From Candidatus Methanomethylophilaceae archaeon (GTDB taxonomy: Archaea; Thermoplasmatota; Thermoplasmata; Methanomassiliicoccales; Methanomethylophilaceae), in assembly GCA_050950505.1 (NCBI GenBank), contig JBMNHS010000001.1, positions 928,001 to 992,000 of the forward strand: a DNA stretch of 64,000 bases, given 5' to 3'. The stretch's first letter is position 1, and every line of letters begins with the position of its first letter. Positions 1-64,000 of this stretch are shown one piece after another. The translations under genes were made by a program, and so were the position numbers. Below the pieces are notes generated by a model. The model made no database searches and was not told where the DNA came from. It saw only the letters and a list, made by a program, of their open reading frames with translations.

Positions 1-1240
1 TGAGTTTTTCGGTATCGTGCATGATGTAATCGTACATGAGACGGTCCGAATCCGGCAGGTTTTTGGCAATCAGCACGGCCTCGCCGTAAGGATCGTAACC
101 CGGTCTTCCGGCACGTCCCGACATCTGTTTTATTTCCATTACGGGTATTGGAACCATTCCCGCGTTGGCTTCGAATCTCCCCGTGTCCCGTATTATAACC
201 CTTCTTGCGGGAAGGTTGATTCCCGCCGCAAGGGTGGGCGTCGCCACGATGCATTTTATGTTTCCGTTGCGGAAGTTGTCTTCGACGTACTTTCTTTGCC
301 TGTGGGTAAGTCCCGCGTTGTGGAACGCGGTTCCGCAGGCGACGCATCCGGCAAGTTTGATTCCCAGCGCGGTGGGTTCCGCTCCCCCCTCAAGTATTGT
401 GGATTCCGGCTTGCTCAACGTCCGCCCCGCCAATTTTTCCATGTCTCCGGAGAATCTCACGGCCAATGCTTCGGTGGATCTTCTGGCATTAACGAACACA
501 AGACACTGTCCCCCTTCTTCTACCGTCTGTCTGACCAATCCCCAGATGGGATCCTTTTCTTTGGGAACGTCTTTCTTTTTCATATCGTCAAAGGTAATTT
601 CACCGTCGAAGAACACGCCTTCCCTCAAAGGTATCGGACGCCAATCGTCCACCACCAATTCGGCATCCAGCCAAAGGGCGAGATCCATGGCGTTGGATAT
701 GGTTGCGGACAGTGCGATTATCTGAAGACCGGTATTCCGTTTCATCAATTTTGTAAGGGCAACCTCCAGCGTTGGACCTCTTCCCGGGTCGTGAATCATG
801 TGTATTTCGTCCGCAATAACGAGTCCGACGGAATCCATCCAACGATTCCCGTGTCTTATCATGGAATCCGCTTTTTCCGAGGTGGCAACGATGATGTCCG
901 CATCGCTGATTCTTCCTCCGTCGGAATCTAAATCCCCGATGCTCATCGCAACTTTGAAGCCAAGATGTGAAAACGATTCGAGCTCGTCCCGTTTTTCAGA
1001 AGCCAGGGCCTTCAGGGGGACGATATAGAGCACTCTCTGTTTCTCCTCCAGAACTTTCTTCATTGCCGGAACATACCCAATCACGGATTTGCCGCTGGCC
1101 GTCGGTACGGAAACAACCAAACTCTTGCCTTCCAAAGCTATGGGTATCGCTCTTTTCTGATGAGGATGCAGATTGATGAAACCCTTCTCTTTCAAAGCGT
1201 CCGCGACGTTTTCGGGTATGTCCAATTCATCGAACCTCAT
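1..1240 (-). CDS. hel308: Hel308/Hjm Ski2-like DEAD/DEAH helicase (partial, runs off window start)
   Basis: Not in the ORF track; read manually from ATG at 1240: MRFDELDIP..LHPHQ (Q motif), VPTASGKS (Walker A), IVPLKALASEK, VATSEKADS, IADEIH, RGPTLE. Confidence 0.92.
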   Translation of the reverse strand, partial: MRFDELDIPENVADALKEKGFINLHPHQKRAIPIALEGKSLVVSVPTASGKSVIGYVPAMKKVLEEKQRVLYIVPLKALASEKRDELESFSHLGFKVAMSIGDLDSDGGRISDADIIVATSEKADSMIRHGNRWMDSVGLVIADEIHMIHDPGRGPTLEVALTKLMKRNTGLQIIALSATISNAMDLALWLDAELVVDDWRPIPLREGVFFDGEITFDDMKKKDVPKEKDPIWGLVRQTVEEGGQCLVFVNARRSTEALAVRFSGDMEKLAGRTLSKPESTILEGGAEPTALGIKLAGCVACGTAFHNAGLTHRQRKYVEDNFRNGNIKCIVATPTLAAGINLPARRVIIRDTGRFEANAGMVPIPVMEIKQMSGRAGRPGYDPYGEAVLIAKNLPDSDRLMYDYIMHDTEKL

Positions 1241-1325
1241 GGTTTCCGATATCAAACCGAATAATAAACCATTATCGGAACCTTCTTGCACAATAGTTAA
1301 TAAGGGTCAGCCAATACCGCAGTCA

Positions 1326-2315
1326 GTGTGTAAAAGAAATTTGGTCGTTGCGGTGTTTGTTCTGTCTCTTTTCATGGTGCCTCTGGCATTGGCGGATGAG
1401 GCTTACGGAGCACCCGAAAGTTTCGTCGCATATCACGACAGGCTTTCCAAAGAAGATTCGGCAATCTACGAGATACTCGCGAATCCCTACGGCGACGGCA
1501 CGGTTCCGACCGGCAGCACGTGGGCACCATCCGTTTCACTTCCGTCCGGAACGACATCGGATGCGGTTGGGTCAGTTGCCAAATTGATGGTTCTGGAGGA
1601 TCCGAGATTCTATTGGCTGTGGATCGCCCCGGTTCTGAACGATGACAACACGCTTACGTTTGCACCCGTGGAAAAACTCAACACCGACAATCCCCTCAAA
1701 GAAATGGAAGATTTCGTCAAAGATGTGAAATCCGAGTTGAAACAGGAGTATACCATCGAAGACGCCGCAAGAGCGATAGATGCAGAACTCCGCAAGGGCG
1801 CCAAGTATGCCGACGGTGAAAACAAACCGTCCGCAGGAACTGCGTTCGGAGCCATCGTCCTCGGGGAAGCCGACGCTTTCGGTTTCGCCGCGGCTTTCAA
1901 CTATGCCATCAGGGAGATGTACAACGACGCGGTCAAGGTTCTGACCGTCGCGGGGAAGCTTCACGATTCCGAAGGCTATTCCCAACATGCATGGAACGTC
2001 ATAAAGAGTGCGGGCGATGACTGGTACGGTGTCGATATTGCCTTGAACCGAACGGAAAACACTGACGCATACGTCATGAAAGCGTCCAATGACAAAGGAA
2101 ATTCCGAAGGGTACACCTTTGCCGCATCCCATCAGCAGGATTTGCCCGGCTACACGGGACTGATGACGGTGTTCGACGTCCCGGAACCCTATATGAAAGA
2201 AATTAAGTCGCCGGAGCCGTCCACGGCGATAGAAAAATACGGTCCCCACGCCTTTGTGATAACAATTATAACTGTACTTTGTATAGTTATGATAGTTTAT
2301 TCGAGACGTGGTTAA
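1326..2315 (+). CDS. Secreted, C-terminally anchored transglutaminase-like protein (catalytic Cys apparently replaced)
   Basis: Probable GTG start at 1326; signal peptide, AFGAIVLGEADAFGFAAAF, HAWN and WYGVD motifs, C-terminal TM helix ending SRRG. Confidence 0.7.
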   Translation: MCKRNLVVAVFVLSLFMVPLALADEAYGAPESFVAYHDRLSKEDSAIYEILANPYGDGTVPTGSTWAPSVSLPSGTTSDAVGSVAKLMVLEDPRFYWLWIAPVLNDDNTLTFAPVEKLNTDNPLKEMEDFVKDVKSELKQEYTIEDAARAIDAELRKGAKYADGENKPSAGTAFGAIVLGEADAFGFAAAFNYAIREMYNDAVKVLTVAGKLHDSEGYSQHAWNVIKSAGDDWYGVDIALNRTENTDAYVMKASNDKGNSEGYTFAASHQQDLPGYTGLMTVFDVPEPYMKEIKSPEPSTAIEKYGPHAFVITIITVLCIVMIVYSRRG

Positions 2316-2365
2316 TATAAAAACCATTTATATATGAAGAGATAACAACCAACCGAGGAGTAAAA

Positions 2366-4456
2366 ATGGCAAACAAAGTTGAAGAGAAGCCCACCGACGA
2401 ACCCCTGGAAGCATGGGTTGAGAGGCAGACCTTCAGGTCCACCGAGGACATTGAAATACCTGCGAAGATGGCCGATCGCGTCATCGGACAGGACGAAGCG
2501 GTAGAGGTGATGAGAAAAGCCGCTTTCCAGAAGAGGCATGTGATGCTCATAGGAGAACCCGGTACGGGAAAATCCATGCTGGCCAATTCCATGGTGGAAT
2601 ATCTCCCCAAAGAGGAACTGGAAGACGTGATTTCCTATCACAATCCCGAAGATTTCAATGAACCCCGTATCAGAACCCTTCCTGCGGGAAAGGGGAAAGC
2701 GATTGTCGCGGAGCAGAAAGCTCATGCCAACGCAGTGAAGAATCAGAAGAATTCCATGTATCTCTACGTCAGTATTTTCATAATGATGATGGGATTGATG
2801 GGTTCCATACTCTTCGGCAACTGGACCATCATGTTTATCGCGCTGTTCAGCGTGTTCATCATACTGCTCTTGCTCAGGAATCCCAACCAGAGGAGCGAAA
2901 TCACAATTGTACCGAAAGTGCTGGTGGGACATTCGCCTGACGATATGCCGCCTTTCATCGACGCCACCGGCGCACACGCCGGTGCGCTGCTGGGTGACGT
3001 GAGGCACGATCCCTTCCAGTCCGGCGGACTGGAGACGCCTTCTCACGACAGGATAGAACCCGGCGACATTCACAAAGCCAACAAAGGCGTTCTTTACATT
3101 GACGAAATCAACATGCTGAGAATGGAATCCCAGCAGGCCCTTCTCACCGCCCTTCAGGAAGGAAAGATGTCCATCACCGGACAGTCCGAACGTTCTTCCG
3201 GAGCTTTGGTGAAGTCGGAACAGGTCCCCTGCGATTTCATACTCGTGTGCGCAGGCAACCTCGATGCTCTTCAGGGGATGCACCCCGCCCTCAGATCCAG
3301 AATCAGAGGTTACGGTTACGAAGTCTACATGCGCAACACCATGAAGGACACCGACGAAAACCGTGATTTCATCGCCAGATTCGTGGCGCAGGAAGTCAGA
3401 AAAGACGTCAAAATACCTCATTTCGACAAATACGCCGTGGGCGAAATCATAAGGGAAGCCCAGCGCAGGTCCGGAAGACGGGGAGAACTTACCCTCAGGC
3501 TCAGGGAGCTGGGAGGTCTGGTCCGTGTGTCCGGCGACATCGCGGTCGGAAGAAAATCCGACATTGTAACGAAGGATGACGTTCTTATTGCAAAAAGATC
3601 CGCCAGAGGTCTGGAACAGCAGATTGCCGACCGTTACGTCGAATCCAACCAGAAGTACCCTCTGTTCCACATCGAAGGTTCCGAAGTCGGAATGATAAAC
3701 GGTCTTGCGGCAATGAACTCCGAAACGGAAATGTCCGAGTATGCGGGAATCGTTCTGCCTTTGGTTGCCGAAGTTTCCCCTGCGCAGACCCGGAAACAGG
3801 GCCGCATAGTGGCCACCGGTCAGCTGGGAGTCATCGCCAAAGAAGCCGTGGAGAACATCTCCGCGGTCATCAAGAAGTACACCATGACCAACCTTACGGA
3901 CGTGGACATTCACCTTCAGTACATCGGAACATATACCGGCGTCGAAGGGGACAGCGCCTCGATAACCATGGCCACGGTCATACTCTCCGCGTTGGAGAAC
4001 ATACCCATACGTCAGGATCTTGCCATGACCGGAAGTCTGAACGTAAGGGGTCAGGTTCTTCCCATAGGTGCGGTGACCGCAAAACTGGAAGCCGCCGCCA
4101 AAGCCGGAATCAAGATTGCTTTGATACCCGAAACCAACGCAAAGGACGTCATGATGGAAGACAAGTACTACGACATGTTGGATGTTTATTCAGTGTCCAA
4201 TCTCCGCGATGTGTTGGAATACGCCTTCGTGGACTGTCCACTCAAGACTCAGTACCTCGACAAGCTTCTGCCTCTCACGCCCAATGGCAAATCCACCGTC
4301 AAAAAGCTGGAGAAGCCCGTGAAGCCTGCCGAGCCGGTCAGGGAAGTCCATACGGAAACCGTTCGGGTTTCCGAACCGGAACCCGAACCGGAACCCGAAT
4401 CGGAGCCGATTCCCGACGGTGAAATAACCGGCGGCGGATCGCCCTGCGGGGCTTAA
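2366..4456 (+). CDS. lonB: ATP-dependent protease LonB (membrane-anchored)
   Basis: GEPGTGKS Walker A, TM insertion, LYIDE Walker B, EGDSAS catalytic Ser and AKLEAA Lys; EP-repeat tail. Confidence 0.96.
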   Translation: MANKVEEKPTDEPLEAWVERQTFRSTEDIEIPAKMADRVIGQDEAVEVMRKAAFQKRHVMLIGEPGTGKSMLANSMVEYLPKEELEDVISYHNPEDFNEPRIRTLPAGKGKAIVAEQKAHANAVKNQKNSMYLYVSIFIMMMGLMGSILFGNWTIMFIALFSVFIILLLLRNPNQRSEITIVPKVLVGHSPDDMPPFIDATGAHAGALLGDVRHDPFQSGGLETPSHDRIEPGDIHKANKGVLYIDEINMLRMESQQALLTALQEGKMSITGQSERSSGALVKSEQVPCDFILVCAGNLDALQGMHPALRSRIRGYGYEVYMRNTMKDTDENRDFIARFVAQEVRKDVKIPHFDKYAVGEIIREAQRRSGRRGELTLRLRELGGLVRVSGDIAVGRKSDIVTKDDVLIAKRSARGLEQQIADRYVESNQKYPLFHIEGSEVGMINGLAAMNSETEMSEYAGIVLPLVAEVSPAQTRKQGRIVATGQLGVIAKEAVENISAVIKKYTMTNLTDVDIHLQYIGTYTGVEGDSASITMATVILSALENIPIRQDLAMTGSLNVRGQVLPIGAVTAKLEAAAKAGIKIALIPETNAKDVMMEDKYYDMLDVYSVSNLRDVLEYAFVDCPLKTQYLDKLLPLTPNGKSTVKKLEKPVKPAEPVREVHTETVRVSEPEPEPEPESEPIPDGEITGGGSPCGA

Positions 4457-4486
4457 CGCTTTAATCGGGGAGGTTGATGACATACT

Positions 4487-5017
4487 ATGTCCGACGGGCA
4501 GGGGTATGACAACTATTCTTTGATCATCGGAAGATTCCAACCCTTCCATGAAGGCCACTTTGAGGTGGTGCGCAAGTGCGCCCAGGAGTCCGACAATCTG
4601 ACCATAGGGATAGGAAGCGCACAGTATTCCCACTCTCCGGAGAACCCTTTCACCGCCGGCGAGAGATATCTGATGATCAGAAACACTCTTGACGACGAAG
4701 GGATAGACCGTTACTGCATAGTGCCCATAGAAGATCTAAACCGTTATTCCGTATGGGTTGCCCACGTGGCATCCATGTCCCCGCCTTTCCATTACGTTTA
4801 CAGCAACAACCGGTTTACCAGACGTCTTTTCGAAGAGGCCGGATACGAAATAAGGGAATCTCCGATTTACAACCGCGAGATTTATTCCGGCACCGAAGTC
4901 AGAAGACGGATGATTGCAGATGAGAACTGGGAGGAACTTCTTCCCAAACCCGTCGTTGAAGTCATCGAGGAAATTGACGGGGTGGGGCGTCTCAAAGATA
5001 TTTCCGGAGGCAACTGA
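4487..5017 (+). CDS. nadM: Nicotinamide-nucleotide adenylyltransferase
   Basis: GRFQPFHEGH, GSAQ, NPFTAGER, SGTEVR motifs. Confidence 0.95.
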   Translation: MSDGQGYDNYSLIIGRFQPFHEGHFEVVRKCAQESDNLTIGIGSAQYSHSPENPFTAGERYLMIRNTLDDEGIDRYCIVPIEDLNRYSVWVAHVASMSPPFHYVYSNNRFTRRLFEEAGYEIRESPIYNREIYSGTEVRRRMIADENWEELLPKPVVEVIEEIDGVGRLKDISGGN

Positions 5018-5494
5018 TTGAAGTCTTTGGACGGATTGGTCAAAGCTCTGAAATCCACGGGATCCACCTTTTCATTGGCGGAATCCTGTACCGGAGGTCT
5101 CATCGGTTCAATAATTACCGAAATGCCGGGAAGTTCCGATTATTTTCTTGGTTCCGCCGTCACTTACAGTAATTATTCCAAAAACAGACTGATCGGAGTT
5201 TCTCAGGAGACCCTGAACGAATACGGGGCGGTGAGCGAACAGACGGCTTTGGAAATGGCCGAAGGTTCACTCGATGTTTTCAACGCTGATTTCGCGGCTT
5301 CGGTCACCGGAGTCGCAGGGCCGGGGGGAGGAACGGAAAAGAAACCCGTCGGCACCGTCTGCATAGGACTGACCAACGGAAGACGGTCAATGACGTTTAC
5401 GAAACATTTCAAAGGCGACCGTTCGGAAATAAGAAGTTCGGCGGCGGATGCGGTGTTTGAACTTCTTGCGGATTTCATACTGGAGAAAATATGA
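5018..5494 (+). CDS. pncC: CinA/PncC NMN deamidase
   Basis: AESCTGG, GAVSE, TGVAGPGGG..KPVGTV. Confidence 0.92.
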   Translation: MKSLDGLVKALKSTGSTFSLAESCTGGLIGSIITEMPGSSDYFLGSAVTYSNYSKNRLIGVSQETLNEYGAVSEQTALEMAEGSLDVFNADFAASVTGVAGPGGGTEKKPVGTVCIGLTNGRRSMTFTKHFKGDRSEIRSSAADAVFELLADFILEKI

Positions 5495-6192
5495 GATATT
5501 CGAGACAAACCGGTCTTCTGGGCATCGACGGTCAGAGGAAACTCGGAGATTCCTGCGTGACCGTCGTCGGATGCGGAGGGTTGGGAACCTTCGTGTCTCT
5601 GTTTCTTGCGTCCGCCGGTATCGGCAAAATAAGACTCGTGGACGGCGACGTACCTTCCGAGAGCAATTTCAACAGGCAGTTTTTTTATCCGGGCGAAGAA
5701 GGGTTCAAAGCCGACATTCTTGCCGAAAAACTGAAGAAAGTCAATGAAACAGTCATGATCGAATCGGTTTGCGAGTTTCTGAACGAAGAGAACGGCAACG
5801 AAATCGTCAAAGGAAGCGACGTGATGGCGGACTGTTTGGATTCCATAGATTCACGTCTGGTTCTCAACAGATTCGCGGTTTCCCGCAACATCCCTCTGTC
5901 TCACGGAGGCATAGACGGTCTGTTCGGGCAGGTCACTTTTGTTATCCCCGGCAAAACTCCCTGTCTTGAATGCATATTCGGGAATGTGGAAGAAGACAAC
6001 GGAATTCCCCAATCCCTTTCGTCCTCGGTTTCCATGATTGCGTCAATGCAGGCCACGGACATCATCAAACACATAACGGGAATCGGAGAAACATCGGCGG
6101 GAAATCTGTTGACGGTCTCCATGGATTCTTTTTCTTGGGACAGGGTCGAAATCAGGAAAAATCCGGAATGTCCCGTGTGCGGTGAAATATAA
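5491..6192 (+). CDS. HesA/MoeB/ThiF family E1-like adenylyltransferase
   Basis: RYSRQ, GCGGLG, SNFNRQF, two CxxC zinc motifs (CLEC, CPVC). Confidence 0.9.
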   Translation: MRYSRQTGLLGIDGQRKLGDSCVTVVGCGGLGTFVSLFLASAGIGKIRLVDGDVPSESNFNRQFFYPGEEGFKADILAEKLKKVNETVMIESVCEFLNEENGNEIVKGSDVMADCLDSIDSRLVLNRFAVSRNIPLSHGGIDGLFGQVTFVIPGKTPCLECIFGNVEEDNGIPQSLSSSVSMIASMQATDIIKHITGIGETSAGNLLTVSMDSFSWDRVEIRKNPECPVCGEI

Positions 6193-6437
6193 TTCCGAGA
6201 ACCGTTACAGCACATCCCCTAATGCACGTAATTCTTCGCTATTGGAAGTATCACGATGGGATAACACGTTGACAAAACCGTGTCCTGTCGACCCATTTGC
6301 CATAGGTACGGATGCAGAATGCGTAAAGGTTCCCGCATCCGCTCTCAATTCCATTTCCGCAATATCTCTTTTTGACGGTCCGTTGCGTGCGGGCTGCCTT
6401 TCGTTGTAAATAAATACCTCTCTTCAGTTCAAGGTTC

Positions 6438-7343
6438 ATGGAAAAGATAATGACCGGGAAAGTCAAGGAAGTTTATGCCGTCGATGACGACACGCTGGAG
6501 TTCGTGTACACCGACAACATATCCGTGTTTGACAAAATAATCCCGTCACAGATACCCCATAAAGGCGAAACTCTTTGCAGAACCGCAAAGTTCTGGTTCA
6601 ATCTTCTGAACGAAAACGGAATTCACAATCACTACATAAGCGAACCCGGGCCGAACAGAATGAGGGTCAAGAAAGTCAACGTCATATGGGACTATGAGAA
6701 AATCGACGGAAAAACCAAGAATTATCTTATTCCTTTGGAAGTCATCTGCAGGCATTATGCCGCGGGTTCCCTGATGGACAGAGTGAAAGAAGGGGAAATA
6801 ACCGCCGAAGATCTGGGTTTCCCGAAAAATCACGAAGTTTCATACGGTGAGAAGTTGCCGGTTCCCTTCATCGAAGTCACAACTAAACTGGAGGAACACG
6901 ACAGGAGCCTGACCGAAGCCGAAGCCAAAGAGATGGCCGGTCTGAGCGATAAGGAATACGAAGATATCAAAAACACCGTTCTGAAAATAGACGGAATAAT
7001 CGCCGAAGAAGCCGCCAAACGCGGATTGATTCATTGTGACGGAAAGAAAGAATTCGGTTTTGACAAAAACCGCAAGCTGATGGTTTTGGATACGTTCGGC
7101 ACGTTGGATGAGGACAGATGGTGGGACGCGGAAGAATACGCAAAAGGAAAAGTATCGGAACTGTCCAAGGAATTCGTGCGTCAGCATTACAGGAACAGCG
7201 GTTATCACGCGGAACTTATGGAAGCCAGGAACAGAGGCGGGGATGAACCGGACATACCTCCGTTGCCGCAGGACATCATCGACCGCACCAGCGACCTCTA
7301 TGTCGGCATGTACGAAAGAATCACCGGCGAGAATTTCAGATAA
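6438..7343 (+). CDS. purC: SAICAR synthase
   Basis: GKVKEVY, TDNISVFD, IPLEVICR, DGKKEFG, SKEFVR. Confidence 0.95.
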   Translation: MEKIMTGKVKEVYAVDDDTLEFVYTDNISVFDKIIPSQIPHKGETLCRTAKFWFNLLNENGIHNHYISEPGPNRMRVKKVNVIWDYEKIDGKTKNYLIPLEVICRHYAAGSLMDRVKEGEITAEDLGFPKNHEVSYGEKLPVPFIEVTTKLEEHDRSLTEAEAKEMAGLSDKEYEDIKNTVLKIDGIIAEEAAKRGLIHCDGKKEFGFDKNRKLMVLDTFGTLDEDRWWDAEEYAKGKVSELSKEFVRQHYRNSGYHAELMEARNRGGDEPDIPPLPQDIIDRTSDLYVGMYERITGENFR

Positions 7344-7406
7344 TCCGTTTTGGACGTGAAGACATCCGGGTAACGCAACCCGAAATATTTCAGCGAACGG
7401 TGCGGT

Positions 7407-7835
7407 TCAGATCAACATGACGGAAACCATGTTTTCCCCGTAAGGGCAATCCAAATCGCCCTCGACGGATTCAACCCTGAGTTTGGCGCCGGATATCTCG
7501 GACGGAGGGTGGCATCTGAACCAGTTTTCGCAACAGTTCATGTTGCAGTCCACTTCCTGGAAAGTAACCATTCCCCCTTCAATCACGTATTTTTTCTGCA
7601 TTGCCGCGGGAATGCTTATCTTGTCCACTTCCACGACCTTGACTTTGTCTTCGGTTTCAATGCAGTCGTGTGTCTGGTCCCTCAGTGCGGCAATCCTGTA
7701 ACGGGATCCCTTTTCAAGGTTGAGGCAGACGCTTTTCAATCTGCATTCCCTGCATCCGTCCATGGGCCCTGTGTAATAGAATTCAAAACCTTCTTTTGCG
7801 GAAATCTCGGATACCAAAGTTATCAGGACCATCAT
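7407..7835 (-). CDS. UPF0179 family archaeal Cys-rich protein
   Basis: ITLV..A..G.EF, CxxCxxxxxCLNL..G..Y pattern; adjacent to egsA. Confidence 0.8.
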   Translation of the reverse strand: MMVLITLVSEISAKEGFEFYYTGPMDGCRECRLKSVCLNLEKGSRYRIAALRDQTHDCIETEDKVKVVEVDKISIPAAMQKKYVIEGGMVTFQEVDCNMNCCENWFRCHPPSEISGAKLRVESVEGDLDCPYGENMVSVMLI

Positions 7836-8899
7836 ATCACCCCTGTTTCTTTTGCCACGTTGGCGGCGGCTTCACGGCTTATGCCGTTGCCCAGAATCGT
7901 AAATCTGTCTTTTCTTATTCCGGCGGCGGCGGTAAGGGCTTCGATTACCTCATCATCGCTCAGACCGATCTGTTTGCCGGTGGTGGGTGCGCCCACGTTC
8001 TCCAAAGCATCCCGGATGATTTTCCAATCCCCTCCGTGGAGATACATCATCATTATTGCGCCGACGCCGCACTGTTCCCCGTGCATAGCACGCCCGGGAT
8101 ACAGTGTGTCTATCGCGTGGGAGAACATGTGCTCCGAACCGCTGGTGGGTCTGGAACTTCCCGCAACACTCATCGAAACACCGGATATTATTATCGGTCT
8201 CATCGCAAGCCAGACACTTTCTTCCAGATCCGGCCGCATGAGTTCGGAATTTTCTATGATGGTTTCCGCCGCATACAGAGACAGTGAATACGCCGACCGG
8301 CTGAATTCGTCATTCCTGAGTCTGTGGGCGAATTTCCAATCTTTCAAAGCCGTAAGGTTGGATATTACATCGGCACAGCCAGATGCCAGATATCTGTAAG
8401 GGGCTTTGTTGATAATCTGTGTATCCGCCAACACCCCCAGAGGGGAAGTGGCGGAAATGGATTGGGGTCCCATATCCATTTTCAACGAAGCGCGTCCGGA
8501 TGCGATTCCGTCATGAGCGGCGTTGGTGGGGATGCTGATGAATGACATGCCCATGTCGTCGGCGGCTATTTTTGACAAATCTATTTTGCTTCCTCCGCCG
8601 ACGGCCAGAATGAAAGTGGAATCCGTTTCCCGTATCACGGATTTGACTTCTTCCAGATTGTCCAATGTGGCATTTCCTGTTTTGAGGGTATGGAGATCGT
8701 AATTCTCGGACATGTGTTCCTCGACAAGCTTTCCGGCGGCTTCGTAGGTGTTGTCTCCCGTCACCATCAGCCCGGTCTTTCCGAATCTGAAAGATTCGCA
8801 CATTTCCGGCAATTTGCCCAATACGTCATGTCCCATGTATACGGTTCTCGGGAACTCCATTTTTTTAGCTTTGTCGAAAAGGTCCATCATGTCTCTCAT
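7832..8899 (-). CDS. egsA: sn-glycerol-1-phosphate dehydrogenase
   Basis: GGGSKID, PTNAAHDGIAS, SRPTSGSEH, HGEQC. Confidence 0.95.
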   Translation of the reverse strand: MRDMMDLFDKAKKMEFPRTVYMGHDVLGKLPEMCESFRFGKTGLMVTGDNTYEAAGKLVEEHMSENYDLHTLKTGNATLDNLEEVKSVIRETDSTFILAVGGGSKIDLSKIAADDMGMSFISIPTNAAHDGIASGRASLKMDMGPQSISATSPLGVLADTQIINKAPYRYLASGCADVISNLTALKDWKFAHRLRNDEFSRSAYSLSLYAAETIIENSELMRPDLEESVWLAMRPIIISGVSMSVAGSSRPTSGSEHMFSHAIDTLYPGRAMHGEQCGVGAIMMMYLHGGDWKIIRDALENVGAPTTGKQIGLSDDEVIEALTAAAGIRKDRFTILGNGISREAAANVAKETGVI

Positions 8900-8947
8900 T
8901 AGGTGATATTCTGAAAGATATAAAAGGAACTCAGTGGATTCTGCCCC

Positions 8948-9496
8948 GTGGAACCCAAAGTTTTATTGATTTGTGCCTGCGGAAGGCGGGAAGGATTCAC
9001 TTACACCATGTGTTCCGAGGCGGAAAAGACTTTCAGAAACGGAGGGTGGGACGCCGAAACAGTATATCCTGTCGAAATGGACATCGGTCATTGCACGGGA
9101 TGCGGGATATGCGAAAACGGCAAAGGCTGTGTGTTGGACGATGATATGAATTCCGTTTACGAATCTTTCGGAAACGTCGATTTGGTTCTCATGGCCACCC
9201 CGATTCATTACAGCGGAGTTTCGTCGGTGATGAAAGTCGTGATAGATCGATTCCAAACTCTGTGGCATTCTTCCGAGAGAGGTCCGAAATACATGGCGGC
9301 AATGATGTGCGGCGGTCATGAGCTTCCGGAATTCCGCGGTGCGATGCACGTTTTCAAATCCTTCGCCATCACGGCGGGTTCCGAATGGATCGGCGACCTT
9401 AAAATCAAAGATACCGATAAAAAAGAATATTCCGGGATTGAAAAAGAAACTCATGATTTCGTTTTGAATCTCATGTCTTTTATGGAACAGGAATGA
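8948..9496 (+). CDS. Iron-sulfur flavoprotein / flavodoxin-like FMN reductase
   Basis: CTGCGIC..C..DDM, TPIHY, IDRF. Confidence 0.85.
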   Translation: MEPKVLLICACGRREGFTYTMCSEAEKTFRNGGWDAETVYPVEMDIGHCTGCGICENGKGCVLDDDMNSVYESFGNVDLVLMATPIHYSGVSSVMKVVIDRFQTLWHSSERGPKYMAAMMCGGHELPEFRGAMHVFKSFAITAGSEWIGDLKIKDTDKKEYSGIEKETHDFVLNLMSFMEQE

Positions 9497-9593
9497 AATC
9501 CGCGGCCTTCGGCGAAAGAGTCCGTTTGAGCGTAAGTTCCGTTATGGAAAGTATTATACAATTCCGAAATGGTTTCAGCGACGAGGTTTTGAT

Positions 9594-9977
9594 ATGGCAG
9601 AAGTAAGAACCGTACATTTTTGTGAAAAATGCAAACAGATAGTCGAAGTCCTCTTTGAAGGCAAAGGAGTTCTCTCCTGTTGCGGACAGCCCATGAAACA
9701 GTGGAACCCGCAGACCGAAGATTTCGCTTTTGAAAAGCACGTTCCTTATATCGAGAAAGTCGACGGAGGAGTGCGCGTATTGGTCGGAAAGGAAGAAGAC
9801 CACCCCATGGCCGATGCGCACTACATAGCATACATCGAGATCTGTGCGGACGGAGTCCTTATGCGCAAGTATCTCAAACCCGGAGACAAACCGGAAGCCT
9901 TCTTCGCCACCGATGCAAAAGTCATCACTGCGAAAGAACTCTGCAACGTACACGGTGTTTGGGTTTATAACCAGTAA
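9594..9977 (+). CDS. dfx: Desulfoferrodoxin (superoxide reductase)
   Basis: CxxC..CC desulforedoxin domain, EKHVP, HPM..HYI, CNVHGVW. Confidence 0.93.
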   Translation: MAEVRTVHFCEKCKQIVEVLFEGKGVLSCCGQPMKQWNPQTEDFAFEKHVPYIEKVDGGVRVLVGKEEDHPMADAHYIAYIEICADGVLMRKYLKPGDKPEAFFATDAKVITAKELCNVHGVWVYNQ

Positions 9978-10228
9978 GTTCAGCTTTGAAACCTTTTTCC
10001 AAACAACTTATCTTTTTCAACAACGTTCGGGAACTTTGCGGCCTAAGTTGTCTGTGGAATTTTTTGTGACATTTTAATCACAATAAATGTATTAACCTCA
10101 ACGTTGTTCGAGGCCTGTGAAGTCGGAGTTTGTCGTTTTCATTATACCTCAACAACAACGCGTTTTCAGACGGAAATTCCGCGGTGTTCATTTACACGCT
10201 TCGCTTCACACAGGTTACGGTGATTCAG

Positions 10229-10531
10229 ATGAGCAATAAAAAAGACAATGGACCCAAAGCCGTTAAGAGACATGCCGCTTTGGCCGCCGAACGGAAGATG
10301 GAAGAAGAGATTCTGAAGGAAAAATTACACAATCTCAAACATCAGAACCGGAAAATCATAAAGGATTACCGCGCAGACATCAAGAAACTCATGAAGGAAG
10401 AACGTCCTTTGGCCAAAGAAAAGCTCAAAATGATGACCGAGGAAATGAAAGCGGCGGAAAACGAACTCAAAGAAGAACACAGAGAAATGGTCAGAGAGCG
10501 GAAAGAATGGGCACGGAATACCCGCAGCTGA
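10229..10531 (+). CDS. Hypothetical charged coiled-coil protein
   Basis: GGTGA RBS before ATG 10229; K/E/R-rich helical sequence. Confidence 0.65.
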   Translation: MSNKKDNGPKAVKRHAALAAERKMEEEILKEKLHNLKHQNRKIIKDYRADIKKLMKEERPLAKEKLKMMTEEMKAAENELKEEHREMVRERKEWARNTRS

Positions 10532-10576
10532 GTCTGAAAAACCATAATCCGCAGATCAAAACCAGTCTAGATAATC

Positions 10577-10584
10577 TTTATATA
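10577..10584 (+). promoter_or_regulatory. TATA box of the leu operon
   Basis: TTTATATA about 40 bp upstream of the uORF and 115 bp upstream of leuA. Confidence 0.6.
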
Positions 10585-10621
10585 CGGTTTACCTAATTAT
10601 CTGACTATCGTCCGAGGTCAT

Positions 10622-10666
10622 ATGATGATTTCCGCACTGTACACCGATTTATTAATATTGGAATGA
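10622..10666 (+). other. Putative leader-peptide uORF MMISALYTDLLILE
   Basis: GAGGT RBS at 10614-10618; 4 Leu and 2 Ile codons in 14 aa; directly upstream of leuA. Confidence 0.5.
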
Positions 10667-10698
10667 ATCAGTGCGAATTAGGACGGTTTGGTGATTTT

Positions 10699-12306
10699 AT
10701 GAAAATTAAACAAACCAGTGTAAACGCTGAAGATATGGAGAAGATGCTCGCCGTGAGTCCGTACAACAGGATCGCGCTCGAGGGCATCGAGCCCATCGGG
10801 AAGATCAGCATGTTCGACACCACTCTCAGAGACGGCGAACAGGCTCCCGGTATTGCTCTCAGCCCCGAGGACAAGGTCCGTATAGCCACGGCACTGGACG
10901 ATCTTGGAGTCGATGCAATCGAAGCAGGCTTCGCGGCATCGTCCGAGGCCGAAAAAGAAACACTCAGAAAAATAGCGGGCAGCGGCATCAATGCGGACGT
11001 ATACAGTCTCGCAAGATGCGTCAAGTCGGATATAGACGCAGTCATCGATACGGGGCTCAGTCACATTCACACATTCATCGCCACCTCCGATCTTCACATG
11101 AAATACAAACTGAAAATGTCTCCCGAGCAGGTAAAAGAAAGAGCCGTGGAGACCGTTCAGTACGCGAAAGATCACGGACTCACCGTACAATTTTCCTGTG
11201 AGGACGCCACACGCAGCGACATGGATTTCATGAAAGAGGTTCTTCTCGCGGTTCAGGAAGCCGGTGTTGATTCGGTCAACATTCCCGATACCGTGGGAGT
11301 CATCACGCCCCGGGCCATGTCGTATGTGATATCGGAAATCAACAAAGCCGTGAAGGTTCCCATTTCCGTGCATTGTCACAATGACATGGGACTTGCCCTT
11401 TCCAACACAATAGCCGCGGTCGAAGCCGGAGCTTCAATCTGTCACGTATGCATAAACGGAATCGGCGAGCGCACCGGAAACGCCGCTCTCGAAGAAGTGG
11501 CTCTCAACCTGTTCGCCAACTACGGGGTGCAGACCGTCGACCTCTCAAAGATAGGTCAGACCTCCAAACTGATCGAAAGGATAACGGGATTCTCCATGGC
11601 CCGCAACAAACCGATTGTGGGACGGAACGCTTTCGCCCACGAATCCGGAATTCACGTGCACGGAGTGATGAGCAACACCGCAACCTACGAACCCTTCCTT
11701 CCGGAACTTGTCGGCGTGGACCGTCAGATTGTCATAGGGAAGCATTCGGGCATACATTCGGTTCAGGGAAGACTCAACGAACTCGGAATCGAATTCCCCG
11801 AAGACAGAATGGATGAGCTCATGGCATCCGTGAAAAACATAGCCGCGGGGGGCAAACAGATAGACGATGCGGAACTCATTACGATTGCGGATCACATACT
11901 CTGGAGAAGTTCGGCTGTGGAAGAAGCCGTGGACCTGAAACAATTCGTTGTTTTCACCGGGAAAGATATAACATCTACCGCCACTGTCACGGTGGATATT
12001 GCCGGTGACAAACGCACCGTTTCCGAAATAGGAGTCGGGCCTGTGGACGCCGCAATCAATGCAATCAAAAAAGCAGTCAACGACAACATGTCCATGGAAG
12101 AATACAAACTGAGCGCAATCACAGGCAAGAGCGACTCTATCTGTGAAGTAACCGTAATGGTTAAGAATGTTCAGGATGACGGTTTCATGTCCGTCGGCAA
12201 AGCCGTCGGACTCGACATAGTCGAAACATCTGTGGATGCGACGATGGTTGCCATCAACAGGGATTATGCCAGACAGAGGAAGAATAATGGGAAAAACAAT
12301 AGCTGA
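10699..12306 (+). CDS. leuA: 2-isopropylmalate synthase or (R)-citramalate synthase (LeuA/CimA family with C-terminal regulatory domain)
   Basis: DTTLRDGEQAPG, HCHNDMG, GIGERTGNA, HESGIH, GPVDA regulatory domain; GGTGA RBS; LeuA versus CimA not resolved. Confidence 0.85.
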   Translation: MKIKQTSVNAEDMEKMLAVSPYNRIALEGIEPIGKISMFDTTLRDGEQAPGIALSPEDKVRIATALDDLGVDAIEAGFAASSEAEKETLRKIAGSGINADVYSLARCVKSDIDAVIDTGLSHIHTFIATSDLHMKYKLKMSPEQVKERAVETVQYAKDHGLTVQFSCEDATRSDMDFMKEVLLAVQEAGVDSVNIPDTVGVITPRAMSYVISEINKAVKVPISVHCHNDMGLALSNTIAAVEAGASICHVCINGIGERTGNAALEEVALNLFANYGVQTVDLSKIGQTSKLIERITGFSMARNKPIVGRNAFAHESGIHVHGVMSNTATYEPFLPELVGVDRQIVIGKHSGIHSVQGRLNELGIEFPEDRMDELMASVKNIAAGGKQIDDAELITIADHILWRSSAVEEAVDLKQFVVFTGKDITSTATVTVDIAGDKRTVSEIGVGPVDAAINAIKKAVNDNMSMEEYKLSAITGKSDSICEVTVMVKNVQDDGFMSVGKAVGLDIVETSVDATMVAINRDYARQRKNNGKNNS

Positions 12307-13549
12307 GAAAATTCTCTCAGAAAAATCGGGCACCGATGCCCGGGCGGGACAGATTGTTGTTGCCAACATCGATTACGTCATGGTCAATGACGTGACAGGT
12401 CCCATCGCATTCAGAGAATACGAGAAACTGAACACCGACAAACTGTACAAAGACAAATTGGTGCTTATTCCGGATCACTATGTTCCGAACAAGGACATAG
12501 CTTCCGCCGAACAGGCGAAGGAAATGAGGGAATTCGCAGTCAAACACAAGATCGACAATTATTTCGAAGTTGGAAGAGGCGGAGTCTGCCATCAGGTCAT
12601 GGTCGAAGAAGGATACGCCGCGCCCGGAAGATTGATTGTCGGCGCCGATTCCCACACCTGCACCTACGGCGGGATAAACGCATTCTCCACCGGAATAGGA
12701 TCCACCGAAGCATGCGCCGCGTTCTCCACCGGGCGCCTGTGGTTCAGAGTCCCCGAAACAATCAAAGTGGAACTTACCGGCGGGTTCAGGAACGGAGCCT
12801 GCGGAAAGGATCTGATTCTGAAAATCATCACCGACATAGGCGTGGATGGAGCCAATTACAAGGCATTCGAATTCCACGGACCCGGAATAGCCAACATAAC
12901 GGTTTCCGACAGATTGACCATCTCCAACATGGCAATAGAAGCCGGAGGAAAGGCAGGGATATTCCCTTGTGACAAAATGACCGAAGAATACATCAAAGAC
13001 ACCGCCAAGGGGGAATGGAAGGCCGTCGAAGCCGATCCCGACGCGGAATACGTTTCGGTTCTGAAGTACGATCTGTCGGAAATAGTTCCCATGGTGGCTT
13101 ATCCCCATCTTCCCGAAAACGGACGTCCCGTAAAGGACGCCGATGTGAAAATAGATCAGGCTTATCTCGGTTCATGCACCAACGGACGCATCGAAGACAT
13201 GAGAATCGCCGCCGAAATCGTCAAAGGCAGGAAAGTCGCCGAAGGCGTGAGATTCCTGGTGGTTCCGGCATCCCAGAAAGTCGTCAGACAGATGATTGAC
13301 GAAGGCCTCATGCAGATATTCCTTGATGCGGACGCTTTCGTGTCCGGTCCCACCTGCGGGGCGTGTCTCGGAGGATACATGGGTATCCTGGCATCGGAGG
13401 AGAAAGCCGTTTCCTCCACGAACAGAAATTTCATAGGAAGAATGGGCGACAAGAACTCCGAAGTGTATCTGGCCGGCCCCGCCGTCGTTGCGGCTTCCGC
13501 CATTGCGGGAAGAATCGTCACCCCCGATGAACTGGAGGAACTGTCATGA
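12287..13549 (+). CDS. leuC: 3-isopropylmalate dehydratase large subunit
   Basis: GADSHTCT, GSCTNGR, CGACLG, STNRNF. Confidence 0.92.
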   Translation: MGKTIAEKILSEKSGTDARAGQIVVANIDYVMVNDVTGPIAFREYEKLNTDKLYKDKLVLIPDHYVPNKDIASAEQAKEMREFAVKHKIDNYFEVGRGGVCHQVMVEEGYAAPGRLIVGADSHTCTYGGINAFSTGIGSTEACAAFSTGRLWFRVPETIKVELTGGFRNGACGKDLILKIITDIGVDGANYKAFEFHGPGIANITVSDRLTISNMAIEAGGKAGIFPCDKMTEEYIKDTAKGEWKAVEADPDAEYVSVLKYDLSEIVPMVAYPHLPENGRPVKDADVKIDQAYLGSCTNGRIEDMRIAAEIVKGRKVAEGVRFLVVPASQKVVRQMIDEGLMQIFLDADAFVSGPTCGACLGGYMGILASEEKAVSSTNRNFIGRMGDKNSEVYLAGPAVVAASAIAGRIVTPDELEELS

Positions 13550-14025
13550 ATAAAATCGAAGGCAAAGTCTGGAGATTCGGAGACAACGTCGACACGGATC
13601 AGATAATACCGGCAGAACGGTTGGTGGCTTCCAATCTCGACAGCCTCAACGAATACATTTTTGAAAAAGTGAGACCCCGATTCGCACAGCAGGTCGGAAA
13701 GGGAGACATAATCGTGGCCGGGAAGAACTTCGGTTGCGGATCTTCCAGGGAACATGCCCCCCTGTCCCTGATACAGGCCGGCATCACCTGCGTGGTTGCG
13801 GAATCTTTCGCAAGAATATTTTACAGAAATTCCATGAACATCGGACTTCTTCTTGTCGAATGCAAAGTCGACGCCAAGGAAGGAACCGTAATTTCAATTG
13901 ACACCGAAAAGGGAGAAGTGGTTTCCGACGGAAAAGTTTTCAAATTCCCGCAGTACCCGCCGTTCATCAGTGAAATGGTCAAATCCGGCGGTCTTATGAA
14001 TCTTGTCAAGGAGAATAGATTATGA
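13546..14025 (+). CDS. leuD: 3-isopropylmalate dehydratase small subunit
   Basis: DNVDTDQIIP, NFGCGSSREHA, SFARIF. Confidence 0.93.
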   Translation: MNKIEGKVWRFGDNVDTDQIIPAERLVASNLDSLNEYIFEKVRPRFAQQVGKGDIIVAGKNFGCGSSREHAPLSLIQAGITCVVAESFARIFYRNSMNIGLLLVECKVDAKEGTVISIDTEKGEVVSDGKVFKFPQYPPFISEMVKSGGLMNLVKENRL

Positions 14026-15140
14026 AACATCTGGCTATCATCCCCGGAGACGGTATCGGAAAGGAAGTCATCGACGCAGGATTGGAGGTTCTCGACGCGG
14101 TCGCGGAAATATCCACCTTCGAATATGACGGAGAAATCTTCGACATAGGTTCGGACAGATACCTCAGCACCGGCGAACTTCTTACCGACGAAGATATAGA
14201 CGATTTGAGAAAGAAAGATGCGATTTACTTCGGTGCCATCGGCGATCCGAAAGTTCCTCCGGGAGTTTTGGAACAGGGCGTTCTTCTGAAAATGAGGGCC
14301 GTTTTCGACCAGTACATCAATATGAGACCCGTCACTTCCTGGTTCCCCTTCGTCCCGTTGAAGAGAGAAGTTCCCTTCGACATGATGTTCCTCAGGGAAA
14401 ACACCGAGGATTTCTACATGGGAGCCGGTGGACGTTTCGGACCGACTTACGGCGGCAAGACTTCAAAACTGAAAGTAAAGAGGGATCTTTACGAAATGGA
14501 CGTCACAATCAATGCGGATGCATCCAACGATGACGATTTCGCTTTTGAACTGGGTTTCCTTTCCAGAAAAGGAATCACCCGTTTCGCGGATTATGCCTGC
14601 AGATACGCTTTGGCCCGCGGCGATGACAGAATAACCCTTGTGGACAAGGCAAACGTAATCACTGACATGTACGGCCTGCAGCGTGAAATATTCACCGAAA
14701 AGACGGAAGAGTACGGATTGGAACTGAACTTCATGTTCGTCGACGCGATGGCCATGGCCATGGTCGTGCGTCCGGAAACTTTCGGAACCGTGGCAGTGTC
14801 CAACCTCTTCGGGGACATCCTCACGGATTTGGGAGCTCAGCTTCAGGGCGGATTGGGAATGGGTTGCAGCGGCAACATAAACCCCGAAGGCGTCAGCATG
14901 TTCGAACCCATACACGGATCTGCTCCGGACATAGCCGGAAAAGGAATAGCGAACCCCATCGCCGCGATACTTGCGGCTCAGATGCTGTTGGAAGATCAGG
15001 GATATCCCAGAGAAGGCAAAATGATCCACAAAGCGGTCGAAGAATGCCTAAAGGAGAACAAAACAACTCCGGATCTCGGAGGCAACCTGAGCACCGAACA
15101 GGCAGGTTCCGCCGTGGCCGAAAAGATACTGAAAAGCTGA
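14022..15140 (+). CDS. leuB: 3-isopropylmalate dehydrogenase
   Basis: PGDGIGKEV, RENTE, DKANV, NLFGDILTD, EPIHGSAPDIAGKG. Confidence 0.92.
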   Translation: MKHLAIIPGDGIGKEVIDAGLEVLDAVAEISTFEYDGEIFDIGSDRYLSTGELLTDEDIDDLRKKDAIYFGAIGDPKVPPGVLEQGVLLKMRAVFDQYINMRPVTSWFPFVPLKREVPFDMMFLRENTEDFYMGAGGRFGPTYGGKTSKLKVKRDLYEMDVTINADASNDDDFAFELGFLSRKGITRFADYACRYALARGDDRITLVDKANVITDMYGLQREIFTEKTEEYGLELNFMFVDAMAMAMVVRPETFGTVAVSNLFGDILTDLGAQLQGGLGMGCSGNINPEGVSMFEPIHGSAPDIAGKGIANPIAAILAAQMLLEDQGYPREGKMIHKAVEECLKENKTTPDLGGNLSTEQAGSAVAEKILKS

Positions 15141-15144
15141 TCCG

Positions 15145-15408
15145 ATGAACAGTTTGGATCTGACTTCCGAATACGAATCCCCGGAAATTGCCGAGGCCGT
15201 CGCCGCGGCGTTGGATCCGGAAAACGAAGAATTCGTTGAGATGGAAGTCCGCGGCAAAACAATTTATTTCAGAATGGAGGCCGAGTCGGCCGGTTCCCTC
15301 AGGAACACGGCCGACGACCTCCTGTCCTGCCTGAAAATCGCAGAGGAAGCCTCAGGCCTCGTCGGAAGTTCCGCTTCTGACCCTGACGGCGATTCCTTTT
15401 TTGAATGA
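15145..15408 (+). CDS. pcc1: KEOPS complex subunit Pcc1
   Basis: 87 aa; ALDPEN and SLRNTADDLL motifs. Confidence 0.8.
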   Translation: MNSLDLTSEYESPEIAEAVAAALDPENEEFVEMEVRGKTIYFRMEAESAGSLRNTADDLLSCLKIAEEASGLVGSSASDPDGDSFFE

Positions 15409-17289
15409 TTTTATTTCTTTCTTTGTCATCGTGATTCTTCCGGTGGCAAGAACATTGTCGTCTTTGTCCGTGACGATGACTTCGTCCATAGGCTTCAGAT
15501 TTGAATCGCAATCGATGACGAACTGACAGAATGCGTTTCTTCCTTTGGAGACGAAAGGTATCGAATCATCGTTTACCACGACTCTCATAAAGGGGGCCGG
15601 GACGTCTTTCGCGATACGTGTGGCACCTTCTTTCTTGAGAGTGTACAATCCGTCTCCCGCCCTCATGGACAATATATGTTCCCCGTCGGAACTCACGTTC
15701 CTTATCCTGTCGTTGTTTTTGCTTTTTACGAATTCTATTTTGCCTTTGAACAAAGCATCGGTGGCAGGAATTCCGAACTGGTATCTTGAAACGGCTTTGG
15801 CTCTTGCCAAATCCCAGTCAAAACCGTCGGATCCGAGATCTTCCAATCCATCCATACCGATGACTTCTCTGAACCCGTGTTTTTCTATGAACTCATTCAT
15901 CAGGGACGAGGAACGTTCTTCCGTTTCCCGGTCCGTGATGGCCGGGAACAATGACTGGGACAACGGATAGACTTCATCCAAATCCGCGGGCACCGGGCCG
16001 AAAGGAGTCGAAACAACAGGAACGTATCCGTTGTTTGCGGCGATTTTGAATTCTTCGGAGTACGGACGGCTGTATGGTTTGTTGGGGTTGTCCGGGAATA
16101 TCACGGCTTTGTCCGACCATGGCACATATCGGTCCATAATCCGTGTGCCGTATCTTTCAAAAATAGGGCGGTTGTACGTTTCGGTTCCGGTGTAAAACAA
16201 CGCACCGTTTCTGCTCAGAGGCTCGTGGAGTTCCATGAATCCGATGTATTCTTTCAGTCTTCTGAGACCGTCCAGCATCGCCGGGTGGGATCTGCACCTT
16301 ATTTCCACAAGTTCCCATAGACGTTCTTCCCTGATGTATCTCTTAATCGTATCAAGTTCCTTCGTTATTTGATAAAGGTTGTGTCTGGCTATTGTTCCTT
16401 CACGTTCTTTGTCATTCAGTTTTCTCAAAGATTCCAGAGTGTGTTCCTTGCAGGCGGGACAGTTGCAGTCCAGAGTTTCCATTTCCCTAAGGCGGGAGGT
16501 TCCGTCAATGAACATCATCCTGTCGTCCCTTGCGAATTTTGCGTAAGAGGCGGAATCGAAGAGATCGCACCCCATGAGAGCGGCAAATGCCAGAACCATC
16601 GGATGTCCCGCACCGAACAGGTGAACCGGTCTTGACGGATCCATTCCCAATTTGGAACTCATCACGACGTCCACGAGCTCCGCGTACCGGTACTGTTCCA
16701 TCAACGGCACCACGCCGCCGATGGGATGGACGTCAATATCCAGTTCTGCCATTTTTTCGGCACAGTAGGTTCTGAGTTCCGGATAAACAGAACCTTGAAT
16801 AACGCCGTTTATGAGCATATCCCCTTTCATGTCGCAGGCTTCTTTGGTTCTCACCAATGTTTCCTCGATGGCCCATTTTGTTTTCTCTTCGGACCATCCC
16901 GGTTCGGTGAAAATATCAAGAACGGTTCCGATATCGGTGCCTATGCCTTTCTGGAACTCTATTATTTCGGGATTGGTAAGGTCGACTTCGCCGTACATGT
17001 AACTCTGGAAGGTTCCGGAGTCGGTCATGATTATGCCGTCGAAATCCAGCATTTTGTGCAACCCTTCGGTCAAAGCCTGTTCGCTGAGGTCTTTGTGTTT
17101 TTTGATTATGTAAGAGTTGGTGATCAACGCACCGAAACCGAACACCTCCTTCAGTTCCCTGGGTGCCACCGTGTTTATTTTGGGATTTATCACCGGCAAC
17201 AGAGCCGGGGTTTCAATCGTGCCCGATCCGGCGGTCAGTTTGCAGATTCTGGACAAACCGTCTTTTTTGACAAGTTCAAACTCGACCAT
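15352..17289 (-). CDS. tgtA: tRNA-guanine(15) transglycosylase (archaeosine) with PUA domain
   Basis: ETPALLPVINP, TDSGTFQ, HLFGAGHP, FDSASY, CxCxxC..H zinc site, C-terminal PUA. Confidence 0.95.
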   Translation of the reverse strand: MVEFELVKKDGLSRICKLTAGSGTIETPALLPVINPKINTVAPRELKEVFGFGALITNSYIIKKHKDLSEQALTEGLHKMLDFDGIIMTDSGTFQSYMYGEVDLTNPEIIEFQKGIGTDIGTVLDIFTEPGWSEEKTKWAIEETLVRTKEACDMKGDMLINGVIQGSVYPELRTYCAEKMAELDIDVHPIGGVVPLMEQYRYAELVDVVMSSKLGMDPSRPVHLFGAGHPMVLAFAALMGCDLFDSASYAKFARDDRMMFIDGTSRLREMETLDCNCPACKEHTLESLRKLNDKEREGTIARHNLYQITKELDTIKRYIREERLWELVEIRCRSHPAMLDGLRRLKEYIGFMELHEPLSRNGALFYTGTETYNRPIFERYGTRIMDRYVPWSDKAVIFPDNPNKPYSRPYSEEFKIAANNGYVPVVSTPFGPVPADLDEVYPLSQSLFPAITDRETEERSSSLMNEFIEKHGFREVIGMDGLEDLGSDGFDWDLARAKAVSRYQFGIPATDALFKGKIEFVKSKNNDRIRNVSSDGEHILSMRAGDGLYTLKKEGATRIAKDVPAPFMRVVVNDDSIPFVSKGRNAFCQFVIDCDSNLKPMDEVIVTDKDDNVLATGRITMTKKEIKSFKKGIAVRVRSGTSDEA

Positions 17290-17293
17290 GCGC

Positions 17294-17689
17294 TCACATG
17301 ATCCTGTTTTTGTAACAATCCGCGTAAATTTTGGATATGGCGTTTTTCATGAGAACGTCGGGTATATCCTCTATGTATTCCTTCTTCCAGTCAAGAACCG
17401 GCCGTTCGAACTTTATCAGATTGGGGCGGTTGAGATTGCAGGAATCCTCGGAATCCAGCATTCTTATTTCCAATCCGTTGAGAATGTCATGAACGTTTTC
17501 TCCGTTAATCAGAACAGTGTTTTTTCCCTCTGTCTCGGTCTCTGTCAGTCTTGCGGGAATATCGGAAATCATCATGTCGGCCACGAGACCGGCGAGATAT
17601 TCCGTCATTTCCCTGTTGCTTCTGCGTCTGAGTTCTTCGGACCCGGGAGGTTCGGAAGAATGCCGGTATTCTATGTTTATGATTGTCAT
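17294..17689 (-). CDS. Hypothetical protein (DUF2703-like)
   Basis: N.VLING..IL..C..EDIP pattern recalls DUF2703; 4-bp gap to tgtA. Confidence 0.55.
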   Translation of the reverse strand: MTIINIEYRHSSEPPGSEELRRRSNREMTEYLAGLVADMMISDIPARLTETETEGKNTVLINGENVHDILNGLEIRMLDSEDSCNLNRPNLIKFERPVLDWKKEYIEDIPDVLMKNAISKIYADCYKNRIM

Positions 17690-17780
17690 AAACCGTCAAT
17701 CGGCACTTATGTTAAAATGATTGCTCATTTACAATGTCAGACCGTTGTTTAAAATACTGAATGAACTTACTTCCGACTGT

Positions 17781-18149
17781 ATGTCTAAGAACTCCGACGG
17801 TTGCAAACTCGTGATAATCGTGAGAAACGACGTAAAGATGACCAAAGGCAAAATTGCCGCACAGGCGGGACATGCCGCCGTGAATTGCGCCTTCGCATCC
17901 AAAAAGAAGTATCCCTCCAAGTTCAACGAATGGTACGATTCCGGACAAACCAAAGTGGTACTGAAAGTGAATTCCCTCAGCGAACTGTATGAATGCAAAG
18001 CCATCGCCGAAGCTCAGGGAGTGACGTGTTCCCTCATCACCGACGCGGGAAGGACCCAGATAGAACCCGGAACCGTGACGTGTCTGGGAATAGGCCCTGA
18101 CAAAGAATCGGTTTTGGACAAAATCACCGGCGAATTAAAGATGCTCTAA
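17781..18149 (+). CDS. pth2: Peptidyl-tRNA hydrolase Pth2
   Basis: KGKIAAQAGHAA, DAGRTQI.PGT.T..GIGP. Confidence 0.95.
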   Translation: MSKNSDGCKLVIIVRNDVKMTKGKIAAQAGHAAVNCAFASKKKYPSKFNEWYDSGQTKVVLKVNSLSELYECKAIAEAQGVTCSLITDAGRTQIEPGTVTCLGIGPDKESVLDKITGELKML

Positions 18150-18755
18150 ACCCGCTTCAAAATTGGTTTTCAGTTCCCTGATGAGAATATTGAGATTTTC
18201 GGTTCTCATGGCGGAAGATCTTATGCATGCCCCAGAACCGCCGCTTGAAGCTATATGGCGTATGTTGTAAGCGTTTATGCCGCCGATTCCGAACACGGGT
18301 ATGTCGAAGCTTCTGTAAAGCTTCTCGATGAATTTGGGTCCTTTGGGTTCGGCGTCCGGTTTGCATTCCGTGGGATACACCGGACCGGCGATAAGATAAT
18401 CCGCACCCAGTTCCGCGGCTTCCTCCGCTTCTTCGAGAGAATGGACCGAAACGCCGATTGAATCCAATCCGTCCCGGTCCTTCAGAGTCCTCATAACGCC
18501 GAGAGGAATCTGCACTCTGTCCACCCCCATGTCTTTCGCGATATCGACAAAGGTGTTTATGCACAGAGGCACGCCGTAATCCGTGCATATGGCGGCACAT
18601 TCGTTTGCAAGATATTTGTATTCGGATTCACTCAGATCTTTTTCTCTGAGTATTACCATGTCCGCTCCGGAAGCGGAGATGTCCGCTATCTTTTCCGCAA
18701 AAGGTTTGGACATTATCTTTCTGTCCGTGACCACGTATATTTTCGGTGTCTTCAT
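18135..18755 (-). CDS. TenI-like / thiamine-phosphate synthase family protein
   Basis: LREKD, GVSVHS, ADY..GPVYPT.CK, GIGGI; lacks the ThiE HLGQDD motif. Confidence 0.8.
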   Translation of the reverse strand: MKTPKIYVVTDRKIMSKPFAEKIADISASGADMVILREKDLSESEYKYLANECAAICTDYGVPLCINTFVDIAKDMGVDRVQIPLGVMRTLKDRDGLDSIGVSVHSLEEAEEAAELGADYLIAGPVYPTECKPDAEPKGPKFIEKLYRSFDIPVFGIGGINAYNIRHIASSGGSGACIRSSAMRTENLNILIRELKTNFEAGLEHL

Positions 18756-19909
18756 ATTCTCACATAATCTTTGAAAACAGGCTGAATTCCGTTTGCCAGC
18801 AATGCATTTTTGATTTCATCCAAACTTCTCGGATCTGAAATGTCAAACTGGACGTCTCCCTTTTCTATGCCCGAGTGTTCTCCGACCCCCACGCTTACCC
18901 CTGCCGAAATCTTGGTTGCGCAGATTTTGACGATGTTGTCCCTGAAGACGGGTCTTTCCCTGGTGGAGATGGTCTGACCGGCATAGGGCATGAACAGACG
19001 GTAAGCCATCGCAACCTGCAACAGCTGGGTTTCGGTGACATCGTTTACCACCAGATCTTTGTTCATGAACGGTCTGAGTCTGGGAAGCGAAAAAGATATT
19101 TCCGCATGAGGATATTTTCTCTGTATTTCCATCGCGTGAATGCCGCAGGTAAACGCATCCTTTCTGAAATCAGAAAGACCCAGCAACGGGGCGAAACCGA
19201 CGCCTCTCATGCCCCCCATCAACGCCCTTTCGTTGGAATTGAATCTGTAGGAGTAGTTTCTTTTGCGTCCTCCCGGGTGCATTTCCGCGTAGATTTCCGG
19301 ATTGTATGTTTCCTGAAACACCGTGACGTAGTCCGCTCCGGCTTCCTGCATTCTCCGATATTCGGAAGTGTTCATGGGATAAACTTCCAGGCCTATTATC
19401 GAGAAATGATTTGTCGCTCTTTTTACCAAATCTTCGATATAATCCGGTCCGGAGTGATGTCTGGACTCTCCGGTGAGCAGAAGAATTTCCTGCATTCCGG
19501 TGGAAGCGATGGCTTCCATTTCCCGGTCGATTTCGTCTCCTGTGAGTTTGGCGCGGTGAATGTCGTGTCTGTTGCTGAATCCGCAATAAATACACTGATT
19601 GGTACAATAATTGGAAGCGTAGAGGGGAGTGAATATTATGACGGAATTTCCGAAATGTTTTCTCGTTTCTTCTCTGGCTCTCACGGCAATGTCTTCGATG
19701 AAAGGTTCTGCCGCCGGAGAAAGAAGGGCGCCGAAGTCTTCGGAATCCGGATAATTTTCCGACAGTGCGGATTTCACGTCCCTTTTGGTATAATTCTCGG
19801 GACGGTAACGTGAGGAAAGTTCAAGGACGCTTTCCATCAGAGTCGGATCGATGTACTCCATGCCTTCTTCGTAGTCGACGGCATCCGTGAAATCCCTGGT
19901 GATGATCAT
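18752..19909 (-). CDS. thiH: 2-iminoacetate synthase ThiH (radical SAM)
   Basis: [39 protein letters not shown]. Confidence 0.94.
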
Positions 19910-20676
19910 TCCTCCAGGAATCCGGTAAGCGGGCTTGAGGCTTCGCCTTTGTTTTCAAGGACTCTTCCTGGCCCGGACAGATAAGCCAGACGTCCCGCTT
20001 CTATAGACATTTTGAAAGCTTTGGCCATGATTGCGGGATCGTCCGCCGTGGCAATCGCGGTGTTTGCCATTATCGCGTCGACGCCCAATTCCATGGCTTC
20101 GCAGGCTTGGGAAGGTCTCCCTATGCCGGCATCCACTATTATCGGCAAATCTATTTCGTCAACCAATATTTTTATGAAATCCTTGGTCAGAAGGCCTTTG
20201 TTGCTTCCTATGGGAGCCCCGAGAGGCATTATCGCGTCGGCTCCGGCCTCTTCCATGTCCCTTGCGGCCGAAAGGTCGGGCATCATGTAAGGCAGTATCA
20301 CGAAGTCTTTTGCCTTCAGTCTGGCAATGGCTTTGGTGGTTTCCGCATTGTCGGGAAGAAGATACTTCGTATCCCTTATGATTTCGATTTTTACAAAATC
20401 CCCGCACCCTAATTCCCTTGCGAGTTCGGCGATTCTCACCGCCTCGTCCGCATTCCTGGCACCGGATGTGTTTGGCAACACGGTGATTCCTTCGGGGATG
20501 TAATCCAGAATGTTTTCCATGCCTCCGACGTTCGCTCTCCTGACTGCCAATGTGGCCATTTCCACTCCGCCGTTTTCTATGACGGTCCGGGTCATGTCGA
20601 GGCTGAACTTTCCCGATCCGAGAATGAATCTCGATTTGAATCTGTGTCCGCCGATGTCCAAAAGGTCAGTGTTCAT
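19906..20676 (-). CDS. thiG: Thiazole synthase
   Basis: [37 protein letters not shown]. Confidence 0.95.
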
Positions 20677-21247
20677 TGTTTTCATCTTCCATTTCATGTA
20701 TCAGTCTGAGGATCTGATTTGCCTGATGTCCTGCGCAGACCAATACTCTGGGCGCGTGCATGTCTTTCATGTCATCCGAGGTACCGTCCCCGCACACGTA
20801 AATCTTTCCGAACCTGTGCACGGTGACTATCGTGTTGGGCGTCCCGAATCCCGATATTCCGCTTCCGGACACAAGATAGGTCTCTTTCATTTCCGAAAGA
20901 ACGGTTTCCGCCAGCATGGCTTTGTCTTCGGCGGTATCCAACCCTTCGCAGATTATTCTGCAGTCTTTGAATACCTCGGGTATGTTTTTCTCGGTAAGGC
21001 GCAAATCGTGAAGTTCGAGTTCCGCACCGGAATCTATGAGTTTCAGTATTTCGGAACAGGCTTCGGTCTTCTTCATGCCTATGTGTTTTCTGAAGTATAT
21101 CTGACGGTTGAGATTCGACTCCTCCACGGTGTCGAAATCCGCCAAAACCAGGTTCCTCACCCCGGAACGCACCAACATCATTGCCACGTTGGACCCCAAT
21201 CCCCCGAGCCCCGCAATTCCGACTTTCAGATTATCCGCCTCCGACAA
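20666..21247 (-). CDS. thiF: ThiS adenylyltransferase ThiF (short type)
   Basis: [27 protein letters not shown]; located between thiS and thiG. Confidence 0.9.
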
Positions 21248-21425
21248 AGCTCACTATTTCGATCGAATCCGTATTTTTCAGAATCATTTCACCGTAAGTC
21301 TTCTTAGGTACAATCTCTCCGTTCAGCTCAACGGCTATCCTTCCGATGTCGTATCCCGACGTTTCAAGAAATTCTTTCAGTGGAATTTCTTTTATGATTT
21401 CGATTTCTTTTCCGTTGACTCTCAT
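21231..21425 (-). CDS. thiS: Sulfur carrier protein ThiS
   Basis: 64 aa, AVELNGEIV, C-terminal VGGG. Confidence 0.95.
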   Translation of the reverse strand: MRVNGKEIEIIKEIPLKEFLETSGYDIGRIAVELNGEIVPKKTYGEMILKNTDSIEIVSFVGGG

Positions 21426-21466
21426 CTCGTGACTCCGATGGATTACTTCCGATACATTGTCTTCGA

Positions 21467-22111
21467 TTAACTTCCTTCTCTGATGTGGGGCCGGGTTTTC
21501 AGTATGGCGTCCCGAAGTTCGTGAGCCGCTTTCTTTATGTCTTTTTTGGATACCACGGCAGATACCACGGCGGCGGAATCCGCTCCGGCACGGATAACAT
21601 CTTTTATGTTACCCAGATTTATTCCGCCGATGGCCACCAGCGGTATGTCGGGAACGGCATTCCTGACTCTGACAATGGCGTCCAGTCCTATGCCTTCGCC
21701 CGCGTCCTCTTTGGTGGATGTGCTGAATATGGAACCTATCGCGACATAATCCGCACCGTTCTCATAGGCTTCGACGGCTTCCTTTTCATCGGATACCGAT
21801 ATGCCTATTATGAAATCGTCTCCGAGAATCTCTCTCGCACGGGACAACGGCAGGTCGTCCTGACCGAGATGAACCCCGTCGGCTCCGGCGGCAAGGGCGA
21901 CGTCCACATTGTCGTTGACAATGAATATTCTGTTCATGTCGTCGGCGATTTTCTGAATCTTCATTGCCTGTTCCAATATTTCTTCGTCGGAAGCGTTTTT
22001 CATTCTCAATTGAACGGTTTCCGCACCGCCCTCATAAGCGAGTTTTGCAACCTCCCAATCTTCTTTCCCTCCGGAAAGCGAAGAATCGGTGATGACATAC
22101 AGGTCCAACAT
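21467..22111 (-). CDS. thiE: Thiamine-phosphate synthase
   Basis: QLRMK, NDNVD, GVHLGQDD, TSTK, AIGGI. Confidence 0.95.
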   Translation of the reverse strand: MLDLYVITDSSLSGGKEDWEVAKLAYEGGAETVQLRMKNASDEEILEQAMKIQKIADDMNRIFIVNDNVDVALAAGADGVHLGQDDLPLSRAREILGDDFIIGISVSDEKEAVEAYENGADYVAIGSIFSTSTKEDAGEGIGLDAIVRVRNAVPDIPLVAIGGINLGNIKDVIRAGADSAAVVSAVVSKKDIKKAAHELRDAILKTRPHIREGS

Positions 22112-22216
22112 AACAATCCCGATGCAGACACAGGGTTTAATCCAATCGTTGCGGGAAGGCGGATTGCAAACAGTGTAAAAAGGGAAATAAAAAGTTTGAG
22201 TCGCCGTATATCCGAA

Positions 22217-24052
22217 TCAGAACATACAGCGGACGCTGAGGTTGGAGGGCATGTACATGGGACGCACGGGCATGCCTTCGGTTTCCTTCTTGATTCTGTC
22301 GATGAGTTCTTCGACGGTCATGTCCACATCTTTGTTTTCGGATCTGACGTAAACCTTCAGGGAATCGGATTCGATTTCCTTCTCCCCGATAACCGCGGCG
22401 TAGGAACACCAATCCTGTTTGGAAAGCCGGACTTTCTTTCCGACGGTTGCTCCCGTATCGTCGACGGACACCCGGATTCCCGCTTTGCGGATTCTGTTGG
22501 CCATTTCCATGGTAACGCCGATGCAGTCGTCGTTCTTGGCCATCAGTCTGACCTGTTCGGGGGAAATCCAAGTGGGAAGATATCCGGGAACCCCGGATTT
22601 TTCCAGTGCGACGGCGGTGTCCAGAAGGGTGTACATCCATCTTTCGATGGAACCTACGACGGCACAGTGAAGAATAACCGGATACTGTCTTTCGCCGTTC
22701 TCGTCGGAATACTGTATGCCGAACCTTTCGGCGTTTCCTATGTCAATCTGAACGGTGCCGATTTCTCTCGGTCTGTTCATCTGATCCAGCATGTGGTACT
22801 CTATGTTCACGGTCCAATAGTAGTTGATGCCTTCGGGATAGATGTGAATCAACGCGTCTCTGCCGTGTTTTCTGCAAAGGTCGAGAATCAGATCTTTGTT
22901 TTCTTCGTAAGCCTGTCTGGACGAGAAGTTCACCAGCATGTCGTATTCCCTGCCGATGTTTTCGATTTCGTCGAAAATCTTTCCGTCAAGCATTTCGAAG
23001 TTTTCTTTGGCTTGAGGCACGTCTTTGCAGACAACGTGGAAGTCGGGCATGTTCAATCTTCTGGTTCTGAAACACAGCATGGTTTCTCCCGACTGTTCCA
23101 TTCTGTACGCGTCGGCGACCTCGTATGCTCCGAAAGGAAGGTTTCTGTAGCTTATGTTCCAGTTGCGGATCATTGCGAACTGCTGGTGACACGCCGCATA
23201 CCTGAGAATGAATTTCTTTTTCCCGGTGTCTACGGTGTACAGCCGGTCTCCGAACAAATCTGCGTGTTCCTTCACCGCGGGTTCGTCCAGAGAGAACATG
23301 TTGGTTCCTTTCACGCTGTAAACTCCGATGCCGGTGTTGTTCACGATATCTGTGGCGTAATCGGAAATAAGATCGAACATCATTGCGCCGTGGGGTCCGA
23401 GGCTCATGTGGCCGGCATCAGACATGGATTCCCACTGTATGCCGAATTTTTTGCAGAGTCTGAGATAATCGGGTTCTTTGACCGGAGGCGCATCCTTCCC
23501 CAACGCTTCCTTGTCAATCATGTATTTCATGCAGGGGGAAGAGGATTTGTATTCGTTTACTGAAATTTCGTCTCCGTCGGAAGTCAGGACGAAGTATGTG
23601 CTTTCCGCGGTTTCCGCGGGTTTTGCCGATTTTCCGGATATGTCTCTCGAGAGTTCGGACAAAGGATGTCCCTTGCAGCTGATCTCAAAGGATTTGTACC
23701 AACCGAAAGGAGCTCTCATGACCTCAGCTCCGGCTTCGGAAACAATATTTTCGACTGCGTTGAGAATTTCAATGCTGGTTTTCGGTTTTCCGAGATCCTT
23801 GCTCAGGTGGGCGTAGGGATACAGCATAATCCTTTCGGCTTTGACCTGTTCCGCCACGTTCAGAATGTCTTTGGCAGCTTCTGCCGCAACATCTTCCGCC
23901 GCGTCCTCGTCATCGCTCTCCACCGTAATGAATGCGACGAGCACTTCTTTCATTTCTTTTTCGTGAAGTTCGTCGGGAATATCCTCGGCGACCTTGGTCT
24001 TTTCTTTGGCTTCGAATTTCATCGAATCCGCGTGAATGTACAATGCTTTCAT
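22217..24052 (-). CDS. thrS: Threonine--tRNA ligase (archaeal type with N-terminal editing domain)
   Basis: YPYAHLS, APFGWYK.F..CKGHPL editing domain; AACH, R.EQSGE, GSIER. Confidence 0.95.
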   Translation of the reverse strand: MKALYIHADSMKFEAKEKTKVAEDIPDELHEKEMKEVLVAFITVESDDEDAAEDVAAEAAKDILNVAEQVKAERIMLYPYAHLSKDLGKPKTSIEILNAVENIVSEAGAEVMRAPFGWYKSFEISCKGHPLSELSRDISGKSAKPAETAESTYFVLTSDGDEISVNEYKSSSPCMKYMIDKEALGKDAPPVKEPDYLRLCKKFGIQWESMSDAGHMSLGPHGAMMFDLISDYATDIVNNTGIGVYSVKGTNMFSLDEPAVKEHADLFGDRLYTVDTGKKKFILRYAACHQQFAMIRNWNISYRNLPFGAYEVADAYRMEQSGETMLCFRTRRLNMPDFHVVCKDVPQAKENFEMLDGKIFDEIENIGREYDMLVNFSSRQAYEENKDLILDLCRKHGRDALIHIYPEGINYYWTVNIEYHMLDQMNRPREIGTVQIDIGNAERFGIQYSDENGERQYPVILHCAVVGSIERWMYTLLDTAVALEKSGVPGYLPTWISPEQVRLMAKNDDCIGVTMEMANRIRKAGIRVSVDDTGATVGKKVRLSKQDWCSYAAVIGEKEIESDSLKVYVRSENKDVDMTVEELIDRIKKETEGMPVRPMYMPSNLSVRCMF

Positions 24053-24188
24053 TGGACCATGTCCTATATTGCCCCGTCCCCACAGAAAGGGCGGTGCTTC
24101 TTTGTGGAAGATGAAGAGGGTAATATTAAAAACGTTTGAAAAAGTCCGCAATATATTTTAATAAAGGGTATACTTCACTGACTCATAC

Positions 24189-25073
24189 ATGGCATTATTC
24201 AGTAAGCGCAAACGGGACGTGGAGCCTATCTTGGCCATAAGTGTCGTGATATTCCTGGTGGCATCCGGGGCGGTCGCGTCCATGTCAATTTTCGGCAGCT
24301 ACGTCAATGAAGACGATCTTCAGGTCGCACCCGGAAGAACCGTGGAAGTCTACTACACCGGTTCTCTCTACGGATATTATGATGACGAAGGAGCGCTTAT
24401 TTTTGATACGAATGTCAGTGAAAACGTCGAAAACGAAGATTACGCATTTGTTGGCGGATTCGACAAATCCAACAGTTTCAGTGCTATGTCCTACATACAG
24501 GGCAAGGGCAAACTTTTGGCGATGTTCGAAGACGCTCTTGCCGGACACAAGGCCGGAGAGACCGTCAGGGTGGAGATACCTCTGGGCAGCGGATATGAAT
24601 CCGAACATATGGTAAGACCGGACACGTTCACCGTCAGCAAAACGGAATACATGAGTCTGACGAAATTTCAGAGTCTTTATGATGTGTATCTTCCGTCCAA
24701 CGGAGTATTCCCGGTGACTTTCGATACCGTATACGGATGGGAAGCAACCGCGGTTTGGGATTCCGCCAAAGGCGCGGTTGAAATCGTGCACAACCCCACG
24801 GACGGCGAGGAATACGAACTGGAATCCAATGAACTTAACGTTCGGGGTACGGTCAACCTTAAGGTCACGCTCAACGGTGATGAAATCGAATGCAAGATTA
24901 TTCTTGACATTGACGACGATACCGACGATTACATGCTTTGGGTCAAGACCCACTATGATTCGTATTACATATACGGCGAAGCGGACAACAACCGGCTGAA
25001 AGTCACAAACAAACCCGCCGCCGAAGATACGATATACTTTGTTATAACGATAAAATCCGTTTCTGAAAGCTGA
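24189..25073 (+). CDS. Membrane-anchored FKBP-type PPIase-like protein
   Basis: N-terminal TM helix; V.YTGSL, IFDTN, FEDAL.G..GE.V.V.IP..GY, C-terminal YF.ITIKSV. Confidence 0.72.
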   Translation: MALFSKRKRDVEPILAISVVIFLVASGAVASMSIFGSYVNEDDLQVAPGRTVEVYYTGSLYGYYDDEGALIFDTNVSENVENEDYAFVGGFDKSNSFSAMSYIQGKGKLLAMFEDALAGHKAGETVRVEIPLGSGYESEHMVRPDTFTVSKTEYMSLTKFQSLYDVYLPSNGVFPVTFDTVYGWEATAVWDSAKGAVEIVHNPTDGEEYELESNELNVRGTVNLKVTLNGDEIECKIILDIDDDTDDYMLWVKTHYDSYYIYGEADNNRLKVTNKPAAEDTIYFVITIKSVSES

Positions 25074-25111
25074 ACGTTACGGTGCAAACCGTGACGGCAA
25101 AAGTTTCGGGT

Positions 25112-25888
25112 TTAATCGATTCGTATCATCGGATTGACCACTTCGTCCCCTTTGCCTATGACGTACTGAGTCTCTATGGACTTCTGAATCAGGGCTCTGG
25201 ATTTCTTTATGGATGAAATCATCTCCGATCCTTTGGCGCAATTGGCGGTTATGAACGAGGATAAAGTGCAACCGCTGCCGTGACCCGAACGTTTCAGACG
25301 GGGATACGCGATGGTCAGGATTTCTCCGTCTTTGTAATAATAATCGATTACGTCGGAAGTGTCCATGTGACCGCCTTTGAGGTAAACGGGAGTTCCGTCT
25401 TTCCCGATAATTTCGCAGGCTTTAATCGCGTCGTCCTCATTGTGAATCTCAATCCCGGCCAGCACCTCGCCCTCAAATCTGTTCGGAGTGATAAGTTCAC
25501 AGAGAGGCATCAGGTGTTTTTTCACCGCGTCGGCGACGCCGTCCCCGGCAAGGGAGCCTCCGACACTGGCGGTGAATACGGGATCTATGATTACCGGCAC
25601 TCCGACGTTTTCCAATTTTTCGGAAACCAATCCGGTGATTTCCGAATTATACAGCATTCCGGTTTTCACGGCCTTGATGTCGCAATCCTCAAAAACGGCA
25701 TCAATCTGTTTTTCAATGACGTACAAAGGAATGGGAAAGATTTCGGACACTCTGCAGGTATTCTGAGCCGTCACCGCCGTGATGACGCTGGTTGCGTGAA
25801 CTCCCAGACTACCCATGGCTTTTATGTCGGCCTGAATCCCGGCTCCGCCCACAGAGTCGGAGCCCGCTATCGTCAACGCGGTTCTCAT
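25112..25888 (-). CDS. thiD: HMP/HMP-P kinase
   Basis: LTIAGSDSVGGAGIQAD, KTGML, TPN..E, KGGH, HGSGCTLS. Confidence 0.95.
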   Translation of the reverse strand: MRTALTIAGSDSVGGAGIQADIKAMGSLGVHATSVITAVTAQNTCRVSEIFPIPLYVIEKQIDAVFEDCDIKAVKTGMLYNSEITGLVSEKLENVGVPVIIDPVFTASVGGSLAGDGVADAVKKHLMPLCELITPNRFEGEVLAGIEIHNEDDAIKACEIIGKDGTPVYLKGGHMDTSDVIDYYYKDGEILTIAYPRLKRSGHGSGCTLSSFITANCAKGSEMISSIKKSRALIQKSIETQYVIGKGDEVVNPMIRID

Positions 25889-25982
25889 CCCTTCGCAATC
25901 GGTATCGACCTATTAAACGGATTTGAGCGGCATACGTTCAGATTGTCAAAAATGATTAATAAACCCACCAGGATAGGGGGCT

Positions 25983-26348
25983 GTGAAATACAACAGCGCC
26001 CATTTCGTATTGACGGGAGATTCCAGCTACAAAGACTTGGCTCCCGTGTTCCCTGACATTCTGAATATGCTTTTGGGGGAAATCGGCCAGGTGCCCGAGG
26101 AAGAGGAGATTCTGCAAATGTACATTGAGCAAAACATGAGCGACCTTCTCAATGACAAAAAACCCGAAGGATACAACCGCAAGGGAAAGGTCAGACTGAT
26201 TTTCCCCATGAACAAGAAGGAATTTTACCTCAAAAGTTACACCAAGACGGTGGATCTCATCGCCTTGGCGGACGCCGTGTCGGACATTCTGAACGAAGCC
26301 GGCATCAGTTTCGAAACCCTTGAGAACGACCGGACTTCCTTCAGTTGA
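25983..26348 (+). CDS. Hypothetical protein
   Basis: 121-aa ORF, GTG start after GGGGG, genome-typical codon usage, fills the gap between convergent genes. Confidence 0.65.
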   Translation: MKYNSAHFVLTGDSSYKDLAPVFPDILNMLLGEIGQVPEEEEILQMYIEQNMSDLLNDKKPEGYNRKGKVRLIFPMNKKEFYLKSYTKTVDLIALADAVSDILNEAGISFETLENDRTSFS

Positions 26349-26349
26349 T

Positions 26350-27795
26350 TCAGCCCAACAATCTGTTCCAGCACTTTTCCGAGTGCAGGGCTTCTCTCAT
26401 GACCCGGTCCATGGTTTCGGCGACGGAGGCTTTGGCGTTGGCTATCTGAACGGTGACGGACGAGGGTGAAGTTCCCCCGTAGGAATTCCTGCGTTCTATG
26501 CATTTTTCCACCGACAGTATGTCGTATACGTCGGCGTCTATCTTCTCACTGAAGGATTTCATTTTTTCCGGAGGAAGCTCCTCAAGTCCGATGTTTTCTT
26601 CGATGCAGTATCTCACTGCGGCGCCGACGATGCCGTGGGCTTCCCTGAAAGGAATGCCCTTCGTAACAAGATAATCGGCAAGATCCGTGGCGTTGATGAA
26701 ACCTCTGTTCATGACCTCCGCCATTCTGTCTTTATTGATTTTCACGGTAACAATCATGTTGTACGTCATGTCCGTGCAATCGGCAACCGTCTGCAATGAT
26801 TCCATAATCGGCTTTTTGTCTTCCTGCATATCCCTGTTGTAAGTCAGCGGAAGACCTTTGAGCATCGTGAGAACGGATATCAGCGAGCCGAAGCTCTGTC
26901 CGGTTTTTCCCCGTATGAGCTCCGCTATGTCTGAATTTTTCTTCTGGGGCATTATCGACGATCCGGTGGAATACCGGTCGTCCATCTCGACAAAACCGAA
27001 TTCCTGGGATGACCACAGAACCAATTCCTCAGACAGGGAAGACAGGTGGGTTGCCAGCATTGCCGCGCAGAACGCGGTGTCGGCAACGAAGTCCCTGTCA
27101 CTGACGGAATCCATGGAGTTCTCGGTAGGCGCCGAGAATCCAAGAGCGTCGGAGGTCATCTGCCTGTCTATGGGGTACGTGGTGCCCGCAAGAGCGGCGG
27201 AACCCAGAGGGCATTCGTTGAACCTCTGATATGCACTCATGAATCTGGAGGAATCCCTTCCCAATTTGAAAACATAAGCCATGAGATGATGTGCGAAGGT
27301 AACCGGCTGTGCATGCTGAAGATGGGTCATGCCCGGCATCACGGTTTCTGTGTGTTCTTCGGCGATTTCTATCATCCCGGTTCGCAGATGTTCGATTTTT
27401 TCAACGACTTCCAGCACGGCGTCCTTAAGAAACATTCTGAAGTCGGTGGAAACCTGATCGTTTCTGCTCCTCCCGGTGTGCAGTTTGCCGCCCACGGGAC
27501 CTATCATCTCCGTGAGCCGGTTTTCCACACAGGTGTGGATGTCCTCCAGGGATTCGTCTATTTCGAACTTCCCGTTTTCCATCTCAACGATTATCTTCTT
27601 CAATCCGTCGATGATCAAATCGGCATCTTCCGCCGGCAGGATGTTGCATTTTTTCAACATCCTGACATGGGCGAGGGATCCCATGACGTCATAGTATCCC
27701 AAAGCAACGTCGACGTCCAGTGAGGACGTGAACGCCAACGTGTCGTTGTCCATGCCTGTGTCGAACCGTCCGGACCAAAGAGGATTTTGTGTCAT
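26350..27795 (-). CDS. argH: Argininosuccinate lyase
   Basis: LWSGRF, HTGRSRNDQ, GSSIMPQKKN. Confidence 0.97.
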   Translation of the reverse strand: MTQNPLWSGRFDTGMDNDTLAFTSSLDVDVALGYYDVMGSLAHVRMLKKCNILPAEDADLIIDGLKKIIVEMENGKFEIDESLEDIHTCVENRLTEMIGPVGGKLHTGRSRNDQVSTDFRMFLKDAVLEVVEKIEHLRTGMIEIAEEHTETVMPGMTHLQHAQPVTFAHHLMAYVFKLGRDSSRFMSAYQRFNECPLGSAALAGTTYPIDRQMTSDALGFSAPTENSMDSVSDRDFVADTAFCAAMLATHLSSLSEELVLWSSQEFGFVEMDDRYSTGSSIMPQKKNSDIAELIRGKTGQSFGSLISVLTMLKGLPLTYNRDMQEDKKPIMESLQTVADCTDMTYNMIVTVKINKDRMAEVMNRGFINATDLADYLVTKGIPFREAHGIVGAAVRYCIEENIGLEELPPEKMKSFSEKIDADVYDILSVEKCIERRNSYGGTSPSSVTVQIANAKASVAETMDRVMREALHSEKCWNRLLG

Positions 27796-27799
27796 ATGC

Positions 27800-29044
27800 T
27801 CACTTTTTTGATTTTTTCCTGCGTACGCTGGCCGCAGTTCTTCCGGGCAAACCCCAGCAGTAGATGAATCCTATCGCCGAAGTGTGATCGAAAGTATCTC
27901 CTTCGGAATATGTGGACAATCCCATATCGTACAGGGAGTTTTCCGACTTTCTTCCAACAACGGTGCAGCTGCCCTTGAAGAGCTTCATGCGCACAACACC
28001 GTCGACGACTTCCTGTGTCTGGTCCACAAAGGCCATGAGTGCGGGTCGGAGGGAATCGAACCACAGTCCGTCGTAAATAATCTGACTGATTTTCTGTTCA
28101 ATCGTGCGTTTGAATTCAATGACATCCCTGGACAGAACCAATCCTTCAAGAGCCCTGTGGGCCGTAATAAGAGTAATCGCGGCGGGACATTCGTAGGTTT
28201 CCCGGCTTTTGATTCCGATAAGGCGGTCTTCCACATGGTCTATTCTTCCGATTCCGTGGTTTCCCGCAATCTTTTCTACGGCCGCAACGAGTTCCGAACC
28301 CTCCATCTTTTTTCCGTTGAGGGCAACCGGAACACCGTTCCTGAATTCGATTTCGATGTATTCGGGCTCATCGGGAGCATCTTCGGGGTTGACGGTCTTG
28401 GTCCAAACTCCCGCGGGAGGTTCCATCCAAGGATCTTCCAAAGCACCGCATTCGCAGGATGCGCCCCATAGGTTTTCGTCCCTGGAGTACGGGCTTTCTT
28501 TCTTCACGATGATTTCGATGTCATGTTCTTTGGCGTACTCGACTTCCTCTTCGCGGGTCACGGGGCATTCCCTCATGGGAGCTATGACTTTCAAATCGGG
28601 GTTCAGTGCGACAATTCCGGCGTCGAAACGTACCTGATCGTTTCCTTTGGCGGTACAACCGTGGGAAATGTATTTTGCCCCTTCCCTTTCGGCCACTTCG
28701 ACAAGTTTTTTGACCATGAGTGGACGGGCAACGGCGGTGCTCAGGGGATATACGTTCTGATACATCGCGTTGGCTTTCAGCGAAGGCCATATGTATTCCT
28801 CGATGAATTCTTTCTTGGCGTCTATGAGTTCTGCCTTCAAGGCTCCGTTTCTGAGCGCCCTGGCGATTATATCGTCATCGCTGGGAGGCTGTCCGACGTC
28901 AATGGACACCGCTATGACGTCCAAACCGTAGTTTTCCTGAATCCAGCGTATGGCCACCGATGTGTCCAATCCGCCGGAGTAAGCCAGGACCACTTTGTCC
29001 CGCTTTTCTGTTTTTTCTTTTCCGGAGCTGTTGCCGTTCAACAT
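27800..29044 (-). CDS. argG: Argininosuccinate synthase
   Basis: AYSGGLDTS, HGCTAKGNDQVRF, GIKSRETYE. Confidence 0.97.
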   Translation of the reverse strand: MLNGNSSGKEKTEKRDKVVLAYSGGLDTSVAIRWIQENYGLDVIAVSIDVGQPPSDDDIIARALRNGALKAELIDAKKEFIEEYIWPSLKANAMYQNVYPLSTAVARPLMVKKLVEVAEREGAKYISHGCTAKGNDQVRFDAGIVALNPDLKVIAPMRECPVTREEEVEYAKEHDIEIIVKKESPYSRDENLWGASCECGALEDPWMEPPAGVWTKTVNPEDAPDEPEYIEIEFRNGVPVALNGKKMEGSELVAAVEKIAGNHGIGRIDHVEDRLIGIKSRETYECPAAITLITAHRALEGLVLSRDVIEFKRTIEQKISQIIYDGLWFDSLRPALMAFVDQTQEVVDGVVRMKLFKGSCTVVGRKSENSLYDMGLSTYSEGDTFDHTSAIGFIYCWGLPGRTAASVRRKKSKK

Positions 29045-29318
29045 GATATCGTCGCTTTGATAGCATTTTTTTATTTATATTATTGTGGTATGAATCGCCG
29101 TACGGGAATCGTGTTTTTACGGTTCGGGGGATGTATATGTCTACATTTGTGTCTTTTATCAGACCCCGGTCATACCCAGAGCATCAGTCATCAAACGTTT
29201 CTATACCGCCAAACTGTTGTTAAATTAACGATGTATACACCATATGTCTGAAATAGAACAATATCTTTTTAATAAAGTCTTACGTAAGCACCATTCATAG
29301 ATTTACAGAGGGTCCCCA

Positions 29319-30335
29319 TTGAAAAACATAGGAATCATAGGAGGCACCGGGTACACCGGGAGGGAACTTGCGCGCATACTGTCGGTTCACCCGGAAGTCA
29401 GAATCACGGCCATGACTTCCCGTCAGAACGCAGGAACGGAAGTAAGCGACCTGCAACCGAATCTGAAAGGATATATGAATCTGAAATTCACCGAAAACAT
29501 TCCGGACTCGGCCGATGTGGATCTGGTTTTCACCGCCACTCCCCACGGAGCATCGATGAAACAGATTCCGTCTCTGATGGAACAGGGGATAAAAACCGTC
29601 GATCTGTCAGGGGATTACAGGTTCAAGGATCGCAAGGTGTACGAAAAATGGTACGGGTTTGAACACACCGACCCGGAGAACATACCCAAAGCCGTTTACG
29701 GACTGCCGGAATTTTACCGCAAAGAAATAGCGGATGCCGCACTTGTGGCGAATCCCGGCTGTTACGCCACATCCGCGATTCTGGCCATAACGCCATTGGT
29801 TAATACGGGACTTGTCGAAGGCAGCATATTCGTAGACGGCAAAAGCGGCACCTCGGGGGCCGGAATGAATCCTTCCCCGCGTCTGCACCACCCTGCCTGC
29901 GGGGAATCGGTGATACCTTACGGAATCGGTACCCACCGCCACACGCCGGAAATCGAAGCCGTGGTGAAAGACGTGACGTCGGAGGATGCAGACGTGTTCT
30001 TCGTACCTCATCTGATTCCGATTGTCCGCGGAATACTGTCAACATGTTACGCCGGACTGACCGAAGAAACGACTCAGGAAGACATCGATGAAGTTTATGA
30101 AAAATTCTACGGAAAAGAGTTTTTCGTGAAATACACGGAAGAACCCTCGATCAGGTCCGTGGTGGCATCCAACCATGCGGAGGTTTCCGCAAAAGTCCGC
30201 GGAAAGAACGCGGTGGCCATGTGCGCTTTGGACAATCTCGTGAAAGGAGCTTCCGGTCAGGCCGTACAGTGTATGAACATAATGTTGGGTTTCAAAGAAA
30301 CCTTGGGAATAGGAACACCCGGATTGGGAGTGTGA
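29319..30335 (+). CDS. argC: N-acetyl-gamma-glutamyl-phosphate reductase
   Basis: GGTGYTG, DLSGDYR, ANPGCY, DNLVKGASGQA. Confidence 0.96.
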   Translation: MKNIGIIGGTGYTGRELARILSVHPEVRITAMTSRQNAGTEVSDLQPNLKGYMNLKFTENIPDSADVDLVFTATPHGASMKQIPSLMEQGIKTVDLSGDYRFKDRKVYEKWYGFEHTDPENIPKAVYGLPEFYRKEIADAALVANPGCYATSAILAITPLVNTGLVEGSIFVDGKSGTSGAGMNPSPRLHHPACGESVIPYGIGTHRHTPEIEAVVKDVTSEDADVFFVPHLIPIVRGILSTCYAGLTEETTQEDIDEVYEKFYGKEFFVKYTEEPSIRSVVASNHAEVSAKVRGKNAVAMCALDNLVKGASGQAVQCMNIMLGFKETLGIGTPGLGV

Positions 30336-30339
30336 TGCA

Positions 30340-31563
30340 ATGAATATCATAGAAGGGGGAATTACCACGCCCGGCGGATTCAAGGCCGCGGGCGTTCACT
30401 GCGGAGTCAAATACCGTTCGTTGGATTTGGGTGTCGTTTATTCGGAATGTCCCGCAAGCGCGTTCATCGGATACACCAGCAACAACGTGAAAGCCGCACC
30501 CGTGCAGATAATGATGGAACAGAACTCGCCGACGCTTTCGGCGGTGGTGGTCAACAGCGGAAACGCAAACGCCCTCACGGGGCGCCGCGGCATAGAGGAC
30601 GCTCTGTCGATGCAATCCACCACGGCAAAAGAATTGGATTTGGAGCCGGAACAGGTCTGCGTTATGTCCACCGGTCTGATCGGCCGTTTCATGGATATGC
30701 ACAAAATCCGCTACGGGATCAGCCGTGCGGTGAAAGAACTGGAATCGGGAAGCGAAGCGGATGCCAAGATGGCCGAGGCAATCATGACCACGGATACCAT
30801 GAAGAAAGAATTCTCGGTAAGCGTGCGTCTGACCGACGGCACCATGGTTTACATCTCCGCCCTCGCCAAAGGCAGCGGGATGATCGCGCCACACATGCGC
30901 GTACTGCAAGGAACGACCCTGTCCATCATAACCACCGACGCCAAACTGTCTCCGGGCTTCGGAAGCAAATGGCAGGAAGTTCTTGACGATACAATGAACA
31001 TGGTCTCCGTCGACGGAGACCAGTCAACGAACGACATGGCCGTGCTCATGGCCAACGGGATGTCGAACAGCGATTACGCCGATGACGACCCGGAGTTCCT
31101 GGAAGCGTTGAAATATCTCATGACCCAGATTGCGAAAGCCATTGCGGTCGACGGAGAAGGTGCGACAAAACTCATAGAAGTCGAAGTCACCGGAGCAAAA
31201 ACCAAGGACGAAGCACGCAAAGTCGCGAAGACTATAATCAATTCGCCTTTGGTGAAATCCGCAATATTCGGATCCGATCCGAATTACGGGCGCATTATGA
31301 TGGCCATCGGAAACAGCGGCAGCGAATTCAACATCGACGAAATGAGACTCATAATCAAAGGAGGGGAGATGGAAGTCCCGATTCTTGACGGAGGCTCCCC
31401 GGTATTCCAGGAAGAACGTTCCGTTGAAGTGGTCCGTATGGCAATGGACAACAAAGAAGTCACCATAATTGTGGATCTGGCCGCCGGCGAGGAGTATGCC
31501 ACGGGATGGGGGTGCGATCTCACTTACGATTACGTGAGAATCAATGCGGAATATGCCACCTGA
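30340..31563 (+). CDS. argJ: Ornithine acetyltransferase
   Basis: NSGNANA, KGSGMIAP, DGDQSTND, DGEGATK, YVRINAEY. Confidence 0.95.
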   Translation: MNIIEGGITTPGGFKAAGVHCGVKYRSLDLGVVYSECPASAFIGYTSNNVKAAPVQIMMEQNSPTLSAVVVNSGNANALTGRRGIEDALSMQSTTAKELDLEPEQVCVMSTGLIGRFMDMHKIRYGISRAVKELESGSEADAKMAEAIMTTDTMKKEFSVSVRLTDGTMVYISALAKGSGMIAPHMRVLQGTTLSIITTDAKLSPGFGSKWQEVLDDTMNMVSVDGDQSTNDMAVLMANGMSNSDYADDDPEFLEALKYLMTQIAKAIAVDGEGATKLIEVEVTGAKTKDEARKVAKTIINSPLVKSAIFGSDPNYGRIMMAIGNSGSEFNIDEMRLIIKGGEMEVPILDGGSPVFQEERSVEVVRMAMDNKEVTIIVDLAAGEEYATGWGCDLTYDYVRINAEYAT

Positions 31564-31574
31564 GGTTTAGATTC

Positions 31575-32381
31575 ATGTTGTATCTGATAAAATTCGGGGG
31601 CAATGCCATAAGTGACGACGGGGACCTCCGTCGCATCTGCGGCGAAGTCCGCGAGCTGAAAGAATCCGGTTCCGATGTGATACTGGTTCACGGAGGGGGC
31701 CCGGCGATTTCCGCCGCAATGGAGAAAGCAGGGCTGAAACCCGAGAAAGTGAACGGTGTGCGCATAACTGATTCCGAAGGATTGAAAGTGGTCGAAAAGG
31801 TTCTCGGAGAAATCAACCTCAGGGTTTGCGAAACGCTCGATTCTTTGGAAGTTTCCAACAAAGGGATGGCGGCTTATTCCTGCACCCTGTGCAAAAAGAT
31901 TTCCCCGGTCAGTTTCATCGAGGACGGCAAGGAAAAAACCGTCGATTTGGGATTGGTGGGGGAAGTCGACACCGTCGATGCCGAAACGTTGAAAGCATTG
32001 TTGGATGACGGCAAAGTTCCCGTGATATACCCAATAGGTTCCGACGGAAAAGAACGGCTGAACGTAAACGCGGACACCATGGCTGCGGGCATAGCCGCGG
32101 CAATGAAATGTGACGAGATGATAGCGGTCACCGACGTTCCAGGGGTTTTAAGAAACGTCAATGACCCTTCGTCTCTGTACGGCCGCCTCACGGTAAAAGA
32201 AGTCTATGCGTTGATAGAAGACGGCACGATTCACGGAGGCATGATTCCGAAAGTGGAAGCCTGCGTGAACGCGGTGCGCGCGGGTGCCCGCGCGGTCCGC
32301 ATGGTGAACGGCAAAGATCCGAATAAAATATTGTCCGACATAACTGACGGACGGGACAAGGGCACAGTAATTACGGAGTGA
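31575..32381 (+). CDS. argB: Acetylglutamate kinase
   Basis: KFGGNA, VHGGGP, NVNAD, GGMIPK. Confidence 0.95.
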   Translation: MLYLIKFGGNAISDDGDLRRICGEVRELKESGSDVILVHGGGPAISAAMEKAGLKPEKVNGVRITDSEGLKVVEKVLGEINLRVCETLDSLEVSNKGMAAYSCTLCKKISPVSFIEDGKEKTVDLGLVGEVDTVDAETLKALLDDGKVPVIYPIGSDGKERLNVNADTMAAGIAAAMKCDEMIAVTDVPGVLRNVNDPSSLYGRLTVKEVYALIEDGTIHGGMIPKVEACVNAVRAGARAVRMVNGKDPNKILSDITDGRDKGTVITE

Positions 32382-32387
32382 TTGAGG

Positions 32388-33563
32388 ATGAACATGGAAG
32401 AAATAAAGAAAACAGGGGAAAAGTACCTGTTTCAGAACTACGGACGTCAGAACATAGCGTTCACCCACGGAAAAGGATGTTATCTTTACGATACCGAAGG
32501 CAACGAGTATCTGGATCTGGTGGCCGGAATCGCAGTGAACGCGTTGGGATACGCACATCCCGATTGGGTCAAGGCCGTCACCGAACAGGCCGGACGTCTG
32601 GTTCACACCTCAAATCTGTATCATGTCAAGGAGCAGGCCGAATTGGCGGAAAAGATAGCTTCCGTATCTCCGGGAAGTCTTGACCGCACACTGTTCGTGA
32701 ACAGCGGGGCGGAAGCCAACGAAGGAGCGTTGAAACTTGCCGTGCGCTACACGGGAAGGAACAGAATAATCTCAGCTTTGAACAGTTTTCACGGCCGCAC
32801 CGCCGCATCCCTCGGAGCCACGGGTCAGACGAAATATCAGAATACTTTTGAATCACTGATCAGCGGAGCTTATGACTATTATGATTACGGCGACGAAGAG
32901 TCCGTCAAATCCGTAATCGGCAAAGACACCGCCGCGTTGCTCGTTGAACCCATTCAGGGGGAAGGCGGAGTCGTGACCGCACCGAAAGAATTCTTCCGTG
33001 CCGTCCGCGACATATGCACCGACAACGGAACTCTGATGATTGTCGATGAAGTGCAGACGGGTATCGGACGTACCGGAAAATGGTTCGGAATCGAGAACTA
33101 CGGCGTGATTCCCGATGTGATGACCCTCGCCAAAGGATTGGGCGGAGGAGTTCCCGTAGGGGCCGTTGTCACCACCGAAGAAATATCGAAGACCATGACC
33201 CCGGGTTCCCACGGAACAACCTTCGGGGGAAATCCCCTGGTATGCGCCGCGGGTTCCGCCGTAATCGACGTAATGAAACGGGACAACATCGTGGAGAAGG
33301 TCGCGGACCTGGGAACACGTTGGATGAAGGAACTGGAATCCGTCAAATCTTCGAAAATATCGGAAATCCGCGGTTGCGGACTGATCATAGGCATAGAAAT
33401 GAAATCTCCCGAAACCGCTATTGAGGTTCAGAAACACTGTTTCGACAACGGTGTTCTTGTCAACGTATGCCACGGAAACGTCGTGCGTCTGATACCTCCG
33501 CTGATAGTGAACGATGAAGAGAAGGACAGATTCACTTCGTTGTTCGCGGAGATTGTCGGTTGA
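32388..33563 (+). CDS. argD: Acetylornithine aminotransferase
   Basis: NSGAEANE, EPIQGEGG, DEVQTG.GR, AKGLGGG, HGTTFGGNP. Confidence 0.94.
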   Translation: MNMEEIKKTGEKYLFQNYGRQNIAFTHGKGCYLYDTEGNEYLDLVAGIAVNALGYAHPDWVKAVTEQAGRLVHTSNLYHVKEQAELAEKIASVSPGSLDRTLFVNSGAEANEGALKLAVRYTGRNRIISALNSFHGRTAASLGATGQTKYQNTFESLISGAYDYYDYGDEESVKSVIGKDTAALLVEPIQGEGGVVTAPKEFFRAVRDICTDNGTLMIVDEVQTGIGRTGKWFGIENYGVIPDVMTLAKGLGGGVPVGAVVTTEEISKTMTPGSHGTTFGGNPLVCAAGSAVIDVMKRDNIVEKVADLGTRWMKELESVKSSKISEIRGCGLIIGIEMKSPETAIEVQKHCFDNGVLVNVCHGNVVRLIPPLIVNDEEKDRFTSLFAEIVG

Positions 33564-33813
33564 ACCTGCGGTCTTCCGAATTCGGAAAATACACAAAGAA
33601 CTCCGGACGGACGGGACGGGTAAACTCAGAAAAACCATTTTGGTTTCCGATGCTTCGGAAACCGTATCCCGCCGTTCCGGACATCATGACACAAGAAGAC
33701 GGATGTTCTGTGAATCCGGAGATTAAATTCCCGGCCGGACGAAAACCGTCCCGGTGTGCATCATCACCGTTCTGAATATCGAATCGACATCCTGCCGCCC
33801 GGATATGCCCGAT

Positions 33814-33902
33814 TTGCAATCCCCGCGGGTGCGTGCCTATTCGTTTGTGTGGGAATTTTCTGGTGCACACCTCCTTGCAATCCCCGCGGGTGCGTGCTTA
33901 TT
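33814..33902. repeat. Two 28-bp direct repeats (TTGCAATCCCCGCGGGTGCGTGCYTATT) separated by a 33-bp spacer; CRISPR-like unit
   Basis: Copies at 33814-33841 and 33875-33902, one mismatch, period 61 bp; no third copy and no cas gene seen. Confidence 0.75.
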
Positions 33903-34058
33903 GTTATCAAATGAATATTAAGAGAATTCCTGCAGATTTTATTCAAATGATCGCAATGACTGAAAATCCTTAGCAACAATAAGGACAGGGTTCGCAAATT
34001 AATGTTTTCATTGAAAGGAAACGATCTTTTCAATCACTGATGCAGATTAAAATTTTTG

Positions 34059-34099
34059 TTAGGATAGCCTAAATTTATATACTATTTAGGTATTCCTAA
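34059..34099. promoter_or_regulatory. Two DtxR/IdeR-type boxes flanking the feo TATA box
   Basis: TTAGGATAGCCTAA (34059-34072) and TTAGGTATTCCTAA (34086-34099) either side of TTTATATA (34074-34081). Confidence 0.8.
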
Positions 34100-34103
34100 C
34101 TTT

Positions 34104-34418
34104 ATGAGAAAAACGTGTAACGGACACTGCGGTTCATGCGGCGGATGTCCTGTCGAAACAGAATTCGTGGAAACCGCGCCCGTTGCCGGAGGCATACCTC
34201 TGGCGACAATGGGAAACGGTGACTGCGGAAAGATTGTCCGTGTTGCGGGCAAAACTGAACAGAGAAGATTCCTTTCCGATCTCGGGCTCGTGGCGGGTAC
34301 CGACATATCCATCGTGAACACTGTATCGGGAAACATTCTTCTGGACGTCAAAGGCACGAGAATTGCCATGGACAGATCCATGGCATCGAGAATATTCATC
34401 GTACCCGGGGTATGCTGA
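34104..34418 (+). CDS. feoA: FeoA with N-terminal Cys-rich extension
   Basis: RRFLSDLGLVAGT.I, VKGTRIAMD; N-terminal CxxxCxxCxxC. Confidence 0.85.
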   Translation: MRKTCNGHCGSCGGCPVETEFVETAPVAGGIPLATMGNGDCGKIVRVAGKTEQRRFLSDLGLVAGTDISIVNTVSGNILLDVKGTRIAMDRSMASRIFIVPGVC

Positions 34419-34642
34419 TGATTATGACGTTGAAGGATGTGCCCCTCGGCAGTTCCGCCAAGGTGGTCAAGGTTAACGCAAAAGGCCCCATGAGGCGCAG
34501 GATAATGGACATGGGATTGACCAAAGGCAGTACGGTTTTCGTAAGGAAAGTCGCTCCTCTGGGAGATCCTCTTGAAATCTGCGTGAGAGGTTACGAACTC
34601 AGTCTTAGAAAAAGCGAAGCCGAAGTAATAGAAGTGGAGTGA
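34412..34642 (+). CDS. feoA: Ferrous iron transport protein A
   Basis: RRIMDMGLTKG, APLGDP, RGYELSLRKSEA; start could be 34418 or 34424. Confidence 0.93.
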   Translation: MLMIMTLKDVPLGSSAKVVKVNAKGPMRRRIMDMGLTKGSTVFVRKVAPLGDPLEICVRGYELSLRKSEAEVIEVE

Positions 34643-34698
34643 TTTTTCTTGTATTCATTCGAGTACGGACAGCGTGAGCTTTCGACGGAGGCGGTGCA

Positions 34699-36822
34699 AT
34701 GAGCATAACCGTCGCCCTGGCGGGGAACCCGAACAGCGGAAAGACCACACTGTTCAACAGACTGACGGGAAGTTCCCAGAAAGTGGGCAACTGGCCCGGA
34801 GTGACCATAGACAGGAAAGAAGGGGAAATAAAAGAACTGGGAGCCACCGTTGTGGATCTTCCTGGAATTTATTCCCTTTCTCCTTATTCGCCGGAAGAAA
34901 TCGTATCCCGGGATTATTTGCTTTATGACGACCCGGACGTTGTCGTCAATATTGTCGACGCGACCAACATGGAAAGGAATCTGTATCTCACGACTCAGAT
35001 TCTGGACATGGGCATTCCCACCGTGATTGCACTCAACATGATGGACGAGGTCGAAAAGCAAGGTTCCAAGATAGACATCGAAGAGCTTTCCCGCATACTG
35101 GGATGCAAAGTCGTCGGAATTTCCGCCCTCAAAGGAGACGGCATGGACGAGTTGATCGAAACTCTGAAATCCGTTCCGGAAAAACCCAAACCGATCAGAC
35201 TTGCGAAGGCTTCCGAAAACACTATCGGAAAAATATCCAAAGTTCTTGAAGGAGACGTTTCTGAAGACAAACTGAGATGGTTTGCGGTCAAAGTTCTTGA
35301 AAAAGACGAACTGGCCATCGAAAGAATCGGAGATCTCTGGAACGATGTGACGGGATTCATCGAAGAGCTGGAAGAAGCCGATGACGATGAATCCGATTCC
35401 ATTGTGGCGTCCGAAAGATACGACGCCATCGGAGAGATAGTATCCAAAGTGCTGGTTTCCAACAAAGTCCCCGGTGAACTCACCGTATCGGACAAAATTG
35501 ACAAAATCGTTACCAGCAAGTGGCTCGGGCTCCCGATTTTCGCGGGAGTCATGTTTGTTGTTTACTACATATCGATAACCACCATCGGAGGATGGGGAAC
35601 CGATTGGGTGAATGACGTGTTTTTTGCCGAAATGGTGATTCCCGGAGTGGAATCATACCTTGAAAGCATAGACGTGGCTCCGTTGCTGGTTGCCTTCGTG
35701 GTTGACGGGTTGTTGGCGGGTGTGGGCGCGGTTCTCGGATTCCTTCCGCAGATGGCCGTGCTGTTCCTGCTGCTCGTGATTCTTGAAGATACCGGATACA
35801 TGGCGAGAATTGCCTTCATAATGGACCGTGTGTTCAGAAGATTCGGTCTCTCCGGAAAGTCATTCATTCCTCTGCTGATAGGAACCGGATGCGGCGTACC
35901 CGGAATCATGGCTTCCAGAACCATCGAAAGTGAAAGGGACAGAAAAATAACGGCCATGACCACCACTTTCGTTCCCTGTTCCGCGAAGTTGCCGATCATC
36001 GCACTTATTGCCGGCGCATGGTTCGACAAGTCCGCGTTGGTCGCACTTGCATCGTATTTCATAGGAATACTCGCGGTGTTGATTTCCGGCATAATACTCA
36101 AAAAGTGGCCTTCACTGACGGGAACCCCGTCGGAGTTCATCATGGAATTGCCTCCGTACAGAACTCCCGGACCCGTTGCCGTCGTGAAGTCCGCACTGGA
36201 GAAGGTATGGTCTTTCGTTAAGAAAGCCGGTACCTTCATCATGCTGGCCTGCGGTATCATCTGGTTCCTTTCGGCCTTTGACTGGTCATTGACATTGGTG
36301 GATGACATCAACGATTCGATTCTGGCCAATTTGGGCAATGCGGTGACCTGGATATTCGTTCCCCTGGGATGGGGTACGGAATGGCAGTTCACCGTCGGTA
36401 CCATAACCGGACTCCTGGCGAAAGAGAACGTGATCGGTACCTTCGGAGTATTGTTCGGATATGCGGACATAGCCGAAACCGGAGAGGACATCTGGGGAAT
36501 AATTTCGTCCATGGTAACCCCTGTGGCGGGATTCTCTTTCCTGGTGTTCAACCTGCTGTGCGCACCGTGTTTCGCGGCAATCGGCGCCATGAGGCGTGAA
36601 CTGGGATCCTGGAAGGCCACCGGAGCGGCGGTTCTGTACCAGACAATGCTGGCTTACGCGGTGTCCATGATAATCTACCAGATCGGAGTTCTGGCGATTT
36701 ACGGAACCTTCGGACTCTGGACGGTGATATCGTTTATCACGGTTGCAGTGATGGCGTACATACTGATCAGCAAGGACCCCTTCGGTCAATACCGAAAGAG
36801 GGCCACGGAGGTTGCAATATGA
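34699..36822 (+). CDS. feoB: Ferrous iron transport protein B
   Basis: GNPNSGKT, GNWPGVT, DLPG, NMMD, GCGVP, PCSAK, KENV, many TM helices. Confidence 0.97.
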   Translation: MSITVALAGNPNSGKTTLFNRLTGSSQKVGNWPGVTIDRKEGEIKELGATVVDLPGIYSLSPYSPEEIVSRDYLLYDDPDVVVNIVDATNMERNLYLTTQILDMGIPTVIALNMMDEVEKQGSKIDIEELSRILGCKVVGISALKGDGMDELIETLKSVPEKPKPIRLAKASENTIGKISKVLEGDVSEDKLRWFAVKVLEKDELAIERIGDLWNDVTGFIEELEEADDDESDSIVASERYDAIGEIVSKVLVSNKVPGELTVSDKIDKIVTSKWLGLPIFAGVMFVVYYISITTIGGWGTDWVNDVFFAEMVIPGVESYLESIDVAPLLVAFVVDGLLAGVGAVLGFLPQMAVLFLLLVILEDTGYMARIAFIMDRVFRRFGLSGKSFIPLLIGTGCGVPGIMASRTIESERDRKITAMTTTFVPCSAKLPIIALIAGAWFDKSALVALASYFIGILAVLISGIILKKWPSLTGTPSEFIMELPPYRTPGPVAVVKSALEKVWSFVKKAGTFIMLACGIIWFLSAFDWSLTLVDDINDSILANLGNAVTWIFVPLGWGTEWQFTVGTITGLLAKENVIGTFGVLFGYADIAETGEDIWGIISSMVTPVAGFSFLVFNLLCAPCFAAIGAMRRELGSWKATGAAVLYQTMLAYAVSMIIYQIGVLAIYGTFGLWTVISFITVAVMAYILISKDPFGQYRKRATEVAI

Positions 36823-36956
36823 ATCTGGCAACTATCCTCGTGGGATTGGGCGTTGCGGCTTTCCTCATAGCTGCCGCATACTTCACGATAAAGGATTTCA
36901 GAACCGGCGGTTGCGCAAGTTGCAAGAATCGTGACAAGTGCAGTAAAAAACGTTGA
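36819..36956 (+). CDS. FeoB-associated Cys-rich membrane peptide (45 aa)
   Basis: Below the ORF-track cutoff: MNLATILVGLGVAAFLIAAAYFTIKDFRTGGCASCKNRDKCSKKR; ATGA overlap with feoB; GGAGG RBS. Confidence 0.85.
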   Translation: MNLATILVGLGVAAFLIAAAYFTIKDFRTGGCASCKNRDKCSKKR

Positions 36957-37134
36957 CGGCGTACAAAGAGGGGATAAACTGCGGTATCTGTCCGAAACAG
37001 GGCAGTTTTTACCGTAACATCCCTTCTTCGACGGCGTTTATGTTCAATACCGTGAGTAAACTTCAATCCTAAACTTTTTCCATTATTTTTGTTTCTAATA
37101 TAACATAATATACTTAGAAAATCATCTCTGATTT

Positions 37135-37821
37135 ATGTCGAAGCAAATGACCAAAGAGAGTCTTGCGGAGAAAACCCGTGTTTATATCGACACGCATCCG
37201 AGCATCAAAGACTGTGTCGCCAAAGGATTGGTGAACTACTCTGCTTTGGCGCGGAAAATTATGAAAGACATCGGTGTGGACAACGAAGAGGCGGTAATGA
37301 TTGCCTGCCGCAGATACGCTTCGAAACTCGGCAAATCATCCAATCACGAAATGGAGATACTCAGTGTCCTCAAAGACAGCAGATTGGAGATGCGAACCAA
37401 GACTTGCATTGTAACCGCAAAGAACGATTGGTCTGTGCTTCACAAAATGGACAACCTTTTCAAAGACCTGTGGAACGAGAAATCGATTATGCAGGTGGTT
37501 CAGTCGGCTTCGGCGGTCACAATCATCGCCGACAAGATGCTGAAAGACAGAATCATGGACACCGTCGGAAGATTCAACATCATCAAGGTAAGGGAAAATC
37601 TTGTTGAAATCGTCGTGAAGTCCCCGGAAAAGATTGTGGAAACCACAGGTGTGATTGCATATCTGATCACGAATTTATCCGATGCGGGGATTAACATAGA
37701 GGAAACCGTCAGTTGTTACACCGATACGATTTTCATCGTCGACGAAGGGGATATGATCGACGCTTATTCCGTGCTGACGAAATGCATACAGTCCGCCGAA
37801 GAAACCTTCACCGAAGAATAA
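37135..37821 (+). CDS. ACT-domain protein with N-terminal HTH-like region
   Basis: GLVNYSALAR; C-terminal GVIAYL..L..GINI.E.VSCYTD ACT motif. Confidence 0.8.
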   Translation: MSKQMTKESLAEKTRVYIDTHPSIKDCVAKGLVNYSALARKIMKDIGVDNEEAVMIACRRYASKLGKSSNHEMEILSVLKDSRLEMRTKTCIVTAKNDWSVLHKMDNLFKDLWNEKSIMQVVQSASAVTIIADKMLKDRIMDTVGRFNIIKVRENLVEIVVKSPEKIVETTGVIAYLITNLSDAGINIEETVSCYTDTIFIVDEGDMIDAYSVLTKCIQSAEETFTEE

Positions 37822-38247
37822 TCATTCTTCGACGTCGAGACCGGCGATTCTGAGTTCGTTCATGAACCGATATTTGTCCTTGGGGGAAATCACCACGGCG
37901 GAAGATGTGCCGAAGTTGATTCTCACGACGTCGCGGGACATTCCGTAATACAGTGCGGCATCATCCCGTTCCGTATCCACGGATGTGATTTTATCGAATG
38001 CCACATAAAGCGGACCGTCAACGGAATCTATCGTCACCGTGTCGGAAGTCAGGGTGTAAGTTGTTTTGCGGTACACCGTTACCGAAGCAACAAGGATGAA
38101 AACGAGAATTCCGATTGCAAGTATGCACAATAACGTTCCGATCCAACCGGGACGGACCAATATCCATGCCGCAATTACCAGTATCATCAGCATCGGAACC
38201 GACCAGAACCAGCCTCCGATACGGCTTTTGTACACAGAATCATCCAT
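37822..38247 (-). CDS. Membrane protein with bacterial PH domain
   Basis: Two TM helices, then T.Y.L, I.SV, ISPKD..F. Confidence 0.75.
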   Translation of the reverse strand: MDDSVYKSRIGGWFWSVPMLMILVIAAWILVRPGWIGTLLCILAIGILVFILVASVTVYRKTTYTLTSDTVTIDSVDGPLYVAFDKITSVDTERDDAALYYGMSRDVVRINFGTSSAVVISPKDKYRFMNELRIAGLDVEE

Positions 38248-38482
38248 GGTGATGGAATGTGGCGGACCTTTATATTATTTACATTTTTTTAACGCGCATA
38301 TATTCCGAAACAACTCAGCACCGTACAATACGAAAAAAAGATACCCAGGTTCCACAACCTCACTCAATAATTATTGAATATCGAGGAAGGAATACGAAAG
38401 GAATGTTTTGCTCACACAAATTCGATTACGATTGGAATTTGATACAATCGTAAAAATTACGTAAGAAGTTTACCGATGTCGT

Positions 38483-38659
38483 TTATTTGGAAGGTTCCCA
38501 CTTGCATCTTGCGGGAGATGTGATGGATCCGTCCGCTTTCATCTCTTTGAACGCTTTATCGATTTCTTTTTTGTCGAGGCCGGTCGCTTTCTGAACTTCG
38601 GTCGCGCTCATGGGTTTGCCCGCATCCTTCATGGCTTTCAATACAGCTTCCTTTGTCAT
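38483..38659 (-). CDS. Small winged-helix protein (58 aa)
   Basis: Below the ORF-track cutoff: MTKEAVLKAMKDAGKPMSATEVQKATGLDKKEIDKAFKEMKADGSITSPARCKWEPSK. Confidence 0.8.
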   Translation of the reverse strand: MTKEAVLKAMKDAGKPMSATEVQKATGLDKKEIDKAFKEMKADGSITSPARCKWEPSK

Positions 38660-38972
38660 GTTTATCGATTCTGCTTATGAACATTCTCTTAAAAATAATG
38701 ATGGGCGCACAAGGAATGTGCAAATCCGCATTCAGTAGATTTGGCTGTATTGAAAACTCTGCCCGGGTTCACTCTAAGTAAATACCCGCCTCAATCGTCA
38801 TGATACGCGTATTTTATCAAAATCAATTGAATAAAAACAATGGTGCGGATTCAGGGCAGCATGGTTTTTTGCAACCTTAATACTTTTTAAAACGATAAAT
38901 TAAAGCAAAAATTACACTTTGCTTGATGTTATATAGATGTAATTTCCTATCAAAAACAGGGGGAAAATAAAC

Positions 38973-40019
38973 TTGAAAATGACTTCAAAGGAAAGGTCGT
39001 TGGCAGTTTTCAGAGGGGAATTGCCTGACCGTGCCCCGGTGTGTGATTTTGACAATACGTCCATGTTGTCCCATTATGGATATGTACTGAACGATTGCAG
39101 AGCCAACTCATCAGTGAGCAATGAAATAATGACAAAATGGGCAAAGGATTCGATGTCCGATCTCGTATTTGGACCGATAGAATCCAAAGGTATATTTTTG
39201 GATATTCCGGGGCTGGAGGTTAAGTTACCGGAAAACAACCAAGGTTCGCTCAAGAATGTGTACTTTAATTCTATCGAAGAGGTTGAAACAAAGGATTTAC
39301 CTAACCCTCTGGACGAAAAAGAGACTCCGAAATTTCATGAATATGTGGTAAACATGTTAAAATCCCAATGGGAAACGTTGAAAGACGTCTCGTCTCCTGC
39401 ATGGTCCGAGGGAACGTTGACCACAACCGGATTCCTTTACGGTGCGGAAACGCTTCTGATGGACATGCTTCTTGAACCGAACAATGCCATAAAAGTGATT
39501 TCAAAATGTGCCGCATATTCAGAAAAATTGGTCAGAGCCCAACTTGAACGTTTTGATGCGGATTATGTGATTTACACGGACCCCGTTGCGTCTGCGGATA
39601 TGATTGACGATGTAATGTTCCGCAAATACAATCTGAATCCTCTACGCACAAACATAACCGGCTGGAAGAGAGACTTCGGTGTCAATGCAATGCTTCACAT
39701 ATGCGGGGATACCACGCCGATGTTGAAGGACTTGGTTGAAACGGGTGCGAGAGCTGTCAGTTTGGATCACAAAGTAGATTTGGCCGAAGCCAGAAGAATC
39801 CTGGGCAAGGATGAGGTAATCGTCGGAAATATAGATCCTGTCAGAATTCTGATGAAAGGTTCTCCGGAAGAAGTCTATGCCGCATCCGAAAAATGTTTCA
39901 ATGATGCCGGAAAAGACGGAAATTTTGTTTTCGCCGCAGGTTGTGCTGTGCCGATAGGAACATCGTTGGAGAATATACGTCAGTTTGCAATGGTTTCCAA
40001 GAACAACGCGTACAACTGA
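38973..40019 (+). CDS. MtaA/CmuA (UroD superfamily) methylcobamide:thiol methyltransferase
   Basis: DRAPV, DPVAS, LHICGD (HxC zinc ligands), GNIDP, AAGC. Confidence 0.82.
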   Translation: MKMTSKERSLAVFRGELPDRAPVCDFDNTSMLSHYGYVLNDCRANSSVSNEIMTKWAKDSMSDLVFGPIESKGIFLDIPGLEVKLPENNQGSLKNVYFNSIEEVETKDLPNPLDEKETPKFHEYVVNMLKSQWETLKDVSSPAWSEGTLTTTGFLYGAETLLMDMLLEPNNAIKVISKCAAYSEKLVRAQLERFDADYVIYTDPVASADMIDDVMFRKYNLNPLRTNITGWKRDFGVNAMLHICGDTTPMLKDLVETGARAVSLDHKVDLAEARRILGKDEVIVGNIDPVRILMKGSPEEVYAASEKCFNDAGKDGNFVFAAGCAVPIGTSLENIRQFAMVSKNNAYN

Positions 40020-40031
40020 TATCAAAACAAA

Positions 40032-40076
40032 ACCGTATCCGGCATGGTCGGGTACGGTAATTTTCTCTTTATTTTT
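40032..40076 (+). terminator. Hairpin plus T-run terminator
   Basis: ACCGTATCCGGC-ATG-GTCGGGTACGGT followed by a T-rich tract. Confidence 0.6.
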
Positions 40077-40146
40077 TGACGCATGTTTTCAAAACCAATA
40101 TCGATTGAAAGTGTAAGATTAAACGTTCCTTCGTTTATACCGCCAT

Positions 40147-40449
40147 ATGAGTGAATTTTTATCCATCGGGCTGATAGCGGGATTTTTCACTACGTTGGGG
40201 TATACGCCTCAGATTGTCAAGGGATACCGGACAGGCAGGATGGACGATGTTTCCATACTGATGCCTTTATTGTTGATGATAGGTCTGGGTCTATGGTTGA
40301 TTTACGGTCTTGTCATGGATGATTTTCCTATAATATTTTGGAATGCCATAGCCGTGGTTTTCAACTTTCTGATAATTGTGATGAAGTTGCATTATGATAA
40401 AAAAAGCAGAGGGGCTGAAAAGCTGCCCCCGGATGAGGATTTGTTGTGA
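40147..40449 (+). CDS. SemiSWEET / PQ-loop transporter
   Basis: GLIAG..TT..Y.PQI.K, LWLIYG, PII.WN; three TM helices. Confidence 0.88.
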   Translation: MSEFLSIGLIAGFFTTLGYTPQIVKGYRTGRMDDVSILMPLLLMIGLGLWLIYGLVMDDFPIIFWNAIAVVFNFLIIVMKLHYDKKSRGAEKLPPDEDLL

Positions 40450-41039
40450 AAAACATCCGATCCGTAGTGATGATTCAAACCCGACCGGATGCAAACCAAT
40501 CACAAACTTCAAAGATTTCTGTTCATCAATTCTTCTGAAACTATGCAGTGAACTCTCAATACGGTTTTACCGAACAAAACCGAATCACGACTTTGTGTCT
40601 TGATATTTCCTTCAGTCTTTCATCAGCAACCAAAGTATTATCCAATCAAAAATGCCCCATTTTTTCATTCTTAATTTCTCCCAGTCTGTAAGACTTGGTT
40701 AAAAATTCATTTGATTCTTTATAAAACGACTCATTTTTATTTAAATACTGAAGCAGCTCCGGTAAAATTCAAAACTGAAAACTTCTTTCATTTGTTAATT
40801 TGGATTGGGGCGGTCGGTGAATATACAGTAAGCAAATTTTCATGAATACGGATAGAAATCACGCGGGGGAAGACATTTCATCGTTACTTCTTTTTTTTTC
40901 AAATCCGATATTTGTCTTTAATTATTTCTGTAAAAATTAAAATTAACGGACATAACGGCTTTAAATACTATTGTAAAGGTTTATTTTTATTAACGTTAAG
41001 GGTATTAATATACATACTAAAAAAAACAATACTTCGCAC

Positions 41040-44000
41040 ATGGGGAACATCAAGGCATCTTTGTTTCTGGCTGTGGTGATACTGGTTGTTTTTACAGCAT
41101 TCGCATATGTTTTTACCGAAGTCGTTCCGGATGATTTTGATACCGAACAGGGTTTTTCGATATACTCTGATTCGCCGGTACCTTTGGGAAATCAGATTGA
41201 AGACATATTTGATTTTAAATACACCGATACTTCGGCAATTGTTTTAAAATACAAAGGACAGGATGAAATCGTATATGTTCCGAACATGATTGATGACAAA
41301 CCCGTTACCGGCATAGCCGACGGAGCGTTCATCAGCAACCCGACGGTAAAGGAGGTCCACCTGCCGGATTCCGTTACGGAGTTGGGGATATCGGTTTTTG
41401 AAAAATGCTCGTCTCTTGAAACGGTAACTTTGCCTTGCGGTATTAACAAGATAAGCGAAAAGACATTCTATGAATGTTCGTCCCTTAACAGTTTGGAGAT
41501 ACCGGATACCGTTCTTACCGTGGACAGACTTTCATTTTGCCGTTGTTCTTCTTTGACGCACATCACAATTCCTTACGGCGTGGTCGAATTAGGACAGGAT
41601 GCATTCAGCTATTCCGGTCTGATCACAATAGATTTGCCCGAAACGGTTTCAAAAATAGAAAAATACGCCTTTTATACCTGTTTGGATTTGAAAGAATTGA
41701 CCATCCCGGAAGGTGTCACCATGATAGGCGCAAAGACTTTCTGGCATTGCGAATCGATGGAACATATTTATCTCCCTGAAAGTCTCAAAACAATCGAAAT
41801 ATCAGCCTTCGTAAGCTGTTACTCTCTGAAAGAGCTCCATATTCCGTCAAACACCACGAATATCAGTATTTACGCCTTCGAATATTGCAATTCGCTGACG
41901 GAATTCACAGTGGGTGAAGGAAACAGCAAATACGAAAGCATCGACGGAGTTCTTTATGACAAGACCAGCAAAATGCTGTTCGCCTGCCCGGCTCTGAAGG
42001 AAGGTCACGTCACAATCGCTTACGGAACCAAGTCGATAAACGGTTTGGCATTCCACAATTGCATAAATTTGACGGATGTCACGATACCCGACACCGTCAC
42101 GAAGATAGGCGGCAGCGCGTTCAGTAGCTCTTCCCTTACATACATATGGATACCCAGCAGTGTCATCGATATAGTGGGAAGCACCTTCTCCGGTTGCCAT
42201 CAATTGACCGAGATAGAAGTCAGCAGGGACAATCCGGTTTACGGTTCGGTGGACGGTATACTGTACCGCGATAATATGGAAACACTGTTCATGGCTCCTC
42301 CCGGCAAAGGCGGGCATATAACAATACCGGACGGCGTGAAAACAATTTACGGCAACGCGTTCTATGTGAATTACGTCCTCACCGGAGTCACGTTCCCGGA
42401 TTCGCTGACCGCCATCAATTCAAGCGCTTTTTGGATGTGCCCGGCTTTGACGGATGTAATCATACCTGCAAACGTTACCGAAATAGGAAACTATGCCTTC
42501 AGTGAATGCAGTTCGTTGGAATACATAATTTTCCTCGGAAACGGCATGGAGCAAAGTTACGGCCCAATCCCTGTCGAAAAAACAATATACTATCTTGAAG
42601 GAAACACCGGTTTCGAATCTTGGAGAAACAGATACAAAATCCCCGTATCGCCTCCCGACAAAGTGACCGGCGTCTATTTTTACAACAATTCCTCCGAACT
42701 GAAATTCAGTTGGAATTATCCTGCCAACCATATCCGGGAGATAACCTCTTACACAATTTCGTACCGTGAAGCGGGTACGGACGATCCTTTCCGATATCTT
42801 GAAACTTACAGCAACATGGGCACCTCAATAGCGGGCCTGAAATCAGATACGGATTATGAACTGAGAATAGTTTCCGAAAACTTTGCAGGAACTTCCGAGA
42901 GCATTCTGTCCGGAAAAACCCTCAGGATTTATTCTGTGGATTTCAAAGCCAACGGAGGCAACGGAGTACCGCCGTCCGCAATATATGCCGACGAAGGCAC
43001 ATCTTTGACGCTTCCCGGTGCGGAAGATCTGCACATGACGGGACATTCCTTTATCGGTTGGTCATTATCGCCGTCAGGCCCTTCGCTGGAAAACAATATG
43101 ATTGTCGCGGATGACAACGTCACACTGTACGCGGTTTGGAAAACCGAAATGTACACTATTTATTTCGAGACCTCGGGCGGCGATCTCATCCCGCCGGTGC
43201 AGCAATATTACGGCACTTCCGTAGACGTTCCCGAAAATCCTTCCAGAGAAGGTCATACTTTTATCGACTGGGACGTCGCCGTTCCGGAAACCATGCCTGC
43301 CGAAAATTCCACTATATGCGCAATATGGGAGATCAACGGGTACAATATCGTGTGGATTGTGGATGATGTGAAACTCGATATCGATATTGATTACGGTTCA
43401 CGCATCAATATTCCGAGATTTAATGTCAAAGAAGGTCATGAATTCATCGGCTGGGACACAGAAATACCAGAAACCATGCCGGCCGAGGATTTGACGATAA
43501 AGGCAATCTGGTCCGTTAACACATACACATTGACCAGGATTGTCGACGGAGTTCAGTTTATCGATTATTATTCTTACGGATCTGAAATCGACACAATGGA
43601 AAATCCCGTTAAAGAAGGTCACACTTTCATCGGCTGGGACAAAAAAATACCGAAACATATGCCGGCAGAGAATCTCACAATAACCGCATCGTGGGAAATC
43701 AATCAATATGCAGTGATATTTATTCTTGGCAACGGTGAAAGCAATCTCGTAATATCCCGGGATTACGGCACAAATATACCCATTCCTGAAAATCCGAATC
43801 GGGAAGGTCATACATTCCTTGGTTGGAATATGCCGATACCGAGTACGATGCCGTCCGAAAATTTGGAAATATCGGCTGAGTGGAGCACTAACACATACCG
43901 TATTTTCTGGGTAATCGACGGTTTGGAAACCGAACAGGAATATTCATTCGGAACTTCCATATCTTCGGTTGAAAATCCGGTCAAAGAAGGTTATACCTTT

Positions 44001-45539
44001 GCAGGTTGGAATCCCGACGTACCGGAAACCATGCCCTCGGGAGATATCATTCTGCAAGCTCTTTGGAATTTGAATACATACAGAGTTTCATGGAATATCG
44101 GCGATACGGTGTTTGAGGTGAATGCCGAATACGGTTCACAGATACAGGTTCCAAAAATTATACAAAGAGAAGGTTGTGAGTTTATGGGATGGGATTCCCA
44201 GATTCCGGAAACCATGCCTGCTCACAATTTGGAAATAAGTGCATTGTGGCACACCTTCGAATATTCTGTAACTTGGATCGTCGATGATGCACGGATTGCG
44301 GAGACATACGAATTCGGAGACCGGATAATTCTTCCGGAACCTCCTGTCAAAGAAGGTTATTCCTTTATCGGCTGGGACGGTGATGTCCCGGGATCAATGC
44401 CTTCGAAAGATTTGGAAGTAACCGCATTGTGGAAAATCAATCAGTACACCGTTACTTTGATTTTAAACAACGGTGAAAATAACGTATCGATTGCTCGGGA
44501 CTATGGTGCAGAAATTCCAATTCCCGAAATCCCGGTCAAAGAAGGCCATGCCTTTGAAGGGTGGAGTGCGGAGATACCCGAAATTATGCCTGCCGAAGAC
44601 TTGACCGTATCGGCAACATGGTCCGTGAACAAGTATTCCGTCAGATGGATCGTTGACGGTATCGAATCCGTTGATGAATACGCATACGGTGAAGACATCC
44701 AAAAAAATCCCCCTGTGAAGAACGGGTACTGTTTCGATTGTTGGAGCGGAGACGTTCCCGCCGCAATGCCCTCTGAAAATCTTATGTTCGTCGCAATGTG
44801 GAATATTGAAAAATACATGCTGACTTTTGATTTGGGAAACAGCATCATGGAAATATCGGTGGATTTCGGAGCCGAAATTGATTTTGACGGAACGCCTGAA
44901 CGGCAGGGTCACGAATTCATAGGTTGGAGTTCCGAACTTCCCCTTGCGATGCCTGCGGAAAACATCACTGTTTCCGCCTTGTGGAATCCGAAGACGTATA
45001 CTGTTTACTGGGTGGTTGACGGCGAGGTTCTGGAATCTTCGGAAGTACAATACGGAAGTTTACCATCCAAACCCGTTGATGAGCCGGTCAAAGAATCCGA
45101 CGATATCCGGCATTATTCGTTCATCAGATGGTCTCCCGAACCCGATATCGTTGCATACGACACGGTGTATCATGCTGTGTTCAACGAAACGTCCCGCACG
45201 TATATTGTTGCCTATGATACAAACGGAGGTACCGGAGACACACCGCCCCCCGCGTCTCTGAATTACGGGACCGTGCTGCAACTCTCTCCCATCGACGGAT
45301 TGTACCGGGACGGCCATGTTCTCAAAGGTTGGAGCACAATGTCTTCCGGAAACGCGATGGAAAAATTGGAAGTAAAAGGCAACACGACTATTTACGCGGT
45401 TTGGGACACCGTTCCCAATCCTGAATCCGAAGATGAACCGATACCGTTGGTTATACCGGCGACCGTGGCAACTTCGGCAGTGGCTTTCTCAATGATCCTG
45501 ATATGGAGGAGAATGCGGCAATCGGGAAAGGTTGAGTGA
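41040..45539 (+). CDS. Large surface adhesin-like protein: BspA-type LRRs, FN3, about 13 Listeria/Bacteroides (InlB B) repeats, TM anchor
   Basis: IPxxVxxIxxxAFxxCxxL LRRs with DGVLY inserts; FN3 (SW..P, Y.I.Y, GLK.DT.Y); repeated EG.TF.GW..P.TMP..L...A.W units; C-terminal TM with basic tail. Confidence 0.92.
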   Translation: MGNIKASLFLAVVILVVFTAFAYVFTEVVPDDFDTEQGFSIYSDSPVPLGNQIEDIFDFKYTDTSAIVLKYKGQDEIVYVPNMIDDKPVTGIADGAFISNPTVKEVHLPDSVTELGISVFEKCSSLETVTLPCGINKISEKTFYECSSLNSLEIPDTVLTVDRLSFCRCSSLTHITIPYGVVELGQDAFSYSGLITIDLPETVSKIEKYAFYTCLDLKELTIPEGVTMIGAKTFWHCESMEHIYLPESLKTIEISAFVSCYSLKELHIPSNTTNISIYAFEYCNSLTEFTVGEGNSKYESIDGVLYDKTSKMLFACPALKEGHVTIAYGTKSINGLAFHNCINLTDVTIPDTVTKIGGSAFSSSSLTYIWIPSSVIDIVGSTFSGCHQLTEIEVSRDNPVYGSVDGILYRDNMETLFMAPPGKGGHITIPDGVKTIYGNAFYVNYVLTGVTFPDSLTAINSSAFWMCPALTDVIIPANVTEIGNYAFSECSSLEYIIFLGNGMEQSYGPIPVEKTIYYLEGNTGFESWRNRYKIPVSPPDKVTGVYFYNNSSELKFSWNYPANHIREITSYTISYREAGTDDPFRYLETYSNMGTSIAGLKSDTDYELRIVSENFAGTSESILSGKTLRIYSVDFKANGGNGVPPSAIYADEGTSLTLPGAEDLHMTGHSFIGWSLSPSGPSLENNMIVADDNVTLYAVWKTEMYTIYFETSGGDLIPPVQQYYGTSVDVPENPSREGHTFIDWDVAVPETMPAENSTICAIWEINGYNIVWIVDDVKLDIDIDYGSRINIPRFNVKEGHEFIGWDTEIPETMPAEDLTIKAIWSVNTYTLTRIVDGVQFIDYYSYGSEIDTMENPVKEGHTFIGWDKKIPKHMPAENLTITASWEINQYAVIFILGNGESNLVISRDYGTNIPIPENPNREGHTFLGWNMPIPSTMPSENLEISAEWSTNTYRIFWVIDGLETEQEYSFGTSISSVENPVKEGYTFAGWNPDVPETMPSGDIILQALWNLNTYRVSWNIGDTVFEVNAEYGSQIQVPKIIQREGCEFMGWDSQIPETMPAHNLEISALWHTFEYSVTWIVDDARIAETYEFGDRIILPEPPVKEGYSFIGWDGDVPGSMPSKDLEVTALWKINQYTVTLILNNGENNVSIARDYGAEIPIPEIPVKEGHAFEGWSAEIPEIMPAEDLTVSATWSVNKYSVRWIVDGIESVDEYAYGEDIQKNPPVKNGYCFDCWSGDVPAAMPSENLMFVAMWNIEKYMLTFDLGNSIMEISVDFGAEIDFDGTPERQGHEFIGWSSELPLAMPAENITVSALWNPKTYTVYWVVDGEVLESSEVQYGSLPSKPVDEPVKESDDIRHYSFIRWSPEPDIVAYDTVYHAVFNETSRTYIVAYDTNGGTGDTPPPASLNYGTVLQLSPIDGLYRDGHVLKGWSTMSSGNAMEKLEVKGNTTIYAVWDTVPNPESEDEPIPLVIPATVATSAVAFSMILIWRRMRQSGKVE

Positions 45540-45775
45540 TGCTTCTGAACAGATTTTTCAAAGTCAAGTGACATGTGTTTGTGAGGGTCACAAATAATAC
45601 AGATTGAAAAAAGATTCAGAACCGCGGTCCGCGGAGATATGCCCTGAATACGGTAAATCGTAAGTTTCCGATTCAGGGCGATTCTGAAACCTATCATCAA
45701 AAATGAGAATTGAACAATGGTTTTACAGAATTTGCTTAACAATGATTATTAACCCAAAACTGCTAAAATAAACAC

Positions 45776-47419
45776 ATGTCCGGCAGGATAAAAAGTCTGT
45801 TCGCAGGGTTTGCCGCAATCCTTTTGATAACGACCTTGGCAATCCTGATAGTCACTGTCGGCACGGGAACGGTTTACTCCGTTCAGGGCACGGAGCCGGA
45901 AAACGGCACCGTCGAAGGTTACGGGGAATACAAACCAGGTGCGTGGGTGGTATTGATTGCGATACCGGACGAAGGTTACGAGTTCGTGGAGTGGTACGAC
46001 GAATTGGAAAACCGATCCCTCGGCGGATATGACCGATATTCTTTGATTGTCAGAGGCGACGAAAAGATAACTGCAATTTTCAGATTGAAAGAATTCAATG
46101 TCAGAGTGAACACAACCGGTGAGGCTGAAATAACGGGGGCGGGAACGTATCATTCCGGCGACACGGTGACACTGTCCGCCACGCCGAAAGAAAACTACAC
46201 ATTTTCACACTGGGTGTACAAAGGGGACACCTTCGAAGAATCCGTATTCACATTTGTTGTCGAAGAGAATGCCGTGATCCGGTGTGTTCTCACGGGGGAT
46301 CCCTGCGATATAACGATTGTTCCCGGAAACCACATAGAGACGGCTCCAACTTCAGGGACGTATGAATACGGTTCCAAAATCGGATTGTACGCAACTGCGG
46401 AAGAAGGTTATGTCGTAGACATGTGGAAATCCGAGGAAAAGGTTCTGGGTTACGGATCCCGAATTACTTATGAGGTTCGCGGCGATGCGGAAATATACGT
46501 CTTCTCCGCGCTTTACCTGGATGCGGATTTCACAACGACCCAGACCGGGTACGGTGAACCGTATACGTTTACCTGCAAAAGTAATGATTCCGTAACGTAT
46601 TCCAATACATGGTCTGCCAAGGGAGAAGGTGTAAAAACTAAAACACTTTACGGGGAGTATTTGTATTCCATGAATTTGGATTGCACGTACGGCGAAGATT
46701 CCAAAGGCATATGGACTCTGGAAATTCGCTATCCGAACACTATTACGGTTGAGGATATGAGGTCGATTACAATCACTCACACCGTTCATTGCGAGGGTTA
46801 CGAAAAATCGGTTTCCAACACATATTCTGCATACGGATGGAAATATTCGAACGGCAATTATTCTCTGTTCTTGAAATTGAATCCTTCGGATTATGTCAGT
46901 GCAAAGAGTTTTTCGGACACTTGGAACAAAACATACAAGATGTATTTCAATCAAAGTAATCTATGGAACGGAATTGTGGTTCAAAACAGTACGATAAAAT
47001 CCGTTGCTGATTCTTTGGATACTATAACCACAGGAATGACCCGGACGCAGAAAGCGCAATGCATCCTGGATTTCGTAACGTATACCGTCAACTATACGAG
47101 CGATCAGAGCCTGTACGGTCAAAGCGAGTATTTCGCAACCGCTTACGGGACATTGTACCTGAGAAAAGGAGACTGCGAAGATTCATCGATTCTCTTTGTC
47201 TCCCTGGCCAGTTACTGTGGTTTTGAAACCTATCTCATTTCACCGCCGGGACATATGGCCGGAGGTGTCGTGCTTCCCGGCATGGGAGGCAATTTTAAAA
47301 CGAATCCGGGATTGTATTTCTGTGAAACGACTCTGAAAGGTGCAAAAGTAGGATACATTTCCCCGTCATACACAGGCGTATCATGTACGTTGGAGACTGT
47401 GTCCGTGTATCGGTGGTAA
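45776..47419 (+). CDS. Surface protein with divergent InlB B-repeats and C-terminal transglutaminase-like Cys protease domain
   Basis: Signal/TM, A.P.EGY.F..W repeats, TLYLRKGDCED (Cys), GHMA (His), CETT. Confidence 0.82.
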   Translation: MSGRIKSLFAGFAAILLITTLAILIVTVGTGTVYSVQGTEPENGTVEGYGEYKPGAWVVLIAIPDEGYEFVEWYDELENRSLGGYDRYSLIVRGDEKITAIFRLKEFNVRVNTTGEAEITGAGTYHSGDTVTLSATPKENYTFSHWVYKGDTFEESVFTFVVEENAVIRCVLTGDPCDITIVPGNHIETAPTSGTYEYGSKIGLYATAEEGYVVDMWKSEEKVLGYGSRITYEVRGDAEIYVFSALYLDADFTTTQTGYGEPYTFTCKSNDSVTYSNTWSAKGEGVKTKTLYGEYLYSMNLDCTYGEDSKGIWTLEIRYPNTITVEDMRSITITHTVHCEGYEKSVSNTYSAYGWKYSNGNYSLFLKLNPSDYVSAKSFSDTWNKTYKMYFNQSNLWNGIVVQNSTIKSVADSLDTITTGMTRTQKAQCILDFVTYTVNYTSDQSLYGQSEYFATAYGTLYLRKGDCEDSSILFVSLASYCGFETYLISPPGHMAGGVVLPGMGGNFKTNPGLYFCETTLKGAKVGYISPSYTGVSCTLETVSVYRW

Positions 47420-47446
47420 ACACAATAAACCCCGGAAGTGGTAAAA

Positions 47447-47523
47447 TGGAGCCGCTTGGGAGATTTGAACTCCCGACCTGCTGATTACAAGTCAGCCGCA
47501 CTACCGGGCTATGCAAAAGCGGC
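47447..47523 (-). tRNA. tRNA-Thr(TGT)
   Basis: GCCGCTT/AAGCGGC acceptor stem, GCTGA-CTTGTAA-TCAGC anticodon arm, GGGAG-TTCAAAT-CTCCC T arm, encoded CCA. Confidence 0.96.
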
Positions 47524-47672
47524 ACCAAGCCAGCAAATGTGTGACTTACTTTTATTACTTTCCATCGATTCGAATCAATAATACGGTCTTCCTGCGTAAA
47601 CCGATATATTTAATACGGGTTACGTATTCGCAAATCCGTTGCATATCCAACATTATCATTTGGTGATAGAAA

Positions 47673-48437
47673 ATGGCAGAAACCGACTCTAAACCTAAGG
47701 CGAAAACCGCCAAGAAAGAATCCGAAGAGAAGAAAACAATGGACATCCTCAGCCTGAGGTACTGTGCATATTTTGCCGAGGACATGACCCTTTACGATAC
47801 TACCGAAGAGGATAAGGCAAAAGAGGCAGGTCTGTATGACGAACAGTTCACTTACAAACCCATGGTGTACATCACAGGTTCCAACTCCCTTTTCCCCGCA
47901 CTTGCGCAGGCCATCGAAGAGGCAGAGCCCGGAAAACTTACCGAAGTGACCGTACCCTGCGATGAAGCCGCGGGCCCCAGAGATCCCAAGCTGATCGAAA
48001 CCTTCCGTGAAAAGGAATTCCACAAACAGGAACTCAATCCTTATCCGGGCATGAGGGTCACCCTCGGCGAACGCTCCGGTACCGTCATGAATGTCGCGGC
48101 CGGACGCATAAGGGTGGATTTCAACAGCCTACTCGCAGGTCACGATCTTGTCTACAAGTTCACCGTTTCCGAGCCCGTCAAAGATTCCGTCGAGAAGGCA
48201 AAAGCAATCTTCGAGAACGATTTCGGAACTTCCGAAGGTTTCGAATTCGACATAACCGAAGACAAGGTCGCAGTCACCGTTTCCGATCTTGCCAAGTTCA
48301 ACCAGAACTGGGTTATGGCCAGATTCAAGATTGTTGGAGATCTCAGAGCCGTCTTTAACGTAGACAGAATCGAGTTCATCGAAGTCTGGGCCTCCGGTAA
48401 GAAAAAGGAAGCCGACGAAGAGAAGGACGAAGAGTGA
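47673..48437 (+). CDS. Long-type FKBP peptidyl-prolyl isomerase (SlyD-like)
   Basis: YDTT.E..AKEAG, EAAG.RDP, VDFN..LAG..L.Y, archaeal C-terminal domain. Confidence 0.9.
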   Translation: MAETDSKPKAKTAKKESEEKKTMDILSLRYCAYFAEDMTLYDTTEEDKAKEAGLYDEQFTYKPMVYITGSNSLFPALAQAIEEAEPGKLTEVTVPCDEAAGPRDPKLIETFREKEFHKQELNPYPGMRVTLGERSGTVMNVAAGRIRVDFNSLLAGHDLVYKFTVSEPVKDSVEKAKAIFENDFGTSEGFEFDITEDKVAVTVSDLAKFNQNWVMARFKIVGDLRAVFNVDRIEFIEVWASGKKKEADEEKDEE

Positions 48438-48568
48438 TTTCACTCTTCCCAAAACATCTTAAACAAATTCCTTAAATTTTCTCTGATACCGTATAATTGA
48501 TTCTCAATGTTCTTTTGCGTCCAGTGTAGAAAGATATTTAAAATGGGTTCTTATCTGTGAAAAGTACA

Positions 48569-48646
48569 GGACGGGTGGCCTAGTCAGGATATGGCAGCAG
48601 CCTCCTAAGCTGCAGGCCGAGGGTTCGAATCCCTCCCCGTTCGCCA
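48569..48646 (+). tRNA. tRNA-Arg(CCT)
   Basis: GGACGGG/CCCGTTC acceptor stem, GCAGC-CTCCTAA-GCTGC anticodon arm, GAGGG-TTCGAAT-CCCTC T arm, encoded CCA. Confidence 0.96.
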
Positions 48647-48675
48647 TTCACAACCCGGAACGTACCCGTTTCGGA

Positions 48676-49941
48676 TTATTCTTTGCCGAATATTTCATCC
48701 AACAGATACATTGTGCCTGATATGCCGTAAATGGGACGCGGCAGAAATCCGATTTTTGCAAGGCTCGGATACCCTATGTCCACTCCTTTGTAACAACGGT
48801 CGGACAGTTCCAGCATCTCTGCCGTATGTCCGTCCGCGAATACAAAATCAATCTTTTCGGGCAGCGGATCCGAACGCCAGGCGTTCTCGGCACCTATGTC
48901 CCTGAGAAAACTTCGGATTTTTGCGGCGGTGTCTTCATCGGTGCCGGGATTGGGCGTCAGTGACGCGGGAGCCATTCCAAGATATCCGAACAGCCATTTT
49001 GTCAGCGGAAGAAGCACCGATCCGTCCGCCGTTGCGGCGAAATCGTTGCCTTTGACTTTGTTCGTGTACAGGGTGCCTTTTATACGTTTGAAGACCCGGA
49101 CTTTGCGGTCGTTGATGAGGTTTTTCACTCTGTCGGCATTTCTGCCGGTTTTCGAGGCGACGGTTTCAATCCATCCTTCGGTGGCATCGAATCCCACGGG
49201 GGAGCCTCCATCGAACCGTATCGAAGGTATTCCGTATTTTTCCTCGTAATATTCTGCGGTTCTTGCGCAGTATTCGTTGCTGACAATCACATTGTATTCC
49301 GCTGAAACGGATTTTTCTATGTCCTCGCGTCCGCAACCCGCCCCGGGGGACGATACGACTTCCAACCCCGTCATTTCCAACAGATTCTTCAAATCTTCAA
49401 ACGCACTTTCCCAATCGTTGCTGGTTATCGGAAGACCCAGTATATTCACTGTTCCCGGAATGGTATCTTTCTTTTTGGGATCCATCCATTGAATCATTCT
49501 CCGTACGGTATGATCGTATCCCGAGGAAAACGGTTCGGAAATCAAAGACTCTTCAACTGCCATGGCCTTATCGGAACATCCCGCGAGCTCAATGGCATCG
49601 GTTATGTTGTCTCCGATGAGCGCGGCTCCCGGTGATTTGATGAACACGTTGAAAACATCATCATCCGCGCACAGGATGGGAAGGCATTCCTCTATCTTGT
49701 CAATGGAACCGTGAATGTAATCGTCCTCGTCCATGTAGGTGCAAGGTATTCTCGGCTGGCCGAAGAAAAAAGGAAGGGAATATTTCTCGTAATCTCCCGG
49801 TCCGGCTTTTGAATAATATTTGGAAGCCGAGAAAGAATGGTATCCTCTGCAGCCGCCGGGACCATGGAGCACTGCCCTGCCGTCCCTGAAACTTTCCACG
49901 GCCATGATTGCTCCGGTGAAACCGTCGGGAAGTACCGTCAT
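48676..49941 (-). CDS. Nitrogenase component 1-like subunit (second chain)
   Basis: PDGFTGA, LHGPGGC, T.MDE.DYIHG, LIGD, VNILG, PVGFDAT; ATGA overlap with the upstream fusion gene. Confidence 0.85.
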   Translation of the reverse strand: MTVLPDGFTGAIMAVESFRDGRAVLHGPGGCRGYHSFSASKYYSKAGPGDYEKYSLPFFFGQPRIPCTYMDEDDYIHGSIDKIEECLPILCADDDVFNVFIKSPGAALIGDNITDAIELAGCSDKAMAVEESLISEPFSSGYDHTVRRMIQWMDPKKKDTIPGTVNILGLPITSNDWESAFEDLKNLLEMTGLEVVSSPGAGCGREDIEKSVSAEYNVIVSNEYCARTAEYYEEKYGIPSIRFDGGSPVGFDATEGWIETVASKTGRNADRVKNLINDRKVRVFKRIKGTLYTNKVKGNDFAATADGSVLLPLTKWLFGYLGMAPASLTPNPGTDEDTAAKIRSFLRDIGAENAWRSDPLPEKIDFVFADGHTAEMLELSDRCYKGVDIGYPSLAKIGFLPRPIYGISGTMYLLDEIFGKE

Positions 49942-52097
49942 TCCTCCAACCTCCATCCTTCCACCGCCGGGACCAGCAGCATATTCGCAAGTTTGCGTCC
50001 GAACTTCAAAACCCCGTCCAGTCCAACGTCGGGTCTGCTGTAACTCATTATTTTGGCATCAAGGGACGTCAGACCGCTGTCAGTTAGAATGAGGTCGGGT
50101 TTAAACTTGTCAACGTCCGACTTCAAATCCAGTATGTCGTAATCTTCGGCATAGGGAATTCCCAATCCGTCATATCTCGGATCGAGACCCTCTTTCCGTT
50201 CGTGTCTCGGCCCCATGCCTATTTTGACGATTTCCACATCCAAGTCCGACAGTATTTCCAAAAGCCAGAACATGTCCGGGGTGAATCTGTTCTCGATGAT
50301 GACGCGTTTCCCTTTCAGCTTTTTCTTCAGCCTTTCCACTTCAGAAAGATATTTTCTTTCCCCCTGTTTGCAAACTTCTTCGGCTTTGTTTTCTATGCCG
50401 AAAAGATTTCCTATCTTTTTATGGAATTCTTTGTAACTTCTGAGTCCGACGGGCAGCGTCTCTTTTTCGACCCGCAGACCGGTTTTGGACTCGAAGAGAC
50501 GGACTATGCTCTTCGATTCGGATTCATCGGAAGCGGCGAAGGTAAATTTCCCTTTCTTTATGTTCTTCATGGAATCCATGGATGTTTCATACATGAATCT
50601 GCAATTTATCCGTATTCCGAGTTCGGAGAACAAATCGGCGGTGCTTTTATCCGGAAGACGTCCCCGTCTGAAGAGATATCTTTCGGCCACGGTGTTTACC
50701 GTCATGTCCTCGGAAATCACGTCATTATCCACGATGTCGAGCATAGCCTCGGCGGATGCGATGTACCCTTCACCCATGTCCCCGGTAATGTTTCCGTCCG
50801 CTTCGATGATTCTGAAATAAAGTTCAGGGTATTCGTTGCTTACGGCGTTCACGACATCCATCGCATTGTCTCCGATTATTCCCGAAGCGCAGGTCGTCAC
50901 AATAAAGAAACTCTTATGTCCCTCCAGTATCAAATCCCGTATCTTCTGTTCAAGGGATCCCGCCCCTCCGAACACCGATATGGTGTCATCCATTTCGGTG
51001 GAGTGCACGTTTGAAGACCGGAAATCCGTGCCGTGTCCTCTCTTGATTTCGGCAATGACCTTCAAAGTGTACATTATATGGGCGCAGCTTCTGGGCCCGT
51101 GAACAATAATGACGGCATCGGTGACGGACATACATCCGTACACGGCCCCGACGGCGGCACAATAGTTGATTATCTTTTTCTTGGTGGTTGTTTTTTTCCC
51201 GGTTGTCGTTTTCATGCAGGCAAGACAGCCTTCCGGCAACAGATTCGGCATTCCGCGGTTTCCGAGGACGCGTTCCCCTTTGGCTATCCTGCCCATTTCT
51301 GCATCGTCAAGCGGATAAGAGCCCAGGAGTTCGGTTTCACCGTTTTTTATACTCAGTATGTGTGACGATATCTTCTCAAACTCTTTTGCGGAATCGGAAT
51401 CGGGATAAAGTTCCGACACGGTCTTTCCCGCAGATTCCGCCTCTGCGAAATATTCACTTCTGGGAATGCGGGCGACAATCGGCAATCCCACGGCTTCGGC
51501 GAACCTTTCCACCATGTCATATTCGTTCTCCATTCCTCTGTGGTTCAGTATTATACCGGCGACTCTCGGAGTCCCCTTGTCAAAATTTCTTATCCCTTTC
51601 AGTATGTTGTTGGCGGCGTAGACCGACATGAATTCCCCGGAAGTGACCAGATAGACGCCGTCCGCATATTCGTTTCTCAAAGGTACGGCGAACCCGCCGC
51701 AAACCACATCGCCGAGGACATCGTATATTTTTACATCTAAATCCAAACCCTCCACGCCCAGATTCTTAAGGGTTTCGAATGTGCTGAGTATTCCTCTTCC
51801 CGCGCAGCCTATGCCCGGTTCCGGTCCGCCGGCTTCCACGCACCGTATGCCCCTCACGCCGTTAAGCACTATGTCCTCAAGATGTCTGTCGTACGGCGGA
51901 GTCTTTCTCATATAGTCGAGGACAGTCGTCTGCTCGTTTCCGTCCAAAAGTAGCCGTGTGGAATCATGTTTCGGATCGCATCCGATTTGGAGTACTTTCT
52001 TTCCCATTCCTGCCAGTATATAGGATATGTTGGCGGACACCGTGGATTTGCCTATGCCGCCTTTGCCGTAAACGGCAATCTGAAGGGCTCCGTTCAT
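49938..52097 (-). CDS. NifH-like reductase fused to a nitrogenase component 1-like domain
   Basis: YGKGGIGKST, GCDPKHDST, GGPEPGIGCAGRG, DVVCGGFAVP; then CAAVGA, HGPRSC, VFGG, TTCASGIIGD. Confidence 0.92.
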   Translation of the reverse strand: MNGALQIAVYGKGGIGKSTVSANISYILAGMGKKVLQIGCDPKHDSTRLLLDGNEQTTVLDYMRKTPPYDRHLEDIVLNGVRGIRCVEAGGPEPGIGCAGRGILSTFETLKNLGVEGLDLDVKIYDVLGDVVCGGFAVPLRNEYADGVYLVTSGEFMSVYAANNILKGIRNFDKGTPRVAGIILNHRGMENEYDMVERFAEAVGLPIVARIPRSEYFAEAESAGKTVSELYPDSDSAKEFEKISSHILSIKNGETELLGSYPLDDAEMGRIAKGERVLGNRGMPNLLPEGCLACMKTTTGKKTTTKKKIINYCAAVGAVYGCMSVTDAVIIVHGPRSCAHIMYTLKVIAEIKRGHGTDFRSSNVHSTEMDDTISVFGGAGSLEQKIRDLILEGHKSFFIVTTCASGIIGDNAMDVVNAVSNEYPELYFRIIEADGNITGDMGEGYIASAEAMLDIVDNDVISEDMTVNTVAERYLFRRGRLPDKSTADLFSELGIRINCRFMYETSMDSMKNIKKGKFTFAASDESESKSIVRLFESKTGLRVEKETLPVGLRSYKEFHKKIGNLFGIENKAEEVCKQGERKYLSEVERLKKKLKGKRVIIENRFTPDMFWLLEILSDLDVEIVKIGMGPRHERKEGLDPRYDGLGIPYAEDYDILDLKSDVDKFKPDLILTDSGLTSLDAKIMSYSRPDVGLDGVLKFGRKLANMLLVPAVEGWRLEE

Positions 52098-52582
52098 ATG
52101 GTGGAATATACATCCAATTTAAATAAAAGGCTTGGAATTTTTAGGCTTGTAGGGGAGTATTGGGAGCATCAGTGTTTTATGCCAAGCAATTTAAAAATTT
52201 CTCTCTTTTCGGTCACGATGCACAGATTAATTTTCTCTTTGCAAATATGAAACATTCCGAGTGCTGTGACAAGCCGGGAGCCACGTGCATGTTTTATTTT
52301 CAAAAGACTTGGTTCGACAATCATTGCAGACGTATCAATATCTTCAAACATTACACAGACGGGCCTAAAATTGTTTTTAATCCGAACAGGAGTTTTTTCT
52401 GTTAACGATTCAACATACGGATTGTTCTTTCCTGTGTCGTCGATATTTTCGACCGGTGGGTGCCTGAACGAATATTATATTATTCTTTTTACGTTTTTTA
52501 TATTTGATATAAATACAGATGAACATTTATAGTTAGATGACCATAAATGGGTAAGGCAACGCCTTACAAATTTGGTGATGTT

Positions 52583-54781
52583 ATGAGGTTAAAATCTCTG
52601 TTGGCGGCATTGATTGCTGTAGCGATGATTTCCGTACCCTTTGCGGCAGTCGTCGGAGTACAGGATGTTTATGCCGATGATGGTGAAGACGCAGGTGTCA
52701 AAGTCGGAGATGCCTGGGGATTCAGCGCGACTTTGGATTCGTTTGATGATTTTGAAGAATTCGGAGAATCTTTGGAGGAGATACTCGGAGAATTCTTCGG
52801 TGAAGAGGGTGAAGAATTCTCACTTTTGGATTTTATCATGGATATCTTAAGTCCTGATGAATATGCCGATGAAGACGACGGCGAAGGAGAAGGTTCCGAT
52901 TTTGATGAACTTCTCAGTGAAGAGGATTTGGAAATCATTTTGGATATCTTTGAAAAGTTGGCTACACTTAAGTTCAATATCGTCATTGCAGGAATCATTG
53001 AAGTCACACAGGCTGACGAAAACGGATACACCGTGTCTGTCGATGCAGGCGTCAGCGCTGATGTTTCATTGAAAGTGGACATCAACAGTCTCGAAAAGAT
53101 GTATGAAGAGATAGCGGAAATGATTCCCGAAGAAGGCGAAGGAGACTACAGCGAAATCTGGGAGACGATTGAACACATTCTTGAAATGGCACCCGACTAC
53201 ATCGGAGACGGCAAACTGTTTGTCAAACTCGATCTCCTGCTCGCTTTGATGTTGTCCGGGACTGTCATGTATGATTCCGATTGGGAATTAAAGAACGCAG
53301 ACATTTCCACCGATCTTGTCGGTACGGTCGGACTTGAAACGAATGTGGATATAGTCGGAACAATCTTTGAATTTATATTCAATGAAGATGATTCCTCGTT
53401 ACCCACGTCCCTGCTCCAATATTTGGATGACGGAGAAAGGGATGTCTACAGCGTCACGGTCGGATTATCCTTCGATAATACCGTGTATACCGTCGGTGAT
53501 TCCGTTCTGGATACTGTCGTTATGGGCATAACTGTCGATGCGGAAGCACCGGTATCCTTGCTTGTTGCGCTTAAATTTATACTCGAGATTCCGAATGAAA
53601 TATACCGGACGGGATCGAATCTGCAATTTAGTTTGGCTGATGCAAATGTAAGTTATGAGTACGGTTATGATGAAGCAATTCCTTTGCTCTATATCGTCGA
53701 TGAAGCCATCTATCTAACAGTTATCAAAGCTGATGAGGCGGATGATGCTGACGGAGACAAGTCTGTACTTTTCCTGGAAGGACCGGATAAGACTGCCGTT
53801 CGCAACGATTTCAAGAAAGTCAAAAACACATACAACGGCATGGTTTCCAAGGTTGGTCCTTCCAATGTAACATTATATGGTCTGGAATATGACGAAGAAG
53901 AGGACGAATTCGAATTTGTCGTGTCGGAGAAAATTGAGGTTCCCTTTAACAAGAGGATGACGAATCTCCCGGTCCTGGATAATCTTGTTCTCGGAGAAGA
54001 AGATGAGTATGTTGAGTACAAGCATGTCGGATGGGGGTGCATCAATACGGAACCCGGAGACGTCGTGGAATACGACGACTACGAGGATATGACAATCTGG
54101 AATCCTGCCTGGAAAGTAAAGGGAGACCTAAAACTGTATCCGATATATGCATACGTATACGAAGATTTAGAAGATACGCTCGGTTACTTGAGTTCCATTT
54201 TCTACTTCGATCTTGTTTATGTCAAAGTAGATATCAACGAACTTGATGATGTCGGCTTGGATTTCGAATCTGGAGCACTTCTGTATATCGACGTGTACGA
54301 TGGAGACAAGTTCCTTTACACATGGAAGATAGGCAGTCCCAATGGAATATGGGGTGGAGAGATAACCAACTTCAGGATTGGAGTTTTGAATGAAGGAGAT
54401 CTTTTCAATGAAGCCAAGAAAGAACTTGACGGATCCGTTCTGTTCCTGAACTTCAGTTCATCGGGAACGACACCGTTTGGGACCACCGTGAGCTACAACG
54501 TTGAAGGAGTGTTCAGCGACGGCACGGAACTGTATGTGTATCTTGTGCTCGAAAACGAGGAAGGAAAATTCCTGGGATTGGAACCCATGGGTATTTACGT
54601 TGTTGACGGCAACACGGTTCTGTTCAATGTACCTCACTGTTCCGTATACGCATTGAGCGCAATACCCCAGTCCTCTTCATCCGATGGCGGGTTGTCCACG
54701 AGTGTATACGCAATAGTTGCCGTGGTCGCAATCCTTCTGGTTGCGGGTGTGGCGTACGTCATGTTCAGCAGGAGGGGCTGA
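52583..54781 (+). CDS. Acidic surface protein with signal peptide and C-terminal TM anchor (paralog A)
   Basis: GGTGA RBS, signal peptide, D/E-rich body, VPHCSVYA then TM helix ending SRRG. Confidence 0.85.
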   Translation: MRLKSLLAALIAVAMISVPFAAVVGVQDVYADDGEDAGVKVGDAWGFSATLDSFDDFEEFGESLEEILGEFFGEEGEEFSLLDFIMDILSPDEYADEDDGEGEGSDFDELLSEEDLEIILDIFEKLATLKFNIVIAGIIEVTQADENGYTVSVDAGVSADVSLKVDINSLEKMYEEIAEMIPEEGEGDYSEIWETIEHILEMAPDYIGDGKLFVKLDLLLALMLSGTVMYDSDWELKNADISTDLVGTVGLETNVDIVGTIFEFIFNEDDSSLPTSLLQYLDDGERDVYSVTVGLSFDNTVYTVGDSVLDTVVMGITVDAEAPVSLLVALKFILEIPNEIYRTGSNLQFSLADANVSYEYGYDEAIPLLYIVDEAIYLTVIKADEADDADGDKSVLFLEGPDKTAVRNDFKKVKNTYNGMVSKVGPSNVTLYGLEYDEEEDEFEFVVSEKIEVPFNKRMTNLPVLDNLVLGEEDEYVEYKHVGWGCINTEPGDVVEYDDYEDMTIWNPAWKVKGDLKLYPIYAYVYEDLEDTLGYLSSIFYFDLVYVKVDINELDDVGLDFESGALLYIDVYDGDKFLYTWKIGSPNGIWGGEITNFRIGVLNEGDLFNEAKKELDGSVLFLNFSSSGTTPFGTTVSYNVEGVFSDGTELYVYLVLENEEGKFLGLEPMGIYVVDGNTVLFNVPHCSVYALSAIPQSSSSDGGLSTSVYAIVAVVAILLVAGVAYVMFSRRG

Positions 54782-54794
54782 AATAAACTCTAAA

Positions 54795-54825
54795 ACCGGG
54801 GCAATTCCCCGGTAATTATTTTTTT
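54795..54825 (+). terminator. Hairpin plus T-run terminator
   Basis: ACCGGGG-CAATT-CCCCGGT then a T-rich tract. Confidence 0.7.
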
Positions 54826-55328
54826 ATTATGATGCTTTTGCGTCATAGAGCGGACGTTCGTACGCTATGAAATATGACCGTCACTGACGTATGCGTAAGA
54901 TTGTGACACGGTATTTTTGATTATTGGTATCGTCAATCACCCTGTGATAAAAATTTCCATTTTCGGTTTCATGTGTTATGGAATTTTCGTTGTCCGTGAC
55001 GGTGTAAAACGCAACGTTAATTCAAGCATCTCAAATCCCTGCATATCAATGACGAATGTTTCTTTTGAATCCTATCTTAAAATATCTGAATTATGCCTAA
55101 TTTAAAACGGTTATCTTATGATTATTTCATAAACGGTTCAACTTGGAATGATGCCGTCATACGCATGGACGCGATCGGTTTGCGTTGACACACATATTAT
55201 ATAGTATTGTTTTTTAATATTATTATATTGCGAAAAGAATATAAATTAGCATTTATAGTTAAATAGCGTTAACACAATAGGGTAATGCCTTACAAAATTT
55301 GGAATGTCTTATGAGGTTTGGTGATGTT

Positions 55329-57525
55329 ATGAGGTTAAAATCTCTGTTGGCGGCATTGATTGCTGTAGCGATGATTTCCGTACCCTTTGCGGCAGTCGTC
55401 GGAGTACAGGATGTTTATGCCGATGAAAGTGAAGAGTTAGACGTCAAAGTCGGAGATGCCTGGGGATTCAGCGCGACTTTGAATTCGTTTGATGATTTTG
55501 AAGAATTCGGAGAATCTTTGGAGGATATACTCGGTGAATTATTCGGCGAAGGTTTCACTGTTACAGATCTTCTGGAAATGATTCTCGGTTCCGGTGACGA
55601 TGATGACGATGACGAAGACGATTTTGATTTCAGCAGTCTTTTCGATATCGGCGAAGATGACTTGAAAATTCTTTTGGAAATCTTTAATGCGTTGGAAATA
55701 ATTGATTTCAATATCGTCATCGCAGGAATCATTGAAGTCATACAGGCTGACGAAACTGGATACGCAATTGCTGTCGATGCAGGCGTCAGTGCTGAGGTTT
55801 CATTGAACATCGAAGAGAATCTTGTCGATATACTCGGTACCGTAGAGGATTTGGCTCCTCACGAATACGATGATGACAGTATCTGGAATAAAATCATTTC
55901 ACTTCTTGGGGAAGACAGTTTCTTCGGAACGGGCGATTTGCTTGTCGATCTCAATCTCTCGCTCGCTTTGATGTTATCCGGAATAATCAAGCTCGATCCC
56001 GATTGGAATCTAAAGCACGTAGAATTTTCTGTTGACATCGTCGGCACGGCTAGCCTTGAAACCAATATAGACCTGTACGGAACATTGGTTGGAATAATTG
56101 ACGCCTTTAATAACCTTGGAGATCCCGATTACACGATGCCCACTGTTGAATATTTGGATGACGGTACAGACGTTTTCAGTTTCGAGATTAGATACTCCAC
56201 CGATACTGCCACATATTTTGGTAAAGATATCATAAACAGATACTAATGTCATGGGCTTCACCATTGATGTGACTGCACCGGAGGCAATACTTTCGATTTT
56301 ATCCCTTATTACGGGCAAATTGTGTGATGAGGGAGAAACATCCCTGGAATTCAGTACCGCAAACGTGGAAACCCAGTACGGTGTCCAAGATTCTTCGGAT
56401 AGTTCCGAACTCGAATTTATTCGCTCTATAGTGAGCCTCGGTAATGAGTCCGGTCTTTTCCTGGAAGACACGGGAAAGACTGCCGTTCGCAACGATTTCA
56501 GGAAAGTCGAAGACGCATATAGTGGTCTGGTTTCCGAGTTCGGCCCCTGCAAAGTGACCTTTTGTGACATTGCGTATGATGAAGATACCCCGGATGAACC
56601 GGATTTCGTTGTGTTGAGTGAAATTGATGTTCCCTTTAATGGAAAAATTACAGGTTTTCCCGTTTTAGATAATGTCACTTATGACGAGGGAGCCACAATG
56701 TACAAGCATGTCGGATGGGGGTATGTTCCAGTTGAATACAGGGATTGTGATTACGGAGAGTATTATAATTTCATGATAAACTGGAATCCTGCCTGGAAAG
56801 TAAAGGGAGATGTGAATCTGTACCCCATATTCGCAAAGATACACACAAGTCTGGCTGATGCGCTCGATGAGTTAGGGAATGATTATGAGCCGTTCCATTA
56901 TGCCAAGGTTGACATCAGCAATTTGACAGATGATGGCGAATATCTCTTTGATGCATACGGAACTCTGTTTGTTGAAGTGTACGATGGCAACAAGTACCTT
57001 TACACCTGGATTATATCGGGCGACGAATCGGACGAGGACGATGGATTGATAACCAACTTCGGAATCAACACTCTGGAAGAAGGGAGTCTTTTCAATGACG
57101 CCATGGGCGAATTTGACGGATCCGTTCTGTTTCTGAACTTCAGTTCGTCAGGACCGACGCCTTCGGGAACTGCCGTGAGCTACAACGTCGAAGGTGTGTT
57201 TGAAGACGGTATGGAAGTGTATGTGTATCTGGTGCTTGAAGACGATGACGGTGCCTTCCTTGGATTGAAACTTATGGGTGTTTACGTCGTCGACGGCAAC
57301 GCGGTTCTGTTTAACGTGCCTCATTGTTCCGTATACGCACTGAACGCAATACCTCAGCCCTCTGACCCGTCCAACGACGGTCCGTCGACCGATGACAATC
57401 CGCCCTCCGGTGAAGGTTCATCATCCGATGGCGGTTTGTCCACGAACGTATACATGATAGTCGCTGTGGCCGCAATCCTTCTGGTTGCGGGTGTGGCGTA
57501 CGTCATGTTCAGCAGGAGGGGCTGA
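55329..57525 (+). pseudogene. Acidic surface protein paralog B, frameshifted near 56235
   Basis: ORFs 55329-56246 and 56251-57525 match the N- and C-halves of paralog A in different frames; 4 extra nt (AACA) relative to paralog A. Confidence 0.8.
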
Positions 57526-57539
57526 AACAAACCCTAAAA

Positions 57540-57572
57540 ACCGGGGCAAGTCCCCGGTATTTATTCTTTTTT
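57540..57572 (+). terminator. Hairpin plus T-run terminator (duplicate of 54795)
   Basis: ACCGGGG-CAAGT-CCCCGGT then a T-rich tract. Confidence 0.65.
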
Positions 57573-58046
57573 CAATCTTGATATTTTTCTGAGCTGGCCG
57601 ATATACAGTTCGTGCATCTCATTGGATTTCTTTTTCAGCGCGACGGCTTCCTTTTTCAGCCTGTGTGCTTCTCTGTTGCACTCATCAATCATTCTTTCGA
57701 ATTTTATCCGGTCCGATTCGGCTTTCTTTTCTTTCATGCGCATGCTTTTGGCCGCTTGGGAATACATGTTGATCTGATTCCTCTCGGTGGTCAGGTCCAA
57801 AGCGTTTTTGCCTTTCCGTTCATCATGCCGAGTCCTCCAGGATTCGGCTTTGTTCTCGGAATCCATGGCTTCCCTGGAACACTCATCCCTCATCTTGGAG
57901 GAATTTCCGGCTTTGGAAGACAGGGTTTTGACTTTTTTCACAAGAGCTCTGTGTTCGTCCATCATACGTTCCGATGCGGTGATGAGATTTTCGGCTTCCG
58001 ACCGGTACTCTTCTGCCAACCTTTCCGTTTCGGCAATCTCTTCCAT
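57561..58046 (-). CDS. Hypothetical coiled-coil protein
   Basis: 161-aa E/K/R-rich all-helical ORF. Confidence 0.7.
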   Translation of the reverse strand: MEEIAETERLAEEYRSEAENLITASERMMDEHRALVKKVKTLSSKAGNSSKMRDECSREAMDSENKAESWRTRHDERKGKNALDLTTERNQINMYSQAAKSMRMKEKKAESDRIKFERMIDECNREAHRLKKEAVALKKKSNEMHELYIGQLRKISRLKKE

Positions 58047-58120
58047 GTTCCGTTATATTTGTGTCTGATTTAATCCTGTGCGGGAAAAATGTATATCCTC
58101 GGTTCTGATTAACGGCATTC

Positions 58121-58369
58121 ATGTCCGATGAGAGTTACAAAAAATGCAGAACCTGCCGTTTCTGCGATCACGCCGACAGCAAGTGGATTTGTCGGTTCAC
58201 CGGCGAAAACAACGATTCCGACGGAACCTGTAATAAGTACAGGCCCGGAATCTGTGAAACATGCAACTCTTATTACATCGAAGACGGAAAAGAAATGTGC
58301 GGTATGAATTCCCGGGAAACCTTCGGACTGGATGTCTGTTCCATGTACGATCCCGGATATTCAGGATGA
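58121..58369 (+). CDS. Small Cys-rich protein with two CxxC..C..C repeats
   Basis: CRTCRFC..C..C.KY and CETC..C..C.MY; 9 Cys in 82 aa. Confidence 0.72.
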   Translation: MSDESYKKCRTCRFCDHADSKWICRFTGENNDSDGTCNKYRPGICETCNSYYIEDGKEMCGMNSRETFGLDVCSMYDPGYSG

Positions 58370-59347
58370 ACTTTTTTCGGCTTTGCGTCTGTTCAGGGAG
58401 TTTTTGACGCTGGATTTGGCATTGCTTCTTCCCATAAGGACATTCTTTGCCGTTTCCGGAATTCCAAGCATGACTATATTGTCCGTAACTCCGACGCAGG
58501 ATTCCATTTCTTTTCTGACCTGCGAATAGGAATTTTGCAGATTGCCGATCACGGAATTCATGATACCGGTTATCTCGTAGAGATTTTCATTGACGAAATC
58601 ATCTCTGTTTTTGAATTTACCGGAACATCGACCTGAGTTGCATACCGCATCTCCGTAAGCGGCGTCAAGTCCGCCGCGGTCTTCCATAAAATCGGAATAC
58701 CGTGCCAAAAACGGATTGTAGGTTCCGTCCAGATAATCATCGTTCAGATCGTCAACGGCATCCATAATGTACACTATGGAAGTCAAATGTTCAAACAGAT
58801 CCGCGGTGTGTTCGCTGAAACCTCCGCCGGATATGTCATCGAGAGGACGGGAAAGTGTTCTGCCGAATTCGGTGCCCATTCTGACGGCGTCGGTACATCC
58901 GTCCAATTCCATCTCCCTGAGCCTTCTGTATCCTTCGCCGACTATTCCGTCATATTCGGGATACAGCTCTTCGGCTTTCCGAATGGCTCGGTTCATGGCC
59001 AAAGAAATAAGTTTGGTTCTCGGGGAAGGTTTGTCGTAATCGTCGTCAACTAATTCCCATTTGGTAAGCAACACGGTATACCCCGCCATTTTTTGCATAA
59101 GATCCGATTTGGCATAAGGACCTCTGAAAACGCAAAAACTCGTTTTCGTGGATTCGAAATCCGTTATATCGCCGTATATGGAATTCAGCACTATGGTGTT
59201 GAATGTCATGTCGTAGTTCACGGCGGCCGTGGATATCAGGCCGAAGGAATCCCTCAGTCCGTGACAGGCTTCACAGTAATACCTACGGTAATCTATGAGG
59301 TCGTTGGCTGACAAACGGGGATACATAGGCAGTGTATATCCAAACAT
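58361..59347 (-). CDS. DUF5685 family protein
   Basis: MFGY, YRRYYC..CH.L..FG, NYD.TF, LVDDDYD, YIMDAVDDL.DD..G.YNPF. Confidence 0.85.
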   Translation of the reverse strand: MFGYTLPMYPRLSANDLIDYRRYYCEACHGLRDSFGLISTAAVNYDMTFNTIVLNSIYGDITDFESTKTSFCVFRGPYAKSDLMQKMAGYTVLLTKWELVDDDYDKPSPRTKLISLAMNRAIRKAEELYPEYDGIVGEGYRRLREMELDGCTDAVRMGTEFGRTLSRPLDDISGGGFSEHTADLFEHLTSIVYIMDAVDDLNDDYLDGTYNPFLARYSDFMEDRGGLDAAYGDAVCNSGRCSGKFKNRDDFVNENLYEITGIMNSVIGNLQNSYSQVRKEMESCVGVTDNIVMLGIPETAKNVLMGRSNAKSSVKNSLNRRKAEKSSS

Positions 59348-59437
59348 TCAATCCACCCCTAAACGGTCAAACGTTTAATATATTCGTATACGGTACCAGA
59401 TGATTATTTACGATACAGAGTATCGTCCGGTGAAATC

Positions 59438-59779
59438 ATGTCATGTGCATCAAAAGCTGATAAAAAAACTGCGGCGAAGACCGAAGTTGAACTAGAATCC
59501 GATGTTGTTGAAGAAACAGTCAAAGACAATCGGGTATTGATGACTAACAAAGTATACACGCGTCAGATGCCTGATGTGTTGCCGGAGAATTATAACGAGG
59601 CAGAGGACGAACGTTCGCTTCACGGCAACAGAAAATGTTACGATTGCTGCACGGACGAACACGGGTGCTGCAGTCCCGGCTGTACAATCTGTCTTGTGGG
59701 TGTGGCGGCCGTATGCTGCTTGCTCTGTTGCTACACAACAGACGGTTTCAACGGCATCTGGACTTACTGGCCGAACTGA
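59438..59779 (+). CDS. Cys-rich peptide; putative radical SAM substrate / RiPP precursor
   Basis: GGTGA RBS at 59429; charged N-terminal half; 11 Cys in residues 67-98; 34 bp upstream of the rSAM gene. Confidence 0.75.
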   Translation: MSCASKADKKTAAKTEVELESDVVEETVKDNRVLMTNKVYTRQMPDVLPENYNEAEDERSLHGNRKCYDCCTDEHGCCSPGCTICLVGVAAVCCLLCCYTTDGFNGIWTYWPN

Positions 59780-59813
59780 TGGTGTTCCATCCACTGTTTG
59801 AAACGGTGGTCTC

Positions 59814-64000: not shown

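Follow-up and report, generated by a model that had tools for sequence, protein, structure and literature searches.

The window analysed here, a stretch of 64,000 nucleotides, carries two adjoining reverse-strand genes, one encoding a NifH-type Fe protein fused to a NifD/E-type domain (H-D) and the other its NifK/N/BchB-type partner chain (K). Their features, in positions of the window, are as follows.

49938..52097, (-) strand: fused H-D gene, 719 aa (reading frame and translation), encoding a NifH-type ATPase/Fe-protein domain, a linker and a NifD/E-type domain
51333..52097, (-) strand: H domain, residues 1-255 (Pfam Fer4_NifH match at residues 6-251, 304.6 bits)
51168..51332, (-) strand: linker between the H and D domains, about residues 256-310
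49941..51167, (-) strand: D domain, residues 311-719, an alpha/NifE-type subunit with C313, C338 and C403
48676..49941 or 48676..49956, (-) strand: K gene, NifK/N/BchB-type partner, 421 aa from the ATG at 49941 or 426 aa from the ATG at 49956
52118..52128, (-) strand: TTTTATTTAAA, a candidate archaeal TATA box read by eye from the sequence, 21-31 nt upstream of the H-D ATG

An earlier note on this DNA had described a two-gene layout with NifH fused to a component 1 domain, and its coordinates proved exact, both Pfam domains lying in the one reading frame of 719 aa. The ATGA coupling it reported is also present, the ATG of K (49941-49939) overlapping the TGA of H-D (49940-49938); K could start equally well at an in-frame ATG 15 nt upstream (49956), which would extend the overlap to 19 nt. 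A GGAGG motif was considered as an arbiter and decides neither start, since it lies only 1 nt from the ATG of the ATGA overlap, while the 'ME.GG' N-terminus of orthologues was set aside because it results from the conserved EGWR with which H-D ends. The 64-kb window is, as had been noted, free of nifB, nifE, nifN, cfbA, cfbB and cfbE. H-D and K are neighboured by genes for FKBP26, proteins without family, DUF5685, a radical-SAM/SPASM protein, MetA and a PLP enzyme, with no importer, CbiZ or chelatase among them.

The H domain has the features of the intact Fe protein previously described, namely a Walker A motif (GKGGIGKS) and the cluster cysteines C98 and C133, conserved in 39 of 39 relatives. 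Among solved structures it matches NifH chains best (E about 1e-72), and its top curated match is CfbC (320.5 bits). A free NifH of the fused type is also encoded on contig 2. The linker begins with a conserved PLxDxxMxxIAxG helix and continues into a variable stretch, where the CLAC motif and the Lys/Thr-rich low complexity of the original description are both seen. It measures 46-69 aa across the 39 relatives, 13 of which carry a CxxC (all five of the source copy's clade and eight of one other clade), and the start of the AF2 model of D has a pLDDT below 50.

The fusion itself is real and widespread. That it might be an assembly artefact, a possibility raised in the earlier note, is contradicted by the presence of both NifH and D/E-type domains in all 120 of the homologues listed and by a K gene next after H-D in 41 of 42 loci. 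Among 80 metagenome loci, H-D is a single reading frame in 50, split in 2 and undecidable in 28. Fourteen of the 120 listed homologues have two NifH domains (H-H-D forms).

Both component 1 chains match Oxidored_nitro in Pfam, at residues 313-707 of the H-D protein (165.8 bits) and in K (130.8 bits). Their AF2 models (pLDDT 87.6 for D and 92.8 for K) group in Foldseek comparisons against the PDB with nitrogenase alpha chains (TMq about 0.72) and beta-type chains (TMq 0.72-0.79), respectively, a comparison which resolves alpha from beta type and does not separate subfamilies. A model of the D/K complex scored 0.77 against 0.00 for the best control; 58 of 80 solved complexes attained this level, as did 2 of 110 mismatched pairs. 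The pass may stem from memorised examples, as similar complexes have already been solved. The runs had at least 86% of contacts in common, with a partner pLDDT of at least 88, and in the model D pairs with K such that all six candidate ligand positions fall in the interface.

At these positions D offers C313 (CAAVG; 37 of 39 relatives), C338 (HGPRSC; 39/39) and C403 (TTC; 39/39). Aligned with NifK, NifN and ChlB, K reads PDG, HGPGGC and KSP at the three beta-chain positions that hold the P-cluster cysteines of NifK. The count of three cysteines on D and one on K, made earlier from the single sequence, is thus borne out by the alignment and the relatives, and the six P-cluster cysteines, three per chain, are reduced to four, K having Asp and Pro in place of its other two. 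Being invariant (41/41) and aligned with NifN Cys44, NifK Cys94/95 and the Asp of HAPLGDD in ChlB, which is the DPOR ligand position, the HGPGGC cysteine (Cys31 of K) would be the expected fourth ligand beside the three of D. The PDG Asp (Asp6 of K), for which this role had been suggested, is not needed to fill it; the position is Asp or Glu in 39 of 41 sequences, lies at the modelled D/K interface and may serve some other role. From sequence and modelled interface, the ligand set is predicted to be that of a single [4Fe-4S] cluster held between the subunits as in DPOR, with three cysteines from D and one from K at the position of the ChlB Asp.

A larger cofactor is not provided for. The cofactor ligands of the nitrogenase alpha chain, which we take to be Cys275 and His442 (A. 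vinelandii numbering), are both missing from the alignment of the source D and 39 relatives: the Cys column holds Ser in the source and N, S, G, Q, E or D in the relatives, and the His column of NifD and VnfD is not conserved. C499 (INCRF) was tried as a cofactor cysteine and rejected, as it sits about 25 residues before the Cys column. D/K is accordingly laid out, as far as its sequence can be read, with no ligands for FeMo-co or an L-type cluster.

The family to which the pair belongs, a NifH-NifE-like fusion with a NifN-like partner, comprises 343 representative clusters at E <= 1e-30; like its relatives, the source locus has one H-D reading frame and after it a K/N-type gene in which only one cysteine is conserved. 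In a tree built without labelled IV-A, IV-D/E/F, Group VI or COR sequences, the fused-family D chains (17 rows, SH-aLRT 100) and K chains (16 rows, SH-aLRT 97) each form a clade of their own, containing the source D and K, and apart from NifD/E, CfbD, ChlN/B, NifK/N and Mar-like chains. Every curated cut-off is missed as well. For the NCBIfam equivalogs the scores are 307.9 against a cut-off of 394.35 (nifH), 68.3 against 653.55 (nifD) and 17.7 against 427.3 (nifK), D scoring 68-117 bits across nifD/alpha models with cut-offs of 486-654; for nifE and nifN they are 77 against 505.1 and 24.9 against 326.8, and for BchN-type and BchB-type models 33.9 against 324 and 49.1 against 509. D reaches 27.2 bits on the CfbD model (TIGR03282; cut-off 268.4), on which the genome's own CfbD scores 394.4 bits. 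That CfbD belongs to a separate cfbC-cfbA-cfbE-cfbD-cfbB cluster on contig 2, whose CfbA, CfbE and CfbD exceed their cut-offs.

By its sequence, then, H-D/K represents a distinct, uncharacterised family of nitrogenase-like reductases. The view first taken of it, neither nitrogenase nor CfbCD, agrees with the missed cut-offs, the absent cofactor positions, the separate clades and the cfb cluster on contig 2; the alternative held open at that time, a sole copy of CfbC/CfbD, is at odds with the position of D outside CfbD and with that same cluster. The label 'group IV' was looser: 'nitrogenase-like' stands, whereas the family falls within neither CfbD (IV-B) nor the Mar-like clade. In a sample of at least 600 contig stretches the fused family was found in Clostridium (C. 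tetanomorphum DSM 4474, locus L070, is a carrier), Peptococcaceae, Oscillospiraceae, Myxococcota and Bathyarchaeia, non-methanogenic bacteria included. It is absent from four of five other genomes of the source genus.

Functional clues come from the gene neighbourhoods. Across 42 Methanomassiliicoccales loci, FecCD occurs in 25, any importer part in 27, CbiZ in 7, CbiZ, CobN, ChlI or ChlD in 15 and isochorismatase-family genes in 5, where each neighbour label derives from one Pfam-scanned representative per cluster and related genomes are non-independent samples. Three loci (L033, L036 and L041) share the same-strand order PBP-FecCD-ABC-CbiZ-ChlI-ChlD-HD-K, with CobN adjoining, and the source copy has three of its four closest relatives in importer- or chelatase-type contexts. 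A Bathyarchaeia locus reads PBP-FecCD-ABC-HD-K; it is one of six fused loci beyond the Methanomassiliicoccales, where a FecCD importer is seen only once and CbiZ and CobN are absent. FecCD importers are frequent in the source genome, with 12 matches.

Cobalamin riboswitches add to this picture. One lies 166 nt upstream of the fused gene, on the same strand, in a Peptococcaceae genome. Another lies directly upstream of an unfused NifH/E-like/N-like operon in Phascolarctobacterium faecium, the N-like chain of which is the sister of fused-family K in the tree, and a third directly upstream of a NifH operon in Clostridium argentinense. Among non-redundant metagenome loci, 4 of 34 have such a riboswitch. 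So do 5 of the 38 bacterial-type fused loci whose upstream sequence was available, clearly upstream in the sense direction only in L069 and L254. No such riboswitch was found by Rfam in 10 other Bacillota NifH-centred loci, these being the true controls among 12 loci that also included the family relatives L110 and L123, and the difference between 5/38 and 0/10 is not statistically significant. Taken with the BtuFCD-type importers, CbiZ and CobN/ChlI/ChlD in the operons of relatives, the riboswitches suggest a corrinoid link.

On this basis there is, in our judgement, an even chance that H-D/K is an ATP-driven corrinoid or tetrapyrrole reductase, a function drawn from the neighbours only. Two tethered H domains would form an ATP-binding dimer around their own [4Fe-4S] cluster, and the H2 unit would dock over the D/K cluster, from which single low-potential electrons might pass to a substrate bound between D and K. 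That substrate would be a corrinoid, or a close tetrapyrrole relative, in the supply or salvage of vitamin B12. The most specific guess is a Co(II)-to-Co(I) or ring reduction of an imported or newly metallated corrinoid, as a proposed anaerobic counterpart of the step after the CobN-type chelatase; in the aerobic route to B12 a flavoprotein acts after that chelatase. The fuller claim, that a tethered nitrogenase-like corrinoid reductase is a new ATP-dependent enzyme of anaerobic vitamin B12 supply carrying out one of these two reductions, is put forward tentatively, and we would sooner bet against it than for it. As to stoichiometry, one H per D allows only one H2 dimer per (HD)2K2, which counts against the proposed mechanism.

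Several other functions may be weighed against the same data. The enzyme may reductively release the metal (iron or another) of a chelate brought into the cell, such as haem or a siderophore, instead of serving B12 supply: Peripla_BP_2/FecCD/ABC importers are its commonest neighbours and are not corrinoid-specific, as importers of this type also carry haem and siderophores, and the isochorismatase-family genes would suit such a role. We nonetheless think it unlikely, since CbiZ, CobN/ChlI/ChlD and cobalamin riboswitches indicate corrinoids in particular. Those riboswitches, being cobalamin-responsive, also speak against a second F430-type, or other nickel-tetrapyrrole, reductase peculiar to methanogens, as do the bacterial and Bathyarchaeia members of the family and its patchiness among methanogens of one genus; a methanogen host, CobN-type chelatases among the neighbours and CfbC as the best curated match of the H domain leave this reading a very slim chance.

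A scaffold or maturase resembling NifEN, building or carrying a NifB-made complex iron-sulfur cluster, for example for methanogenesis enzymes, would account for the affinity of the D family profile to NifE (191 bits to the NifE part of 9i0g, 140 bits to 3pdi_A), for a 3 + 1 cysteine pattern equal to that of NifEN, and for the presence in the genome of nifB (445.5 bits, cut-off 343.65) and three further NifX-type reading frames. However, the cofactor cysteine of NifE, NifD, VnfD and Mar-like D is missing, the K profile reaches only 34.5 bits against NifN, nifB lies about 200 kb from H-D/K, most genomes of the genus lack the fused copy, and the family extends to bacteria without methanogenesis; we regard this role as improbable. 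The organosulfur compound that the earlier note offered beside a tetrapyrrole as a possible substrate would place H-D/K with Mar and Isr among the enzymes of sulfur acquisition. Genes for MetA (HTS) and for a PLP-dependent protein of cysteine-synthase type do lie 9-11 kb away, an arrangement syntenic in one relative (L029), the best solved-structure match of K is MarK, and Group IV systems often adjoin sulfur genes, according to a passage of PMC13753814. For Mar, that source also reports a Cys and a His to be indispensable as cofactor ligands and conserved in nearly all Group IV sequences. Organosulfur loses support because the fused family has neither the Cys of Mar-like D nor a conserved residue at the His position of NifD/VnfD, and because it falls outside the Mar-like clade; moreover, three of the four nearest relatives adjoin importer or chelatase parts, not sulfur genes, and sulfur acquisition appears highly improbable to us. 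The tetrapyrrole half of the original suggestion gains support from the neighbours (importers, CbiZ and chelatases) and the riboswitches.

The fused NifH-D/E architecture was noted in 2012 (PMC3464626), 2014 and 2024, in Archaea including Methanomassiliicoccales, in Firmicutes and in Deltaproteobacteria. In the 2012 paper it appears as 'data not shown', and the tree there leaves the fused sequences out; Borrel et al. (2014; PMC4153887) wrote of 'fused nifH/nifE', and a survey of archaeal fusions (2024; PMC11237513) mentions it; where these three papers touch on the fusion, they give it one line each, with no function, ligand analysis or context. A 2026 NFL review does not contain 'fused', 'fusion' or 'Methanomassiliicocc', and PMC8351635 has nothing on the fused family. 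The novelty that the earlier note implied for the fusion was therefore overstated: the architecture has been in print since 2012.

Nitrogenase-like enzymes with known jobs are few, these being chlorophyll and F430 synthesis, organosulfur cleavage and isethionate use, and we know of no reaction assigned to the fused family, widespread as it is in gut methanogens and gut Clostridia. A link to B12, if true, would give corrinoid salvage a new ATP-driven step in gut anaerobes, whose communities are shaped by competition for corrinoids, with H-D/K filling the role of the flavoprotein that follows the CobN chelatase. H-D would then be the first covalently tethered Fe protein to be found in nature, H-H-D would hold a whole Fe-protein dimer on one chain, and single-H forms would be limited to delivering electrons on one side at a time. 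The natural tether and its tandem-NifH relatives may offer a system in which to ask how many docked Fe proteins a nitrogenase-type core needs, and the tether a template for fused designs in nitrogenase engineering.

Among known systems, the methylthio-alkane reductase MarBHDK (Group IV-C; 9fmg, 9d9u) shares the three-part H/D/K layout, and MarK matches K at 43 bits by single sequence and 94.7 bits by profile; Mar-like D chains, in contrast, keep the cofactor Cys in the alignment, as exemplified by L086 (306 bits to 9fmg_A). NifEN contains the solved chain nearest to the D family profile and the same cysteine pattern, but three NifE references retain the cofactor Cys that fused-family D lacks, K is far from NifN, and in H-D the Fe protein is fused on. 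CfbCD, like H-D/K, is a nitrogenase-like enzyme of methanogens, in its case a tetrapyrrole reductase, whose CfbC is close to the H domain; CfbD, however, is a single, homomeric chain with two cysteines, whereas H-D/K has two different chains with 3 + 1. DPOR differs in its fourth ligand, an Asp in ChlB where fused-family K has Cys, and in its alpha-type chain, D resembling NifE/NifD and not ChlN, with ChlN and ChlB in clades apart from those of fused-family D and K. BchB nonetheless ranks second among solved structures for the K profile (90.6 bits), and DPOR and COR share with the fused family, as predicted here, an ATP-driven Fe protein, one inter-subunit [4Fe-4S] cluster with 3 + 1 ligands and, presumptively for H-D/K, a tetrapyrrole substrate.

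The operon comprises two genes on the minus strand, a fused NifH and NifD/E-type gene (H-D, with H its Fe-protein domain and D its alpha/NifE-type domain) and an overlapping NifK/N-type partner (K).

49938-52097, minus strand: H-D gene, a single ORF of 719 aa
48676-49956, minus strand: K gene, the second ORF
51210-51221, minus strand: CLAC (CxxC) motif within the flexible linker of H-D
21-31 nt upstream of the first H-D ATG, minus strand: TTTTATTTAAA, read directly from the sequence

In Pfam, H-D matches Fer4_NifH at residues 6-251 (304.6 bits) and Oxidored_nitro at 313-707 (165.8 bits), and its H domain has a Walker A motif and the cluster Cys pair; K matches Oxidored_nitro only (130.8 bits). 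The ATGA overlap reported in the earlier note is readable at the junction, GGAATGACG, with ATG at 49941-49939 and TGA at 49940-49938, and an alternative in-frame K start is found at the ATG at 49956. The element TTTTATTTAAA may be a TATA box. On one flank of the operon (41040-47419), a 1499-aa BspA-type leucine-rich-repeat protein with Listeria-Bacteroides repeats lies beside a 547-aa relative with a transglutaminase core. The opposite flank (52547-57525) carries, in DNA of 42% GC, ORFs of 744, 315 and 424 aa without a Pfam family; these are absent from the related locus L029, where DUF5685 directly adjoins the operon. The region flanking the window operon looks like an insertion.

An assembly artefact, which the earlier note had considered, does not account for the fusion: both domains occur in all 120 homologues listed (the best 120 of 2943 with E <= 0.001, out of 8000 scored), with sources, where named, in Methanomassiliicoccaceae, Methanoplasma, Methanogranum, Methanomethylophilaceae and Methanomassiliicoccus. 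Of 42 Methanomassiliicoccales loci (40 from other genomes, plus the two of the window's genome; 815 kb in total), 41 have a K-type gene next after the fused one. Within this order, 86 of 121 genomes show at least a partial match, and about 45, by manual count of the table, have a best E <= 1e-120, a threshold for fused copies reachable only with both the H and D halves; a genome has up to five paralogues. The gene is accessory, since just one of five other genomes of the window's genus has a fused copy, and that of a different paralogue type. Beyond the order, the matches listed include fused H-D with K in a Peptococcaceae MAG, Clostridium tetanomorphum DSM 4474, Oscillospiraceae, a Eubacterium MAG, a Bathyarchaeia MAG and a Methanosarcina. 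The bacterial K led to 80 metagenome loci: H-D is one ORF in 50 and separate H and D in two, the other 28 being undecidable, interrupted by contig ends or otherwise. The separate ORFs ahead of K in those two loci (L194, L227) may be genuine or may stem from a frameshift in the assembly. Some fused genes of related genomes have one in-frame TAG or TGA (G058:C1:1373461-1375590, G104:C1:1531438-1533399, G102:C28 and G079:C12); the TAG could be read through in this pyrrolysine-using order, or the genes could be pseudogenes.

Neither H-D nor K passed any of the curated family models. Against solved structures, the D family profile scored 191 bits with the NifE part of 9i0g, 141.5 with VnfD, 140.3 with NifE of 3pdi and 132 with MarD, and the K profile 94.7 with MarK, 90.6 with BchB and 34.5 with NifN. 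A profile run against 1.84 billion representatives matched 3355 proteins at E <= 0.001, of which 1779 have E <= 1e-10 and 343 have E <= 1e-30. In the top-hit tree, 113 of 136 rows form a single clade (support 98) whose full-length members are essentially all fused; outside it lie unfused chains of ~430 aa and NifE, and none of these outsiders passed a curated cut-off, save one true NifEN. A 76-row tree (quick IQ-TREE search, LG+G4; deep clade order unresolved), built with labelled NifD, VnfD, NifE, NifK, AnfK, NifN, ChlN, ChlB and CfbD references and Mar-like chains, and without IV-A, D, E, F, Group VI or COR references, places the fused-family D in a 17-row clade (SH-aLRT 100) and K in a 16-row clade (97), the latter with an unfused N-like chain of Phascolarctobacterium faecium as sister (97). 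The Mar-like D chain of locus L086 scores 306 bits against 9fmg_A; the genome of that locus, Ruminiclostridium hungatei (G122), has 28 Oxidored_nitro matches, including Nif, Vnf/Anf and several nitrogenase-like sets.

The window's genome (1.33 Mb, two contigs, 99.6% complete) holds four NifH-type and five component-1-type matches. A separate cfbCD, for which the earlier note had proposed a search, is present on contig 2 in a cfbC-cfbA-cfbE-cfbD-cfbB cluster, with scores (cut-offs in brackets) of 220.6 (120) for CfbA, 286.1 (250) for CfbE and 394.4 (268.4) for CfbD; its NifH-type gene scores 316, under the cut-off of 402. Elsewhere in the genome are nifB (445.5 bits, cut-off 343.65), three additional NifX-type ORFs and a second fused system.

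C2:126714-134373 (contig 2, outside the window): in order, free NifH of the fused type (286 aa), binding protein, FecCD, ABC ATPase, fused H-D (714 aa) and K (422 aa)

This free NifH retains the first linker helix and shares 62% identity with the H domain of the window's H-D, as against 54% with the H of the neighbouring H-D and 50% with the genome's CfbC-type protein.

The presumptive cluster ligands are well conserved. Fused relatives keep C98 and C133 of H in 39 of 39 cases, C313 of D in 37 of 39, and H333, C338 and C403 of D in all 39 (whole-chain numbering). Across 41 K chains, the Cys of the HG..GC motif never varies; the PDG position has Asp 32 times and Glu seven times, and the third has Pro 33 times and Leu eight times. 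Residue numbers of the references follow A. vinelandii and BchB. By alignment to labelled references, K Asp6 falls with NifK Cys69/70, Cys31 with NifK Cys94/95, NifN Cys44 and the Asp of ChlB HAPLGDD, and Pro104 with NifK Cys152/153. The 2012 paper gives aC62/88/154, bC95/bC44 and the DPOR Asp (PMC3464626). This column mapping to NifK, NifN and ChlB yields a pattern of three Cys from D and one from K, which is common to NifEN and the family; where DPOR has its Asp, K has Cys. The column of the cofactor Cys in NifD, VnfD, NifE and Mar-like D is Ser in the window's D and never Cys across the fused family, and the cofactor His column is not conserved. As a side observation, K Cys67 (IPCTY; K gene 48676-49941) is kept in 31 of 41 relatives and aligns with a Cys of Mar-like K chains, not with Cys of NifK, NifN or ChlB.

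The D and K complex, modelled with one 4Fe-4S cluster included, scored 0.77 against 0.00 for the best control, a mark attained by 58 of 80 solved complexes and two of 110 mismatched pairs; contact agreement between runs was at least 86% and partner pLDDT at least 88. The modelled interface (D residues 10-14, 35-42 and 103-105; K residues 1-9, 28-31 and 103-105) contains all six candidate ligand positions. As NifDK-type complexes are already solved, this agreement speaks of likeness and may merely reproduce those structures. The claim that the system is neither nitrogenase nor CfbCD is borne out by its own clade, its lack of cofactor ligands and the separate cfb cluster. As judged from sequence, H-D and K make up an intact, conserved, tethered system with a 3+1 Cys site.

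The linker spans 46-69 aa, a conserved PLxDxQ(L/M)xxLAxGR helix coming first and a variable stretch after. Its CxxC occurs in 13 of 39 relatives (all five of the window's clade, eight of one other clade and no others), and paired tethers would bring together four Cys, which might bind a metal or a cluster. Among the 120 listed homologues, fourteen (P0045, P0049, P0052 and 11 more; 1079-1106 aa) are H-H-D forms with two complete NifH domains ahead of D, the first with an insertion of ~35 aa. A Myxococcota MAG has one of 1085 aa (L071, 2627-5884, plus strand), beside which no K-type ORF was seen. We take this as support for a tether whose role is to hold an entire Fe-protein dimer at the catalytic core. 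With a single H there is one H2 dimer per (HD)2K2, which would fit one-side-at-a-time electron delivery, as in nitrogenase; alternatively, single-H forms may need a free partner, for which the NifH of contig 2 is a candidate.

The published record touches on these fusions in places. Fused sequences are left out of the tree of Dos Santos et al. (2012; PMC3464626), 'fused nifH/nifE' is a landmark in a table of Borrel et al. (2014; PMC4153887), and a 2024 archaeal fusion survey reports a NifH-NifD/E fusion in Methanomassiliicoccales (PMC11237513). A review of NFL systems in Chem Rev (2026) lacks the words fused, fusion and Methanomassiliicocc, and the sets tested in the 2026 Mar paper (PMC13753814) are bacterial IV-A, C, D, E and F only. 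In open-access literature and bioRxiv we found no paper characterising the fused family or tying it to B12, and none connecting B12 riboswitches with nitrogenase-like genes.

Neighbours in the 42 loci were clustered, and one representative per cluster was Pfam-scanned.

Neighbours of the fused gene in 42 Methanomassiliicoccales loci
FecCD: 25
ABC ATPase: 22
Peripla_BP_2: 9
Binding-protein-like cluster without assigned family: 14
Any importer part: 27
CbiZ: 7
CobN, full-length: 7
CobN, C-terminal fragment: 7
ChlD-like: 7
ChlI-like: 5
CbiZ or any chelatase part: 15

Three loci (L033, L036, L041) share the same-strand order PBP-FecCD-ABC-CbiZ-ChlI-ChlD-HD-K, with CobN adjoining, and importer contexts are found across nearly all deep clades of the family tree. 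Importer or chelatase parts lie beside three of the window copy's four closest relatives (53-59% identity); none were found beside the window copy or L029. By our own rough estimate from the window's genome (12 FecCD matches at ~9 places), ~14% of random 20-kb stretches would contain FecCD, against 25 of 42 loci observed, related genomes not being independent. Among six loci beyond the order, only the Bathyarchaeia locus has PBP-FecCD-ABC-HD-K, and CbiZ or CobN occurs in none (0/5 for the bacterial loci, which does not bear out B12 genes as general neighbours in bacteria); at the C. tetanomorphum locus the neighbours are MarR, two ABC genes of exporter type and a DAO oxidoreductase.

An Rfam scan of seven bacterial loci gave a sole match, a cobalamin riboswitch (54.7 bits, gathering score 31.5) 166 nt upstream of the Peptococcaceae MAG fused gene on the same strand. 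Of the metagenome loci, 45 combined a complete H-D ORF with 400 nt or more of upstream sequence, leaving 34 after merging at 90% identity; Rfam matched nothing there other than six cobalamin riboswitches in four loci. That of L254 is sense-upstream with a FecCD fragment intervening, L180 and L200 have theirs in divergent orientation at 110-212 nt from the start of H-D (with an ECF transporter and a DUF4430 gene also present in L200), and L188 has two matches of ambiguous target. Twelve Bacillota NifH-type-centred loci were intended as controls. Two have cobalamin riboswitches directly preceding NifH-type genes by 117-129 nt: the unfused NifH/E-like/N-like operon of P. faecium (L110, 9696-9872, plus strand, 102.4 bits) and the NifH set of Clostridium argentinense (L123, 9665-9854, plus strand, 111.4 bits), a set like one that the 2012 paper describes for C. 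botulinum (PMC3464626). The remaining ten (Mar-like, Nif, hydrogenase-maturase-linked) showed no riboswitch in the Rfam scan. With counts this small, the excess of 5/38 fused loci over 0/10 controls does not reach significance; where a riboswitch lies directly upstream in sense orientation, it is qualitative evidence for switching of some family members by B12.

Several other functions may be weighed. Metal release from chelates appears unlikely. A NifEN-like maturase, given the shared Cys pattern on the one hand and the missing cofactor ligands on the other, we consider improbable; organosulfur cleavage, despite the scores against Mar chains, more doubtful still; and a second Ni-tetrapyrrole reductase the least probable of these. 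The reading we favour, at about an even chance of being right, is a B12-linked role: the substrate would be a corrinoid or tetrapyrrole, and the setting B12 supply or salvage. One [4Fe-4S] cluster per D/K pair would receive single electrons, delivered under ATP gating, and pass them to that substrate.

In the most specific version, a guess, the enzyme would reduce the cobalt or the ring of corrinoids after import, an idea drawn from the chelatase-then-reductase order and from the Co(I) requirement upstream of CbiZ, whose substrates are adenosylated corrinoids, adenosylation first requiring Co(I). The aerobic B12 pathway runs from CobNST to cob(II)yrinic acid diamide reductase, and the gene order of the family is likewise chelatase then reductase.
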